In this document: one piece after another, positions 1 through 64,000 of the stretch
How positions within the stretch are numbered: the first letter of the stretch is position 1
Layout of the letters: every line of letters starts with the position of its first letter
Origin: Centroscyllium fabricii
Lineage: Eukaryota
Assembly: GCA_051313645.2 (NCBI GenBank)
Contig: JBNRSN020000005.1
Span: 10,850,001 to 10,914,000 of the forward strand
Direction of reading: 5' to 3'
Length of the DNA: 64,000 nt
Position numbers and translations under genes: made by a program
Notes under the pieces: model-generated
The model's input: only the letters and a program-made list of their open reading frames with translations
The model's database searches: none
Told to the model about the DNA's origin: nothing

Positions 1-700
1 CACGGGGCTGCGCGCTGTCTTAGCTTCGAGGGGCTACTAACAGGGCGCAATGCCCCTAGCGACCGAACGCGGCACCGCTAACACCTCCCGTGAAATTCAG
101 CGGGAGGTTAGCGACGGCGGTAGCCGGTTGCACCCCACGGCGTTGCGCCTTCAGCGATGATGTCATCGCCCTGCGCAGTGCTCCGCTCGTGCCCTGGCCA
201 CAAACTTGGCTTGCGCCCCCCCCCGACCTACCGCCGGACGCTGCGTCCGACAGGGTCAGGGTGCCGTGTCTGTTGCCGGGGCGCCGCAAATGAAAGGGCA
301 GGTGCCGGGGGGGGGGGGGGGGCAATTTTTTTTTGGGCCGCCTGCCAGCACCTGGTCCCCTCTCGCCTCCTCCTGCAGGATGCCGGCTACGATCGGTCAG
401 CCCAGCATTCAAAGTGCCGGGCTCTTTTGCCGGCACCCTGATCCCTAATTGTCCAGCAGACCCCGGTGCGCGCTGCACTAGGCCTCTCCCCTTTAATCAG
501 GGAACGGAGGCCTGCTTCACGTAGCGCCGTGCTATTCAATGGGAGCGCCCGAAGAGGGAGGGGGCGTGCTTCCAGTAGCGCCCCGCCTCCTGCTTGGGGC
601 GCTACCATTCAATTTCGGGTGCTGGGGCGGTAACCTTTCGGGGCGCTGAAAGTAGTGCGTCGGCAAGGTTAGTGCTGCAAAGGGGACGTGACCCAATTTC
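1..700. mobile_element. GC-rich palindromic MITE fragment (same family as 23723-24447)
   Basis: Shares cgctaacacctcccgtgaaattcagcgggaggttagcg and later blocks with 23815-24440. Confidence 0.7.
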
Positions 701-1313
701 AAGAAGCATTTGGATGAGCACTTGAAATGCCACAGCATACAAGGCTATGGACCAAATGCGGGAAAATGGGATTAGTATAGACTGGGATTGATGGGCGGCC
801 CGGACGCGATGGGCCAAAGGGCCTCTTTCTGTGCTGTATTACTCTATGACTCCATGACTCTAACCCTGTTCTGCCATTCAGTTAGATCATGGCTGATTTG
901 TATGTCAACTCCTTTGTTTTATATCCCTTGATACCAATGACTGAGTAACAATCTATCAATCTCAGTTTTGAACATATCAATTGACCCAGTGTATACAGTC
1001 TTTTGGGAGAGTGCGTTCCTGATTTCCAGCATTCTTTACGTGAAAAGTGCTTCCTGATTTCGCTCCTGAACGTCCTGGCTCTAATTTTCAGATTGTGTCC
1101 CCGGGTCTGGAGTCCCCCACCAGAGGAAGTCGTTCCCCAAACATCGACCCAATCAAATCTCTTTATCATTTTAAACAACTCGATGAGATTACCCCTCGAC
1201 TTTCTAAAACTCGGGAATACAAGCCAGGCTTATGCAACCTCTCCTCATAATTCAACCCGTTAAGCCCTGACGTGATTCTGGTGAATCAATGCTTAAGCCC
1301 CCTACAAGGCCAT

Positions 1314-1861
1314 TGCACCGTTAATCCGGCACCCTCGGGACCAGGCCGGTGCCGGACCACTGAAAATGCCAAAGCACTGAAGGTTCAGGGCACGCATGCA
1401 CAGACCAGTCAAAATGGCCGCTGTGCATGCGCAGACCAGTCAAAATGGCCGCTGCGCATGCGCAGACCAGTCAAAGAGTGAGGGAATGGGATTCGCAGTC
1501 CTGGGACTGTCCGGTGCTACCGGGGAGAGACCCACGCATCGCGGGGTGCTGCCGGGGAGAGGCCCGCGCATCGCGGGGTGCTGCCGGGGAGAGGCCCATG
1601 TATCGCGGGGTGCTGCCGGGGAGAGGCCCATGCATCGCGGGGTGCTGCCGGGGAGAGCCCCGCGCATCGCGGGGTGCTGCTGGGGAGAGCCCCGCGCATC
1701 GCGGGGTGCTGCCGGGGAGAGGCCCGTCCATCGCGGGGTGCTGCCGAGGAGAGGCCTGCGCATTGTGAGCGTCCCTGGGATCACGTGGGCCGACCAGCGG
1801 AATTCGTGCCGGACCACTGAAGGTGCCGAATTATCGGGTGCCGGATTACCGGTGCACAACC
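1314..1861. mobile_element. Tc1/mariner-pogo-like MITE carrying a 32-bp minisatellite
   Basis: Inverted ends tgcaccgttaatccggcaccc / gggtgccggattaccggtgca, related to the CAGGTTGAGCACCG family. About 7 copies of gcatcgcggggtgctgccggggagaggcccgc at 1536-1760. Confidence 0.7.
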
Positions 1862-2069
1862 TAAATATCCTTCTTGAGATGCAATGTCCAAAACTGAAGG
1901 CAGTTCTCCAGAGGGGGTCTGGCCAAGGCTCTACACACTCTATTACTTCCTCGCCTTTGTATCCCAACCTCTTTGAGATAAAGGCCAACATTTCATTAGC
2001 CCTTTTTGCATACTGTGCTCTTTTAATGATCGGTGTATGTGGACACCTAAATCCCTTTGCTCAACCACA

Positions 2070-3125
2070 TATAGAAACATGGAAACATAGAAGATAGGAG
2101 CAGGAGTAGGCCATTCGGCCCTTCGAGCCTGCTCCGCCATACAATGAGATCATGGCTGATCTTTCAAGTTCAGTACCCCGTCCCCGCCCTTTCTCCGTAA
2201 CCCCTAATCCCCTTAGCCCGAAGAAATATATCCAATTCCCTCTTAAATATATTTAATGAACTGGCCTCCACTGCCCTCCGTGGCAAGGAATTCCACAGGC
2301 TCACCACTCTCTGGGTGAAGAAATTCTTCCTCATATCTGTCCTAAATGGTTTACCCCTTATCCTCAGACTGTGGCCCCTGGTTCTGGACTCCCCCGTCAT
2401 TGGAAACATTCTTTCTGAATCTAACCTGTCCAGGCCTGTCAGAATTTTATATGTTTCGATGAGATCCCCTCTCAATCTTCTAAACTCCAGAGAGTACAAG
2501 CCCAAACTACACAATCTCTCCTCGTAGGTCATTCCTGCCATTCCAGGTATCATCCTGGTGAATCGCCGCTGCACTCCTTCCATGGCAAGAACATCCTTCC
2601 TCAGATGAGGCGACCAAAACTGTACACAATACTCAAGGTGTGGTCTCACCAGTGCCTTGTACAGCTGTAGTAAGGTATCCTTATTCCTATACTCGAACCC
2701 TCTTGATATGAAGGCCAACATACCATTTGCCTTCTTAACCGCCTGTTGCACCTGCATGCTCGCCTTCAGTGACTGGTGCACAAGAACACCCAGGTCTCTC
2801 TGCACTTCCCCATCTCCCAATCTATTGCCATTTAAATAATAATCTGCCCTCCTGTTTTTGCCCCCTAAGCGGATAACCTCACATTTATCCACATTATAGT
2901 GCATTTGCCATGTATCCGCCCATTCCCCCAACTTGTCCAAATCGCACTGGAGCTTCCTGACATCCTCTTCAGAGCCCACCCCCCCTCCTAGTTTAGTGTC
3001 GTCTGCAAATTTGGAGATGTTGCATCCAATTCCCTGGTCCAGATCATTAATATATATTGTGAACAGCTGGGGTCCCAGGACAGATCCCTGCGGCACCCCA
3101 CTAGTCACCGCCTGCCACTCAGAGA
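2070..3125 (-). mobile_element. CR1 LINE, 5'-truncated, RT C-terminal ORF open (2170..3108)
   Basis: SGVPQGSVLGP, KFADDTK and RPHLEYCVQFW motifs; (ttctatgt)n tail. Confidence 0.95.
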
Positions 3126-3220
3126 ATATGTCGTTCCTTGCGTATGGCTTCTTTAGCGCTGTTAACTATTGATTTCCCTCTGTGTTTGACACTTACAGTT
3201 TCACTGTCCTTTATCCACAG

Positions 3221-3335
3221 TGAGCTGCCCTTTGGATGAAAACCCAGCTCATTATGTTTGGAAGGACACCATGCCAAAGACCACCCAACATCTGCCCTGC
3301 CTCTCAAATCAAGGCAAATACGCCAGCAGGAAATG
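3221..3335 (+). CDS. ADGRG6: ADGRG6/GPR126 exon (HormR domain, SCPLDENPAHYVWKDTMPKTTQHLPCLSNQGKYASRKC)
   Basis: ttatccacag acceptor, gtaat donor. The C-x9-W...LPC...ASRxC pattern matches the recalled GPR126 HormR domain. Phase 2 end joins the next exon. Confidence 0.88.
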
Positions 3336-3499
3336 GTAATGCCAATTAGATTCTTTTCGCGTTGCTTACAGCTAACTGTTTAAATGAAGGGGGCTGCATG
3401 AGGGATCTGTGTGGCGTGGAGGATTACAACACTGTCCTTTCAGCTCCGCCCAACTGATGAGATGCAAGTCCCCCTCCCTCTCTTTGATGGATTAATATT

Positions 3500-3866
3500 T
3501 TTTTATCCATTCCTGGAATCTAGGCATCACTGGCAAGGCCAGCATTTATTGCCCATCCCTAATTGCCTGTGAGAAGGTGGTGGTGGGCCACCTTCTTGAA
3601 CCGCTGCAGTCCGTGTGGTGAAGGTACTCCCACAGTGCTGTTAGGGAGGGAGTTCCAGGATTTTGACCCAGCAACGATGAAGGATCGGCGATATACTTCC
3701 AAGTTATGTGTGACTTGGAGGGGAACTTGGAGGTGGTGCTGTTCCCATGCGCCTGCTGCCCTTGTCCTTCTCGGTGGAAGAGGTCGCGGGTTTGGGAGGT
3801 GCTGCTGAAGAAGCCTTGGCGAGTTGCTGCAGTGCATCTTGTAGATGGTATACACTGCAGCCACGG
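3500..3866 (-). mobile_element. 3' fragment of a second CR1/L2-group LINE family
   Basis: CTIYKMHCSNSPRLL...WNSLP...FKKAAHHHLL C-terminus shared with 29490, 38255, 39347 and 47310. Confidence 0.85.
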
Positions 3867-4254
3867 TTGTAAGGACCCTACAGTGCAGTCTCTCAGCACA
3901 AGCCCATACTGAGTTTTGCAGGGGTTCATGCAATAGTCAACAGTCTCACGTGGAGATACTGGGAGTACTCCCTTTACCATTGGGGCACTGGGATTTTGCC
4001 TACTGCAGGTCCAGCTACGCTACTTTACAGATCCCTTGAAAATCCCAGGGCAGTGAAGAGAAGGCGACGGAAACTTGAAGCCATGGTCCTGGGGACTAGG
4101 GTTGCCAACACCTCCAGGATTGGCCTGGAGTCTCCAGGAATCAAAGACTAAGTTCCAGGACACTGCTGCCAGCAAAAACCGGGAGAAAAATCATAGGGGC
4201 AACAAAATATTTTTAAAAAAAATAATCTTTGAATGCTTTTGTTCAATAGTCACA

Positions 4255-4848
4255 AAAATATATACTGATGGAGCTGTACAAAATGCTGGTAAGGCCACAG
4301 CTGGAGTACTGTGTGCAGTTCTGGTCGCCACACTACAGGAAGGATGTAATAGCTTTGGAGAGGGTGCAGAGGAGATTCACCAGGATGCTGCCTGGGCTGG
4401 GGAGCTTCAGCTATGAAGAGAGACTGGACAGGCTGGGGTTGTTTTCCTTGGAGCAGAGGAGGCTGAGGGGGGAAACTGATTGAGGTGTACAAAATTATGA
4501 GGGGAATAGATAGGGTGGATGGAGTGGAACTTTTTCCCTTGGTTGAGGGGACAATAACTAGGGGGCATAATTTCAGGGTAAGGGGCAGGGGGTATCGTGG
4601 GGATGTGAGGAAGAACTTTTTCACCCAGAGGGTGGTTGGAATCTGGAACTCACTGCCTGAAAGGGTGGTAGAGGCGGGAACCCTCACAACATTCAAGAAG
4701 CATTTGGATGAGCACTTGAAGTGCCATAGCATACAAGGCTATGGACCAAATGCGGGAAAATGGGAGTAGTATAGACTGGGATTGATGGGCGGCACGGACG
4801 CGATGGGCCGAAGGGCCTCTTTCTGTGCTGTATTACTCTATGACTCTA
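4255..4848 (+). mobile_element. CR1 3' fragment inserted in a ctagggttgcca-type element (about 4097-5060)
   Basis: ORFs 4268..4483 and 4485..4769 are CR1 RT C-terminus with a frameshift. The host resembles 61280-61510. Confidence 0.85.
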
Positions 4849-6210
4849 CAAGGAAAAGAAAGGCTGCTTGACTGACGGTCAAGAATCATTCAATTGGCTA
4901 ATGAAGTGTCTGTTTGCTTTCCAATTGGCTGGGAAGGCAGGGCATCATGCGGATGGCCCTGCCGGGTGGCCAATGGCAGAATCCTGGGGGCAGGGCAGTT
5001 GACGGTAAGAAGTCATGTGATGACACGTCCCGGGAACACGACTGGGGACTGAGTGTTCCTCAGACACAACAAAAAGGGAAATCTGTCCCGATAGCTTTCT
5101 AAGGTGGAGTTGAGAAAAGACAAAAGAGGCATCAAGGGGTATGGGGAGAGAGCGGGAATATGGTATTGAGAGAGAGGGTCAGCCATGATCATATTGAATG
5201 GCGGAGCAGGCTCGAAGGGCCAAATGGCCGACTCCTGCTCCTATTTTTTCTCTGTTTTTTGGACAAGAAAAGGCGCGTCGCTCCAGAATTTCCTTCCGGT
5301 TTCACTGCAAGATGGTTTCAAAAATTCACGTCCTGTCCCCAAATGTGGAATATCAGTCTTGACCCTGCACCCAATGTTCCCGTTAAGCTGTGCCTCCGTG
5401 CGGCTGTGCAGTGGTCCGGAGCTCCCACACAGACTGCCCACCGGCTTTTTAATGGAAAAACCGCGTATGTGCGGAAATTTGAATGGGCCACACAGCCCGT
5501 TAAAGGGGCCGCGCACCCAAAAACAAATTAGAGGGAACATTGCCTGCACCCCCCCCCCGCCCCCGCCACTGCCCTTTTAATTACAGGTCACCTGTAGACA
5601 TTATCTAGTAACTCAAACGGCTAAACGCTGAACAAGCAAAAATACTGACCTTGTCTGATGGAAATCTGAAATAAAAACAGAAAATTGCTGGAAATATTCA
5701 GCGGGTCAGGCAGCATCTGCGGAGAGGGAGACAGAGTTAGCGTTTCCGGTCGGTGACATTTCGTCAGAACCGATATCGCTAAACAGTAATAGCGTGTTCC
5801 GCTGTCAGGTGACCAGTAACAAGGAGCATGGGTAATTCCTTGCCTTCTGCAGCAAAACATTGATTTTAAAAATGTATATGTTATTTTTACATAATTAATA
5901 AATAATAATACTTATATAAAACCTTGTCACATTGTCAAAGCATTGCAAAATGCCAAGATACATAGAAGAAACCATCCTAGCTCATCCACCCTGAAAGACC
6001 TCGCAGTTCCCCCGTCGCAGTACCCAGCTGTTTGTTCAGCGATTCCAAGGTTTCTGCCTCCATGACCTTGCCGATCAGTCAGTTCCACATGTCAAACACT
6101 CTTTGCATGAAAAGCCTCCCAATGATTGACCCCCGAGCCCCTTATTCTTGGAAGAGGTGTCCAGGGTCAGTGCAGTGACTGCTCTTACAATGATGAAATA
6201 TAAATCCAAT

Positions 6211-7322
6211 GGCCCAGAAATTCGGGTCGGAGGCTTCCCGGTGGCACGGTGGCATAGTGGTTAGCACTGTTGCCTCACAGCTCTGGAGACCCGGGTTCAA
6301 ATCCAGCCTCGGGTACCATCTGTGTGGAGTTTGCACATTCTCCCCGTGTCTGCATGGGTATCCTCCGGGTGCTCCGGTTTCCTCCCACAGTCCAAAGATG
6401 TGCGGGTTAGGTTGATTGGCCAGGATAAATTGACCCTTAGTGTTAGGGGGATTGAATATGTGGGGTTATTGGGATAGGGTGGGATGTGTGTCGGTGCAGG
6501 CTCGATAGGGATCGAGGGATATGGGGAGAGGGCAGGGGTGGGGTACTGGGTTTGGATGATCAGCCATGATCTCATTGAATGGCGGAGCAGGCTCGAAGGG
6601 CCGAATGGCCGACTACTGCTCCGATCTTCTATGTTTCCCGCGTGTGCGAGCCTCCAACCTGCACTCACCTAACGCGCCAGCCGTCGAGCTGTGGGCCCGC
6701 GTGGAATTCCGATGCGGGGCCTCTTCCAACTGCCGGCGCGCCGCGCTCCCGTATCCCTGCGGCGCAGTTAGTGCGAGGGATCGCGCGGGATCACGTGGGC
6801 CATGGAGAGCACAGAATGCTCCATTCATAAGTTTGACAGGAACCTGTCAAAAGTATGAAAACTACAAGCCCCAAAACATCACTAAATCTTCAAATAAATT
6901 TTAAAAAATCTAATTTTTTAAAATAACTATCAATTACATTAAATAACTATTTTAAACAATAATTAAAATGTTTTTAAAAATTAATTATTTTTTCTGACAG
7001 GGCTAAAAATATACGTACTTTTCTTTAAAGTATTTAAAAATAATAAACCTGTGGAAAAAATGTTTTAATTTGAATTAATTCACCACTTACCTTGTTAAAA
7101 CCTGTCTTTGCACATTACATTATCAGCCGTAACTTTTTCATACTTACCCAGACACAGAATCTTATTAAAAAATCGGAAGTGCAGTGCGCACGCGCTGCCG
7201 CTCCCGCGCACTCGTTCCGACCTCTGAACCCTTTCTGTGCATGCACGAAACTGTCACTTTGGATGGGCCTACGCGCGAGTACCCAGCGCGTACTCACGCG
7301 TTGGGACCCGAATATCTGGGCC
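6211..7322. mobile_element. MITE family A (TIR GGCCCAGAAATTCGGGTC) with nested SINE
   Basis: ggcccagaaattcgggtc ... gacccgaatatctgggcc, flanks aat/att. Other copies at 36491, 49369 and 55000. Confidence 0.85.
6241..6634 (+). mobile_element. tRNA-derived HE1/V-SINE with composite CR1 tail
   Basis: A/B boxes tggcatagtgg / ggttcaaatcc, V-core gggtgctccggtttcctcccaca, TSD ttcccg. Confidence 0.9.
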
Positions 7323-8401
7323 ATTGGCTAACATAGGAACAGGAGGAAGCCATATGGCCCATCAAGCCTGTTCCATTCAATGAGATCATGGCTGACCTGT
7401 ATCTTAACTCTATCTACCCGCCTTCATACCCTTACCTATCCTAGGGACATAGGAACCTGGGAACAGGAGGAGGCCATTCAGCCCCTCGAGCCTGTTCCGC
7501 CACTCACCGAGACCATGGCTGATCTGCGATCTAACTCCATACACCCGCCTTTGGGCCAAATCCCGTGATATCTTTGGTTGACAAAAATCTAAAAATCTTT
7601 AAAATTAACAATTGATCCAGCATCAATTGCCATTTGCGGAAAAGAGTTCCAAACTTCTACCACCATTTGGGGGAGATTTTCATGTCTCCGTGAGGTGGGG
7701 TTTTTGGCGGCCCAGCCGGCAAAATAGCGGAGCCGGCAGGTCCCACCCCCCCCACCCACCGTATACCCGCCGCTTTCTCATTTTCCCCCACCCAGATTCC
7801 CCGCCCCGAAACCTTCCCACCGCCGGCCGGCGGGGATGGGTTGTCACCTCATTAAGGGCCCTTAATTGGCATCTTTAATGCCATTTTAAGGGCCCTCAGC
7901 CATTTTGCCCTGTTTCCCGCCCTAACCCCATCACCTTAAACCCCGCTGGGTTAAACCCAGCGGGAGCACAGCGCTAGTTATAACTTTCTCCTTCAAGGTG
8001 TGAAGGACATGCTGCCAAATGTTTGCCATGCCTCCTGCACCTTAGAGGAGTAAATAACTCCGCTGTGGCTGCAGCAGCTGTGAGCAGAAACTGAGAAATC
8101 TCAGTTCTCAACATTTCCTCACAGCAGTGCCGAGCTGTCAAGAATTCTGAGCCCGCCCGCCCACCTGTCAGTCACCAGCACTTGACGATTCCCATTGGCT
8201 CCACTCCACTGTGATGTCACAGTGGAGTGTTTCCATGGGAACTATCAACAACCAGTGCTGGAACTGTCAATCAAGCTGCTCGCAGACCCGATGCAGCCCC
8301 GACTCATAGAACATAGAACATAGAACATACAGCACTGTACAGGCTCTTGGGCCCTCAATGTAGTGCCGCCCTTATTCCGTCTCTGATTTTTCCTGTCCCC
8401 C

Positions 8402-11279
8402 CTACTGTTCCTTCCCTTCCATGTACCTGTCTATCATCCTTTTAAAAGCACCCAGACTGTCCGCATCCACTATTTCAGATGGTAGCCTATTCCATTCCCC
8501 GACCACTCTTTGTGTGAAGAACTTGCCCCTGCCATCCCGTCTGAATCTTCCTCCTTGAATCTTGTGCTCGTGTCCTCTTGTTGTCGTTCTTCCCGCCCGG
8601 GGAAACAGTCTTTGCACATTTACTCTGTCGATCCCCTTCATCATTTTATACATCTCTATCAGGTCCCCCCTCTTCCTTCTTCGTTCCAGGGAGAAGAGTC
8701 CCAGTTCCCTTAACCGTTCCTCGTATGACTTTCCCCCCATTCCCGGCAGCATCCTGGTGAATCTCCTCTGCACTCTTTCCAGTGCCTCCACATCCCTCCT
8801 GTAGTACGGTGCCCAGAACTGCACACAGTACTCCACGTGTGGTCTCACCAGTGACCTGTACAACTGCAGCATGACCTCCCGGTTCTTAAACTCTATTCCC
8901 CTGTTGATGAAGGCCAATACACCATAGGCCTTTTTTACTGCTTTGTCCACCTGGGTGGCAGCCTTCAGTGATCTGTGTACATATACTCCCAGATCCCTTT
9001 GCTCCTCTGCTTCACTCAGGATCCTGCCGTTGACCCTATATTCCCTCTTCCTATTTGCCCTGCCGAAGTGCATCACCTCGCATTTCCCCGTGTTGAACTC
9101 CATTTGCCATTCTTCAGCCCAGCTCTGCATCCTGTCTATATCCCTCTGAATCGTTCTACTCCCTTCCTCCTCATCCACTACTCCCCCAATCTTTGTGTCA
9201 TCTGCAAATTTGCTGACCCACCCCTCAGCCCCCTCCTCCAAGTCATTGATGAAGATTACAAACAGTAGTGGCCCCAACACCGACCCCTGTGGTACCCCGC
9301 TGGTGACCGGTCTCCAGCTCGAGTATTGGCCTTCTACCACTACCCTCTGCTTCCTCTGAGCCAGCCAGTTCTCAATCCATCCCACCACTTTGCTGCTTAC
9401 CCCGCAACTCCTTACTTTCTTCATGAGCCGACCGTGCGGGACCTTGTCGAACGCCTTGCTGAAGTCCATATATATGACATCAACCGCCTTTCCCTCGTCC
9501 ACACTCTTGGTCACCTCTTCAAAGAATTCTATCAGGTTGGTCAGGCACGATTTACCCTTAACAAAACCGTGCTGACTGCTTCTGATTAATTTGCCCCTTT
9601 CTAGATGGTCGTAGATCTTGTCCCTCAGGACCCTTTCCATCATCTTTCCAACCACTGAGGTGAGGCTGACTGGTCTGTAGTTCCCTGGCACGTCCCTTTT
9701 CCCCTTTTTAAATATGGGAGCCACATTCGCCTCTCTCCAGTCCTCAGGGACTATCCCCGAGGATAGCGATGATCTAAAGATAGAGGTCAGTGGCTCTGCG
9801 ATTTCGTTCCTCGCCTCCCAGAGAATCCTTGGATATATCCCGTCTGGCCCAGGAGATTTGTCTACCTTTAGTTTCTCCAAAATATCTAATACCTCCCCCC
9901 TCTGGATATTTACTTCCCCCATCCTTTCCCCTTGTATCTTGAACTCCCCCTCTACTTTTTGTTCCCTCTCCCTTGTGAACACGGACGCAAAATATTCGTT
10001 TAGTGCTTCCCCAATTTCCTCTGGCTCCGTGCACGTTTCTCCCTTGCTGTCTTTGATCGGCCCTACTCTTACCCTAGTCATCCTTTTGTTTCTTACGTAC
10101 GCATAGAAAGCCTTAGGGTTCTCCTTTATCCTTCTCGCTAATGCCTTCTCGTGCCCTCCCTTTGCCTTCCTTAGCCCATTTTTCAGATTTTTCCTTGCTT
10201 CTTTGTACTCCCTTCCCGCCCCTTCTGTACTCTGTTTTCTCATTTTATCACATGCTTCCTTCTTCTTTTTTACTAATTGTTCTACCTCTTTCGTGATCCA
10301 TGGTTCTCTCATCTTACCCTTTTTTCCCATCCTACTCGGGACATGCTTATCCAGGGCTTTCAAAATTTTCTCCCTGAACACTCTCCATTTTTCTTCCGTT
10401 CCTCTCCCCGCAAGTTCCCGTTCCCAGTTGGTGTTAGCTAAATCGTGCCTAACCCTGTCATAATTTCCCCTCCCCCAGCTGTATACCTTACCCTGCCTCC
10501 TGCTCCTATCCTTCTCCATTACTATTGTGAACGTCACCGAATTGTGGTCACTGTCCCCAAAGTGCTCCCTTACCCCCAGTTCTACCACTTGGCCTGGTTC
10601 ATTTCCCAGAACCAGGTCCAACGTTGCCCCCCCCACTTGTTGGTTCCTCCACGTATTGTGTCAGGAAACCTTCCTGTATGCATTGTAGGAAAATCTCACC
10701 CTCTGCACTCTTTGACCTACCTAGATTCCAGTCTATATTAGGGAAATTGAAATCTCCCATTATAACTACCCTCTGTCCCCCACATCTTTCCTTTATTTGT
10801 CGCGCAATTTCCTCCTCCACCTCCCTGCTACTATTTGGTGGTCTATAGAAGACTCCCACTAACGTTACCGCCCCCTTCCTATTCCTAAGCTCCGCCCATA
10901 CTACCTCCGTTCGTGTGTCCCCCTCAAAGTTTTTTTCTGTAGCCGTCACGTTGTCCTTGACCAGCAGTGCTACTCCCCCCCCGCGCTTTCCTCCCTCCCT
11001 GCTCCTCCAGAAGCTTCTGTATCCCGGGACCCCAAGCATCCAGTCCTGTCCCTGCTCCAGCCATGTCTCTGTAATGGCCACCACATCGTAGTCCCATGCC
11101 GCCATCCATGCCCCTAACTCCCCTGCCTTGTTCCTTATACTTCTTGCATTGAAGTAGGCGCATTTCAGACCCCTTTCCCTTCCCTGTGTCCTTGGTTCTC
11201 CCCCCTTTTCCTCGTTGCTCCCCGGTCTCCCCTGTGTTTCCCTGCCCGTTTCCCCATCCCCCTGGCCAATTATTTTAAA
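8402..11279 (-). CDS. CR1 ORF2 (AP endonuclease + reverse transcriptase), one frameshift in a G run near 10630
   Basis: YFNARSI, ITETWL, VFYRPP, MGDFNFP, SDHN, NYRPVSLTS, DFSKAFD, FADD motifs. ORFs 10599..11105 and 8402..10636. Confidence 0.93.
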
Positions 11280-11435
11280 TCCCCCTTTATGGCTGAATCG
11301 AGTTTACCACCCAGAATGCTGATGCCCTTTCGGTTCAGGTGCAAGCCGTCCTCATCATACAGATCCCACCTTACCCCGAACGATCCCCAATTGTCCACGA
11401 ACCCCATGCCCTCCCTTCCGCACCAGTCTTTTAGG
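11270..11435 (-). CDS. C-terminal part of CR1 ORF1 (SGNH esterase-like)
   Basis: LKDWCGREGMGFVDNW...DLYDEDGLHLNRKG; DGLHL is the esterase block V motif. Confidence 0.85.
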
Positions 11436-11921
11436 GACTCGATTGACCTAATTACCTCTTGCTGCCGCCGACGGGGATTTAACAACCTAATTAAACTAAA
11501 ATTGCGTGGCCTTCCCAGCTGTTTGGGCGGGCGGGGCCGGATGTGGCCAAGACCAATCCCCGCCAGGTTCCCGTCCTACTGGCGAAATCCCCCCCTTTGT
11601 GTGTAGAAGTGTTTCCTAATTTCACTCCTGAAAGGTCTGCCTCTAATTTTTAGACTATTCCCCAGTCCTAGAATCCCCAACCAGCGGAAATAGTTTCTCT
11701 CTGTCTACCCTATTAGTTCCGCTTAATATCTTGAAAATAGATAAATCTCTTGAAATTTTTAATTGACCGCCAGCATCAACAGCTTTATGGTGGAGAGAGT
11801 TCTAGATTTCCACTGTCCGTTGTGTGAGGAGGTGCTTCCTGACATCACCTTTGAACAGACGAGCTCTAATTTGAAGGCTATGCCCCCTTGTTCTGGACTT
11901 CCCCACCAGAGGAAATAGTAT

Positions 11922-12682
11922 GGGGGGCTAAATTGGCCAGCCCACGTTTTGTGGCGCTGACCTCGGCGCTGCGCTATATTTAGCGGCAGCTCATCGCTGG
12001 CGCTGTTGGGGCCCAAATTCGCCGGCATCGCCCATAATGGGAGGGCGGGCGCTAAAGCAGGGGGGCCGCCTCGCTCATGCTGCGAGGCGGCCGAATATTG
12101 GGGCGCGGGTGCGTCGCTGCGCCAAGGAGCGCATAGCGGTGGCCCGCGGTACTGCAGGCCTTCCTCCCCGATTAAAGGGAAGGGCCCTAGCGCGGCTGCG
12201 GCCGGAACCCCGCGGGGCCGCCGTGGGACCAGACTCACCAGAAGGAGCCCGGCACTGGAGGGAAGTGCCGTTCTCAGTTGCCGGAGGCCTGACCCCGCCG
12301 GGGGAGCAGCGGGGGAGGCCGGGGGAGGCCGAGGGGGAAGGTGCTGGCAGTCGGCCAGCAATAAAAATGGCCGACCGCCACACTCCCCTTTAAGCAGCAC
12401 TCCAGCGCTGCTGTTGCGGCCCCAAAAAGCTGGCGCGGGCAGCGCCCAGCGATAAATCAGCGGGCACTGCCCAATTTCAGTCATGGGCGCCTCCCAGGCA
12501 CAGCGCGGGCTGATGACGTCATTCCCGACGTCCAGCTGGGCGCTAAATTCGTTGGGGTGCTGTCAGTTAGCCCCCAACTTAGCGATCACCTGAATTTCAC
12601 ACTGGGTGTGAGCGCTAGCGGTAATTCTGTAGCGCCCGATTAGCGCCAACGGGCCGGCACTAGAGCGCCAATTTCGTGCCCC
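11922..12682. mobile_element. GC-rich MITE (ggggggctaaattggc...gccaatttcgtgcccc) inside a CR1 fragment
   Basis: Imperfect TIRs; CR1 sequence resumes on both sides; related to 23723-24447 in reverse. Confidence 0.75.
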
Positions 12683-12902
12683 TTATCTCTATCCATCCTA
12701 TCAAATACTTTAATCGTCTTAAACACCTTGATCAGGTCACCCTTTAATCTTCGATATTCAAGTGAATACAAGTCTAGTCTATGGAACCTGTCCTCATAAG
12801 TTAACCCTTTGAGCCCCGGTATTATTCTGGTGAATCTGCGCTGTGCCCCCTCCGAGGCCGATATATCCTTACTGACGTGTGGTGCCCAGAACTGAACGCA
12901 GT

Positions 12903-13629
12903 GGGGTCAATTTTCCTCAAGGTGTGGGGAATTGGTGGGTTTCACGCTGATCTCGTTTACTTCCCGCTTTCTGAAGGGTGTGGGAGCCCCACGCAATTTT
13001 GGCTTAATTGGCCAATTAAATCTCTGCGTGTGGGAAGCCCTTTCCTCAGGACTGTTTACAGACAGGAAGCCGGTGGGTTTCGGCTGTTTGAGCAGCAGAG
13101 CTGTTAGCCTACTAAACCACAGAGATTGAGTGACAGCTGCTGTCTGTTTCATTGGCTGCCTGCTTCTGCAGAGCCATTTCATTGAGAACATACGTGCTTT
13201 CTGTCAAAACAGCCACAAGGTGAGTTTGTGACAGCTTTTCTTCCACTGATCTTCAGTTAGTGCCGATGCTGTCTGCAGTCCAGGGACTGCTTCTACTGCA
13301 GCTGTTTGAATGATAATGAGGAAATCATTATTGTCCCCGCCAGGTTTCACCGGCGGGGTTTCCAGCTGGTGGCTTTTGCATGGGAAAAGGCTGAAAATTG
13401 CAAGGGGCCCTTAAAATGGCATTATACATTCCAATTGAGGGTCCCTAATGAGTCTAACGACCGTCCCCGCCGATGCCGGGCGGGACTGAAGTGGGCCGAT
13501 CGGACCCCCCGGCCTGAAACTGACAAGCTGGTGGGAAACTGGTGGGAGGGGTGGCAAACCCCAGTTTTTGCGATTTTCCCTCCCCGTCCGCCGAAAAAGC
13601 TGCCTGTCGGCTCCAGGAAAGTTGACCCC
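12903..13629. mobile_element. MITE family B (TIR GGGGTCAATTTTCCT), TSD AGT
   Basis: agt|ggggtcaattttcct ... aggaaagttgacccc|agt inside a CR1 fragment. Confidence 0.88.
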
Positions 13630-13816
13630 AGTGACTCCAGAATCAGTCTAACCAGAGCTTTATACAAGTATAGAATACCTTCCATCCCTTTCTATTCCAG
13701 CCCCCTGGAGATAAAGGCCAACATTCCATTAGTCTTTTTAAATTCCTTTTCTACCTGTCCACTAGTTTTTAGTGATTTCTGCATATCGAATAATCTTTTT
13801 TTGTTTGTTTGTTCAG

Positions 13817-13938
13817 TGTGTTAAACATGCAGAACTACACGTCTTACTGGGAGCCACCTGACCTGAGCAACTGTTCGATGGTTCCGACTCTCAGCCCGAA
13901 TGGCAGCGACATTGAAAGCATTCCATTAGTGTCTGCAG
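13817..13938 (+). CDS. ADGRG6: ADGRG6 exon (VLNMQNYTSYWEPPDLSNCSMVPTLSPNGSDIESIPLVSA)
   Basis: gttcag acceptor, gtaatt donor. YWxPxDxSNC ends the HormR domain. Phases 2/1 fit the neighbours. Confidence 0.88.
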
Positions 13939-14254
13939 GTAATTGCCATCGGAGTCACTGGCTACTCCGCTTCTCAAGGAAGGATGGGTCAGTGGGCAAG
14001 CATGTGGTTCTAGGCTTTCTGGGTCAGGAAGATTCCACGATGGAGGGCTGGTTTGTGTCGTGTGATAGCTGGATACAACAATTGGGCTCGGCAGGGAGTT
14101 TACAAATCAGCCAAGGCTATTGCTCCTGATGGCTAGCCAGTAACTACCACCAGCAAGGGCAAGTGGCTGGGATCAGACCTGGCTGCGGTGCTCCCACAGA
14201 TGAATAGGCTTCAGATACGCACTGTCGGTTCCTATTTGGGTGTGGTGTCCGACA

Positions 14255-15705
14255 GTACCCCACCGATCTCCTTACCCCACCAATCTCCACACTCGACCAA
14301 TCTCCATACCCCACCACACTCAATATACCACCAATCTCCATACCCCACCGATCTCCATTCTCCATTTCCCACCAATCTCCACACTCCACCAATCTCCATA
14401 CCCCACCACACTCAATACACCACCAATCTCCATACCCCACCGATCTCCATTCTCCATTTCCCACCAATCTCCATACTCCACCAATCTCCACGCCCCACCA
14501 CACTCAATACACCACTGATCTCCATACCCCACCGATTCTCCACCACACTCCATACCCCACCACTCTCCATACACCACCAATCTCCACACTCCACAGATCT
14601 CCATACCCCACCACACTCAATGCACCACTGAGCTCAATACACCACTGATCTCAATACACCACCAATCTCCACACCCCACCACACTCAATACACCACTGAT
14701 CTCAATGCACCACCACTCCCAATACACCACTGATCTCCATACCCCACCGATTCGCCACCACACTCCATACCCCACCACTTTCCATACACCACGGATCTCC
14801 ATTCTCCATACCCCACCGATCTCCATACTCCACCGATCTCCATACCCCACCACACTCAATACACCACTGATCTCAATACACTACCGATCTCCATACACCA
14901 CCACTCTCAATACCCTACCATACTCAATACCCCACCACACTCAATACCCCACCACACTCAATACCCCACCACACTCAATACCCCACCACACTCAATCCCC
15001 CACCGATCTCCATTCTCCACCGATCTCCATTCTTCACCACTCTCCATTCCCCACCGATCTCCATTCTCCACTGATCTCCATTCTCCACCGATGTCCATTC
15101 CCCACCGATCTCCATTCCCCATGATCTCCATTCTCCACCGATCTCCATTCTCCACCAATCTCTATTCTCCACCAATCTCCATTCTCCACCAATCTCCATT
15201 CTCCACCGATGTCCATTCCCCACCAATGTCCGTTCCCCACGATCTCCATTCCCCACGATCTCCATTCCCCACCAATCTCCATTCTCCACCAATCTCCATT
15301 CTCCACCGATGTCCATTCCCCACCGATCTCCGTTCCCCACCGATCTCCATTCTCCACCAATCTCCATTATCCACCGATGTCCATTCCCCACCGATCTCCA
15401 TTCTCCACCGATCTCCATTCCCCACCGATCTCCATTCCCCACCGATCTCCATTCCCCACCGATCTCCATTCCCCACCGATCTCCATTCCCCACCGATCTC
15501 CATTCCCCACCGATCTCCATTCCCCACCGATCTCCATTCCCCACCGATCTCCATTCTCCACCTATGTCCGTTCCCCACGATCTCCATTCCCCACCGATCT
15601 CCATTCCCCACCGATCTCCATTCCCCACCGATCTCCATTCTCCACCAATGTCCATTCCCCACGATCTCCATTCCCCACCGATCTTCATTCCCCACCAATG
15701 TCCAT
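14255..15705. repeat. 17-bp minisatellite (attccccaccgatctcc)n with variant blocks
   Basis: 17-nt period measured at 15424/15441. Confidence 0.95.
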
Positions 15706-15994
15706 TATCCATCAGACTGCATTATACTCAAGGATGGGTTCACTCCATAATGGTGATAATGGAGTTTCCATGATTTATAAATATATTGTACACATACTCT
15801 GCTCTAGGCGCATACAAGTGCTATGTCAATACACACACATAAAATACAATATTGTACATTTTGTACTGAGTGTGCAGCACACTTACTGCATGTTAAAGTA
15901 CACACGTGCATAAATATTATGTAGATGTACAGATACAACTATGTACACCTTGTTGCATAGGTACAGGTGCACCTGTGCTGTATTTCGCCTGATC

Positions 15995-16715
15995 TTCCAG
16001 GATCTTGCGCTGACCTCCCATGCACCTGTGCTGACCTCCCATGATCCTGCACTGACCTATGATCTTGCACTGACCTATGATCCTGTGCTGAACCATGATC
16101 CTGCACTGACCTTCCCATGATCCTTCACTGAACTTCCAATGACCTTTCACTGACCTTCCCACGATCCTTCACTGACCTTCCCATGATCCTATGCTGACCT
16201 TCCCATGATTTTTCACTGACCTTCCCATGATCCTTCACTGACCTTCCCATGAAATTTTACTGACCATCCCATGATCCTATGCTGACCTTCCCATGATTTT
16301 TCACTGACCTTCCTATGATCGTTCACTGAGCATCCCATGATCCTATGCTGACCTTCCCATGATCTTTCACTGACCTTCCTATGATCGTTCACTGACCATC
16401 CCATGTTCCTGTGCTGACCTTCCCATGATCCTTCACTGAACTTCCAATGATCCTTCACTGACCTTCCCATGATCCTTCACTGACCTTCCCATGAAATTTT
16501 ACTGACCTTCCCATGATCCTGTGCTGACCTTCCCATGATCCTTCACTATCCTTCCCATGATCGTTCACTGACCTTCCCATGACATTTTACTGACCATCCC
16601 ATGATCCTATGCTGACCTTCCCATGATCTTTCACTGACCTTCCTATGATCGTTCACTGACCATCCCATGTTCCTGTGCTGACCTTCCCATGATCCTTCAC
16701 TGATCTTTCCATGGT
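15995..16715. repeat. 22-bp minisatellite (actgaccttcccatgatccttc)n
   Basis: 22-nt period at 16457/16479; ends about 45 nt upstream of the acceptor at 16762. Confidence 0.95.
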
Positions 16716-16762
16716 CCTCCGCTGTTAGAAATCCCCTTAACGATTTTTGTTACTGACTGCAG

Positions 16763-16967
16763 ACAACGCGGCTGACGTAGCCAATCAGCTTCTCGATTTT
16801 ACCGCGGACAAGAACCTCACCCGGGAAGAAGTGGACAAACTGGTGGAGACGCTGAAGCAGATCGTAATCGTGTCGGAGATCAACTCATCCTTGGCGTCGA
16901 CGGTGCTGACGGTTCTGTCCAATATTCTTTCGAGCTCCGACAACGCGCTGGTCACATCTTCCCAAGT
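16763..16967 (+). CDS. ADGRG6: ADGRG6 exon (GAIN subdomain A, DNAADVANQLLDFTAD...SNILSSSDNALVTSSQV)
   Basis: ctgcag acceptor, gtgagt donor. VANQ and SNILSSSD match GPR126. Confidence 0.92.
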
Positions 16968-17237
16968 GTGAGTAGCTGTCGGGTGTAACTGCAGTTGATA
17001 GATATATTAGTTTCTCTGCTGATTGAGAACATGGAAGAAAGTATGGCATGACGGAAGGTCCCAACAAGCTCCATTGTTTCCTGTACCTAATCAATCCCAT
17101 TGTGGATTCTACCAATCCACTTAATCACCTCAGGAAAAGTTCTCTACGCACATTGCCTGACCCCTAACATACTGACTCACCCTCACATCTCCACTATTCA
17201 ACCCTGGCCTGCTGTACATCAAACAAACCATAACTCG

Positions 17238-18282
17238 TTTTCTGAGTGGCAGCCGGTGACTAGTGGGGTACCGCAGGGGTCTGTCCTGGGACCCCAGCTG
17301 TTTACAATATATATTAATGATCTGGATCAGGGAATTGAATGTAATATCTCCAAATTCGCGGATGACACCAAACTAGGAGGGGGGGCGGGCTCTGAAGAGG
17401 GTGTCAGGAAGTTTCAGGGTGATTTGGATAAGTTGGGGGACTGGGCAGATAGATGGCAGATGCACTATAATGTGGATAAATGTGAGGTTATCTACTTTGG
17501 GGGCAAAAGCAGGAGGGTAGATTATTACTTAAATGGCAATAGATTGGGAGATGGGGAGGTGCAGAGAGACCTGGGTGTTCTTGTGCACCAGTCGCTGAAG
17601 GCGAGCACGCAGGTGCAGCAGGCGGTTAGGAAGGCAAATGGTGTGTTGGCCTTCATATCAAGAGGGTTCGAGTATAGGAATAAGGATACCTTACTGCAGC
17701 TGTACAAGGCACTGGTGAGACCACACCTCGAGTATTGTGTACAGTTCTGGTCGCCTCGCCTGAGGAAGGATGTTCTTGCCATGGAAGGAGTGCAGCGGCG
17801 TTTCACCAGGCTGATTCCTGGAATGGCAGGAATGACCTACGAGGAGAGATTATGTACTCGTTGCAGTTTAGAAGATTGAGAGGCGATCTCATTGAGACGT
17901 ATAAAATTCTGAAAGGTCTGGACAGGTTAGATTCAGAGAGAATGTTTCCAATGGCAGGGGAGTCCAGAACCAGGGGCCACGGTCTAAGAATAAGGGGTAA
18001 GCCATTTAGGACAGACATGAGGAAGAATTTCTTCACTCAGAGAGTGGTGGGCCTGTGGAATTCCTTGCCACAGAGGGCGGTGGAGGCCAGTTCATTAAAC
18101 ATATTCAAGAGGGAATTGGATATATTTCTTCAAGCTAAAGTGATTAAAGGTTACGGAGAAAAGGCGGGGACGGGGTACTAGCTTGCTAAAGATCAGCCAT
18201 GATCTCATTGAATGGCGGAGCGGGCTCGAAGGGCTGAATGGCCTACTCCTGCTCCTATCTTCTATGATTCTATGATTCTATG
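17238..18282 (+). mobile_element. CR1 LINE 3' part
   Basis: ORFs 17100..17879 and 17735..18181; small deletion near 17850. Confidence 0.95.
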
Positions 18283-18914
18283 ATAATCCATGCTGCAAGT
18301 AACACAGGAACTATTGTGTATCAAATAATCCCAGTCTCTACCTATAGAGAGCGGGAGCGAGAAGGAAAGGCATCTCTAAGTTGCTGTCATACACCTCCTC
18401 ATGTACAGCTCACAGAGGCACGAGTTGAGGACTACACTTTGGCAGCCATAGGTGTGTGGCATCAAAGAGCTGATGACCCTAAACCCTCACAAAACCCACA
18501 CGCATCCAAAGAAAACATACAGTTCACCCTGCTTAAATCTTTTCTTCCAGTTTTCTTCTCCTCCTGAAGGTGCTGACTCTGGTTGGGGTACAAGTTCGCA
18601 ATAGCCCTCCGCACGCCCTGCCATTTTCCAAGACCCGGGACAGTCTCTTTGACCACTTGGAGGGGTCATAATAAGGACATTGGAGCCCAGGCCTCACCCG
18701 GCACTTCCCAGCAGGGGTCGGCAGCGGGAGTCCACGGCTGAAGTTTCTGGTCCCAAGCCAGGGTCAACGCTGATGCCCCTACCATCACATCAGCAGCCTC
18801 AGCTCCTGGGACCTTCCTGGTTCGGTTTTGCACTGAGCAGCTTATTTACCGGTTGACAATCAGGGGCCTCGTGAGCCAGTTAACGGGTCACGTTGCAATG
18901 TTAGAATTTAAAGG

Positions 18915-19367
18915 AAAAGCTTGCATTTATATGGCGCCTTTCATGACCTCAGGGCGCGCCAAAGCACTTTACAGCCAATGAAGTACTTTTGAAGTGTAGC
19001 CTCTGTTGTAATGTAGGGAAGCGCAACAGCCAATTTGTGCACAGCAAGCTCCCACAAACAGTAATGAGATCCTGAGCAGATAATTTGATTTAGTGATGCT
19101 GGTTGCAGGATAGATATTGCCCAGGAGACCGGGGAGAACTCCCCTGCTCTCCTTCAGAAAGTACCATGGGATCTTTTGTGTCCACCTGAGAGAGCAGACG
19201 TGATCTCGCCTTTCACGACCTCAGGAAGTTCCAAAGTGCTTTACAGCCAATGAAGCACTTTTGAAGCGTAGTCTCTTCTGTAATGTAGGAATCGCGGCAG
19301 ACGATTTGCGCATGGCAAGCTCCCACAATCAGCAACAAAATAAATTACCAGACCATCTGTTTTAGTG
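18915..19367 (-). mobile_element. Deu-domain (SacSINE1/AmnSINE-like) SINE fragments
   Basis: aaagcactttacagccaatgaagtacttttgaagtgtag core, also at 32690-33030, 46200-46300 and 60230-60900. Confidence 0.65.
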
Positions 19368-19713
19368 ATAGAAACATAGAAACATAGAAGATAGGAGCAT
19401 GAGTGGGCCATTTGGCCCTTCGAGCCTGCTCCGCCATTCAATGAGATCATGGCTGATCATCCAACCCAGTACCCTGTCCCTGCCCTATCCCCATAGAGCC
19501 TGCACCAACACACACCCCACCCTATCCCCGTGACCCCACACATTCAATCCCCCTAACACTAAGGGTCAATTTATCATGACCAATCAACCTAACCCGCACA
19601 TCTTTGGACTGTGGGAGGAAACCGGAGCACCCGGAGGAAACCCACGCAGACACGGGGAGAATGTGCAAACTCCACACAGATAGTCACCCGAGGCTGGATT
19701 TGAACCCGGGTCT
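19368..19713 (-). mobile_element. V-SINE, composite tail, 5'-truncated
   Basis: Reverse complement of 6241-6634. Confidence 0.9.
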
Positions 19714-20043
19714 CTGATGTTGGTTGGGAGATAAATATTGGCCAGGACACCGGGGAGAGCTCCTCCACTCTTATTTGACATAATACCATGGGATCTTTTG
19801 CACCCATCTGAGATGGGAGACAGGGGCTCGATTTAACATCGCATCTGAAAGACGGCACCTCCAACAGTATAGCACTCCCTCAGTACTGCCTAACCCTGGA
19901 GTGCCAGACTAGATCATGTGCTCCAGGGCAGGACTTGAACCCAAACCTTCTGACTCTGAGGCGAGCGTGCTACCCACCGAGCCGCGGCTGACCGTTAAGT
20001 TCAAATCTGATCACACTTTGCTTGCGGTTTCTTTTACGGGCAG

Positions 20044-20209
20044 GGCTTTGAGTACCGTAGACCATTTGGCCATCAAGCTGATCTTCACTGGCCCATCGGT
20101 GAGCATCACCACCCGGAACCTGGCCATTGGGATCTCTGCCGTCGACTCTGGGAATTACACTGGGACCTCCTTCCGTGTGGGCTCTCAGAATGGAGACTCT
20201 GAGTTGGAG
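20044..20209 (+). CDS. ADGRG6: ADGRG6 exon (ALSTVDHLAIKLIFTGPSVSITTRNLAIGIS...ELE)
   Basis: ggcag acceptor, gtgagg donor. ITTRNLA motif; phase-consistent. Confidence 0.92.
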
Positions 20210-20794
20210 GTGAGGCACCGTGACTGAGAAACACACCATGGACAGGACAGTACAAATCACAAATAATTGAAGTTTAGAATATATAGAAGAAGCACAGAAA
20301 AATAGGAGCAGGAGTCGGCCATTCGGCCCTTCGAGCCGATCATGGCTGATCCTCTATCTCAACACCATATTCCCGCTCTCTCCCCACACCCCATGATGCC
20401 TTTTGTGTTTCAGGTCGATGACCCTTCGTCAGAACTGTCAAAACAACCCCAGCCAATCCAATCTTTCCTCCTAGCTAAAATTCTCCGGTCCTGGCAACAT
20501 CCTTGTGAGGACTTTTCACCTTACCTTACAGATCAAGTGAACTATCAAAACCACCAGCGTCACCCTCAATCTTTTCAAGGACAGCACTAACCACCTCCAG
20601 GTGCGCTGCCCACTTAAATCAAAACATTAGCAGTCCGGAGAAAGCAAAGTTTGCCACCCGCACTGTTTTCACAATCTTCGACCAATTCATTCAGGATTTT
20701 GACAGGATGGGGGTGATTAAAACAGTTTTGAAATTTGCATTGTGCTTTTTGTTTTGTTGAAGCTTGGGACTGCAGCACTGGGAACAAGGTTATA

Positions 20795-21629
20795 CAGGTA
20801 CACAATCCTTTGTCTGAAAACCTTGGTGAAAACGGTTATCAGATATTTTCGGTTTTCGGAATGGTCGCATTAACATTAATATTTCTGCATGAACCTTGTG
20901 AATATTCACAAAAAGTGGGATAAATAAAGACTATAAGCAGTTTATAAATACTCTAGTAAAGTTTATTTGTAAAAATATCGGAGATCAGCGGTCGGGAGCC
21001 GGGAGCATAGAGGCCGTCGGGTACCGGGAGCATTGGGGCCGTCGGGTGCCGGGGGCGTCGGGGCCGTCGGGTGCCGGGAGCGTCGGGTGCCAGGAGCATC
21101 GGGGCCGTCGGGTGCCGGGAGTGTTGGGTGCCAGGAGCATCGGGGCCGTCGGGTGCCGGGAGCGTCGGGTGGCGGGAGCATCAGGGCCGTCGGGTGCCGG
21201 GAGCATCTGGGAGCGTCGGGTGCCAGGAGCATCGGGGCCGTCGGGTGCCGGGAGTGTCGGGTGCCAGGAGCATCGGGGCCGTCGGGTGCCGGGAGCGTCG
21301 GGTGGCGGGAGCATCGGGGCCGTCGGGTGCCGGGAGCATCGAGGCCGTCAGGTGCCGGGAGCATCGGGGCCATATATTGCCAGGAGCGTCGGGTGCTGGG
21401 AGCATCGGGGCCGTAGGGTATGGGTGATGGGAGCATCGGGGTCGTCAGTTATGGGTGCCAGGAGCATCGGGGCCTGCGTGGCCGGGCACCGGGAGCATTG
21501 GGCCCTGCGTGGCCGGGCGCATCGAGGCAGTCGTGGCCTGAGCGCCGGGCCATATTTCGCGCGCAACTCGGGCCATTTGTAATTTCGGTTTTCGGTTTTC
21601 TGAGTAGCGGATAAAGGATTGTGTACCTG
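20795..21629. mobile_element. Tc1/mariner-pogo-like MITE family E (TIR CAGGTACACAATCCTTT, TA TSD) with internal GC-rich tandem array
   Basis: ta|caggtacacaatcctttgtc ... gataaaggattgtgtacctg|ta; gggagcatcggggccgtcgggtgcc repeats at about 21000-21470. Confidence 0.9.
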
Positions 21630-21788
21630 TATATCCAAATATCGGACATTGTATGGGGATCGGGCGGGAAAGTGGAGTTGAGGTTCAAGATCAGATATGA
21701 TCTCACTGAATAACTGTGCTTTACGGAATATGTCTGTAATGATAAATTTTGGCCTGGATTTTGCAGTGGTAATGACAGCGAAACTGTC

Positions 21789-22720
21789 ATAGAACCATAG
21801 AATCATAGAAGATAGGAGCAGGAGTAGGCTATTCAGCCCTTCGAGCCTGCTCCGCCATTCAATGAGATCATGGCTGATCTTTAGCAAGCTAGTACCCAGT
21901 CCCCGCCTTTTCTCCGTAACCTTTAATCCCTTTAGCTTGAAGAAATATATCCAATTCCCAATTGAATATGTTTAATGAACTGGCCTCCACCGCCCTCTGT
22001 GGCAAGGAATTCCACAGGCCCACCACTCTCAGAGTGAAGAAATTCTTCCTCATGTCTGTCCTAAATGGTTTACCCCTTATTCTTAGACCGTGGCCCCTGG
22101 TTCTGGACTCCCCCGCCATTGGAAACATTCTCTCTGAATCTAACCTGTCCAGACCTTTCAGAATTTTAGACGTCTCAATGAGATCGCCCCTCAATCTTCT
22201 AAACTCCAACGAGTACAAGCCCAGACTACATAAACTCTCCTCGTAGGTCATTCCTGCCATTCCAGGAATCAGCCTGGTGAAACGCCGCTGCACTCCTTCC
22301 ATGGCAAGAACATCCTTCCTCAGGCGAGGCGACCAGAACTGTACACAATACTCGAGGTGTGGTCTCACCAGTGCCTTGTACAGCTGTAGTAAGGTATCCT
22401 TATTCCTATACTCGAACCCTCTTGATATGAAGGCCAACACATCATTTGCCTTCCTAACCGCCTGCTGTACCTGCGTGCTCGCCTTCAGCGACTGGTGCAC
22501 AACAACACCCAGGTCCCTTTGCACCTCCCCATCTCCCAATCTATTGCCATTTAAGTAATAATCTACCCTCCTGTTTTTGCCCCCAAAGTGGATAACCTCA
22601 CATTTATCCACATTATAGTGCATCTGCCATCTATCTGCCCAGTCCCCCAACTTGTCCAAATCGCACTGGAGCTTCCTGACACCCTCTTCAGAGCCCGCCC
22701 CCCTTCCTAGTTTGGTGCCG
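21789..22720 (-). mobile_element. CR1 LINE 3' part, near-identical to 17238-18282
   Basis: ORF 21889..22659 is open and nearly the same peptide. Confidence 0.95.
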
Positions 22721-23031
22721 TCATTACCCCTCTGAAACTAAACGCAACTTCAGGATTTAGCGTATGTGCAGATGAAAGCGGAAATCCTGAGATGGTGAGA
22801 TTCCCAAGATGAAAAGAGCTCCAAAGGTTGTGTCTCCCTCTTTAAAAGGGGTCCTTGTGATAAAACTCCCTCCCCAATATAGGAATGCAGGTAACGCAAG
22901 TCCATGCTTGAGGTGGGATGGGGAGAAGGGCTAAGGATGACTGATGAGCTCCATGGGTTAAAGGTTCTCAGAGGTGATGACCCCCTCCATTGTCACAGTG
23001 CGATTGATGTCTCTAACATTCTCGTCCGCAG

Positions 23032-23175
23032 GTTAATTTTGAAGGGGATCCCGGGGGTGAGACCCTGGCTGAAATCGAGTTGCCCCCCGGCCTTTTTGAA
23101 CAGCTGACTGACGACGAGCTCAGTGCGGTCTCGAGGACTCAGTTTGCCTTCTTCAGTAAAACGGGACTCTTTCAG
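23032..23175 (+). CDS. ADGRG6: ADGRG6 exon (VNFEGDPGGETLAEIELPPGLFEQL...QFAFFSKTGLFQ), GC donor
   Basis: ccgcag acceptor, 48 codons. Homology ends at KTGLFQ, followed by CAG|GCAAGG (GC donor). Confidence 0.9.
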
Positions 23176-23722
23176 GCAAGGGACGAGCGCTCGGCGCATC
23201 TACGTTACATCTGTTGCGTTCAAAGGTCGTTCCTCCCCACCCACCACCTCCACATCGTCAGTATTCGTCACACCCCCCTGCCCCCATTCTGGATAGTGCT
23301 GGCTCATTCCTCTGAAGCCCGGTTGCACTGGGACCGGTGGCGGTGGTACAGTTATCTCTCTTGCCTCTCACCAAGTGGCTGCGCTTCACGTGTGATGCTT
23401 GCCGGCGACTGCCGGCTAGTCTATTGACAAATAGGGAGCATTACAACTGAGCCTAGTCCAGCAGGGGCCATTAAATAGAGATCAGGCGCGGGAACACTGA
23501 CCGATGGTCCCTCTAATATTTATGTTTGGTGCGCAGTCCCTTTAAATTTTCTGCACGGTTGCGCATACGTTTGATATTTTCCAACGGAACAGCTGGTGAG
23601 CGGCCTGCACGGGACCTCCTGTTTGCTGCATGCCCCCCCCCCCCCCCCCCGCACTCACGCAGCTTAGGGCGAACGTTGACCCTAACTAACTTTCTCCTGA
23701 CTTGCAAGAAGCACAGAGACTT

Positions 23723-24447
23723 GGGGGGGGGAGAAATTCGTTTGATTTGCGCCTCCCGTTAACGCCATAAGAGGGCGCTAACGGGGCGCAAAGCAACTGG
23801 CGCCCGGGCGCGGTGCCGCTAACGCCTCCTGCGAAATTCAGCGGGAGGTTAGCGGCGGCGGCCATCATTAGCAATGACGTCATCGCCGTGCGCAGGGCCC
23901 CGCTCGTGATCTTTAGTAGCGCCCCTGACTTACCGCCAGACGCTATGTCCGATAGGGTCAGGGGGGGCCTTCCTGCAGCCGGGGCAGTGCTAATTAAAGG
24001 GACGGTGCCGGGCGGCCATTTTTGTTGCTGGCCCGCTGCCATCCCCGGCCTTCTGTGAAGCCCCCCCCCGCCGCGGAGTGCCGGCCGCGCTCCAGGAGCC
24101 TGGCACTTCTCTCGAGTGCCGGGCTCGTTTGCCGGCACTCCAATCCCTGGTGGCCCAGCTGGGCCCCGGGTCACGCTGCACTGGGCCCCTGCCCTATAAG
24201 AAGGGGAGGCAGGCCTGCAGTACCGCGGCGCGACGTGCTGCAGCGCACGGTGCTACGGCACATAGTGCCGCAATATTCACTCGCAGCGCCCCAAGAGGGA
24301 GGGTGGGGCGCTTCCAGTAGCGCTCCCCCTCCCTCATGGGGCGCTACCAGTGAATTTCGGGTGCAGGGGCGCTAATTATTTCGGGGCTGTAAAAGTAGCG
24401 CCCCGACGAAGTTAGCTCCCCGAAGGGGGCGCGACCCAAATTTTCCC
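23723..24447. mobile_element. GC-rich palindromic MITE
   Basis: ggggagaaattcg ... ccaaattttccc; homologous to 1-700. Confidence 0.75.
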
Positions 24448-24821
24448 ATGAATTCTTTTTTGAGTTCATTCTCGGGATGTGAGCATCGCTGGCAAGGTTG
24501 GCATTTATTGCCCACCTCCGAGCTGCCCTGAGCTTACTGGGACATTCCAGAAGGCAATTAAGACTCCACCGTACTGGTGTTGGACTGGAGTCACATAGAG
24601 AGCCAGACTGGGTACGGACATGAGTGAACGAGTCGGGCTTTTACGAAAATCCAACAGTTTCATGGTCACTTTTACTGATTCCAGCCTTTTATTTCCAGAT
24701 CCTTTTTTAAACTGAATTCAGATTCTGTGAATATTCAAGTCAGCACAAACGGGCAACAAATCTGGTATCTTCCTGTTTTGTATGGATCTCTGTTACCCCA
24801 TCTCTCTCAATCTGACTCTCC

Positions 24822-25735
24822 GGGGGCAATTTAAAAAAAGGTGTGGGAAGCTGTCGGGTTTTGGGCGGGTCAGCTTTCTGTCCCGCCCGCCCAAGGACCT
24901 GGGAGGCCTGAGTGATTTTGGCTCAAGTGGCCAATTAAATCGCCGCCCGTCTGCTGGGCTTCCAATACACACTAATGGGCGGGAACTCAGCCCTTTCCAT
25001 TCACAGTTTGAGTGGGGCGGGCTGTTGATTAACAGGCCTGAATAGCCTGACTAGTAAGAAACCACTAAGCTTGATTGACAGTGCTCAAGTGGATCCTTTG
25101 TTTCCATGTTGACACAGCCTTTGAAATGTCAGAGTCTGAAAGGGAACACTAAAACCACAAAACAAACAGTTGAAGTGAGTCACTGTTTGTTTGTGGTTTC
25201 AATGGAATGTAAACAGAAACTGATCCCCTGGGTGATTGACAGCTTGGCTCACAGACAGTGCAGCATGCCGATCTCTATATGAATAGCAGGGATTTAAAGG
25301 TGAGTGATTTCTATGTTTTGGGGCTCTGATGTTTACCACCCTTGGGTGGCAGCTGCACCTCCAGCATGGTGGAGGCTAGCAAGCTGCCATGTGGGTGCTG
25401 TGCCCATGCCTTGAAGGTGGCAGACACCCAGCCGACTGAGTGCCCACCACCTTTCACTGGCGGGGTTCCCACCAGGCGTGTTTTGGGTGGGAAGAGGGCT
25501 AAAATAGCTGAGGGCCCTTAAAATACAATTATCCTGCCACTTAAGGGCTCTCAACGAGCTCACTAAGCATCCCCGCCGGCAGCGGGCGGGAAACATGCGG
25601 GGCGGCAAAACCCGCCCGACAAAAATCCCAAATGGGCAGGGATTCGGCGGGGTGCCTTCCCGCCCACCGGAATTGCAATTTTAGTCCCCGCCCCGCCAGA
25701 AACCCGCACTCATGGCCCTCCGAAAATCCCCCCCC
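24822..25735. mobile_element. Family B-related MITE, TSD TCC, inserted in the first unit of a minisatellite
   Basis: tcc|gggggcaattt ... aaaatcccccccc|tcc. Confidence 0.78.
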
Positions 25736-26494
25736 TCCATCTCTCTCAATCCGACTCTCTCTCCATCTCTCTCGATCTGACTCTCTCTCCATCTCTCTCG
25801 ATCTGACACTCTCTCCATCTCTGTCAATCTGACTCTCTCTCCATCTCTCTCGATCTGACTCTCTCTCCATCTCTGTCAATCTGACTCTCTCTCCATCTCT
25901 CTCGATCTGACTCTCTCTCCATCTCTCTCGATCTGACTCTCTCTCCATCTCTCTCGATCTGACACTCTCTCCATCTCTCTCAATCTGACTCTCCATCTCT
26001 CTCAATCTGACTCTCTCTCCATCTCTCTCAATCTGACTCTCTCTCCATCTCTCTCGATCTGACTCTCTCTCCATCTCTCTCAATCTGACTCTCTCTCCAT
26101 CTCTCTCGATCTGACTCTCTCTCCATCTCTCTCAATCTGACTCTCTCTCCATCTCTCTCGATCTGACTCTCTCTCCATCTCTCTCAATCTGACTCTTTCT
26201 CCATCTCTCTCAATCTGACTCTTTCTCCATCTCTCTCGATCTGACACTCTCTCCATCTCTGTCAATCTGACTCTCTCTCCATCTCTCTCAATCTGACTCT
26301 CTCTCCATCTCTCTCAATCTGACTCTTTCTCCATCTCTCTCAATCTGACTCTCTCTCCAACTCTCTCGATCTGACTCTCTCTCTATCTCTCTCCATCTCT
26401 GTCAATCTGACTCTCCATCTCTCTCAATCTGACTCTTTCTCCATCTCTCTCAATCTGACTCTCTCTCCATCTCTCTCGATCTGACTCTCTCTCT
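25736..26494. repeat. 26-bp CT-rich minisatellite (atctctctcaatctgactctctctcc)n
   Basis: 26-nt period at 25737/25763. Confidence 0.95.
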
Positions 26495-26700
26495 ATTCAA
26501 TTCAATTCAATTCAATTCAAATAGCTTTATTGGCATGAATGGTATCAACCGTTGTTGCCAAAGCATTGCAATATACATAAAATAATACATTGGTAGACGT
26601 AATAACAACAGTACATTGGTAGACGTAATAACAACAGTACTAACAATATATATACAACCGCATCTGTAATAACATCAATAGATATATAGTTTAAATGCAG
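26495..26700 (-). mobile_element. LINE 3' tail ending catgccaataaagc...(ttgaa)n
   Basis: Same tail at 45610-45660; here it sits inside TC repeats. Confidence 0.6.
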
Positions 26701-26850
26701 TCTCTCTCCATCTCCATCTCTCTCAATCTGACTCCCCTATCTCTCCCTGTCTGACTGTTTCCCATCTCTCTCATTTTGACTGTTTCCCTATCTATCTCAG
26801 TCTCTCTCTCTCTCTCTGTTTTACATTTTTCAGTCTGATTCCGTCTCACT

Positions 26851-27808
26851 GGGGGTAATTTTCCTGGGTCCGTGAGGGTGGGTTTCCGGCAGGGCAGGGC
26901 CTAAAATCATGACCCCCCTCCCCCCGTCGGATCCCCGCCGATGTGCAATTTTCGGTGGGCCTGTTTTCCCGCTCCGAATCTTTCCTGCCTGCCACCGGAG
27001 GGGATGCTCATTTAGCTCATTGAGGGCCCTTAATTGCCATGGAAAGTCCCATTTTAAGGGCCCTCAGTTGTTTTAAAGCATTTCCCACCCATAACCCGCC
27101 ATCCTGAAACCCCGCCGGTGAAACCTAACACATTCACTTTCACCTTCAAGGCATTGAAGCACCTGTAGCAGAATGCCTTCCTGGCCTTCATCACCCTGGA
27201 GGTGAAAGTGTCTCCCTAAAATAAACATTAGCAGTAGGAAACAACTTTCACAAAATGACTTACCATATGAATTATAATGCTCCACAGGCATTCCCCTCCG
27301 GTCAGAAGCCTGGCCTCTTCAGAACTGTCAATCAACCAGCTCTTGTGGTTTCTCGTCTTTACATTTCTTTAGTGACTCACAATGAAGTGTAACTGAGTAA
27401 CCTCTTCAGAACTGGCAATCAAACAGCTCTTGTGGTTTCTAGTCTTTACATTTCTTTAGTGACTCACAATGAAGTGTAACTGAGTAACCTCTTCAGAACT
27501 GGCAATCAAACAGCTCTTGTGGTTTCTGCTGGTGACACTCCATTAGTGACTCACAATGGCTTGTGTCAACATAGAAACTAACCAAGCTCCTCAGGCTTGT
27601 CAATCAAAAGGCCACCTGTGCTGAAAAAACTGCTGCCACGCCCCAGGCTTGCTGACTGGAAATTGTGTATTGGACAGGGCTCTGACAGGCGGGGATTTAA
27701 TTGGCCACTTGAGGCAAAATTGCGTGGGGTTCCCAGGCCCCTGGGCGTGTGGGCCAGAAACCCGACCAAAACCCGCCAAATCGCCGCACCTTCGGGAAAA
27801 TCCCCACC
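26851..27808. mobile_element. Family B-related MITE, TSD ACT, with internal 87-bp triplication
   Basis: act|gggggtaattttcc ... ggaaaatccccacc|act; units start at 27314, 27401 and 27488. Confidence 0.85.
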
Positions 27809-27826
27809 ACTATCTCTCAGTCATGA

Positions 27827-28143
27827 GCGGCACGGTGGCATAGTGGTTAGCACTGTTGCCTCACAGTGCCAGGGGCCCGGGTTCAAATCCGGCCTCGGGT
27901 GACTATCTGTGTGGAGTTTGCACATTCTCCCCGTGTCTGCGTGGGTTTCCTCCGGGTGCTCCGGTTTCCTCCCACAGTCCAAAGATGTGCGGGTTAGCTT
28001 GATTGGCCAGGATAAATTGACCCTTAGTGTTAGGGGGATTATATATGTGGGGTTACGGGGATAGGGTGGGATATGTGTCGGTGCGGGCTCGATGGGCCGA
28101 AATGGCCTCTATCTGCACTGTAGGGATTCTATGATTCTATGAT
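27827..28143 (+). mobile_element. HE1/V-SINE with short tail type
   Basis: Ends gggccgaaatggcctctatctgcactgtagggattctatgattctatg. Confidence 0.9.
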
Positions 28144-28476
28144 TCAAACTTTCTCTCCCCCATTGCCCTGTCTGACTGTATTCCCCTTCTTTCTCAATCT
28201 AACTGTTTCTTTCTCTCTCTCTCTGTTTCCCATCTCTCTCAGCCTCTCTCTCTGTCTCTCACTCCCTAACTCTCTTTCAGTAACTTTCTGTTCCACCTGT
28301 CTCTGGATGGAATTACAAGACTTGCATTTTTTCCCCCCCACCAACATTTAAATCAGAACAGTACACCTAACCCTTTGGATCACTCGCTATATCGGATCAC
28401 TGATGATGCTGGTTGGAGGTGATCAAAGTTTGGGCGGGGGGTCCATCAGAAACAGGTCTTTGTGAGCTTGCATTAC

Positions 28477-29472
28477 ATAGAAACATAGAACATAGAAACT
28501 AGGAGCAGGAGTAGGTCATTCGGCCCTTCGAGCCTGCTCCGCCATCCAATGAGATCATGGCTGATCATCCAAACCCAGTATCCCGCCCCTGCCCTCTCCC
28601 CATATCCCTCGATTCCTATCGAGCCTGCATCAACACATATCCCACCCTATCCCCGTAACCCCACATATAAGATAAGATAAGATAAGATTCAATTTATTGT
28701 CATTGTAAAGTGAACATACACAAAACAACGAAATGCAAACATGCAATCTCCCAAATTATTAAATGTCCTTCGTCCCAGTCTGTTCCTTTCCATCCCACCA
28801 GGCGCTGCAGCCACGATGCCAGGGGAGTGGACAGAGCAAACCCCTGTTCCATCTCACCGAGCCCGATGGCCCCACGACTCCTCGAGCCCCACGGCCCTCC
28901 GAGGCCCACGGCCCGACGACTCCTCGAGCCCCACGGCCCGACGGCCCGACGACTACTCGAGCCCGACGGCCCGACGAGTACTCGAGCCCCACGGCCCGAC
29001 GGCCCGACGACTACTCGAGCCCCACGGCTCTCCGAGGCCCACGGCCCGACGGCCCGATGACTACTCGAGCCCCACGGCTCTCCGAGGCCCACGGCCCGAC
29101 GGCTCTTCGAGGCCCACGGCTCTCCACGGCCCGACGACTCTTCGAGACCCACGGCTCTCCGAGGCCCGACGACTCCTCGAGCCCGCTCTCAGCACCCCGG
29201 CGCTCCGACGACCGCGACGGCTTGTTCAGCACCGGTGCCCCGATTGAGGAGCACCGGTGCTCCACTCCACCTAACACTAAGGGTCAATTTATCATGGCCA
29301 ATCAACCTAACCCGCACATCTTTGGACTGTGAGAGGAAACCGGAGCACCCGGAGGAAACCCACGCAGACACGGGGAGAATGAGCAAACTCCACACAGATA
29401 GTACCCGAGGCTGGATTTGAACCCGGGTCTCCAGAGCTGTGAGGCAACAGTGCTAACCACTGTGCCACCGTG
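28477..29472 (-). mobile_element. V-SINE interrupted by a chimeric insert (28669-29268)
   Basis: SINE halves join at ccccacatat / cctaacactaagg. Confidence 0.88.
28669..29268 (-). mobile_element. Retroposed insert: GC-rich tandem repeats + unique segment + Rex/Babar-like tail with (cttat)n
   Basis: Minus strand ends gcatttcgttg...caatgacaataaattgaat(cttat)n; cccacggcccgacgactcctcgag repeats at 28860-29185. Confidence 0.65.
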
Positions 29473-29868
29473 CCACCCATTGCCCAGTTCAGTTCACCTC
29501 TCAAACCCGCGACCTCTACCACCTAGAAGGACAAGGGCAGCAGGTGTGTGGGAACACCACCACCTCCAGGTTCCCCTCCAAGTCACACACAACATCCTGA
29601 CTTGGAAATATATCGCCATACCTTCATCGTCTCTGGGTCCAAATCCTGGAACTCCCTCCCTAGCAGCACTGTGGGAGCACCTTCACCACATGGACTGCAG
29701 CGGTTCAAGAAGGCGGCTCACCACTACCCTCTCAAGGGTAACTAAGGATGGGCAATAAATGCTGGCCTCGCCAGTGACGCCCACATCCCGTGAATTAATT
29801 TTTAAAAAGTTGATATTTCTGCAACATTTTGAGAGCCGCATATGAATATTTCTTCTCTAATTTGATAG

Positions 29869-29982
29869 GACCCAGGAGGATTTGCTCTGCAGAGTTTTGT
29901 GATTGCGAGCAGTGTGGGAAACATCAGCATCAATAACCTCTCCAACCCAGTGAAGATCAGAATTAAACACAGGCAGCCTGAG
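29869..29982 (+). CDS. ADGRG6: ADGRG6 exon (DPGGFALQSFVIASSVGNISINNLSNPVKIRIKHRQPE)
   Basis: tgatag acceptor, gtaaga donor, 38 codons. GAIN beta-strand motif SxVxAxSxGNI...PVxIxIKH. Confidence 0.93.
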
Positions 29983-30321
29983 GTAAGATCAACTTGTAGC
30001 AAGTGACAGCATTCATGCCTGAGAGTTGTCAAAATTCTTTTTTGCAATGTTCGCCCCTCATCTACCGACGGCATTGACTCATAGATTCAGACAGCACAGC
30101 AGGAGGCCATTCGGCCCATCGTGCCTGTGCCGGCTCTTTGAACGAGCTCTCCAATCAGTCCCACTCCCCCCTGCCCTGCCCTTTCCCCAGAGCCCTGCAA
30201 ATTTTTCCTCTTCAATAATATATGCAATTCTCTTTTGAAAGTTGTTGTTGAATCTGCTTCCACCGCCCTCTCAGGCAGTGCGTTCCAGATCACAACAACT
30301 CGCTGCATTAAAAATAAATCC

Positions 30322-31283
30322 TAGAAACATAGAAGATCGGAGCGGGAGTAGGCCATTCGGCCCATCGAACCTGCTCCGCCATTCAATTAGATCATGGCTG
30401 ATCATCCAAATTCAGTACCCTGTTCCTGCCTTCTCCCCATATCCCTTGACCCCTTTAGCCTTAGGAAATATATCCAACTCCTTCTTGAATATATTCAATG
30501 AACTGGCCTCCACCGCCCTCTGTGGTAGAGAATTCCACAGGTTCACCACTCTCTGGGTGAAGGAATTCCTCCTCATCTCTGTCCTAAATGGATTACCCCT
30601 TATCCTTATGTAAGAAGTCACACAACACCAGGTTATAGTCCAGCAGCTTTATTAGAAATCACAAGCTTTCGGAGCGTTGCTCCTTCGTCAGGTGAAGGAC
30701 AGCGCTCCGAAAGCTTGTGATTTCTAATAAAGCTGTTGGACTATAGAAACATAGAAACTAGGAGCAGGAGTAGGCCATTCGGCCCTTCGAGCCTGCTCCG
30801 CCATTCAATGAGATCATGGCTGATCATCCAAACCCAGCACCCCGCCCCTGCCCTCTCCCCACATCCCTCGATCCCAATCGAGCCTGCACTGACACATATC
30901 CCACCCTATCCCCATACCCCACCTATTCAATCCCCCTAACACTAAGGGTCAATTTATCCTGGCCAATCAACCTAACCCGCACATCTTTGGATTGTGGGAG
31001 GAAACCGGAGCACCCGGAGGAAACCCACGCAGACACGGGGAGAATGTGCAAACTCCACACAGATAGTACCCGAGACTGGATTTGAACCCGGGTCTCCAGT
31101 GCTGTGAGACAACAATGCTAACCACTGTGACTTCTTACATTTGTCCACCCCAGTCGAAAACCGGCACCTCCACATCACTCTTATCCTTAGACTGTGACCC
31201 CTGGTTCTGGACTCCCTGGCCATCGGGAACATCCTTCCTGCATCTAGTCTGTCCAGGCCTGACAGAATTTTATAAGTTTCAAT
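30322..31283 (-). mobile_element. CR1 3' fragment hosting a Penelope-like element (30609-31178) that hosts a V-SINE (30743-31128)
   Basis: cttatcctta-like duplication on both sides of the insert; inverted repeat at 30630-30743. Confidence 0.8.
30660..30694 (-). ncRNA. Minimal type I hammerhead ribozyme motif (Penelope-like)
   Basis: CAC-CUGACGA-A-GGAGC aac GCUCC-GAAA-GCUU-GUG: core, stem II, palindromic stem III, stem I. Confidence 0.6.
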
Positions 31284-31691
31284 GTTCCTCCTCATCTTCT
31301 CCCTGGTTCTTTTGCCAATTACCTTAAATCTGTGTCCTTCTGGTTATCGACCCTACTGACAGTGGAAACTGTTTATCCTTATTCACTCTATCAAAACCCC
31401 TCATGATTTTGAACACCTCGATTAAATCTCCTCTTAAACTTCTCTGCTCAAAAGCGAACAATCCCAGCTGGGGTATGTTCCGAGGGCACTGGTTGCCTCT
31501 GATACCTCATGCAAATGGCCGCCTCTTCAGGGGGGGTCAGCATCGAGCAGCTGTTCGACCATGAGGAGCATCGTGGCCCTGCCCGATTTTTGCCCTCACC
31601 CGACTCCGCAAATGCATGTGCTTTCTAAAATAGCAACAGAAAACGCTGGGGAAACTCAGCAGGCCAGGCAGCGTCGGCGGAGAGAGAAACA

Positions 31692-31730
31692 GAGTTAACG
31701 TTTCAGGTCGAAGACCTATCGTCAGAACTC
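31692..31730 (-). ncRNA. Minimal hammerhead ribozyme motif (second Penelope-like family)
   Basis: GAGUU-CUGACGA-U-AGGUC uuc GACCU-GAAA-CGUU-AACUC. Degenerate copies at 5732-5770 and 20407-20436. Confidence 0.6.
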
Positions 31731-31805
31731 ATATACTTTCTGATTGAATCCAACTGTTCATCCCTTTTAGTAAAAGGAAGAGCTGTAAAAGCAGCCATTG
31801 ATAAC

Positions 31806-32547
31806 CGGGCAAATAGGAATAGGGAATATAGGGTCAACGGCAGGGTCCTGAGCGAAGCAGAGGAGCAAAGGGATCTGGGAGTATATGTACACAGATCATT
31901 GAAGGCTGCCACCCAGGTGGATAAGGCAGTAAAAAAGGCCTATGGTGTATTGGCCTTCATCAACAGGGGAATAGAGTTTAAGAACCGGGAGGTCATGCTA
32001 CAGCTGTTCAGGTCACTGGTGAGACCACACTTGGAGTACTGTGTGCAGTTCTGGGCACCGTACTACAGGAGGGATGTGGAGGCGTTGGAGAGGGTACAGA
32101 GGAGATTCACCAGGATGCTGCCGGGAATGGGGGGAAAGTCGTACGAGGAGAGGTTGAGGGAGCTGGGACTCTTCTCCCTGGAGCGGAGAAGGAAGAGGGG
32201 GGACTTAATAGAGATGTTTAAGATGATGAAGGGGATCGATAGAGTAAACGTGCAGAGACTGTTTCCCCGGGTGGGAAGAACGACAACAAGAGGGCACGAG
32301 CACAAGATTCAAGGAGGAAGATTCAGAAGGGATGGCAGGGGCAAGTTCTTTACGCAGAGAGTGGTCGGGGAATGGAATAGGCTACCATCTGAAATAGTGG
32401 ATGCGGACAGTCTGGGAGCTTTTAAAAGGATGATAGATAGGTACATGGAGGGGAAGGAAGAGTAGGGGGGACAGGAAAAATCAGAGACGGACTAAGCGCG
32501 GCACTACATTGAGGGCCTGTACAGTGCTGTATAATCTATGTTCTATG
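31806..32547 (+). mobile_element. CR1 3' part, near-identical to 8306-9060
   Basis: ORF 31899..32465 nearly matches the C-terminus of 8402..10636. Confidence 0.95.
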
Positions 32548-33129
32548 TATTCAGTACCAAGACCTGCCAGTTGGTGTCATTGCAGACACAAGTGAATTCT
32601 AATAGCTCACTTCCTCCACCTTCAGGATATTGGCGGTGCTGCACTGCTTCAATGATACTGCATGTCATCTTCAAAGCCTTGTGGCTGACACACTCCAACG
32701 CAGGGAGGGAGTGTTGCACTGTGGGAGACACCGTCTTTCAGATGAGATGTCTGCCCTCCATGGTAAAAGTAAAAGACCCCATGGCCACTTTTTTGAAAAA
32801 GAGCAGGAGGAGTTCTCCCCGGTATCCTGGGGCCAATATTTATCCCTCAATCAACATCACTAAAAGCAGATTATATGGCCATTTATCACTTTGCTGTTTG
32901 TGACAGCTTGTTGCGCGCAAATTGGCTGCCGCGTTTCCCTATATTACAACAGTGACTACACTTCAACTGGCCGTAAAGCGCTTTGGGACGCCTTAAAGTC
33001 CTGAAAGGTGCCGTTTTAAAATGCAAGATCTTTTTTTTCAGAATTATTTTCCAGTCTGTTGTGACTGGAATGCCCGGTCTCAGTGAGACCTCACAGTCTC
33101 GTGTTTCTCAATTCTTGTCTCTTTAACAG

Positions 33130-33175
33130 GAGCTGTTTAAGCCGATATGTGCCTTCTGGGATTTAACATTAAACA
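33130..33175 (+). CDS. ADGRG6: ADGRG6 small exon (ELFKPICAFWDLTLN)
   Basis: taacag acceptor, gtaagt donor. PICAFWD is the start of the GPS motif. Confidence 0.93.
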
Positions 33176-33571
33176 GTAAGTAAGGGATTATTTATCATTG
33201 TTTCACAAGCAATTACTGTGAGGTCAGGATCAGTCGGCCCACAGAACCACAGAAATAAACCAAAGTGGTTGATACTCCTTTATCCCACGGCCAATTTGAA
33301 CTCAACTCAGCAACTGTTAACATTAACCAGTGGGAAATACTAAATAGAAACTTAAATCCCACACAAACGGGATTGAACCTCAGCGGAGATTGGCAGCAAA
33401 GGGGAATGTAATGAGTTTCCTGTGCTTCGATATTAAAAATGTTTGGGGGGTCGGGGGGGGGGCGTGGGGGGGTGGTTTCGGGGCATTTAAATTTGGATTC
33501 GGAATTTTTTTAAACATTTGTTTAGATAAGGGATGCTGTACAATGGGACGAAACATGATAAGGCGCGGTCC

Positions 33572-34490
33572 ATAGAATCATAGAAATTTAAGGAACAGAA
33601 GGAGGCCATTCGGCTCATCGTGTCCATGCCGGTTGAAAAAGAGCTCTCCAGCCGAACCACATTTTCCAGCTCTTGGTCCGTAGCCCTGTAGGTTACGGCA
33701 CTTCAAGTGCATATAGAAACATAGAAACATAGAAACATAGAAACATAGAAGATAGGAGCAGGAGTAGGCCATTCGGCCCTTCGAGCCTGCTCCGCCATTC
33801 AATGAGATCATGGCTGATCATCCAAACCCAGTACCCTGTCCCTGTCTTGTCCCCATATCCCTCGATCCCTATCGAGCCTGCACCGACACATATCCCACCC
33901 TATCCCCGTAACCCCATATACTCAATCCCCCTAACACTAAGGGTCAATTTATCCTGGCCAATCAACCTAACCCGCACATCTTTGGACTGTGGGAGGAAAC
34001 CGGAGCACCCGGAGGAAACCCACGCAGACACGGGGAGAATGTGCAAACTCCACACAGATAGTCACCCGAGGCCGGATTTGAACCCGGGTCTCCAGTGCTG
34101 TGAGGCAACAGTGCTAACCACCGTGCCGCCCAAGTACTTTTTAAATGCGATGAGGGTTTCTGCCTCTACCACCCTTTCAGGCAGTGAGTTCCAGACTCCC
34201 ACCACCCTCTGGGTGAAAAACATTCTCCTCAACTCCCCTCTAATCCTTCGACCAATTACTGTAAATCGATGCCCCCTGGTTATTGATCTCTCTGCTAAGG
34301 GAAATAGGTCCTTCCTATCCACTCTACCTAGGCCCCTCATAATTTTATAAACCTCAATTAAATCTCCCCTCAGCCTCCTCTGTTCCAAAGAAAACAACAC
34401 CAGCCTATCCAATCTTTCCTCATAGCTAAAATTCCCCAGTCCTGGCAACATCCTCGTAAATCTCCTCTGTACCCTCTCCAGTGCATTGGC
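33572..34490 (-). mobile_element. CR1 3' fragment with nested V-SINE (33712-34130)
   Basis: ORF 34062..34496; SINE consensus in the middle. Confidence 0.88.
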
Positions 34491-34570
34491 ATTCAATCCA
34501 TTCGGAATGAGTAGGAAGGAGTTTGATCCATTCGAAGTCTGTGCATTGGGAGTGAACTATAAGTGGGGTA

Positions 34571-35319
34571 GAGGTTGAGCACCGTTGATCCGTTACCCGA
34601 AAAACCGGCAACTTCGAACGTCCGGCAATAATTATCCCCGACTGCCCCGCGCATGTGCAAAATGGCAGCCACGATTGATGCTTTGGCGAATGATCTGCGC
34701 ATGCACCACCGAACGGCGAGCGCATGCGCAGATCATTCACAATGGTCTCTCCGAGTCGATAGCGGGCCGGGCCGGGACTCTGCGATCGCGGGCTGGGCCG
34801 GGACTCTCCGATCGCGGGCTGGGCCGATACTCTGCGATCGCGGGCTGGGCCGGGACTTTCCGATCGCGGGCTGGGCTGGGACTCTCCGATCGCGGGCTGG
34901 GCCGGGACTCTCCGATCGCGGGCTGGGCCGATACTCTGCAATCGCGGGCTGGGCCGGGACTTTCCGATCGCGGGCTGGGCCGGGACTCTCCGATCGCGGG
35001 CTGGGCCGGGACTCTCCGATCGCGGGCTGGCCCGATACTCTCCGATCGCGGGCCGGGCCGGGACTCTGCGATCGCGGGCTGGGCCAGGACTTTCCGATCG
35101 CGGGCTGGGCCGGGACTTTCCGATTGCGGGCTGGGCCGGGACTCTCCGATCGCGGGCCTAGACTCCCCGAACGATAAGCGCGCGTAGACCACGCAAAATG
35201 TCTGCCGGCCATTTTGAATGGTCTGCGCATGCGCTGGCCAAAGCTTCAATCGTTGGGGATTTTCAGTTTCCCGGCACGGGCCTGGTCCCGCATGTGCCGC
35301 ATTAACGGTGCTCAACCTG
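34571..35319. mobile_element. MITE family F (TIR CAGGTTGAGCACCG) carrying a 26-bp minisatellite
   Basis: aggttgagcaccgtt ... aacggtgctcaacctg; about 15 copies of gggccgggactctccgatcgcgggct at 34765-35155. Confidence 0.88.
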
Positions 35320-35419
35320 TTTTTCATTCTGGATGTTACAGTAATGGGGGTCTACAGCTTTGAGGAATAGTCTAAACCGCACTAGTTACTGATTGGAGTT
35401 GGTGCTTGAGTCACGTCAG

Positions 35420-35817
35420 GGCGGCACGGTGGCACAGTGGTTAGCACTGTTGTCTCACAGCACTGGAGACCCGGGTTCAAATCCAGCCTCGGGTGACTAT
35501 CTGTGTGGAGTTTGCACATTCTCCCCGTGTCTGCGTGGGTTTCCTCCGGGTGCTCCGGTTTCCTCCCACAGTCCAAAGATGTGCGGGTTAGGTTGATTGG
35601 CCATGATAAATTGACCCTTAGTGTTAGGGGGCTTGAATATGTAGGGTTACGGAGATAGGGTGGGATATGTGTCGATGGAGGCTTGATATGGGGAGAGGGC
35701 AGGGGTGGGGTACTGGGTTTGGATGATCAGCCATGATCTCATTGAATGGCGGAGCAGGCTCGAAGGGCCGAATGGCCTACTCCTGCTCCTAGTTTCTATG
35801 TTTCTATGTTTCTATGT
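35420..35817 (+). mobile_element. V-SINE, composite tail
   Basis: Full-length match to the family. Confidence 0.9.
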
Positions 35818-36490
35818 CAATAACCCACTGATAACTATCTCTTGGCCTCACTAGCCTGGGCATTTCCGTCGGTAATGTCAGTGGAGCATTGTTTAATGCA
35901 TAAAGCTGACATTCCTGGGTCAAAGGCGCCATCGACCCATTCAAACTGTCTGACGGGAGAATGTCATTCAGCCCAATGAAAGGAGCAGACGCTCACACCG
36001 ACAGGAGGAATGTCCAGTCAGCCACCTTTTGGAGGTTGGCCTGGGCACTGAACCCAAGCGCTGGAGTCTGAACGAAGGAGATGGCCCGTGTAGAGTCTAC
36101 CCCCTTCAATTCACCCGCGCTGGGAGGCAGGGGCAATCCCTGAGTTAAAAGGCGTTGTCACGCTAAGGGTATCTAGAATCTATGTGGGGGTTATTTTTCA
36201 TGCTCAAACAATGTCTCACAATAATTACGGAGGAAAGGGCCATTCGGCCCATCTTAATGACCTTAAAGTCCCTCCCCTATTGCAACATCCAATTGGTTCT
36301 CAAATGATTCACCACTCTGTCTAGGAGACTAATCTGTGTGTTGGTCACTCTTTATTTGACGAGGAACTCTGTAATATCAGTTCTAAATTTGCCATTTCGA
36401 ATTCGAACCTTGTCCCCTTGACTTAAGTAAGTTAACTTAAATTTATTTGCTGGATATACATTTTCCGTACTGTTTGCAGTCTTACATATT

Positions 36491-37086
36491 GGGCCAGAAA
36501 TTCGGGTCAGAGGCTTCCCGCAAGTGCAAGCCTCCAACCCACGGCGCCTGCCGTTCTCGATTCCACCACCGTGAAATTCCGATCCGGGGCCCTGCTGAGA
36601 TCCCGGCGCGCTGTGCTGATGCATCGCAGCATCGGAGTTAGTGCGAAGCTTCCCACGGGATCACGTGGTCCGCGGGGAGCCAATCGGAGCAAAGAATGCT
36701 CCATTCATAAGTTTGACAGGAAGACCTGTCAAACTTATGAATTACTACGGTGGCACAGTGGTTAGCACTGTTGCCTCACAGCGCCAGGGGCCCGGGTTCA
36801 AATCCAGCCTCGGGTACCATCTGTGTGGAGTTTGCACATTCTCCCCGTGTCTGCGTGGGTTTCCTCCGGGTGCTCCGGTTTCCTCCCACAGTCCAAAGAT
36901 GTGCGGGTTAGGTTGATTGGCCAGGATAAATTAACCCTTAATGTTCAGGGGATTAAATATGTGGGGTTACGGGAATAGGGTGGGAATATGTGGGGTTACG
37001 GGGATAGGGTGGGATATGTGTCGGTGCAGGCTCGATGGGCCGAAATGGCCTCTATCTGCACTGTAGGGATTCTATGATTCTATGAT
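36491..37086 (+). mobile_element. Truncated MITE A (36491-36747) joined to a short-tail V-SINE (36748-37086)
   Basis: gggccagaaattcgggtc start; the SINE tail ends about 60 nt before the GPS exon acceptor. Confidence 0.85.
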
Positions 37087-37145
37087 CACTTGCGACCTCT
37101 TCATTTGGGACCATTGCCTCACTGTTTAATACTTCATTCCTGCAG

Positions 37146-37252
37146 TTGGCAGTGGTGGCTGGAACACTCGAGGTTGTCATGCTGATCCAGAGTCCAATGC
37201 AAATGAAACCATTTGCCTGTGCCATCACCTCACACACTTTGGAGTCCTGCTG
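37146..37252 (+). CDS. ADGRG6: ADGRG6 GPS exon ([28 protein letters not shown]|THFGVLL)
   Basis: ctgcag acceptor, gtaaga donor. Canonical H-L|T autoproteolysis site and Stachel start THFGVL. Confidence 0.95.
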
Positions 37253-37641
37253 GTAAGATTAATATTTTGCAAAGAGTTAGAGAGGAGCAAGATCGCTTGT
37301 GGAACACCAAAGACTGATCTGATTTACATGTGATGAGACGATGCGTGGGGTGATATACATCGATGCCAAGGAAGAACATAAGAAGTAGGAGCAGGAGTAG
37401 GTCATTTGGCCCCTCGAGCCTGCTCCGCGAGACTGGGCAATGGCAAAAGCGGAGCAGTGGGATTGCTCTAACAAAGGGCCGGCACAGACATGATGGGCTG
37501 AATGGTCTTCTGATTTATAATTCTTTGGCTTGGTCACAAGCTGAGTTGATTTTCAGTCTGACAGACTTACTGAAACTACAGCTTCTTTGCAACATGTCTG
37601 GTTGGTTTGAATGTCCATCTACTCCACCCCAAAGGGCTGTG

Positions 37642-38035
37642 GATAGAAACATAGAAACATAGAAACTAGGAGTAGGCCATTCGGCCCTTCGAGCCTGCTC
37701 CGCCATTCAATGAGATCATGGCTGATCATCCAAACCCAGTATCCCGCCCCTGCCCTCTCCCCATATCCCTATCGAGCCTACACCCACACATATCCCACCC
37801 TATCCCCGTAACCCCACATATTCAATCCCCCTAACACTAAGGGTCAATTTATCCTGGCCAATCAACCTAACCCGCACATCTCTGGACTGTGGGAGGAAAC
37901 CGGAGCACCCGGAGGAAACCCACGCAGACACGGGGAGAATGTGCAAACTCCACACAGATAGTACCCGAGGCTGGATTTGAACCCGGGTCTCCAGTGCTGT
38001 GAGGCAACAATGCTAACCACTGTGCCACCGTGCCG
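37642..38035 (-). mobile_element. V-SINE, composite tail
   Basis: Family match. Confidence 0.9.
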
Positions 38036-38254
38036 CCATGGATGCTCAGTCGTTGAGTATATTCAAGGCCGAGATCGCTAGATTTTTGGAATCTCGGGGA
38101 ATCAAGAGACATGGAGATCAGGCGGGAAAGTGGAGTTGAAGTCGAAGATCAGCCATGATCTTACTGGACCATACGGCTCGAGGGGCCGTATGGTCCACTC
38201 CTGAATTGCTTTCTGAAGCTTAACTTGAAAGCAGAAGACACTCGCCAACCACAA

Positions 38255-39055
38255 TTTTTTTTTTATCCTTTGATGGGATGTGGGCGTTGCTGGCTGGCTA
38301 GGCCTGCATTTAGTGCCCATCCCTAATTGCCCTTGAGAAGATGGTGGTGAGCCGCCTTCTTGAACGGCCGCAGTCCATATGGTGTAGGTACACCCACAAT
38401 GTTGTTAGGAAGGGAGTTCCAGGAATTTGGCCCAGCGACAGTGAAGGAGCAGCGATACAGGTCCAAGTCAGGATGGTATGTGGCTTGGAGGGGAACTTGT
38501 AGGTGGTGATGTTCCCATGCATCTGCTGCCCTTGTCCTTCTAAGTGGTAGAGGTCGCGGGTTTGGAAGGTGCTGTTGAAGGAGCTTTGGCGAGTTGCTGC
38601 AGTGCATCTTGTAGATGGTACACACTGCAGCCACAGTGCACTGGTGGTGGAGGGAGTGAATGCTGAAGGTGGTGGATGGAGTGCCAATCAAGCGGCCTGC
38701 TTTATCCTGAATGGTGTCGAGCTTCTTGAGTGTTGTTGGAGCTGCACTCATCCAGGCAAGTGGAGAGTATTCCATCACACTCCTGACTTGTGCCTTGTAG
38801 ATGATGGAAAGGCTTTGGGGAGTCAGGAGGTGAGACACTCGCCACAGAATTCCCAGCCTCTGGCCTGCTCTTGTAGCCACATTATTTATATGGCTGATCC
38901 AGTTCAGTTTCTGATCAATGGTAACCCCCCAGGATGTTGATAGTGGGGGATTCAGTGATGATAATGCCATTGAATGTCAAGGGGAGATGGTTAGAGTCTC
39001 GCTTGTTGGAGATGGTCATTGCCTGGCACTTGTGTGGTGCGAATGTTACTTGTCA
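38255..39055 (-). mobile_element. Second CR1/L2-group LINE family, 3' part
   Basis: ORF 38323..38970 (GVTIDQKLNW...YKAQVRSVMEYS). Confidence 0.9.
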
Positions 39056-39769
39056 CTTTAATGACTGTCAAACTTGCATAATCTTTTCTCAATCATATTG
39101 CCCCTCACCACTCTTCTCTACTTCCCACATCTCTCGTAGTTGCAGAGTCACGCTGGATTTCATTCCAAAGGTTACCCACCACCACTCTGGTATCTTGCCC
39201 AAGTGGCCATTGTCCATTAGTGAGGCTGGACAATGTCAGGAAGCTACTCAACTGTGTTGGGCATTGTAACTGAGCCCAATCTCACCCTCGCATTCATACA
39301 CACTCACACACTCACATACACTTTCCAACAGGGCTCACTGAATACCGCCTAAAAGGACAAGGGCAGCAGGCGTATGGGAACACCACCGCCTCCAAGTTCC
39401 CTCCAAGTCACACACCATCCTGACTTGGAAGTATATCGCCAATCCTTCATCGTCGCTGGGTCAAAATCCTGGAACACCCTCCCTAACAACACTGTGGGAG
39501 CACCTTCACCACACGGACTGCAGCGGTTCAAGAGTACCACTTCTCAAAGATATGCAGATTAGGTGAATTGGAGAAACTAAAAATTGCCCATGAGTATGTG
39601 TGTGAGATATAGTTCTTTGAGTTGGGGGTGTCAGGGGGATATGGGGAGAGGGTAGGAGGGGGGTGCTGGGTTTGGGTGATCAGCCATGATCTCATCAAAA
39701 TGGCAGAGCAGGCTCGAATGGCTGACTCCTGCTCCTATCTTCTGTGTTTCTGTGTTTACTTGCGGTCAT

Positions 39770-40220
39770 TCAAAACTCGGCTGCCCGTGTCCTAACTCAC
39801 ACCAAATCCCATTCTCCCATCACCACTATGCTCTCTGACCTACATTGGCTCCCGGTTAAGCAATTTTAAAATTATCATCCTTGTTTTCAAATCCCTCCAT
39901 TGCCTCACCCCTCCCTATCTCTGTAACCTCCTCCAGCCCCACAACCCTCCGAGATCTCCGCGCTCCTCTAATTCTGGCCTCTTGACCATCCCCAATTTTC
40001 ATCGCTCCACCATTGGCGGCCGTGCCTTCAGCTGCATAGGCCCTTACGTTCTGGAATTCCCTCCCTAAACCTCTCCGCCTCTCTCTCCTCCTTTAAGAGG
40101 CTCCTTAAAACCTGCCTCTTTGACCAAGCTTTTGGTCACCAGCCCTAATACCTCCTTATGTTGCTCAGTGTCAAATTTTATTTGATAACGCTCCATGTGA
40201 AGCGCCTTGGGACATTTTAC
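39770..40220 (+). mobile_element. L2-clade LINE 3' fragment
   Basis: Encodes QNSAARVLT...ITTMLSDLHWLPV; reverse copy at 55778-56236. Confidence 0.75.
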
Positions 40221-40722
40221 ATAGAAACATAGAAGATAGGAGCAGGAGTAGGCCATTCGGCCCCTCGAGCCTGCTCCGCCATTCAATGCGATCATGGCTG
40301 ATCATCCAAACTCAGTACCCTGTCCCTGCCTTCTCCCCATATCCCTTGATCCCTCTAGCCTTAAGAAATACATCCAGCTCCTTCTTGAATATATTCAATG
40401 AACTAGCCTCCACCGCCTTCTGTGGTAGAGAATTCCACAGGTTCACCACTCTCTGGGTGAAGAAATTCCTCCTCATCTCTGTCCTAAATGAGTTACCCCT
40501 TATCCTTAGACTATGACCCCTGGTTCTGGACTCCCCGACCATCGGGAACATTCTTCCTGCATCAAGTTTGTCCAGACCAGTTAGAATTTTATACGTTTCG
40601 ATGAGATCCCCTCTCAATCGTCTAAACTCCAGAGAGTACAAACCCAGTCTACCCAGTCTCTCCCCATACGTCAATCCTGCCATCCCAGGTATCAGCCTGG
40701 TGAATCTCCTCTGGACTCCCTC
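40220..40722 (-). mobile_element. CR1 3' fragment
   Basis: ORF 40312..40800. Confidence 0.9.
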
Positions 40723-41136
40723 CACGTTAAAGGTGCTATATAAACACAAGTTGTTGTTGCTGCATGTCAAATCAGAATTCCGAGCCAGAGTTCCACTCAC
40801 CCAGAATGCCTGGAGCGGGATTCAAACCCTTACACCTTCCGAATCGGAGGCGGGAATTCTACCACTGAGCCAAATAATACCTCACGCTGTCCGTTGATGA
40901 GCTGCATTATCCACCTTCACAGCCGTCATAGTAAAGTGGGCTGATTGTACTTTTGACAGCACCTTACACGATCTAATTGAATGGCAGGACAGGCTTGAGG
41001 GGCTGAATGGCCTCCACCCGTTCCTATAATTGTCAAATCAATCACCAGAAAGAAGCCACCGGGGCAGGGGCAACGAGAGATGAGCGTCAATTGTGGTCTG
41101 GCCACATGCTAAGAATAAAGGAAAGTTGTGAAAATA

Positions 41137-41950
41137 ATTCGCCCTGTTTTCCTGTGCTCCAGAGGAGCTGCACACCCACGAAGGGGGTTCAGAAATGCCT
41201 CGTGGGTGTGCAGCACGGGTGATTCCCACGAACGGGAATTTCCTGTGCTGATGGGCAAGGCCCGTCGGCTCCCAATGCAGGAAGACCTTGCACTGACGAT
41301 TTCCTGTCAGAACGGGTGATTTTTGGAGAGTGATTCCGTGTGCAACTGGCTCACAAGCTGCACATTTAAAAACCAGTAGTAAGAGGGAGAAGATTTAGTT
41401 AATTTTTTAACTTTAATTTTAATTTTTTACAGTTTTTGGGAGTAGTGTGGCCAGATCGGTAGCGTTAAATTTTTAAGTTAAAGTTTTTTAAAAAATGTTA
41501 CAAATCCGATTTTAAGTTAATTTACCTGTTTCAAATCGCTAATTTTTAAAGTTAAATTTCTGAAATTGTAACTCTCTAGCTATAAAAAATCTAAGAGGAA
41601 AAAATGGCAGACTTACCTTCTGTTTCTTCCTCTGAGAAGCTGCTGTGCCCCCGCGCTGCTCCCCGCCAATCTGTCAGTGCAGCTCCACACTTCCCTGCTC
41701 TCACAAAGGTCCGACTCGGGATCTGTTTATTTAAATTAGGGATCTGGGGGGCGTTTTTTATTTAAATTTGGGATCTGTGGGCGGGGCTTACACTGCGCAC
41801 CTAGCGTGGCTGGACTGCCACGCAGCGCAGGAACGTGGAGGAACGGAGAGGAAATTGACGTTCACACTTCTATGCAATGTTGGTGCGTGCGATTAGGAGT
41901 CCCCAGGGTCCTAGCGCATGCACTAACCGGCGAACAGGAAAACAGGGCCC
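41137..41950. mobile_element. MITE with TIR GCCCTGTTTTCCTG and AT-rich core
   Basis: gccctgttttcctg ... caggaaaacagggc. Confidence 0.7.
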
Positions 41951-42152
41951 AATGAACGCATTGCATACGTGATTGGTCAGTGTAAAATATCAGCACATTT
42001 ACATGATGCTTGTTCACTGGTCAATATCACTCCTGCCGAAAGCCCTCAATGCAGACCCTACATGCTATCCTATATATACACAGAAAGAAGACTCATAAGA
42101 TACAATTGTTAAGAGTCTCGGGTTATTATTTATTTATTTATTTCCCTTACAG

Positions 42153-42280
42153 GACATCTCAGGGACTGCACCACAAATAGATGCTCTCAACACAAGGATC
42201 CTGACCTTCATCACCCATATAGGATGTGGTATCTCAGCCATCTTTTCAGCAACGACACTTCTGACATATGTGGCCTTTGA
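42153..42280 (+). CDS. ADGRG6: ADGRG6 exon (Stachel end + TM1, [43 protein letters not shown])
   Basis: ttacag acceptor, gtgagt donor. [19 protein letters not shown] as in GPR126. Confidence 0.95.
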
Positions 42281-42831
42281 GTGAGTGACTTTTTAACTCG
42301 TGTGTAGGGAGAGCTTGTAATGCTGGGTTTACTAGTGGGGAACCGTAGCAGGATGGTTATGTTACTGGGCTAGTAATCGCAGAGGCACTGGACTAATGAC
42401 CCAGAGACGTGAGTTCATAATCCCACCATGGCAGCTGGGGAATTTAAATTCAGTTAATTAAATAAACCTGGAATAAAAAGCTAGTGTCAGGAATGGTGAC
42501 CATGAAGCTACCGGATTGTTGTAAAAACCCATCAGGTTCATGGATGTCCTTTATGAAAGGAAATCTGCCATCCTTACCCAGTCTGGCCTATATGTGACTC
42601 CAGACCCACAGCAATGTGATTGACTCTTAACTGCCCTCTGCTCTTCAAGAAGGCGGATCACCACCACCTTCTCGAGGGCAATTAGAGATGGGCAATAAAT
42701 GCCGGCCTTGACAGCGACGTCCACATCCCATGAAGGAATTTTTAATTTGGACCCAGCAAAGGGGGAAGATAACAGGGCCTCAGTTGTGTGGAGCCAGGGA
42801 CACAGATTCATACATTTCCCTGTTTTGTATC

Positions 42832-43233
42832 TGTTAAGTCTAAGGTTATTACGAGGCAAATAACGACAGACTCAAGTTAAGTTCTCAACTGGGTGATGTT
42901 TACTGGCATGGTAAAATCACAACTTAACCCGTGGCGCTTTTTACGCCAACATATTTACATTAGCTTACAGCATAGTCTAGTAGAGGACTAATAGCGAACT
43001 CATCGAGGACTGAGGACTAAGGAAGGACTGAACAGGAACTACACATGCAAGCTTAAATACACACGACAGTGGCTGGTAAGGGTACTGCAGCCTGGTAATA
43101 TCACATGATACAGTGCCCAGCACCATCCTTAAAGGCACAGGCCATCGTATAGCACCGGGGTGATATAGAGGGGTGATGCCGAGGTAGAGTCTAGCATCAT
43201 CAGTACATAGGTGTATGTTGTCCATACACCACA
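42832..43233 (-). mobile_element. Solo LTR (402 bp), TSD GTATC
   Basis: gtatc|TGTT...CCACA|gtatc; AGTAAA on the minus strand near 42900. Confidence 0.82.
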
Positions 43234-44020
43234 GTATCCATTCTCAATACCAGGAAGTCACTGGTCAGATGCCATTTTATAAAGCTCATTTAAATTAAAA
43301 AATAGCCAATGTTTTCTAAGCCTGAGATTCCAAGGTGGGAGGGAGGGAGGGAGGGGAGGATTTGTGGGGGAGGTGGGTGAATGCACGGGGACAACCTGTA
43401 AAGGCCACAAAATTAGAGGTCCTGTCGAATTTAACAGCTGGGCCTTGTTTATATAACACGCCCGACAATCTGACCTGATCGATAGCCGGTCAGGAGCGCA
43501 GCCAGGGACCCATGGAGAGGGTACCTGGCGGTTACTGTGGGAGGGTGAAAGTTTGCGTCTGCGATTGGGAGAACGGGGGTGGTGGCCCCAGCACAAGGGA
43601 GGCCCAAGGCCACTCCTGCCCCTCCTAGCCCACTAGGAAACCTGAGAAATAAATTTAAAGATTACCTTCTGGGCCTCTTCTGGCCCAGGAGTTGACTCCC
43701 GGATGGTTTTGCTCAAGAACCAGGGATGTACCTCCCCAGACAGAATAGGTCCTTCCAGATATACACTTCCCCTGAGTGGGACAAGCTTTACCAGTGATAT
43801 AGGCCCTGATTTTAACTGCCCCCCCGTACCTGGCCGAAACCGGGCTGGGGGAGCAGTTAAAATCACGGGAGTCACTTACCCCCCTCCCCTTCCGATCCCG
43901 CTTTCTTCCCGCCGTGTCCCCATATTAACCCGCTCTTTTGAGCATGCGAACGGGCCACCCACAGGAAAAAACCAGAGTCTTTGTTTTAAGTATGATCAGG
44001 TCCACTTATTACCGCCATTC

Positions 44021-45465
44021 TTTTCGCCGGAAGGCCGGGAACCTGGCGGGGATTGGTCTGGGCCACCTCCGGCCCCGCCCGCTCAAACAGCTGGGAAGGC
44101 CACGCAATTTTAGTTTAATTAGGTTGTTAAATCCACGCCGGCGGCAGCGGGAGGCAATTAGGTCAATCAAGTCGAGCTGCATCGGGGCTGCGAGCAGCTT
44201 GATTGACAGTTCCAGCACTGGTTGTTGACAGTTCCCATGGAAACACTCCACTGTGACATCACAGTGGAGTGGAACCAATGGGAACGGTCAAGTGCTGGTG
44301 ACTGACAGGTGGGCGGGCGGGCTCAGAATTCTTGACAGCTCGGCAGCAGCTGTGAGGCAATGTTCAGAACGGAGTTTTCTCAGTCTCTGCTCACAGCTGC
44401 TGCAGCCACAGCGGAGTTACTTACTCCTCTAAGGTGCTGGAGGCATGCCAAGCATTTCACAGCATGTCCCTCAGCACCTTGAAGGAGAACGTTATAACCA
44501 GCGCTGTGTTCCCGCTGGGTTTCACTGCCCCCCCCAACCTGGCCGAAACCACTTTCTTCCCACCGTGTCCCCGTATTAATGCGCTCTTTTGAGCATGCGA
44601 ACGGGACACCCACAGGAAAGAACCGGAGTCTTTGTTTTAAGTATGATCAGGTCCACTTATTACCGCCATTCTTACTTTAGTTAAACCTTCTGCCAAAAGC
44701 TGAAATGACCAGTGTTGATAAAATGGTAAATCGATGAGCAAACACATAGAGAGCCTTTAACATAAATTATTCACCCAGCGGGGTTTAGGGTGGTGGGGTT
44801 AGAAACATAGAAACATAGAAGATAGGAGCAGGAGTAGGCCATTTGGTCCTTCAAGCCTGCTCCGCCATTCGATGAGATCATGGCTGATCATCCAAACCCA
44901 GTACTCTGTCCCTGCCTTGTCCCCATATCCCTCGATCCCTATCGAGCCTGCACTGACACACATCCCACCCTATCCCCGTAACCCCACATATTTAATCCCC
45001 CTAACACTAAGGGTCAATTTATCATGGCCAATCAACCTAACCCGCACATCTTTGGACTGTGGGAGGAAACCGGAGCACCCGGAGGAAACCCACGCAGACA
45101 CGGGGAGAATGTGCAAACTCCACACAGATAGTACCCGAGGCCGGATTTGAACCCGGGTCTCTAGAGCTGTGAGACAACAGTGCTAACCACTATGCCACCG
45201 TTAGGGCGGGAAACAGGGCAAAATGGCTGAGGGCACTTAAAATGGCATTAAAGATGCCAATTAAGGGCCCTTAACGAGGTGACAACCCATCCCCGCTGGC
45301 CGGCGGCGGGAAGGTTTCGGGGCGGGGAACCTGGGTGGGGGGAAATGCGAAAGCGGCGGGGGGGGGGAGGGGGGGGGGGTGGAGTGGGCCAGACCTGCCG
45401 GTTCTGCTCTCTTGCCGGCCGGGCCGCCGAAAACCCCGCCTCACAGGGACATGAAAATCCCCCCC
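44021..45465. mobile_element. Rearranged MITE C copy (reverse) with nested V-SINE (44800-45200)
   Basis: Reverse complement of 7669-8305 plus 11436-11595. Confidence 0.8.
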
Positions 45466-46357
45466 TCGTAGTGGAGACACCAAACTTGTGTTCCACAAGC
45501 CTGCAGATTGAAGGAGGAAAGGGAACCTGAGGGAAGTGAGGAGTTCCATGGTATTGAGATTATGGGAGGGAATGAGTTAAGAGTAGGAGACAATGCGATG
45601 AGTCCCGATTTCAATTCAATTCAATTCAATTCAAATTGCTTTATTGGCATGACAAGATACATCTTAAGAACATAAGAAATAGGAGCAGGAGTCGGCCAAT
45701 CGGCCCTTCGAGCCCGCCCCGCCATTCAACAAGATCATGGCTGATCTGATCCTAACAACCAACCAACTATCACAGAAAGCGGCGGGAGGGGTGGGCCGGA
45801 CCTGCCGTTGCCAAAGCACAGAAAAAGAACATATACACTTGAACACACAAACGCAGATCTAGACATACAGTAAATGGACAAATATACCCATGTATACATA
45901 TATGCACACATATAATACACATATAATCTTTTTTTTAGCTTCAGTGGTCACTGGTTGTCCCTCTGCTTATGGCAATCTGTGACGTAGTTTGCCGCTAATT
46001 TTATACAGTTCCTCTGTTCCCCCAATAGATATGGGAGTTTTTGGTGGTCATTCAAATTTTTGAATTCAGGGCATGTTTTTATTAATTTTGGGTAGAAATT
46101 CCCCTTATGTCCTGATAGTTTTCACAGTGAAGATGCAGAAAGGGAGAAAGGGAGAAAGAAAGGGAGAAAGAAAGAAAGAAAGGGAGAAAGAAAGAAAGAA
46201 AGAGCATTTAAATAGCGCCTTTCATGACCTCAGGACGTCCCAAAGTGCTTTACAGCCAATGGTGTACTTTTGAAGTGTAGTCACTGCTGTAATGTTGGGG
46301 CAAGAAGAATGCGTAGGACAAGCTTAAATTAAACATTTCTTTTCCCCCCCCGTCTAG

Positions 46358-46626
46358 GAAACTGCGACGGGATTACCCATCGAAGATCCTGATGAACCTC
46401 AGCACGTCGCTCTTTTTCCTGAACCTTCTGTTCCTGATCGATGGCTGGCTCGCATCGTTCAACATTCCCGGCCTGTGCATTGCTGTTGCAGCGTTCCTTC
46501 ACTTCTTCCTGCTCGCCTCCTTCACCTGGATGGGATTGGAGGCCGTTCACATGTACATAGCCTTGGTGAAGGTCTTTAACACGTACATCAGGAAGTACAT
46601 GCTGAAATTCTTTATCATTGGATGGG
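46358..46626 (+). CDS. ADGRG6: ADGRG6 exon (TM2-TM4, [18 protein letters not shown]...KFFIIGWG)
   Basis: gtctag acceptor, gtaagt donor. Overlaps ORF 46392..46784; family-B GPCR motifs HFFLLAxFxWMGLEA and GWG. Confidence 0.96.
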
Positions 46627-46766
46627 GTAAGTTGGATTGGGAAAGAAACGATTCAAGTTCTACCCTTTTCTTTTGTTTTCACCTGTTCTCGGGATGTGGG
46701 CAATCCTGGAAGGGTTGCCTTTATTGTCCGTCCCTAGTTCTTTTGTGCTTCAACCAATTGTTAGTA

Positions 46767-47255
46767 CAGGTTGAGCACCGGTAATCTGTTACCCGAAACG
46801 GCGGCAACTTCAGTCCTCCGGAACAAATTGCCCCAACTGCACTGCGCATGCGCAAAATGGCAGCCGCGATTGCGGCTTTGGCGAATGATCTGCGCATGCG
46901 CCACCGGACGGCGCGCGCATGCGCAGGTCATTCAAAACGGCCGCCGGACGAGCCGGGCCTTCCGTGGCGTCAGGGCGCGACAGCTTGCGGCGCGTTTTGA
47001 ATGTGCGAGTCCCGAGCGCCCGCCATGGTGAAGCGCGCGGTTCCCCGGTGCAGCCTGCTGGCCGCCATCAGGAGGCACAAACTGCAGCTGAGACTCCGCA
47101 AGGACGTTCGGCGGCCATTTCTAATGTTGTGCGCATGCGCGTGGCCATTTTGAATGGTGCGCGCATGTGCACTGACCGACTTCATTCTGCCGGTTTTTTC
47201 ACTTTCCCGGCACGGGCCTGGTCCCGCCCATGCCGGATTACCGGTGCTCAACCTG
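46767..47255. mobile_element. MITE family F, no minisatellite, TA TSD
   Basis: ta|caggttgagcaccggtaatc ... gattaccggtgctcaacctg|ta, a perfect 20-bp TIR. Confidence 0.92.
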
Positions 47256-47309
47256 TACAACTGAATGGCTTGCTGTGACATTTCAGAGGGTATTAAGGGT
47301 CCAGAAGAT

Positions 47310-48045
47310 AAAAATTCTAACCACCGCCCCTTGACATTCAACGGCATTACCATTGTCTAATCCCCCCACCATCAACATCTTGGGGCCCACTATTGACCAG
47401 AAACTAAACTGGGCCAGCCACATAAATACTGTGGCAAAAAGAGCAGGTCAGAGGCTGGGTATTCTGCGGCGAGCGTCTCACCTCCTGACTCCCCAAAGCC
47501 TTTCCACCATCTACAAGGTACAAGTCAGGAGTGTGATGGAATACTCTCCACTTGCCTGGATGAGTGCAGCTCCAACAACACTCAAGAAGCTTAACACCAC
47601 CCAGGACAAAGCAGCCCACTTGATTGGCACCCCATCCACCACCTCCAACATTCACTCCCTCCACCACCGGTGTACCGTGGCTGCAGGGTGTACCATCTAC
47701 AAGATGCACTGCAGTGACTCACTAAGGCTCCTTCGGCAGCACCTCCCAAACCCGCGACCTCTTCCACCTAGAAGGACAAGTGCAGCAGGCGTATGGGAGC
47801 ACCACCACCTCCAAGTTTCCCTCCAAGCCACACACCATCTTGATGTGGAAATACATCACCGTTCCTTCATCGTTGCTGGGTCAAAATCCTGGAACTCCCC
47901 CCCTAACAGCACTGTGGGAGCGCCTTCACTACACAGACTGCAGCGGTTCAAGAAGGCGGCTCACCACCACCTCTCAAGGGCAACTAGGGATGAGCAATAA
48001 ATGCCGGCCTAGCCAGCGATACTCACATCCCGAGAATGAAAAAAA
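47310..48045 (+). mobile_element. Second CR1/L2-group LINE family, 3' part
   Basis: ORF 47353..48000. Confidence 0.9.
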
Positions 48046-48054
48046 CACTTATAA

Positions 48055-48881
48055 GAGGTCAATTTTCCTCAAGGTGTGGGGAATTGGTGGGTTTCCCGCT
48101 GATCACTTTTTCTTCCCGCTTTCTGAAGGGTGTGGGAGCCCCACGCAATTTTGGCTCAATTGGCCAATTAAGTCCCTGAGTGTGGGATGACCCTGCCAAT
48201 TGATTGATTTCAGATAGAAAGCCGTTGGGCTTCCCACTGTGTAACCAGCAGAGCCGATGGTTGACAGCTCTAAGTGGTCTGGTCTGTTTGTTTCTGTGGT
48301 TTCAGTGGATTATGACATCACAATCCACTGTCAACAGAAACGAACTGCAAGTCGATGATTGACAGCTCTAAGTGGTTTGTTTTACTGCAGGCTGCTGACA
48401 GCTAGGGAACGCCTATCTGTCAATCACTAGGAAGCAGCTGGAAGGTAAGCTTTTGAAAGGTTTTTTCCCACTAATCTTGGACACCCTAGGGAGACAGTTA
48501 GACCTCCAGCATGCTGGAGGCCAGGAAGCCATTTTGCTACAGGTGCTTCAATGCCTTGAAGGTGGAAGTCACCAAGCCGAATGTGCCTCCGCCAGGTTTC
48601 AACGGCGGTGTTCCCACCAGGTGGGTTTTGTGTGGGAAAAGGCTCAAAATATCTATGGGCCCTTAAAATGGCATTACAGATGCCAATTAAGGGCCCCTAA
48701 TGAGCCTAACGACCATCCCCGCCAGTGCGGGGCTGGACTGAAGCGGGTCGATCGGACCCCCGGCCTGAAACTGACAAGCTGGCGGGAAACCGGCGGGAGG
48801 GGTCGTGACCCCCCTGTTTTAGCGATTTTCCCTCCCCGGCCGCCAAAAAAGTCGCCTGTCGGCTCCAGGAAAATTGACCCC
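48055..48881. mobile_element. MITE family B
   Basis: gaggtcaattttcct ... aggaaaattgacccc; arms match 12903-13629. Confidence 0.88.
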
Positions 48882-49112
48882 TTACTGTGTACGATATAGC
48901 ACATTATATGACACGGGTAGAGGGTTACACTTCTTGTTTATTACACATTCCTCACCTACAGGGATTGGTATTCTCTTGGATTCTTCCACTTTTTTTCTGG
49001 TTGCTTATCCTGTATATATTTCCCACCAAGGTTGGGGAGTGGGATGGGGGGCGGGGGTGAAATGCATTGTTCTTCAAGGGCTCTATACTTCTTGCACATT
49101 GTGTGTTCACAG

Positions 49113-49215
49113 GTTTACCGGCACTGGTGGTGGTAATTGTTCTTGCGATCAACAAGAATTTCTACGGGGAGGACCTGTACGGAAAGGATGACACCGACAC
49201 TGGAGCCTCAGAATT
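49113..49215 (+). CDS. ADGRG6: ADGRG6 exon (LPALVVVIVLAINKNFYGEDLYGKDDTDTGASEF)
   Basis: tcacag acceptor, gtgagt donor. Completes GWGLPALVV and ECL2. Confidence 0.93.
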
Positions 49216-49708
49216 GTGAGTTATGCAACTTATATACCAGCGCAATTGGATGTGGTAAAGAACAGGTGGGGAATCGGACTAATTGGATAGCTCTTTCACA
49301 GAGACGCCACAGACACGATGGCCTCCTGTGTGCTGTAACATTCGATGATTCTATGGTAAGAGATAATGGCCCAGAAATTCGGGTCGGAGGCTTCCCGCGT
49401 GTGCAAGCCTCCAACCTGCACTTACCTTGCGCGCCGGCCGTTGAGCTGTGGGCCCGCGTGGAATTCCGATCCGGGGCCTGCTTCAACTGCCGGCGCGCTG
49501 TGCTTTCGTATCCCAGCGGCGCAGTTAGTGCGATGGATCATGTGGACCATGGAGAGCCAATCAGAGCAGAGAATGCTCCATTCATATGTTTGACAGGAAA
49601 CGCTGTCAAAACTATGAAAACTACAAGCCCCAAAATATCACTGAAGCTTCAAATATATTTTTTTTAAATCACACATGTAAAATAACTATAAATTACATGA
49701 AATAACTG

Positions 49709-50575
49709 CAGGTACACAATCCTTTATCCGCGACTACGAAAACCGAAAACCTCCAAAAACCGAAATTTCAAATGACCCGAGTTGCGCGTGGAAAATGACC
49801 CGACGCGACCGACGTGACCCACGCAGGTCAGAGGCATCAGTATCTGACTGCTGATTTCCGATATTTTTGCGAATTTGCGCTGTTATTTTTTGGAAAAATG
49901 CCTAAAAGAGCAGTAGACTGACCCACTTTTCAGATCATTCAAAATGGCTGCCGGAAGTTTAAACTCAGCGGATGCAGCCAATCACAGCCCCCGTGCTCAC
50001 ACACCACCTGATCCTAGACAGGCAAGCTCCACCAATCACAGCCCAGCTCACACACCACCTGATCCTAGGCAAGCTCCACCAATCACAGTCCCGGGCTGCT
50101 CCTCATACACCAACTAACCCCAGACCACCAATCACAGCCCCGGGCTGCACCTCACACACCACCTGACCCCCAGACTGGCAAATCTCACCAATCACAGCCC
50201 ACCTCACACACCACCTGACCATAGGCAGGCAAGCTCCACCAATCACAGACCCGGGCTGCTCCTCACACACCACCTGACCCCCAGACAGGCAAGTCTCACC
50301 AATCACAGCCCACCTCACACACCACCTAACCATAGGCAAGCAAGCTCCACCAAGCATCAATCGCGGCAGCCATTTTGCGCAGGGCAGTCGGGGCAATTTA
50401 TGCCAGACGACTGAAGCTGCCGGCTAACAGTTAACCGATTAACGGTGTACAACCTGTATTTACAAGATTCGCTGCAGAAAAACGTATGTTAATGCGACCA
50501 TTCCGAAAACCGAAATTATCCGAAATCCGAGAACCGTCCGGTCCCGAGGTTTTTGGATAAAGGATTGTGTACCTG
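49709..50575. mobile_element. MITE E containing a one-ended MITE F fragment (49931-50456) with CCAAT-box repeats
   Basis: caggtacacaatcctttatcc ... ggataaaggattgtgtacctg; inner end ggtgtacaacctg|ta. Confidence 0.85.
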
Positions 50576-50984
50576 TATTTTAAACAATAATTTAAACTTT
50601 TGAAAAAATTTATTATTTTTCCTAACGGGGCTAAAAATGAACTTACCTTTCTTTAAAGTATTTAAAAATAATAAACCTATGGAAAAAATGTTAGAATTTG
50701 AATTAATTCAGCACTTACCTTGTTAAAAGCAGGCCTATGGCTGCTTTTTTCGAGTCTAACTTTTTCTCACTTACCTGGACAGAAAAACCTGAAAAAAAAG
50801 CGTAAGTGCAATGCGCACGCGCTGCCGCTCCTACGCACACGCTTCACTTCGTAACCCCTTAGTTCGGGGAATGGAAGTGCCGGCTTCCCGCGCATGTGCA
50901 GTGCATGCAGGATACCGGCACTTTCCAATGGCCTATGGGTGAGTAACCCATCCATACTCACGTGTTCAGAGGCCAATTTCAGGG

Positions 50985-51286
50985 TGTGGTAACCGTTATA
51001 TATGTACTCTTTTACCACCTCAATATTGTTGCCAATATTGTATTGCATGTATAGCGGCCGGGTGCATAATACACTACCTTGTATTGCGACCCTGTTGCGG
51101 GGTCAGGTCAGCCACACCTCTAACTCCTCCCCTCAGGTGAGTGCCTTATAGGTGGGGACTGACGTGCCCCCATTCATTCTGTACCTGGTGTTCGATCGGA
51201 GCGTAGCTCCTTTGTAAGCTAATAAAAGCCTCTAGTTAAGGTAACTACGCGTCTTTAGTTTTATTAAGACTATTGACGATACGTCA
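50985..51286 (+). mobile_element. Solo LTR (302 bp), TSD CAGGG
   Basis: caggg|TGTGGT...ACGTCA|caggg; AATAAA at 51221. Confidence 0.85.
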
Positions 51287-51689
51287 CAGGGCCAATAGCC
51301 TGGATTTTCCATTGAGCCATGCATTTCATAGAATCATAGAATCACGCAATGATACAGAACCAAAGGAGGCCATTCAGCACATTTTGTCTGTGGTTTCAAT
51401 TAATCTCATGACCCCAGCTCTTTCCTCATAGGCCTGTAACTTGTTTTTACCTTCAAGTATTCATCCAATTCTCTTTTGAAAGATACCATTTCATCTGCTT
51501 CCACCGCCCTTTGAGGCAGCGCGTTCCAGATCACAACAACTTGCTGCATCAAAGATTTGTTTCCTCCTGTCGCCTCTGGTTCTTTTGCCAATTACCTTAA
51601 ACAGCATTTACTATCCTATCATGCAGCAAACTTATATGGCCCTCACCACCTGAAGCCATTTTGCACAACAAGAACTGGCTTAAAATAAT

Positions 51690-52094
51690 AAACATAGAAA
51701 CACAGAAGATAGGAGCAGGAGTAGGCCATTCGGCCCTTCGAGCCTGCTCCGCCATTCAATGAGATCATGGCTGATCATCCAAACCCAGCACCCTGTCCCT
51801 GCCCTGTCCCCACATCCCTCGATCCCTATCGAACCTGCACCGACACATATCCCACCCTGTCCCCGTAACCCCACATATTTAATCCCCCTGACACTAAGGA
51901 TCAATTTATCCTGGCCAATCAACCTAACCCGCACATCTTTGGACTGTGGGAGGAAACCGGAGCACCTGGAGGAAACCCACGCAGACACGGGGAGAATGTG
52001 CAAACTCCACACAGATAGTACCCGAGGCTGGATTTGAACCCGGGTCTCTAGTGCTGTAAGGCAGCAGTGCTAACCACTGTGCCACCGAGCCGCC
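51690..52094 (-). mobile_element. V-SINE, composite tail
   Basis: Family match. Confidence 0.9.
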
Positions 52095-52183
52095 CCCTAA
52101 ATGCATTTTCTGTTGTTAAAAATAACAACAGAAAATGCTGGAAAAACTCAGCAGGCCAGGCAACATCCATGAAGAGAGAAACA

Positions 52184-52995
52184 GGGGGGGATTTTCCTCG
52201 GTCCGTGAGGGTGGGTTTCCGGCGGGTCGGGGCTTAAAATCCCCAAACTGGGGTTCCCGACCCCTCACACCGGATCCCCGCCGCTTTGCGGTTTTCGGTC
52301 GACGTGTCTAGCCGGCCCGAATCTTTCCCGCCTGTCGCCGGCAGTGTTGATCGTTGAGCTCGTTAGGGGCCCTTAATTGCCATGGGTAATCTCATTTTAA
52401 GGGCCCCTTGCGATTTTTGAGCCCTTCCCACCCATACCCCACCATCTTGAAACCCCGCCAGTGAAAGCTGGCGGGATCTCAGTTGGCTTGGTCACTTTCA
52501 CCTTCAAGGCATTGAAGGACCTATAGCAGAATGCCTTCCAGGCCTTCAACACCCTGGAGGTGTAAGTGACTCCCTTGTCTGAGGAGCAGCTGTGAAGAAA
52601 ACACTCAAAACACTTACCTTGACAGACGCTGAAATGCTTCATAGAGAGACGGCTCCTAACTGTGAAAGGTTTCCCACGAGTTCTTAGACCTGTCACTCAA
52701 CCCACTTGGGCTTTGAGGTTGGTTGCACTCCATTTTGATGTCACAATGGACTGTTTCCATAGAAACTAACAACATACAGTCCTTAGAAGTGTCAATCCAA
52801 CCTCCAGCTCTCATCTGCAGCCTGCTGATTTCTGACTGAAAATTGTGCATTGGCAGGGGCTTCCCACATGCAGGGAATTAATTGGCCAATTAAGCCAAAA
52901 TTGCATGGGTTTCCTAGGCCCTCAAACATTCGTGTCAGAAAGCTGGCCCACCCAAAACCCGCCAGCTTCCCACGCCTTTGCGAAAATCCCCCCCC
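52184..52995. mobile_element. Family B-related MITE inside a Penelope-like hairpin
   Basis: aca|gggggggattttc ... gaaaatcccccccc|ata; host inverted repeat 52120-53100. Confidence 0.8.
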
Positions 52996-53792
52996 ATAGA
53001 GTCAATGTTTCAGGTCGGGACCCTTCCGTTGACTCTAGTTCTCTCTTCACGGCTATTGCCTGACCTGCTGTGTTTTTCCAGCATTTTCTGTTGTTATTTT
53101 GGATTTCCAGCTTCTGCAGTATTTTGCTATCGTACTAGCGGCTTAACATAATAACCTATTCACCCGAATGTTCTCGTTGTTAATATGCAGCAGCCGATTT
53201 GCACACAGCAAGGTCCCACAAACAGAAGCGAGGTGAATAGCCAGTTAATCTGATTCTGGTGGTGTTGGTTGGGGAGGAATGTTGGCCAAGTTATTGGCCA
53301 TTTGACTACAAAGGTGCATTACTGGGGCTCCCCTTGATTTTAGATTTTCATCAATTTTTACTGCAGTTTTATTGAAGAACTCCAATTGCACTGAACCATC
53401 CCCACAGCAATAACGTTGAAGCTGACTGTGCTCTTTCAGAGGCTACTCTCGAGTCACAGATTTGAGAATAGACATTACTGCTGGATGTCCGAGGAGGTGG
53501 GACGGGAAGGGGGGAGCTCATATTTCCATGGTTGAGAACAGCTGATAAGAAGAGATATATTCTCAACAACTGCTGCCTGTGAACTTTGCACTGCAAGATA
53601 GCACAGTGGGAATGAGGATTAAACCACGTTCCACATAACTCACCCAACTATGTGTCACTGTTGCTCTGTTTTAGTGCATTACCGTGTGTCATAGCAAAAT
53701 ACCCACTGGCACTTTGCTGCGGCACTCATGTTATGCTCGAGTCCTGTGGTCTTGAGTTTTTGTTGAATAATGCCTTAGTTAAAGTCAAAGAT

Positions 53793-54765
53793 TTCTTCTT
53801 ATCGTGTCCACACATGATAAATATTGTGTTTCAGCCAAAACTGATCACAGCTCTTAGCAATATTATTGTTCTCTGCGAGGTCCTCAGCTTTACGTTCGCG
53901 TTCCAATAGAGGACATCTCAATAGGTGCTCCATAGTTTGGGGTTCAGTGCCACATATGCAGATGACGTCTTCAGTGTCTATCTAACCCCACTTCTCGAGA
54001 GTCGCTTTGCTACGACCAGTACCAGCTCTCAGTCTGTTGAGGCATTTCCACTCAGCCCAGCTTGATTCGGCACCAGGAGGGAGTTCTTCTTTGGCACTCA
54101 TGGACATGGATGTTGTTGATGGGAGATTAGCTAGTCTCTCTTCCCATACTGCAACTCTAGTACCTACAGCTTCAGCATTTGGTTCAACTTCGTTGAGGAA
54201 GCTTTTCTTGGACTTTAGCCGACTCTTTGCGGGTTCATGGCCGAATAGCGGATGTCGTACATCTGTGGTCTAGCGATGGCGTTCTCTACTGCTTGCTGCA
54301 CTGCGACGAATCTCTGGCGGCGCTATACCAGATAGTATGTATAGGCTATCAGTTGATGTTGGTCTAAGACATCCAGTGATAAAGTGGCAGGTTGTATTGA
54401 TGGCTGGATCAATCTTCTTAGCATGGGCTGATCTTTCTCAGACTGGGCATGCATACTCTGCTGTTGAGTAGCAAAGGGCCAAGGCAGTTGATCGTAGAGT
54501 GTCAGGACTTGCACCCCATCTTGTTCCAGTAAGTTTGCTGACAATGTTATTTCTTGCACAGACTTTAGCTTTTGTCTTCTCAACATGGGTCTTGAAGGAG
54601 AGACAACGATCTAAGGTGACTCCTAGATATACTGGGCGATCGCAGTTTTCAAGAGGGGTGCCAGACCAAGTGACGTTTAGTCGGCGTTTGGCTTCTCGGT
54701 TGCGCAGATGGAATGCACACACCTGTGTCTTTGATGGATTTGCACGGAGGTGGAGGAAGTTCAAG
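53793..54765 (-). mobile_element. Ingi/Vingi-clade LINE, 5'-truncated
   Basis: LRANPSKTQVCAFHLRNREA...YLGVTLDR...WGASPDTLRSTALALCYSTAEYACPV; C-terminal CICG..QTMEHLLRC knuckle; (aag)n tail. Confidence 0.8.
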
Positions 54766-54999
54766 TGAACATGCTATTAAGTTAATTTTTGATATTCCAC
54801 AGCATGATGTCAACAGCAATGACTCAAAGCTTTGTAGTTAGTTTGCCAGTGCCATGGTCAATATTCCTGCCTCAATAATTAATTGACCAGTGCCATGGTC
54901 AATATTCCTGCCTCAATAATTAATTGACCAGTGCCATGGTCAATATTCCTGCCTCAATAATTAATTGACCAGTGCCATGGTCAATATTCCTGCCTCGAT

Positions 55000-55753
55000 G
55001 GCCCAGAAATTTGGGTTGGAGGCTTCCCGCGAGTGCAAGCCTCCAACCCACAGTTACCTACCGCGCCGGCCGTTCAGCAGTGCACCCGCATGGAATCCCG
55101 ATGTTGAGCCCTCCTGAACTGTCGGCGCGCTGTGCTCCTGGATCTGAGCGGCGAAGATAGTGCGAGGCTCCGCGCGGGATCCCGCGAGAGCCAATCGGAG
55201 CACAGAATGCTCCATTCATAAGTTTGACAGGAAGAGCTGCCAAACTTATGAATACTGCAAGCCCCAAAACCTCAGTAAATCTTCAAATAATTTTTTTTTA
55301 AATCACATTTTTTCAAATAACTATCAATGACATAAATTAGCTATTTTAAACAAAAATTAAAATTAAAATTAAAAAAATAATAATTAAAGTATTTAACGGG
55401 GCTAAGAATCAACTTACCTTTCTTTAAAGTATTTAAAAATGAAAAACCTGTGGAATTTTTTTTTAAATTGAATTAAATCACCACTTACCTTCTGAAAACC
55501 AGTCTTTGCGCTTGAATATAGCGGCCGGATCTTTTTCTAATACTTACCCGGATAAAAAGCTCTAAAAAAAAATCGCAAGTTCATTGCGCACCCGCTGCCA
55601 CGCCGCGTTCCGATCCCTGACCCCTTCTTTCAGGGGATCGGAAGTGCCGGTTTCGCACGCATGCGCGGTGCATATCGGAAACCGGCACTTCCGATGGGCC
55701 TACGCGCGTGTACCCAGCGTGTACTCACGCGTTGGGACCCTAATTTCTGCCCC
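55000..55753. mobile_element. MITE family A
   Basis: gat|ggcccagaaatttggg ... ccctaatttctgcccc|aat; the empty site cctcaataatt is visible in neighbouring repeat units. Confidence 0.88.
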
Positions 55754-56263
55754 AATAATTAATTGGGCAGTGCCATAACAACAACAACAACTTGTATTGA
55801 TATAGCGCCTTTCGTCAAGTCTCGCAGAATTAGAGCAGGCGGCCAAAAGCTTGGTCAAAGAGGTAGGTTTTAAGGAGCGTCTTAAAGGGGGAAAGAGAGG
55901 TAGAGAGGCAAACAGGTTTAGGCAGGGAATTCCAGAGATTAGGGCTCAGGCAACAGAAGACACGGCCACCAAAAGTTGAGCGATTATAATCAGTGATGCT
56001 CAAGAGGGCAGAATTAGAGGAGCGCAGATATCTCGGGGGGGGGGGGGGGGTGGCGGGGGAGGGGGGGGGTGGTGTTGTGGGGCTGAAGAAGATTTCAGAG
56101 ATAGGGAAGGGGCGAGGCCATGGAGGGATTTGAAAACAAGGATGAAAATTTTGAAATCAAGGCATTGCTTAAGAGGGAACCAATGTAGTCAGCGAGTACA
56201 GGGGTGATGGGTGAACAAAAGTTGCCGTGAGTTAGGTCAATATTCCTGCCTCAATAATTAATT

Positions 56264-57273
56264 ATATCTAGAGGACTGGAATTCAAGGGGTTATAAGTTA
56301 TGCTGCAGCTATATAAAACTCTGGTTAGACCACACCTGGAGCACTGGGAGCAGTTCTGGGCACCGCACCTTAGGAAGGATATATCGGCCTTGGAGGGAGA
56401 GCAGCGTAGGTTTACCAGAATGATACCTGGACTTCAAGGGTTAAATTACGAGGAGAGATTACACAAATTATGATTGTATTCCTTGGAATTTAGAAGGTTA
56501 AGGGGTGAGCTGATCGAAGCTTTCAGGATATTAAGGGGAACAGATAGGGTAGATAGAGAGAAACTATTTCTGCTGGTTGGGGATTCTAGGACTCGGGGCA
56601 GAGTCTAAAAATTAGAGCCAGACCTTTCAGGAGTGAAATTAGGAAACATTTCGACACACAAAGGGTGGTAGAAGTTTGGAATTCTCTTCCGCAAACGGCA
56701 AATGATGCCGGGTCAATTGTTAATTTTAAATCGGAGATTGATAGCTTTTTGTTAGGGCGGCACGGTGGCATAGTGGTTAGCACTGTTGCCTTACAGCACT
56801 AGAGACCCGGGTTCAAATCCGGCCTCGGGTACTATCTGTGTGGAGTTTGCACATTCTCCCCGTGTCTGCGTGGGTTTCCTCCGGGTGCTCCGGTTTCCTC
56901 CCACAGTCCAAAGATGTGCGGGTTAGGTTAATTGGCCAGGATAAATTGACCCTTAGTGTTAGGGGGATTGAATATGTGGGGTTACGGGGATAGGGTGGGA
57001 TATGTGGGGATAGGGATCAAGGGATATGGGGAGAGGGCAGGGGCGTGGTGCTGGGTTTGGATGATCAGCCATGATCTCATTGAATGGCGGAGCAGGCTAG
57101 AAGGGCAGAATGGCCTACTCCTGCTCCTATCTTCTATGTTTCTAACCAAAAGGTATTAAGGGATACGGGTCAAAGGCGGGGATATGGAGTTAGGTCACAG
57201 ATCAGCCATGATCCAATTGAATGGCGAAACAGGCTCGAGGGGCTGAAAGGCCTCCTCCTGTTCCTATGTTCCT
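56264..57273 (+). mobile_element. Degenerate CR1 3' part with nested V-SINE (56756-57143)
   Basis: Encodes LYKTLVRPHLEH..QFWAPHLRKD; SINE consensus inside. Confidence 0.85.
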
Positions 57274-57407
57274 AATTGGCCGCATCCATGGTCAATATTC
57301 CTGCCTCAATAATTAATTGGACAGTGTCATGGTCAATATTCTTCTTTTAACCAACAGTGTTTGAGGACCTGTTCTACTAATTACTTTCCTTTCCCTCCCA
57401 CCTGTAG

Positions 57408-57691
57408 CTGTTGGATCAACCATCGCATCGTGTTCTATGTGACCTGCGTGTGCTATTTTGCGATCCTCTTTCTGATGAACGTAGCCATGTTTATCGTGGT
57501 GTTGATACAGATTTGTGGAAGGAATGGGAAGAAGAGCAACCGTAACCTGAGGGAGGAGATCCTGCGTAACCTGCGAAGTGTTGTCAGCTTAACATTCCTG
57601 CTGGGGATGACCTGGGGCTTTGCGTTCTTTGCCTGGGGTCCAGCGAATCTGACTTTCATGTACCTGTTTGCAATCTTCAACTCTTTGCAAG
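57408..57691 (+). CDS. ADGRG6: ADGRG6 exon (TM5-TM7, [13 protein letters not shown]...[44 protein letters not shown]...FNSLQ)
   Basis: ctgtag acceptor, gtattg donor. The ICL3 sequence ICGRNGKxSNR is diagnostic of GPR126 rather than ADGRG2/G4. Confidence 0.96.
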
Positions 57692-57703
57692 GTATTGTTA
57701 TTC

Positions 57704-57996
57704 TATATCCATCTCCATCTCTCCCATCTCCATCTCTCCCTTCTCCAATCTCACTCCATCTCCATCTCTCCCATCTCCATCTCTATCTCTCTCCATCACT
57801 CTCTATCTCTCTCCGTCTCCATCTCCATCTCTCTCATCTTCCTCCATCTCCATCTCTCCCATCTTCCTCCATCTCCATCTCTCCTATCTCTCCAATCTCG
57901 CTCCATCTCCATCTCTCTCCATCTCTCCAATCTCGCTCCATCTCCATCTCTCCAATCTCACTCCATCTTCATCTCTCTCCACCTCCATCTCCATCC
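57704..57996. repeat. (atctcc)n / CT-rich low-complexity tract
   Basis: Direct reading; starts about 12 nt after the donor at 57692. Confidence 0.9.
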
Positions 57997-59020
57997 ATAA
58001 CTTATATTTAAAGAGCTTCTGTCGTGCAGTGAAATGTCCCAGGGTGCTTTATAAAGTGAGGGGTGTACACTGAGCAGGAAGGAAGACGGGGAGGTGATCA
58101 AAGATAGGTCGAGGAATTAGGCTTGGAGGAGCCCCTTGAAGGTGGGGGGGAAGAGGTTTAGGAAGAGAATTCTGGATGTGGTGGAGTGGCAGGAAGGACG
58201 GATGAGCAAAATACCAGAGCTGGGGGGATGCACGTTGGGAAGTAGAGGAACTGTAGATGTAAAGTATTTTATCCATTGAATCCAATGAGTAGATTTGTAG
58301 AATCTTGCAGCGCAGCAGGGGGCCATTCAGCCCGTCATGCCTGTGTGGGCTGTTTGAAAGAGTTGTCCAGTTTAGTCCCACATCCCAGCCTTTTCCCCAT
58401 AACCCTGTAAATGAGTCCTCTTCAAGTACACGTCCAATTGCCTTTTGAAAGTTCCTATGGAATCAGATTCCACCACCCTTTCAGGTAGTGCGTTCCAGAT
58501 CAGAACAACTCTGTGTGTGAAATAATTTCCCCTCATTTCCCCGCTAATTCTTTTGTCAATTATTTTAAATCTATGACCTCTGGTTGCTGACCTACTTGCC
58601 GAGGAAACAGTTTCTCCCTACTTGCTCCATCAAAATCCCTCATAATTTTGAATATAGAAACATAGAAGATAGGAACAGGAGTAGGCCATTCGGCCCCTCG
58701 AGCCTGCTCTGCCATTCAATGAGATCATGGCTGATCATCCAAACCCAGCACCCTGTCCCTGTCTTCTCCCCATATCCCTTGATACCTTTAGCTCTAAGAA
58801 TATCTCCATTCGGTCTCCCCTTAACCTTCTCTGCTGTAAGGAGAACAATCCCAGTTTCTCCAATCTCTCCATAGAGGTAGAGTTGTCCCCAGTATACGAC
58901 TTGTTCAAATTGGCAATGCTATTCTACGCGGCATTCGAGCTCAAGAACCCTGACATGCTCACTCTGACCCAGGCTCAGTACTCGCTGCTATAACCAATAT
59001 TTTCTTCTTTTTACACATAG

Positions 59021-59122
59021 GCTTCTTCATATTTGTATTCCATTGTGCTCTAAAAGAAAATGTACAGAAGCAATGGAGGCGATACCTTTGCTGCGGCAGA
59101 TTCAGACTCCCGGAAAATTCAG
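59021..59122 (+). CDS. ADGRG6: ADGRG6 exon ([34 protein letters not shown])
   Basis: acatag acceptor, gtagga donor. End of TM7 and helix 8. Confidence 0.95.
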
Positions 59123-59144
59123 GTAGGATCCAGATCAGCTTTCG

Positions 59145-59379
59145 TTCAAATTCAAATTCAAATATTATTTCTCACATGTACTAAAATACAACGCGTGCAA
59201 TCTAGACAATGAAATGCTTTCTTTACGAGCCGAACGCACCGCGCAACAAAGAACACTAAGCTGCCCGGCACGCCCGGAGCCCGTAAGATGGCAGCCACCT
59301 CACCGGCGCCATCATCATAGGTCCCGTTCTCGCACCACTCCGGCTTCTCCTGCTGTCAAAGTTCAACGTTCTTTGACCA
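59145..59379 (-). mobile_element. Rex/Babar-like LINE/SINE 3' tail fused to the EIF3I retrocopy
   Basis: Minus strand reads gcatttcattg...gtacatgtgagaaataata(tttgaa)3. Family name is from recall. Confidence 0.55.
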
Positions 59380-60076
59380 ACCGCAGCCCATCTGCCCGTC
59401 ATTCGTGAACACGATGATGACACCGCCGAAGTCAAAGCCGCCAGTTCTAACCGCAGAGCCCGTTCCAAACAGAGCGAGCCGCTTCCTGCTCCACAGTCCC
59501 AAAGTCCACACGAGTCATCTGCAGAACCGGCCCAGTCAACGTCCACACACCACACCGCTCCGGCGCGTCCACTGCAAGCGCCGAGCCTCTCACCGTTCAG
59601 GGAACACCAGACACCAACAACGGTATCTCCTGCACAGGAGAACACCAAATTGCGCCCCCGGCTGCATTCATAGAAACATAGAAACTAGGAGCAGGAGTAG
59701 GCCATTCGGCCCTTCGAGCCTGCTCCGCCATTCAATGAGATCATGGCTGATCCTCCAAACCCAGTACCCCGTCCCTGCCCTCTCCCCATATCCCTCGATC
59801 CCTATCGAGCCTGCACCGACACATATCTCACCCTCTCCCCGTAACCCCACATATTCAATCCCCCTAACACTAAGTGTCAATTTATCCTGGCCAATCAACC
59901 TAACCCGCACATCTTTGTGATTGATCTTTCATGACCTTGCAACAAGATGGGTTTCATGGCGGCCGCTGGTGGTGGTTGCCCGGCTGGCGGCCTCTCCCTC
60001 ACGGCCCGGTGTCTCGGCGCTTCACTCGCTCCGCCGCAGCATGGAGAGTAGGAGAAGCCGGAAGTACGTCATCGGC
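59380..60076 (-). pseudogene. EIF3I: Processed, 3'-truncated EIF3I retrocopy with 5'UTR, split by a SINE, A-to-G hypermutated
   Basis: gccgccATG at 59957 gives MKPILLQGHERSIT. After the SINE it reads ECSRGRNLVFSCAGDTVVGVWCSLNGERLGACSGRAGAVWCVDVDW-AGSADDSCGLWDCGAG, then after a frameshift RLALFGTGSAVRTGGFDFGGVIIVFTNDGQMG. Colinear with recalled EIF3I, no introns. Confidence 0.93.
59670..59917 (-). mobile_element. 5'-truncated V-SINE inside the EIF3I retrocopy
   Basis: Family match; about two codons (QI) are missing at the site. Confidence 0.9.
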
Positions 60077-60500
60077 CTCTCAAATTATTCTGGTCATTTC
60101 AGGAAGGACCCATGCAATTTGACCATCTCTTGTACTCCACTTAACTTAATACATGGTGTGGGAGCTCCTCCAGCGGTTCATTGGATGGACATACTGGCCA
60201 GGAACGATTCAGCTTCAAGTCCCAATGTGTCAGCCATGGCTCAGTGGGTCGCACCTTTGCTGCTGAGTCAGAAGGTGTGGGTTCACAGTCCCACTCCAGG
60301 GACTTGAGCACAAAAAATCTAGGCAGCACTGAGGAAGTCTTTTGGATGAGACGTTAAACTGAGGCCCCATCTGTCCTCTCGGGTGGATGTAAAAGATCCC
60401 ATGGTAGTATTTCAAAGAAGAGCAGGGGAGATATCCCCAGTGTTGTGGCCAATATTTATCCCTTAAGCAACATAATAAAAACAGATTAGCTGGTCATTGT

Positions 60501-60735
60501 TGTAATGATATCAGCAAATAGTGATCATATTTGCCTGTTTGATTATCTATGCCTTACCAGCAGAGGGCATGTGACAAGAAGCAAGTTAGTTGAGTTGCAG
60601 TATAGGATTGATCTCCAAGATGGAGTCTCCCTGTAAGCCTCATGTAAATCAGTAAGTTACTTGAACATACGTTAGATTAAAAAACATTCTCCTTCATCAA
60701 TGTGCCGTCATTGAACCCACATAGAAAACAATACA
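60501..60735 (+). mobile_element. Solo LTR (235 bp) in a Deu-SINE, TSD ATT(G/A)T
   Basis: attgt|TGTAATG...CAATACA|attat; ATTAAA near 60677; removal restores ggtcattatcacattg. Confidence 0.75.
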
Positions 60736-61546
60736 ATTATCACATTGCTGTTTGTGGGAGCTTGCTGTGTGCAATTGGCTGCTGCATTTCCTACATTACA
60801 ACAGTGACTACACTTCAAAAAGCACTTCATTGGTTGTAAAGTGCTTTGGGACATTGGGTGGTCGCGAAAGGCACTATATAACAGCAAGCCTTTCTTTTAG
60901 TCTGAGATGAGTTTGCTGATGTCACTAAATCTGGGCACAGTGCCCCTGGGCTAGTGGGGAGGGGAGAAACCAGCTCCAATTACTCTTCCTGATTTTTATC
61001 CAGTTAGCCTTGCTGGAAAGGCCTTGCCATCAAGTAGGCATGGAGGTCAAACTCGGTTGCCTTGGCCCTCAGGGTCAATCCTCTCTGTCTAAGGTCACAA
61101 CTGAAGAATGGGCATTTTGAGTGAGGTACTGAAGGATGTCTAGTGTCCCTGGAACTGTACCCCAGCTTCAATTGTCACCTTCAGGAGAAGAAGATTGGAA
61201 GGCGGGAAAGATCCTCACAGAAACCTTTGCGTTCTGTATCTGTATAAAGTCGCTATACCCCTCAAAACAGCCACTGAGTAGAGTTGCCAGCTTTCCAGAA
61301 TTGCCTTGGTGTCTTCAGGAATTCAAGAGTAATATCCAGGGCACTGCTACGAGCAAACAGGAGAAAACTCCGAGGCTAATTGTGAGAGATTTTTTTCATT
61401 TTCTTTGATCATTTATTAGTCATAAAAATGTTGTGGATGGGATACAAAAAAGACCCTTTGACTGACAGTGAAGCATCACCCAATCAGGCAATTAAGAGCC
61501 CATTTGCTTTCCAATTGGCATGAGAAGGCTGCGAGGATGGACCAGT

Positions 61547-62622
61547 CGAAACATAGAAACATAGAAGATAGGAGCAGGAGTAGGCCATTCGGCCCCTTGA
61601 GCCTGCTCCGCCATTTAACGAAATCATGGCTGATCATCCAAATTCAGTACCCTGTTCCTGCCCTCTCCCCATATCCCTTGATCCCTTTAGCCTTAAGAAA
61701 TATATCTAACTCCTTCTTGAATATATTTAATAAGTTGGCCTCAACTGCTTCCTGTGGTAGAGAATTCCACAGGTTCACCACTCTCTGGGTGAAGAAATTC
61801 CTCCTCATCTCAGTCCTAAATGTCTTAGCCCTTATCCTTAGACTGTGATCCCTGGTTTTGGACTCCCGGCCATTGGGAACATCCTTCCTGCATCTAGTCT
61901 GTCTAGTCCTGTTAGAATTTTATAAGTTTCAATGAGATCCCCTCTCATTCTTCTGAACTCTAGCGAATATAAGCCTAATCGACCCAATCTCTCCTCATAC
62001 GTCATTCCTGCCATAGAAACATAGAAACATAGAAACTAGGAGCAGGAGTAGGCCATTTGGCCCTTCGAGCCTGCTCCACCATTCAATGAGATCATGGCTG
62101 ATCATCCATACCCAGTACCCCGCCGCTGCCCTCTCCTCATATCCCTATCGAGCCTGCATCGACACATATCCCACCCTATCCCCGTAACCCCATATATTCA
62201 ATCCCCCTAACACTAAGGGTCAATTTATCATGGCCAATCAATCTAACCCGCACATCTTTGGACTGTGGGAGGAAACCGGAGCACCCGGAGGAAACCCACG
62301 CAGTCACGGGGAGAATGTGCAAACTCCACACAGATAGTACCCGAGGCTGGATTTGAACCTGGGTCTCCAGTGCTGTGAGACAACAGTGCTAATCACTGTG
62401 CCACCGTGCCGCCCAGGTATCAGCCTGGTGAACCTTTGCTGCACTCCTTCAATGGCAAGAACATCCTTCCTCAGAAAAGGCGACCAAAACTGCACACATT
62501 ACTCGAGGTGTGGTCTCACCAAGGCCCTGTACAGCTGCAGCAAGACATCCTTGCTCCTGTACTCAAACCCTCTCGCTACGAAGGCCAACATACCATTTGC
62601 CTTCTTAACCGCCTGCTGCACC
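61547..62622 (-). mobile_element. CR1 3' part with nested V-SINE (62012-62413)
   Basis: CR1 C-terminal motifs on the minus strand. Confidence 0.88.
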
Positions 62623-62941
62623 AGTGCAGTACGAGCAACCAGTGGCATGAACGGTGGTGGTCGGGGGGGGGGGGCGGTTGGAGGCGGGAGATCATGTTAT
62701 GAAATCTCCAGGAATACTCGAACCAGAGTTGGAAGCCTAAAAGACCCCTCCACGTGTAAGTGGTGGAAGACGTGCATTGGCTCGTTGAGAATGAATAATT
62801 TCTTCCACGCCAGACAACGGGGATGAAATTCCTCCCGAAATCATTCCGTTACTGTGCGCAAAAAAAATCTGTTGGCTCCTGTCGATATTTCAATTTAATT
62901 TTTTATTTCTTTAAATTGAATTTGTGACGTTGCAATTCCAG

Positions 62942-63091
62942 ACTGGAGCCGAACGATCACGAACAACACCAAGAAAGTGAGCTCCGAAAACCTGGGCAAA
63001 TCCCTCTCGTCCAGTTCCATCGGTTCCACCTCCACCAGCTGGGTGACTAAATTCAAGCCTGGCTCCACCTTCTTCAAGAGCAACAACAAGG
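62942..63091 (+). CDS. ADGRG6: ADGRG6 exon (C-tail, [34 protein letters not shown]...FFKSNNK)
   Basis: ttccag acceptor, gtgagg donor. [13 protein letters not shown] matches GPR126. Confidence 0.94.
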
Positions 63092-63354
63092 GTGAGGAAG
63101 CGAGGTTCCTTGCCTGACCCTCGATTTTATACATCAGTCTGCATCTGTTCATCATCTCTGTGTCTATTTTGTTTATTTAAAAAAAAAAACAATTTTCAAA
63201 TATATACAGGTATCATATTTTGCCCCTCTAGCAACATTAACTCCCAACTTACATTTGTCCTCAGTTTAAAATTTAAAAAAAATGTCCTTTCAGACTCTGG
63301 CAGGTCCAGGGTAATTTATGTATTCCTGAACCAGCCGGTTTTGTTTGCTTTCAG

Positions 63355-63374
63355 CTGATGTGCAGCGATGCTGA
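63355..63374 (+). CDS. ADGRG6: Possible short terminal coding exon (ADVQRC-stop)
   Basis: Pyrimidine tract + tttcag acceptor gives an in-phase stop after 6 codons. No homology support; the true last exon may lie beyond the window. Confidence 0.2.
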
Positions 63375-63848
63375 AAGTACATCTGTGTCTCATTAGTCCG
63401 TACAACGGAAGAAATACAACACTTTTTTTGGGTCATTGTTCACCAACAATTATTTAAATTTGGTTATACCACACATCTTCGAGCTCTTTCATATTGGCAC
63501 CCCCGATCGAGCCAGTTTGTGCCGCCGCTTCCTGAGGGGTGGGTTTCAGCCAAAACTGACGGTCTCAAAGACCCCCCCCCCCACCCCCACAAAGAACGTT
63601 CTGTGCAGGTATCAGCAGTTTAACCTTTGACCTGCAGGCGGCTGTGCAAGGCCCGCGGGTCAGAATGCAGAGAGGGTCATTTTGGTTCCAAATTCATCAG
63701 ATTCGCCTCTAACACGAAGGGTGGATTTTTATAGGTTGCAATGGGCTTCCCACACGCTCAAAGTACAACTATTAAAGTCGTCAGTCTTGGCATGTGGAAG
63801 TTATGTTACAATTGTATAAAGCTCTAGTGAGACCCTATCTGGAGTCAC

Positions 63849-64000
63849 TGGGGTAAATTTTCCCTCGGGTGTGGGGAATTGGCGGGTTTCCAGCAGGTCA
63901 GGTTTCCCACACGAATACTAAAGGGCCTGGGAGCCCCACGCAATTTTGGCTCAATTGGCCAATTGATTCCCCGCATGTGGGAACCCTTGACAATTGACTA
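63849..64000. mobile_element. Start of a family B MITE (cut by window end)
   Basis: act|ggggtaaattttcc; matches the arm of 12903. Confidence 0.75.

Follow-up and report, generated by a model that had tools for sequence, protein, structure and literature searches.

How did the 5′ part of a protein-coding mRNA come to lie in an intron, joined to a tail other than poly(A)? The question is raised by the minus strand of the window (the whole 64,000-nucleotide stretch of Centroscyllium fabricii DNA analyzed here), where an earlier sequence-only reading had described a 5′ fragment of EIF3I fused near 59378 to 235 nt ending in three TTTGAA units. This fusion was confirmed. The insertion extends from about 60073 to 59145 on the minus strand, is closed by the three TTTGAA units at 59162-59145, and is a single member of a multicopy family. 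Its features are compiled in Table 1.

Table 1. Parts of the retroposon copy in the window and of its host site (positions are those of the window).
Feature	Positions	Strand	Basis or comment
Family 5′ cap: TGACGTAC-like start and panhandle 5′ arm (60062-60044)	60044..60073	-	Parent EIF3I 5′ UTR mostly without such a form
EIF3I exon 1: 5′ UTR and ATG (59957-59955)	59955..60048	-	Parent-gene comparison
EIF3I exon 2, first part	59911..59954	-	Parent-gene comparison
Later insertion: 240-nt high-copy SINE-like repeat, 5′-truncated, with short tandem-repeat tail	59671..59910	-	
Remainder of EIF3I exon 2, exons 3-4, and exon 5 to codon 120, intronless	59379..59670	-	
3′ module, 235 nt, common to family B and relatives	59145..59378	-	Unedited; A>G 1/48
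Panhandle 3′ arm, within the module	59339..59357	-	
LINE-like terminus with (TTTGAA)3	59145..59192	-	82-84% match between the corresponding family B end and the 3′ terminus of an EN-RT-PF09004 LINE
Exon of the host adhesion-GPCR gene, followed by the GT donor at 59123	59021..59122	+	7tm_2 match is to the upstream exon; 59021..59122 alone has no Pfam match

Host site of the window copy

The element lies antisense to an adhesion-GPCR gene, and its tail ends 22 nt into the intron that follows the GT donor at 59123. The position first reported, 22 nt below a donor assigned to ADGRG6 (here an adhesion-GPCR gene by its 7tm_2 match), was therefore correct, but the accompanying view of a lone insertion was not, since the same EIF3I junction occurs at at least 321 sites. 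The EIF3I part of the window copy has lost 18 nt at about 59530. The later repeat that splits exon 2 (Table 1) is one that we take to resemble shark HE1/HER1-type repeats. On the host side, a pyrimidine-rich tandem repeat (57700-58000) directly follows the preceding exon.

The word tcaaatt, present at both outer ends, had been read as a target site duplication (TSD). The copy at 59146 belongs to the TTTGAA tail, and that at 60080 lies 7 to 9 nt beyond the family 5′ end (about 60071-60073); tcaaatt is no reliable TSD. Among 31 full-length copies, a TSD score of at least 7 was reached by 3, compared with 4.3% of shuffled pairs, which is chance level, and a long duplication was present in 2, one of them inside a tandem repeat. 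A search for an empty orthologous site yielded four sequence runs that match the 3′ flank of the window copy with 0 to 1 differences and enter the tail, and no joint across the element was found.

EIF3I heads a multicopy retroposon family

When the 235 nt were used as a query, 2795 first-look candidates were obtained, and 27 of the 29 other top loci fetched with it had the same EIF3I head. A junction motif tolerant of A/G differences matched the genome 321 times, and the control gave 0 matches. Of 36 copies that similarity searching had recovered across the junction, 20 match this motif, so that the total would be about 580, probably more. This family, which we call family A, is a ~700-nt non-autonomous retroposon made of EIF3I exons 1-5 and the 3′ 235-nt module, with at least 321 copies and roughly 600 in all; it is dispersed, non-coding, 5′-truncated, and multicopy. 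All EIF3I chimeras examined have a single common junction, the 34 full-length copies examined have a common 5′ end, and the remaining copies are 5′-truncated. Family A has no poly(A): its 3′ end is the module with (TTTGAA)n. At sites that are neither A nor CpG, the copies diverge by a median of 3.3%. The copies were not each made directly from the parent mRNA; the fixed 5′ end, the 5′ truncations, and shared deletions and edit patterns (see below) indicate that daughter copies became sources.

We also observed that 5′-truncation and internal-deletion ends recur at family positions 462-480 (L003, L004, L008, L042, L045, L049, L054, and L262), in the junction zone beside the panhandle described below, suggesting that this zone may be a hot spot at which reverse transcriptase stops or jumps.

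A single junction in exon 5 of spliced EIF3I

Translated, a little-changed copy of the EIF3I fragment found in the window is 92-94% identical to elasmobranch EIF3I, which places the host in or near the cartilaginous fishes. The parent gene lies on contig C834 with the usual exons. The element comprises exons 1-5, with introns 1-4 exactly removed and exon joints that match the parent. Its junction falls within exon 5 at codon 120, with 41 nt left to the donor of that exon, and shows a 1-nt overlap; the native EIF3I continuation past the junction occurs once in the genome, in the parent gene. Splicing into the element was rejected because the junction is mid-exon, away from the host splice donor. 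We likewise rejected (TTTGAA)3 as EIF3I C-terminal coding sequence, as the last exon of the gene differs and families without EIF3I end in the same kind of tail.

Several features of the parent locus are recorded here in their own right. Intron 3 (G000:C834:26076460-26080930), which is removed in the element, begins with GTATCCTT and carries close to its end a word resembling TCCTTAAT, presumably the minor-spliceosome pattern. An EIF3I intron also holds, in sense orientation, an older member of the superfamily that supplied the module (G000:C834:26093700-26094450; ~70% like the module). Just upstream of exon 1, a possible divergent start codon and donor on the minus strand (G000:C834, about 26067480) suggest that a neighbor gene may stand head-to-head with EIF3I. 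Elsewhere, a 110-nt copy of a later EIF3I coding stretch lies isolated amid repeats (L064, G000:C800:57497099-57497245).

Comparison with other organisms bears on the age of the capture. Contigs that span the chimeric junction are present in organisms D and B. At codons 32-33 the element encodes Thr-Val, as do two named elasmobranch proteins and organisms E and F; Pro-Ala is found in the parent gene and in organism D, whose 5′ UTR end differs from that of the parent. The junction-crossing contigs of organism D, together with the codon 32-33 pattern, make it likely that the capture is older than the split from D. No contig of organisms E and F covers the module, which for contig data does not prove its absence.

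The single intronless junction in exon 5 suggests that the chimera was born once, by a template switch of reverse transcriptase from the element RNA to EIF3I mRNA. A different birth is possible, though we judge it clearly less probable: a 5′-truncated module could have inserted in exon 5 of an EIF3I allele since lost, whose spliced read-through was then retroposed (5′ transduction). Either event, insertion or switch, could have left a junction inside an exon with a 1-nt overlap, and copies of the module standing alone (L003, L004, L049, and L054) begin at the module boundary, which makes a 235-nt insertion a natural product. However, exon 5 of the present parent gene is intact, with no scar found, and the module relative that the gene does hold in an intron is only about 70% alike.

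A panhandle joins the 5′ cap and the module

The inverted repeat that had been noticed around the captured mRNA is real: in the window copy, the arms at 59339-59357 and 60044-60062 pair at 17 of 19 positions, and the inferred ancestor shows perfect pairing between positions 3-21 and 486-504 (19 bp; the best of 2000 shuffles reached 13). As the module arm is also present in family B (see below), it is the older of the two. The 5′ region of the parent EIF3I gene has short pieces of the 5′ arm only, and the native mRNA of organism F starts with a plain pyrimidine tract that shares the last 7 nt of the arm. In two copies on contig C336, the inverted match stretches, degraded, to about 45 nt; the scores were 26 and 23, and the highest background value among 228 compared was 22, a modest excess. 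L262, in which the module is read backwards, was excluded as a false full-length match.

We consider it on balance probable that the panhandle arose by fold-back: a short CTCTC/GAGAG match would have let the end of the first-strand cDNA anneal to the module and copy it into an inverted 5′ cap. In 16 of 37 full-length copies, the arm follows a TGACGTAC-like word, which we assume resembles CRE and ETS sites; the cap with these words, together with the EIF3I UTR, would form a putative internal Pol II promoter.

The sequence-only reading had suggested instead that base pairing possibly guided the capture; the 5′ end of EIF3I mRNA would then have been paired beforehand with the element RNA, in a tether that directed the fusion. 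This now appears unlikely. The perfect 19-bp ancestral panhandle would suit such a tether, as would the 7 arm nucleotides shared by the relative's mRNA, whose pyrimidine tract could form G-U pairs with a purine-rich stretch of the module; moreover, about 21 nt separate the junction from the helix, and several internal deletions end in this zone. However, neither the parent gene nor the relative's mRNA has the arm as such, the parent lacking most of it in that form and the relative showing the plain tract, the C336 match continues past anything EIF3I-like, and only one mRNA partner has been found. We favor fold-back over guided capture.

The 3′ module and its candidate partner LINE

With the last 88 nt as a query, 29 other loci were recovered: EIF3I was present in 13, another GC-rich head met the module at the identical point in 10 (family B), and the remaining 6 were truncated. 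Family B is ~740 nt long and non-coding, and shares the module with family A from the same point. The core motif of the superfamily had 7,687 matches and the tail motif 2,041. The tail thus occurs thousands of times apart from EIF3I, an outcome that formally counts against the sequence-only reading, and does so within other families. The superfamily (L079, L270, L273, L248, L240, and relatives) consists of GC-rich, non-coding, non-autonomous elements of 600-850 nt with an SVA-like layout; its features are internal tandem repeats, a conserved 200-nt 3′ module, LINE-like tails, and at least 7,687 copies. We found no name for L079 and its relatives, and neither tRNA nor Rfam heads were matched in 5 loci (1 of family A and 4 of sister families).

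The module had been taken as a LINE tail. Its last ~50 nt are LINE-like, but the 235 nt as a whole are not LINE sequence, the direct donor being a non-autonomous element. A partner LINE was sought by the tail. The genome holds an abundant single-ORF LINE (L138-L157 and L188-L211; 78,250 candidates) with EN, RVT_1, and PF09004 domains, which by this architecture we take to be of Rex1/Babar type; its protein relatives in teleosts have about 50-68% identity, high for the distance involved. The end of family B matches the end of this LINE over 46-50 nt at 82-84%, a short match, and the family A query copy gave no tail match to it at E<0.01. The 5′ end of the LINE is unrelated to that of family A or B, and family B as an internal deletion of this LINE was rejected on that ground. 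This LINE is a candidate partner; the short tail match, its restriction to family B, and the unrelated 5′ end mean that the true partner may be another LINE family. The older non-coding donor element was likely mobilized by a Rex1/Babar-type LINE.

We asked how many heads of such elements are captured mRNAs. Among 58 distinct coordinate-ordered loci bearing the tail or core, 9 carried EIF3I, and the others had related non-coding heads or were truncated. No second captured mRNA was found among these 58 and 18 earlier non-EIF3I loci, and the 88 upstream open frames of non-EIF3I loci gave two Pfam matches, both to LINE domains. The sequence-only reading had proposed to count unrelated mRNA fragments in the 5′ flanks; the flanks of these loci yielded none besides EIF3I. 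One locus (L268, G000:C1:46026586-46029606) is a tertiary mosaic in which a B-like head is followed by a short EIF3I-derived piece and then by the module; families have here swapped heads. Such exchange would fit a general route by which the tail repeatedly takes up unrelated mRNAs as one-offs, but with 9 of 58 loci being EIF3I and the open frames giving LINE domains only, we regard this route as very improbable. What survives of the earlier proposal of non-L1 capture by tail fusion is that a host mRNA was mobilized by a non-poly(A), non-L1 tail; a general route does not, as no second mRNA partner was found among the loci examined.

Strand-specific A-to-G changes in the EIF3I part

From 90 loci, 3 duplicates and 18 loci lacking the EIF3I part were removed, leaving 69 aligned copies, and later 68 after removal of a near-duplicate. 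Changes were polarized on the parent gene and the unedited copies, and three 5′ UTR sites that represent CpG changes of the parent gene were removed from the edit set. In the EIF3I part of the 68 copies, 1954 of 5589 A sites had changed to G (35.0%), compared with 90 of 4392 T>C (2.0%). The A>G skew that the sequence-only reading proposed to look for is therefore strong. In the module (506-680), the corresponding values were 41/2255 (1.8%) and 67/3181 (2.1%), and the skew fades 15-35 nt past the junction. The window copy behaves likewise, with A>G at 40/114 and T>C at 2/89 across its whole EIF3I part, and the middle region of family B shows no skew (A>G 3.0%, T>C 3.1%; 21 copies). The same contrast was seen in 29 copies chosen by the junction motif alone, so that it is no selection artifact of the similarity search. 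At least 20% of A sites were changed in 47 of 58 copies and less than 12% in 10 of 58. Through these changes, the GC content of the EIF3I-derived head rose from 51% to 61-64%.

The A>G frequency depended on the 5′ neighbor (T 0.60, A 0.42, C 0.31, G 0.19). By 3′ neighbor it was 0.34 for G, 0.43 for A, 0.33 for T, and 0.31 for C, with no enrichment of 3′ G. Portions of PMC4365171 describe ADAR hyper-editing as having G depleted upstream and enriched downstream of the site. The order T>A>C>G fits the upstream depletion, and the A-to-G changes are likely ADAR edits fixed by reverse transcription. It is highly improbable that they instead reflect reverse-transcriptase error, GC-biased conversion, or mis-polarized CpG decay, as the missing dsRNA partner (see below), the lack of 3′ G preference, and the three removed CpG sites might hint, given that the skew is strand specific (35% versus 2%), ends on the same molecule no farther than about 15-35 nt from the junction, is all or little per lineage, is polarized on an intact parent gene, and is depleted after G.

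Search for a double-stranded partner

ADAR requires long double-stranded RNA. We looked for an inverted partner in three sets: 94 loci containing the EIF3I part (in most cases with flanks of about 1.5 kb), 20 low-edit loci extended by 10 kb on each side, and 40 kb at C336. None was found. EIF3I self-folding was rejected as the ADAR substrate (z 0.0), and an unedited copy as a whole folds no better than shuffles (z -0.76). A 1-nt indel at the exon 4/5 joint is present in both forms among edited as well as unedited copies, which speaks against a single hairpin source locus and argues for an antisense RNA that would act in trans. RNA from an unedited source would then have paired with this antisense RNA over the EIF3I part and been hyper-edited once per founder. 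If an antisense partner acted in trans, it needs to be explained why the module and family B escaped editing; mobilization, for instance, may need an unedited module.

We note that the stretch carrying the edits corresponds roughly to the loop that the panhandle encloses. At C336 (G000:C336, about 803700-807600; L222 and L215), two unedited copies with the longest 5′ ends lie 2.4 kb apart; the first has lost the module, and its family likeness stops about where editing ends in other copies.

Edit patterns are inherited

After fitting of site and copy effects, the residual correlation exceeded 0.5 in 59 of 871 pairs of copies, compared with 0.5 pairs expected from simulations of independent editing. 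Clustering of the 45 long edited copies gave 18 groups, of which 8 had 2-11 members and 10 consisted of a single copy. The members of one cluster have an internal deletion in common as well, and the window copy clusters with L005 and L162. The edit patterns of these 45 copies, in about 18 lineages, are inherited, so the edited copies themselves were re-mobilized. Private changes within six clusters were A>G 43/1400 and T>C 40/1903; with private A>G near background, continued editing in each round was rejected. Overlap between clusters was near independence (mean z -0.18, 153 pairs), and 4 of the 153 lineage pairs overlapped above expectation (z>2.7), so some lineages may be nested. The simplest reading of these patterns is that each founder would have undergone one editing burst and then served as a source, edited founders amplifying with little or no further editing.

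Discussion

Taken together, these data make it quite probable that the window copy belongs to a non-autonomous retroposon family that unites the spliced 5′ third of EIF3I mRNA with the 3′ 235 nt of an older element, and most of whose copies descend from A-to-G founders, likely made by ADAR editing.

The nearest parallels concern single parts of this history. SVA_F1 (MAST2 exon 1) and chimpanzee pt_SVA_D6 (STK40 exon 1), with 84 and 94 copies in the available text of PMC6139936, likewise are composite non-autonomous elements in which the GC-rich 5′ end of a host mRNA took the place of the head and which amplified as a subfamily, the host piece being thought to serve as an internal promoter. According to the same portions, they acquired one exon by splicing and are moved by L1 with poly(A), whereas the EIF3I family has five spliced exons and a mid-exon joint. 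Unlike SVA_F1 as described there, it also has a (TTTGAA)n LINE-like tail, several times more copies, and inherited A>G lineages. With regard to its birth, the EIF3I chimera likely resembles the template switches of U6-L2 and U6-SINE chimeras: U6-L2, U6-Mon-1, and U6-AnolisSINE2, as far as PMC4476161 was accessible, also place a cellular RNA 5′ of the tail of a stringent LINE or SINE, their TSDs being short or missing, and parts of PMC2104539 report template-switch chimeras in Magnaporthe. The U6 chimeras, in those sections of PMC4476161, contain a small RNA and formed individually; the EIF3I family is an mRNA chimera, formed once and re-amplified.

The family is also non-autonomous, ends in a LINE-like tail, and shows 5′ truncation, like the SINEs with LINE-derived tails and stringent recognition treated in sections of PMC3747384. 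Unlike tail-sharing SINEs, it has a Pol II mRNA as its head and no tRNA, 7SL, or 5S head. The tail and TSD of Rex1 are left unsettled in the portion of the Rex review at hand (PMC6274825). Compared with an L1-type processed pseudogene, the EIF3I family shares the precise removal of introns and differs in having no poly(A) and no reliable TSD. The dense, strand-specific A>G changes with G depleted upstream are like those of ADAR hyper-edited RNA in the excerpts of PMC4365171; unlike that RNA, the EIF3I family has its edits in germline DNA, passed through further retroposition, and 3′ G enrichment is absent. A literature search, with Repbase, Dfam, and most subscription journals outside its scope, found nothing on this family or on inherited ADAR-edited retroposon lineages, which does not establish absence from print. 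Avian retroviral copies are reportedly A-to-G hypermutated.

Here a fragment of a protein-coding mRNA became a self-propagating mobile family without L1. The family also documents, on a large scale and in nature, probable germline A-to-I editing that entered the genome and was passed on as copies were retroposed again; every change in this record can be polarized since the parent gene and unedited copies survive. Two questions thereby become open to direct test: does editing hinder or favor retrotransposition, and what portion of the RNA has to stay unedited for recognition by a stringent LINE? Tentatively, ADAR may even have made the successful lineages: hyper-editing of the head would have removed its likeness to EIF3I mRNA while raising its GC and CpG content, and edited founders could thereby have escaped further editing or silencing and out-replicated the unedited form. 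If this is true, RNA editing would be a mutagen that drives transposon evolution, with about 18 or more independent editing events kept as DNA lineages. Antisense intronic copies, such as the one in the window, could in addition pair with the real EIF3I mRNA.

Follow-up and report, generated by a model that had tools for sequence, protein, structure and literature searches.

Here we report that the EIF3I sequence in the window (the whole 64,000-nucleotide stretch analyzed) belongs to a dispersed, non-coding, EIF3I-headed repeat family whose RNA was very probably made double-stranded, hyper-edited by ADAR and copied by a LINE, and then amplified from edited masters. Judged from the sequences of its copies, ADAR most likely rewrote the element RNA many separate times before it was copied into inherited DNA. 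An earlier note on the window had taken the segment for a fossil of ADAR hyper-editing in which a housekeeping mRNA was itself reverse transcribed into the germline. Strand-specific A>G change, the ADAR order of 5' neighbours and the spliced germline EIF3I sequence all stand, whereas direct retrocopying of the mRNA does not, being contradicted by a common non-EIF3I leader, a junction in the middle of exon 5, a module and a tail.

The window copy and its parental gene

On the minus strand of 59380-59669 the base count gives 14.1% A, and 22 of the 41 surviving A are preceded by G and two by T, matching what had been estimated (about 14% A, about half of the surviving A after G, two after T). Equally A-poor 290-bp windows amount to 2-3% here, making low A on its own a weak sign. 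The protein match of the segment is EIF3I (PDB, E 2e-17). An intron-containing EIF3I gene with canonical introns lies at 26.07-26.11 Mb of contig C834 in this 7.2 Gb genome (G000), and at four exon junctions its introns are missing from the window copy.

When compared with the spliced exons of this parent, 59669-59378 shows A>G at 36 of 74 positions, T>C at 3 of 72, G>A at 1 of 82 and C>T at 5 of 65, with eight substitutions of the remaining types in sum. Dominance of A>G over sense-strand T>C, tested in this way against the genome's own EIF3I, has p=3e-10, and a second p for the spectrum/context comparison is 4e-5. A neighbour bias is likewise present, A>G affecting TA at 11/11, AA at 10/21, CA at 13/22 and GA at 2/20 sites. 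Since the parent has A at the changed sites, the direction of change is A to G, and the edited residues did not pre-exist in the parent. By codon, changes explicable by A>G alone are non-synonymous in exactly 23 cases, as had been estimated, and synonymous in five; other changes fall in 7 non-synonymous and 9 synonymous codons, more than the five or six changes previously allowed for. Of the codon types listed earlier, four Y>C were recovered, while T>A occurs three times and not four.

The parental gene differs from the unedited element at 12 positions. In exons 2-3 the parent reads P32, A33 and T49, but T, V and N stand at these positions in the element and in three named shark/ray proteins; because T32, V33 and N49 are common to the element and these proteins, the states of the host gene are derived, and by this comparison the element keeps an older EIF3I state than the present host gene. 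For a little-changed copy, the closest named proteins come from rays and a shark, and horizontal transfer of the EIF3I head is unneeded since T32, V33 and N49 match named shark/ray proteins. A lone diverged copy of a later EIF3I exon (residues about 210-246; L070, G000:C800:57497099-57497245) is unrelated to the family head.

While the coordinates first given do delimit EIF3I sequence, the full feature is larger, extending over 60073-59145 on the minus strand and split by a later 241-bp insertion. It begins with a leader (60049-60073) in which the 5' ends of full-length copies fall, which differs from the parent's promoter and of which 19 nt are the reverse complement of part of the 3' module. 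Alignment to the parent identifies EIF3I exon 1 (59955-60048; 5' UTR, with the ATG at 59957-59955), spliced to exon 2, the start of which (codons 2-16; 59911-59954) is nearly unedited in this haplotype by comparison with the parent and other copies. The insertion (59670-59910) is another common repeat, missing in sister copies and found at many unrelated loci, which is probably derived from a shark SINE carrying a CR1-type tail and would be its 3' half. EIF3I resumes at 59378-59669 with codons 17-120 (the rest of exon 2, exons 3 and 4, and the first 109 nt of exon 5) in the hyper-edited haplotype H1, with an 18-nt deletion private to the window copy and a 1-nt deletion common to most copies. 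There follow a GC-rich 3' module (59226-59377), common to the non-autonomous families B and C, across which A>G declines to background, and an unedited, LINE-like 3' tail (59145-59225) ending in a short tandem repeat. No target-site duplication of the window copy was seen. A 19-nt inverted match between leader (60070-60049) and module (59357-59339, minus strand) closes a 17-bp stem around the EIF3I head.

A dispersed retroposon family with an EIF3I head

Full-length copies of the family measure about 700 bp and comprise a 25-nt leader, EIF3I exons 1-4 plus 109 nt of exon 5, the GC-rich module and the tail. A protein search of the genome gave 944 first-look candidates; the 150 that were scored all matched, at 71-100%. 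The genome contains 357 matches to an exact 20-nt motif in which three sites are degenerate, a number that is a floor as exact matching skips diverged copies. All three sites are G in 253 of these, all A in 22 (one being the parent exon) and mixed in 82, so that 335 of 357 carry at least one G. The all-G motif occurs 131 times in forward and 122 times in reverse orientation, and the bias thus tracks the sense strand of the element, not the chromosome strand. At least eight same-strand copies with one motif state lie within 270 kb at G000:C446:39.66-39.93 Mb, a cluster likely made by local segmental duplications.

Many copies are 5'-truncated to varying extent with a fixed 3' end, and the family has no reverse transcriptase (RT) of its own; retroposition is indicated by the spliced exons, together with this variation at the 5' end and the repeat tail. 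Repeats of at least 8 nt occurred in 7 of 40 flank pairs versus 37 of 777 shuffled ones, at inconsistent positions, and thus gave no clear target-site duplications. Introns have been removed, as in a classical processed pseudogene, but the mRNA 3' end with poly(A) and a target-site duplication are lacking: the EIF3I part stops in mid exon 5, where it is joined to a foreign module, and the second half of the mRNA is not attached. The dispersal, fixed 3' end, variable 5' truncation and lack of RT are those of a non-autonomous non-LTR retroposon. The head, being EIF3I mRNA, is not the tRNA-, 5S- or 7SL-derived head of a pol III SINE, and ARAGORN scans of 58000-61500 and of 29 family C loci gave no tRNA. 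The EIF3I family is consequently not a processed pseudogene of the classical kind, and not a pol III SINE either.

These observations bear on the reading first proposed, a one-off processed pseudogene of a hyper-edited EIF3I mRNA. It would account for the spliced exons and the A>G excess, but we consider it scarcely credible: there are at least 357 motif matches, the chimeric structure with one leader, junction, module and tail in all copies refutes it, the edit pattern of the window recurs in 20 sampled copies, unedited copies exist, and no second mRNA half is attached.

Two larger sister families share module and tail under other GC-rich, non-coding heads, B with 2225 and C with 5489 candidates. 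Family B (L131-L160), family C (L216-L245), L045 and L048 are non-tRNA, with heads that begin with TTCCGG repeats, and family C has an SVA-like GC-rich internal tandem repeat. At one locus (L004:2037-2178 and about 1322-1367) a copy is flanked by inverted parts of its own module and tail.

Edit patterns and editing context across copies

Edit patterns were compared in 115 loci, 97 of them distinct, drawn by five queries (edited protein 20, UTR 15, tail 20, module 30, unedited DNA 30); the sample is query-biased, so that its proportions are not those of the family, and includes a few family B copies that match by the module alone. The unedited consensus takes the majority base, and A where the parent has A, with two columns, and four UTR columns, set by hand. 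Relative to it, the coding heads of all sampled copies show A>G at 2305 of 8094 positions (28.5%) and T>C at 109 of 6919 (1.6%), with A>C (50) and A>T (55) at 0.6-0.7%. Edit load is bimodal: among 82 copies with at least 40 scorable A, 25 lie below 10% and 54 above 30%. The 55 edited copies with at least 55 scorable A fall into 17-20 distinct patterns by average linkage, depending on the cut-off; average linkage was used instead of single linkage, which fused lineages via mosaics. Mosaics of different copies occur (L113, L088) and may cause the number of lineages to be overestimated. Simulated independent events reached the similarity threshold of 0.65 in 0.03% of pairs, and the mutual similarity of the pattern representatives was 0.42, versus 0.45 for independent events.

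H1, the haplotype of the window copy, is the largest subfamily in the sample (20 copies). Its consensus and the unedited one are separated by 40 coding changes, every one of them A>G, distributed by 5' neighbour as T 15/17, A 13/32, C 11/32 and G 1/25. The private changes of the window copy are neutral (A>G 3/83, T>C 3/120), and its edits were thus inherited from an edited, amplified H1 master. Non-A>G markers of their own distinguish H1, H2, H3 and the L055 group, H4 being without a specific one. Unedited, H1, H2 and H4 copies each lie about 3% from their own consensus, which indicates that they spread in about the same period. The existence of unedited copies places the capture of EIF3I first, the element RNA having been edited later, many times.

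A few copies carry edits beyond those of their lineage. L002 retains 38 of the 39 core edits of H1 and is changed at 8 of 63 additional sites, versus 32 of 1178 in other H1 copies (p=3e-4 for a single copy chosen after inspection). L089 has 34 of the 35 H2 edits and 12 others that cluster 3' and may reflect recombination instead of a second round, and L009 and L016 have a deletion and 43 edits in common, with nine private to each. L055, L077 and L095 were considered as H1 plus a second round and rejected, as they hold just 67-76% of the H1 core edits, as unrelated copies do, and have their own marker. Editing raised CpG in the 358-nt H1 coding head from 12 to 22 and GC from 45% to 56%. At EIF3I codons 20-22, a G run made by A>G has grown into G-rich microsatellites of up to about 35 nt (L003, L008, L010, L017, L018, L020, L027), a growth seen in several H1 copies.

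Taking one copy for each of 18 lineages, the edit rate by 5' neighbour is T 0.78, A 0.55, C 0.38 and G 0.20, the same ranking, U>A>C>G, that has been described for human ADAR1 and ADAR2 (PMC3113232). No preference for a 3' G was found in these lineages (G 0.43, A 0.49, U 0.45, C 0.42); one is reported in hyper-edited human reads (PMC4365171), and is described in PMC3113232 as weak for human ADAR1 and as lacking in older Xenopus ADAR1 data, the 3' preference being the weaker of the ADAR features. The highest edit loads, 57-61% of A, match a ceiling of 50-60% of A for long dsRNA (PMC3113232). All codon positions are hit alike. At the level of the A_deamin domain, not split among ADAR1/2/3, ADAD and ADAT, the genome has five multi-exon loci.

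Along the element, 12 representatives of edited lineages show change at non-GA sites of 21-35% in leader/UTR (a noisy figure, given 9-18% in unedited copies). The rate is 39-63% over the coding head and 13% where the module begins, and drops to 3.5% deeper in the module and 1% in the tail. The unedited tail may show where the duplex stopped, or may have been kept by selection for a tail that a LINE can recognise. In family B, 306 test motifs are unchanged and none doubly changed; nearest-to-query samples give A>G at 39 of 2446 sites in 30 family B copies and 109 of 2744 in 30 family C copies. Given that family B has the same module and tail unedited, neither the module nor shared copying machinery is sufficient for editing, and a module-borne antisense promoter was rejected as sufficient cause on the same count (0 versus 306). 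No clear sign of ancestral editing was seen between the family B and C consensus sequences in two blocks (A>G 6 vs G>A 2, and 0 vs 2).

Error-prone reverse transcription that places C opposite A, through dNTP imbalance or an adenine-specific RT as in diversity-generating retroelements, would also give sense-strand specificity and bursts, needs no dsRNA partner and sits well with the missing 3'-G bias. We nevertheless regard it as quite improbable: A>C and A>T are at background, the changes stop in module and tail while the coding head is heavily changed, family B with the same tail is spared, and the 5' order fits ADAR. Adenine deamination in DNA, by ADAR or an unknown enzyme acting on the second strand or on an RNA:DNA hybrid at insertion, would provide a deaminase-type context without antisense RNA, the source of which was not found. 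It is highly improbable, because hits on first-strand cDNA would read as sense T>C, which is at background, and because such a process would not spare sister families or the tail. We know of no natural vertebrate DNA adenine deaminase.

Contigs of public sequencing runs (not raw reads) were aligned to the minus-strand unedited copy L102, in which T>C corresponds to sense A>G. The sense A>G skew was 63 vs 13 in X1 and in X7 and 23 vs 1 in X10, that is, in three of eight runs aligned, from three coded organisms and three studies, one of which may be the window's own source; of the other five, X11 was mixed, X18 thin, and X13, X15 and X19 gave mRNA-like contigs only. This recurrence weighs against GC-biased conversion, neutral decay, APOBEC G>A with misread polarity or an assembly artefact as the origin of the pattern. 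While the head is GC-rich and sequencing artefacts can make mismatch clusters, those described being G>A (PMC2873906), an explanation of this kind is extremely unlikely, as there is no T>C excess, strand asymmetry and polarity contradict it, the parent gene and three named shark/ray proteins carry the A-state residues, and haplotypes are shared at unlinked loci in both orientations.

Putative duplex partner and helper LINE, and meaning of the family

An intramolecular hairpin was rejected as the source of the duplex: the unedited consensus folds into no long cis hairpin, its longest helix being 17 bp, and sites with more predicted pairing are edited less often (rho -0.37). No inverted head was found within about 1.5 kb in 106 loci, and no antisense head in 101 kb around the parental EIF3I gene. 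Regarding the copying machinery, the family tail motif resembles, at the motif level, the tails of LINEs in the same genome that encode RT and ALKBH8_N. Such RVT_1 + ALKBH8_N LINEs are abundant, some with long open frames, and presumably belong to the Rex1 clade. Genome searches yielded no LINE with the exact family tail, and a guessed tail pattern for the helper LINE had no matches. One RT + ALKBH8_N LINE family (L165:1-1980) is very abundant and young, with 110,489 first-look candidates and open frames of up to 1803 aa. The idea, hinted at by L109, that the module is the 3' UTR of the helper LINE was discarded, as 12 of 12 examined copies of that LINE have a different 3' UTR, making L109 a nested insertion.

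The following course of events would account for ADAR editing of the element RNA. Spliced EIF3I exons 1-5 were joined in mid-exon, perhaps by template switching, to the module and tail of an older non-autonomous family, an arrangement seen in all copies, and unedited copies, which are present in the genome, spread as well. Element transcripts may then have paired over about their first 500 nt with antisense RNA in trans, for which read-through across an oppositely oriented copy is the leading candidate, with about an even chance of being correct. ADAR would have edited 25-60% of A, to judge from the signature, and a Rex1-like LINE could have recognised the intact tail and copied I as G. Several edited copies, that of H1 with the window copy included, became subfamily sources, and a few copies likely passed through a second editing round.

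Parts of this course have parallels. In the avian retroviruses RAV-1 (Felder 1994) and avian leukosis virus (Hajjar and Linial 1995), both cited in PMC8586724, ADAR-linked, clustered A-to-G hyper-editing of retroelement RNA was likewise reverse transcribed into DNA; the EIF3I family differs as a host-mRNA-derived, non-LTR, germline-fixed element with most copies affected, many separate events and edited copies that were re-amplified. As in APOBEC3 'DNA editing' of retrotransposons, deaminase hypermutation is kept in genomic copies, but APOBEC3 yields G>A through C deamination of minus-strand cDNA (PMC2873906), whereas the EIF3I family shows A>G in ADAR 5' context. Hyper-edited Alu RNAs (PMC4365171) share the dense A>G and depletion of upstream G; Alu edits, however, are confined to RNA, arise from nearby inverted repeats and are enriched for downstream G, while the EIF3I edits are in DNA, with no inverted partner found and no such enrichment.

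SVA_F1, with a MAST2 exon, and the chimpanzee STK40-SVA (PMC6139936) are similarly composite non-autonomous retroposons that gained a host-gene 5' end and founded subfamilies, although SVA heads join by splicing and use L1, in contrast to five spliced exons joined in mid-exon here; the EIF3I tail is of LINE type without poly(A), unlike that of SVA, and the likeness is one of build, not of sequence homology. A conserved 3' end with a short tandem repeat is also typical of stringent 3'-tail SINE/LINE pairs (PMC3747384), the RT + ALKBH8_N LINE tails of this genome and published Rex1 LINEs (PMC6274825) being the comparison, but the head is an mRNA 5' end and not tRNA, 5S or 7SL. No published account of such a family was found in the literature, searched outside most subscription journals and databases of repeats.

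Editing of RNA is not normally inherited, and here it has apparently been written into the germline many times and amplified. It is possible, with a probability we place slightly below even, that the family evolves mainly via ADAR, editing being its chief mutational engine, with most copies derived from edited RNAs, edits stacking over rounds, and edited masters perhaps out-replicating unedited ones through escape from dsRNA sensing or silencing. Consensus building and age estimates for repeats would misread such families, since a single step can introduce about 40 differences. The parent gene, unedited copies and an unedited sister family serve as built-in controls with which the frequency of edited-RNA retroposition can be tested, as can the help or hindrance of editing to mobility and past germline ADAR preferences. 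If the reading is true, the family would provide a site-resolved natural record of ADAR specificity in the germline, in a genome that retains both the parent gene and the unedited ancestor.

What the first reader, a model, noticed from the sequence alone, without database searches (positions are those of the whole stretch)
59670..60076. Sharp boundary: the retrocopy's 5' end is unedited
Seen: ATGAAACCCATCTTGTTGCAAGGTCATGAAAGATCAATCACA keeps all its As, with a perfect Kozak and about 120 nt of leader. Editing starts at the first codon past the co-oriented SINE. Inference: either only part of the mRNA was double-stranded, or RT switched templates between an edited molecule, a SINE RNA and an unedited molecule. 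The missing two codons and lack of a SINE TSD fit template switching but do not prove it.
Basis: partly seen in the sequence, partly recalled or inferred. Interest (0 to 1): 0.7.

Follow-up and report, generated by a model that had tools for sequence, protein, structure and literature searches.

The report
RNA-edited EIF3I jumping-gene family
This is one of several hundred genomic copies of a jumping element built from the front of the EIF3I messenger RNA, and most copies carry inherited one-strand A-to-G patterns that were likely written by the RNA-editing enzyme ADAR before the RNA was copied into DNA; the SINE beside the editing edge is missing from sister copies and is likely just a later insertion.

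Summary
The contrast is real (head 2 of 38 As changed, body 37 of 77, p=2e-6), but the head is not unedited and the SINE did not make the edge. The 'retrocopy' is one member of a repeat family (233 exact hits of one 18-mer; about 400-600 copies estimated): EIF3I leader plus spliced codons 1-119, fused to a 230-nt tail shared with two other non-autonomous families and resembling local LINE ends. Against the unedited founder, copies show A>G at 35% of coding As versus 1.8% T>C, with ADAR's 5'-neighbour order, and an untouched tail end. 120 edited copies fall into 28 patterns, 14 of them re-amplified; 28 of 30 copies picked without regard to editing are edited. The window copy belongs to a 20-copy subfamily; the other 19 share its edge and lack the SINE, a 5'-truncated insertion joined by microhomology. 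The duplex partner was not found. This scan has noted ADAR-like fossils in other genomes; my ten paper searches found no mRNA-derived family diversified this way.

The parts
59145..60071 (-). Whole copy of the EIF3I-derived non-autonomous retroposon (about 700 nt without the SINE), subfamily 'cluster 5'
60044..60071 (-). 5' cap: not from the present parent gene; 60062-60044 is the inverted copy of tail 59357-59339; begins with CRE-like and ETS-like motifs (motif names recalled)
59958..60048 (-). Leader derived from EIF3I exon 1; one probable A>G at 59964
59911..59957 (-). EIF3I codons 1-15 (exon 1/2 junction spliced); 1 of 19 As changed, at 59940
59669..59917 (-). 5'-truncated SINE, 91% like nt 161-401 of a full copy at 62420-62020; minimal extent 59671-59910; microhomology at both ends, no TSD; later insertion (inferred)
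59378..59670 (-). EIF3I codons 16-119 (exons 2-5 spliced), 37 of 77 As changed to G; private 18-nt deletion; 1-nt deletion at exon 4/5 junction shared with many copies
59145..59378 (-). 230-nt tail shared with families B and C; two predicted stem-loops, poly(A)-signal-like hexamer (AATAAT here, AATAAA in most copies), 6-nt terminal repeats 59163-59145; 1 of 45 As changed
59339..59357 (-). Tail arm of the 19-bp inverted repeat that brackets the EIF3I segment
57406..57693 (+). Exon of host secretin-family/adhesion GPCR gene (Pfam 7tm_2); the element lies antisense in a later intron, about 20 nt after an inferred exon at about 59022-59121
62020..62420 (-). Full-length copy of the same SINE, used as reference

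Best explanation
The locus is one copy of a multi-copy element made of spliced EIF3I exons 1-5 joined to a LINE-like tail, its A-to-G pattern and the pattern's edge are shared by a 20-copy subfamily and were likely written once by ADAR on a single RNA that was then reverse-transcribed and re-amplified, and the SINE likely inserted later. Steps: (1, inferred) a Rex/Babar-type reverse transcriptase copying the tail of an older non-autonomous element switched onto EIF3I mRNA at codon 119-120, ran to the leader, and folded back via a 5-nt match to add a 19-nt inverted copy of the tail at the 5' end. (2, shown) the product amplified: common 5' end, common junction, E83G in 153 of 154 copies. (3, inferred) it is transcribed by Pol II from motifs at its own 5' end. 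(4, inferred) transcripts of unedited source copies were often double-stranded over most of nt 40-540 and were hyper-edited; at least 28 such RNAs were integrated. (5, shown) 14 of these patterns recur in 2-33 copies, so edited copies served as new sources. The duplex partner is not identified: inverted copy in the same read-through transcript about 45%, antisense RNA of family copies in trans about 40%, the element's own fold about 10%.
For: Parent gene with introns found on C834; window vs parent 37 A>G, 3 T>C. 176 loci: coding A>G 5366 of 15222, T>C 229 of 13024; tail 288 of 7149 vs 258 of 8459. 5' neighbour U 356/432, A 461/797, C 319/766, G 135/630, each pattern counted once. Nine subfamily consensuses differ from the founder by 475 A>G of 534 changes; cluster 5 by 43 A>G and 1 other. 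Nearest-neighbour pattern distance 0.115 vs 0.437 shuffled. Cluster 5: G at founder 132 and 163 in 20 of 20, no G among the 13 As between in 17 of 20, SINE only in the window copy. Tail end resembles ends of RT + PF09004 LINEs. No A>G skew in 15 family-B, 8 family-C or 30 LINE copies.
Against: No 3'-G preference (0.44-0.52 for all four bases), although PMC4365171 reports G enriched downstream. No duplex partner found: longest intrinsic stem 19 bp, no EIF3I-part inverted copy in the flanks of 176 loci (0.3-1.5 kb) or in 30 kb, 10 kb and 80 kb around three loci. LINE-tail likeness covers only about 45 nt with gaps; no LINE with the exact tail was found. Promoter activity is untested. Cluster 2 and 15 mix two founder length variants, which allows template switching between family RNAs as a cause of sharp edges.
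Confidence: 0.88

Rival explanations
1. One reading: one RT event switched from an edited RNA to a SINE RNA to an unedited RNA, so the SINE marks the edge.
For: Dense editing starts at the first changed base past the SINE; no TSD; 0-6 nt lost.
Against: 19 of 20 copies with the same edge lack the SINE; the head is edited at codon 6; the same SINE kind sits at 9 other places inside 8 sister copies, seven with no duplication or a small loss when read by eye.
Confidence: 0.02
2. The edge came from a template switch between two family RNAs (heavily edited 3' part, lightly edited 5' part) when the subfamily source was made; ADAR origin unchanged.
For: Very sharp edges exist: cluster 2 has 43 of 79 As changed up to nt 319 and 0 of 63 in nt 325-540; cluster 2 holds both junction-length variants, 20 and 4 copies; the founder itself is a chimera.
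Against: No linked marker supports recombination; G-run slippage explains the length variants; a lightly edited head recurs in independent patterns (0/19, 1/19, 2/19, 4/19), as a duplex end would give.
Confidence: 0.25
3. The A>G changes arose in DNA or by RT error (biased mutation, gene conversion, error-prone copying), not by ADAR.
For: No 3'-G preference; no partner strand found; no RNA evidence.
Against: 20-fold strand asymmetry tied to element orientation, whole patterns fixed in one step with almost no other change, 5' order U>A>C>G, and no skew in sister families or LINEs.
Confidence: 0.05
4. Copies are independent retrocopies of (edited) parent EIF3I mRNA, each fused anew to a tail.
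For: Many independent patterns; junction-length variant equal to parent in 29 of 105 matched copies.
Against: One junction, one non-parent 5' cap, E83G in 153 of 154 copies, edits running into the tail to nt 538, patterns shared by up to 33 copies.
Confidence: 0.03

Closest known systems
Composite non-autonomous retroposons with host-RNA 5' parts: SVA subfamily with MAST2 exon 1; SINEU (PMC5753468, PMC4494074; passages read)
   Same: Host RNA piece joined 5' of a mobilisable 3' part, amplified from source copies, probably Pol II; template switch proposed for SINEU heads
   Different: Here four spliced coding exons make up most of the element, the tail is LINE-like and non-poly(A), and subfamilies are defined by A>G patterns
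Stringent SINE/LINE tail sharing, e.g. shark HE1/HER1 (PMC3747384; passages and table read)
   Same: Short element ends in a LINE-like stem-loop plus tandem repeat
   Different: No tRNA/5S/7SL head; exact partner LINE not found
APOBEC G-to-A edited LTR elements in vertebrate genomes (PMC4866542, PMC2873906; passages read)
   Same: One-strand clustered deamination fixed in integrated copies, polarised by a consensus
   Different: A-to-G on the RNA strand, non-LTR element, edited copies became sources
ADAR hyper-edited RNA in inverted repeats (PMC4365171; passages read)
   Same: Clustered A>G with G depleted 5' of the site
   Different: Fixed in DNA; no 3'-G enrichment; partner not located
A-to-G hypermutated avian retroviral DNA (recalled and named in earlier scan notes; not read here); ERV and U6-L1 type RNA capture (seen only as citations in PMC4494074)
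   Same: Edited or captured RNA written into DNA by RT
   Different: Single clones or one-off chimeras rather than many re-amplified edit lineages (recalled)

Membership tests
Processed pseudogene (one-off retrocopy) | Spliced exons, no introns | tested here: met
   Exons 1-5 of the C834 gene joined
Processed pseudogene (one-off retrocopy) | Ends in the mRNA's own 3' end/poly(A); made directly from parent mRNA | tested here: not met
   Stops at codon 119, foreign tail, shared derived features in hundreds of copies
Non-autonomous non-LTR retroposon | Dispersed copies, fixed 3' end with tandem repeat, variable 5' truncation, no RT gene | tested here: met
Non-autonomous non-LTR retroposon | 3' end shared with an autonomous LINE | tested here: inconclusive
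   About 45 nt gapped likeness to RT+PF09004 LINE ends; assignment of these LINEs to Rex1/Babar is recalled
Non-autonomous non-LTR retroposon | Target-site duplication | tested here: not met
   80 full-length copies match the shuffled control except 2; not required for all clades (recalled)
SINE in the strict sense | Pol III head from tRNA, 5S or 7SL | tested here: not met
   Head aligns to EIF3I exon 1 and to the inverted tail; a T4 run lies inside the tail
ADAR hyper-editing footprint | One-strand clustered A>G | tested here: met
   35.3% vs 1.8%
ADAR hyper-editing footprint | 5' G depleted | tested here: met
   0.21 vs 0.82 for U
ADAR hyper-editing footprint | 3' G enriched | tested here: not met
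   0.49 vs 0.44-0.52
ADAR hyper-editing footprint | Long double-stranded substrate | tested here: inconclusive
   None found in fold or sampled flanks
ADAR hyper-editing footprint | Inosine or ADAR dependence in RNA | not testable with these tools
   No raw RNA reads offered
V-SINE/HE1-type SINE (the insertion) | tRNA-like head, V-domain, CR1-type tail | tested here: inconclusive
   Matches a 401-nt full copy; ARAGORN finds no tRNA; family name recalled, no repeat library available

The most novel reading that the evidence does not exclude
A housekeeping mRNA fragment became a self-promoting Pol II retroposon, and ADAR editing did not stop it but founded its successful lineages: edited copies took over (28 of 30 unbiased copies) because editing freed them from pairing with, or silencing aimed at, the essential parent gene. 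Each subfamily is a dated single-molecule ADAR read from an ancient germ line.
Probability: 0.3. Interest if true: 0.88.

Novelty: new variant of a known kind. Interest (0 to 1): 0.72.

Why it matters
It shows RNA editing becoming heritable DNA sequence repeatedly, with the unedited founder and the intron-bearing parent both in the same genome, so direction and single-step origin are unusually clear. It also shows a route to multi-copy retrogenes where LINEs need their own tail: capture the tail once, then amplify. The 28 patterns make testable whether editing restricts or favours retroposition and where germ-line duplex RNA comes from.

Tried and rejected
Protein search with the edited window peptide found nothing; redone with a little-edited copy. 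Internal deletions as GT-AG introns: not supported by their ends (read by eye). 'Terminal repeat encodes EIF3I's C-terminal FEFE': rejected, the tail does not align to the parent 3' exons and is shared with other families. Cumulative rounds of editing: no pattern contained in another, top z about 3 among the pairs tested. A universal 1-nt deletion as founder mark: rejected, 29 of 105 matched copies keep the parent length. 'Families B and C are ADAR-exhausted': dinucleotide test unclear. Source hairpin: not found. Orthologous empty site in runs: no contig spans the locus with its flanks. No RNA holder listed. Run X12 held only an EIF3I mRNA-like contig, no chimera (not evidence of absence). DOI 10.1038/ncomms1525 not held, so a possible published precedent for genomic A>G clusters in mammalian retroelements, named in an earlier scan note, could not be checked. 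No supplements were read.

Full report
Observation. On the minus strand the element starts at 60071, has a 114-nt leader and an ATG at 59957. The body translates to a degraded eIF3i N-terminus (PDB E=1.5e-17; Pfam EIF3I). The closest proteins to a little-edited copy are from two rays and a shark, so the host is a cartilaginous fish. The intron-bearing parent lies on contig C834. Against it the window copy shows 37 A>G, 3 T>C, 5 C>T and 1 G>A over codons 1-120. One A>G is in the head, at codon 6 (59940). Against the family founder, head 2 of 38 and body 37 of 77 As are G (p=1.9e-6). The contrast is real; 'keeps all its As' is not.

It is a family. The body had 2896 first-look candidates and the head 469, 40 scored each; Pfam EIF3I gave 123 scored hits, all confined to profile positions 1-133. 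An A-free 18-mer has 233 exact matches, control 0. It was exact in 44 of 70 copies found by other searches, so at least about 370 copies reach exon 2; 400-600 is my estimate. A tail 19-mer has 1752 matches; of its first 30 loci 4 carry EIF3I sequence, 6 are too short to assign, and the rest belong to two other GC-rich families, B and C, of about 750-800 nt. Anatomy: 28-nt cap, EIF3I leader, codons 1-119, then a 230-nt tail ending in AATAAA and 6-nt repeats. Nt 10-28 are a perfect inverted copy of tail nt 493-511, a motif also present in family B, so the cap was likely copied from the tail. Codon 83 is changed in 153 of 154 copies, pointing to one origin. Two length variants exist at the exon 4/5 junction (74 short, 29 parent-type, 2 other of 105 matched). 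The founder differs from today's parent at 14 places in 360 nt and keeps T32 and N49 as in the outgroup proteins.

Editing. I mapped 176 distinct loci on a founder made from 12 little-edited copies (window duplicates and parent loci left out; some loci hold only the tail; the set is biased by how it was found). Coding part: A>G 5366 of 15222, T>C 229 of 13024. Leader: 295 of 2073 versus 45 of 1386. Tail: 288 of 7149 versus 258 of 8459. Of 143 copies covering at least 250 coding nt, 119 are over 20% changed, 23 under 10%, 1 between. Of the first 30 hits of the A-free pattern, 28 are edited and 2 not. Counting each pattern once, editing by 5' neighbour is U 0.82, A 0.58, C 0.42, G 0.21; the 3' neighbour is flat. 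G depletion upstream is the ADAR motif in PMC4365171 (passages); that paper's downstream G enrichment is not seen. Controls show no skew: 15 family-B and 8 family-C copies and 30 LINE copies (one has excess T>C).

Subfamilies. The 120 edited copies cluster into 28 patterns, 14 with 2-33 copies; median nearest-neighbour distance is 0.115 against 0.437 after column shuffling. The nine patterns with three or more copies differ from the founder by 475 A>G out of 534 changes, so each was written in one step. No pattern is contained in another. Large groups, including the unedited one, are 3.3-4.1% diverged at non-CpG sites: one period of activity. Offspring of edited sources gained few new edits (cluster 2: 104 of 2101 A>G, 61 of 2770 T>C). 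Edges differ by pattern: cluster 2 is edited to nt 319 and clean after; several patterns have a light head; edits thin out by nt 540 and the last 145 nt hold at most 2 of 25 per pattern.

The boundary and the SINE. The window copy is in cluster 5 (20 copies; 43 A>G and 1 other change). All 20 have G at founder 132 and 163, and 17 have no G among the 13 As between. Only the window copy has an insertion there. The insertion matches nt 161-401 of a full SINE copy at 62420-62020; its 5' end overlaps the target by 7 nt with one mismatch, so 0-6 nt are lost. Nine insertions of the same SINE kind in 8 sister copies show, by eye, no duplication or a small loss in seven and at most 4-6 nt in two. The edge is therefore inherited from the subfamily source and the SINE is likely a later, ordinary insertion next to it. 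Whether that edge marks a duplex end or a switch between two family RNAs is open; cluster 2 mixes both junction variants (20 and 4) but no linked marker backs recombination.

Mobilisation. LINEs with RT and PF09004 are abundant (78250 candidates) and their ends share about 45 gapped nt with the tail, including the hexamer and similar repeats. Calling them Rex1/Babar-type is recalled; the exact partner was not found. Tail sharing with stringent LINEs is the standard route (PMC3747384, passages). Family copies have no TSD above control except 2 of 80. Full-length copies start within about 10 nt of one motif regardless of flank, with subfamily-specific extensions rich in ETS-, CRE- and E-box-like words (names recalled), which suggests an internal Pol II promoter; untested.

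Duplex source. The founder's longest stem is the 19-bp panhandle and the edits lie in its loop. Edits cross exon junctions and enter the tail, so antisense pre-mRNA of the parent cannot be the whole partner. No inverted EIF3I-part copy was seen in the sampled flanks. Low re-editing of edited sources and clean sister families point to a duplex particular to unedited sources.

Other samples. Laid on an unedited copy, contigs of runs labelled organisms B and E show 56 T>C places each on the laid strand (A>G on the element) against 12 and 14 A>G, and contigs from B, C and E cross the EIF3I-tail junction. Labels are coded, so relatedness is unknown. No contig spanned the window locus.

What is known. 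Closest are composite retroposons with host RNA heads (SVA-MAST2, SINEU; passages of PMC5753468 and PMC4494074) and APOBEC-edited LTR elements (passages of PMC4866542 and PMC2873906). PMC8677026 (passages) reports no A-to-I changes in expressed L1 RNA. Passages of PMC8072771 and PMC5974252 gave no genomic precedent. Ten searches (listings only) showed no mRNA-derived family with ADAR-defined subfamilies; the library lacks most subscription papers and one candidate precedent was not held. Earlier scan notes describe ADAR-like fossils in other genomes, including a shark-like one; these are unchecked and not support. No note covers this place or sequence.

Verdict. The finding as written is partly right and its SINE mechanism is wrong. 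What lies behind it is a new variant of a known kind: an mRNA-bodied retroposon family whose subfamilies are fossil ADAR reads. Interest 0.72.

Noticed in passing
L052, L057, L080, L231 (family B); L222, L238, L244 (family C): Two further GC- and purine-rich non-autonomous families of about 750-800 nt share the tail and start with TTCCGG repeats followed by a GCCGCCATGG-like word; origin of their bodies unknown.
   Followed up: partly
L052/L057 versus family B consensus: 11 A>G versus 4 G>A and 4 T>C in 430 columns, clustered just before the tail: a possible older editing event in the B lineage.
   Followed up: partly
founder nt 1-10 in clusters 2, 8, 22: Subfamilies gained different short 5' extensions with ETS- and E-box-like words; a cluster-2 sub-lineage has tandem GGTTCC like family C.
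   Followed up: partly
founder nt 172-179 in clusters 5, 8, 21, 22: Editing created a G run that then expanded by 9-35 nt in many copies: microsatellite birth from editing.
   Followed up: no
L253 (G000:C1310:56640-59765): One LINE copy shows 67 T>C versus 21 A>G against the LINE consensus; could be subfamily divergence or antisense-strand editing.
   Followed up: no
G000:C336:803700-807600 (L086, L096): Two unedited copies 2.4 kb apart in the same orientation with a longer 5' inverted match to the tail (49 nt, 80%).
   Followed up: partly
G000:C800:57497099-57497245 (L114): Isolated copy of an EIF3I exon 8-like piece next to a SINE, away from the parent gene.
   Followed up: no
G000:C834:26067400-26067500: An opposite-strand ATG followed by a splice-donor-like word about 100 nt upstream of EIF3I exon 1 suggests a head-to-head neighbour gene.
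   Followed up: no
L032, L046, L094: Unedited copies of the parent-length junction variant would keep the EIF3I frame through codon 119 and stop a few codons into the tail.
   Followed up: no
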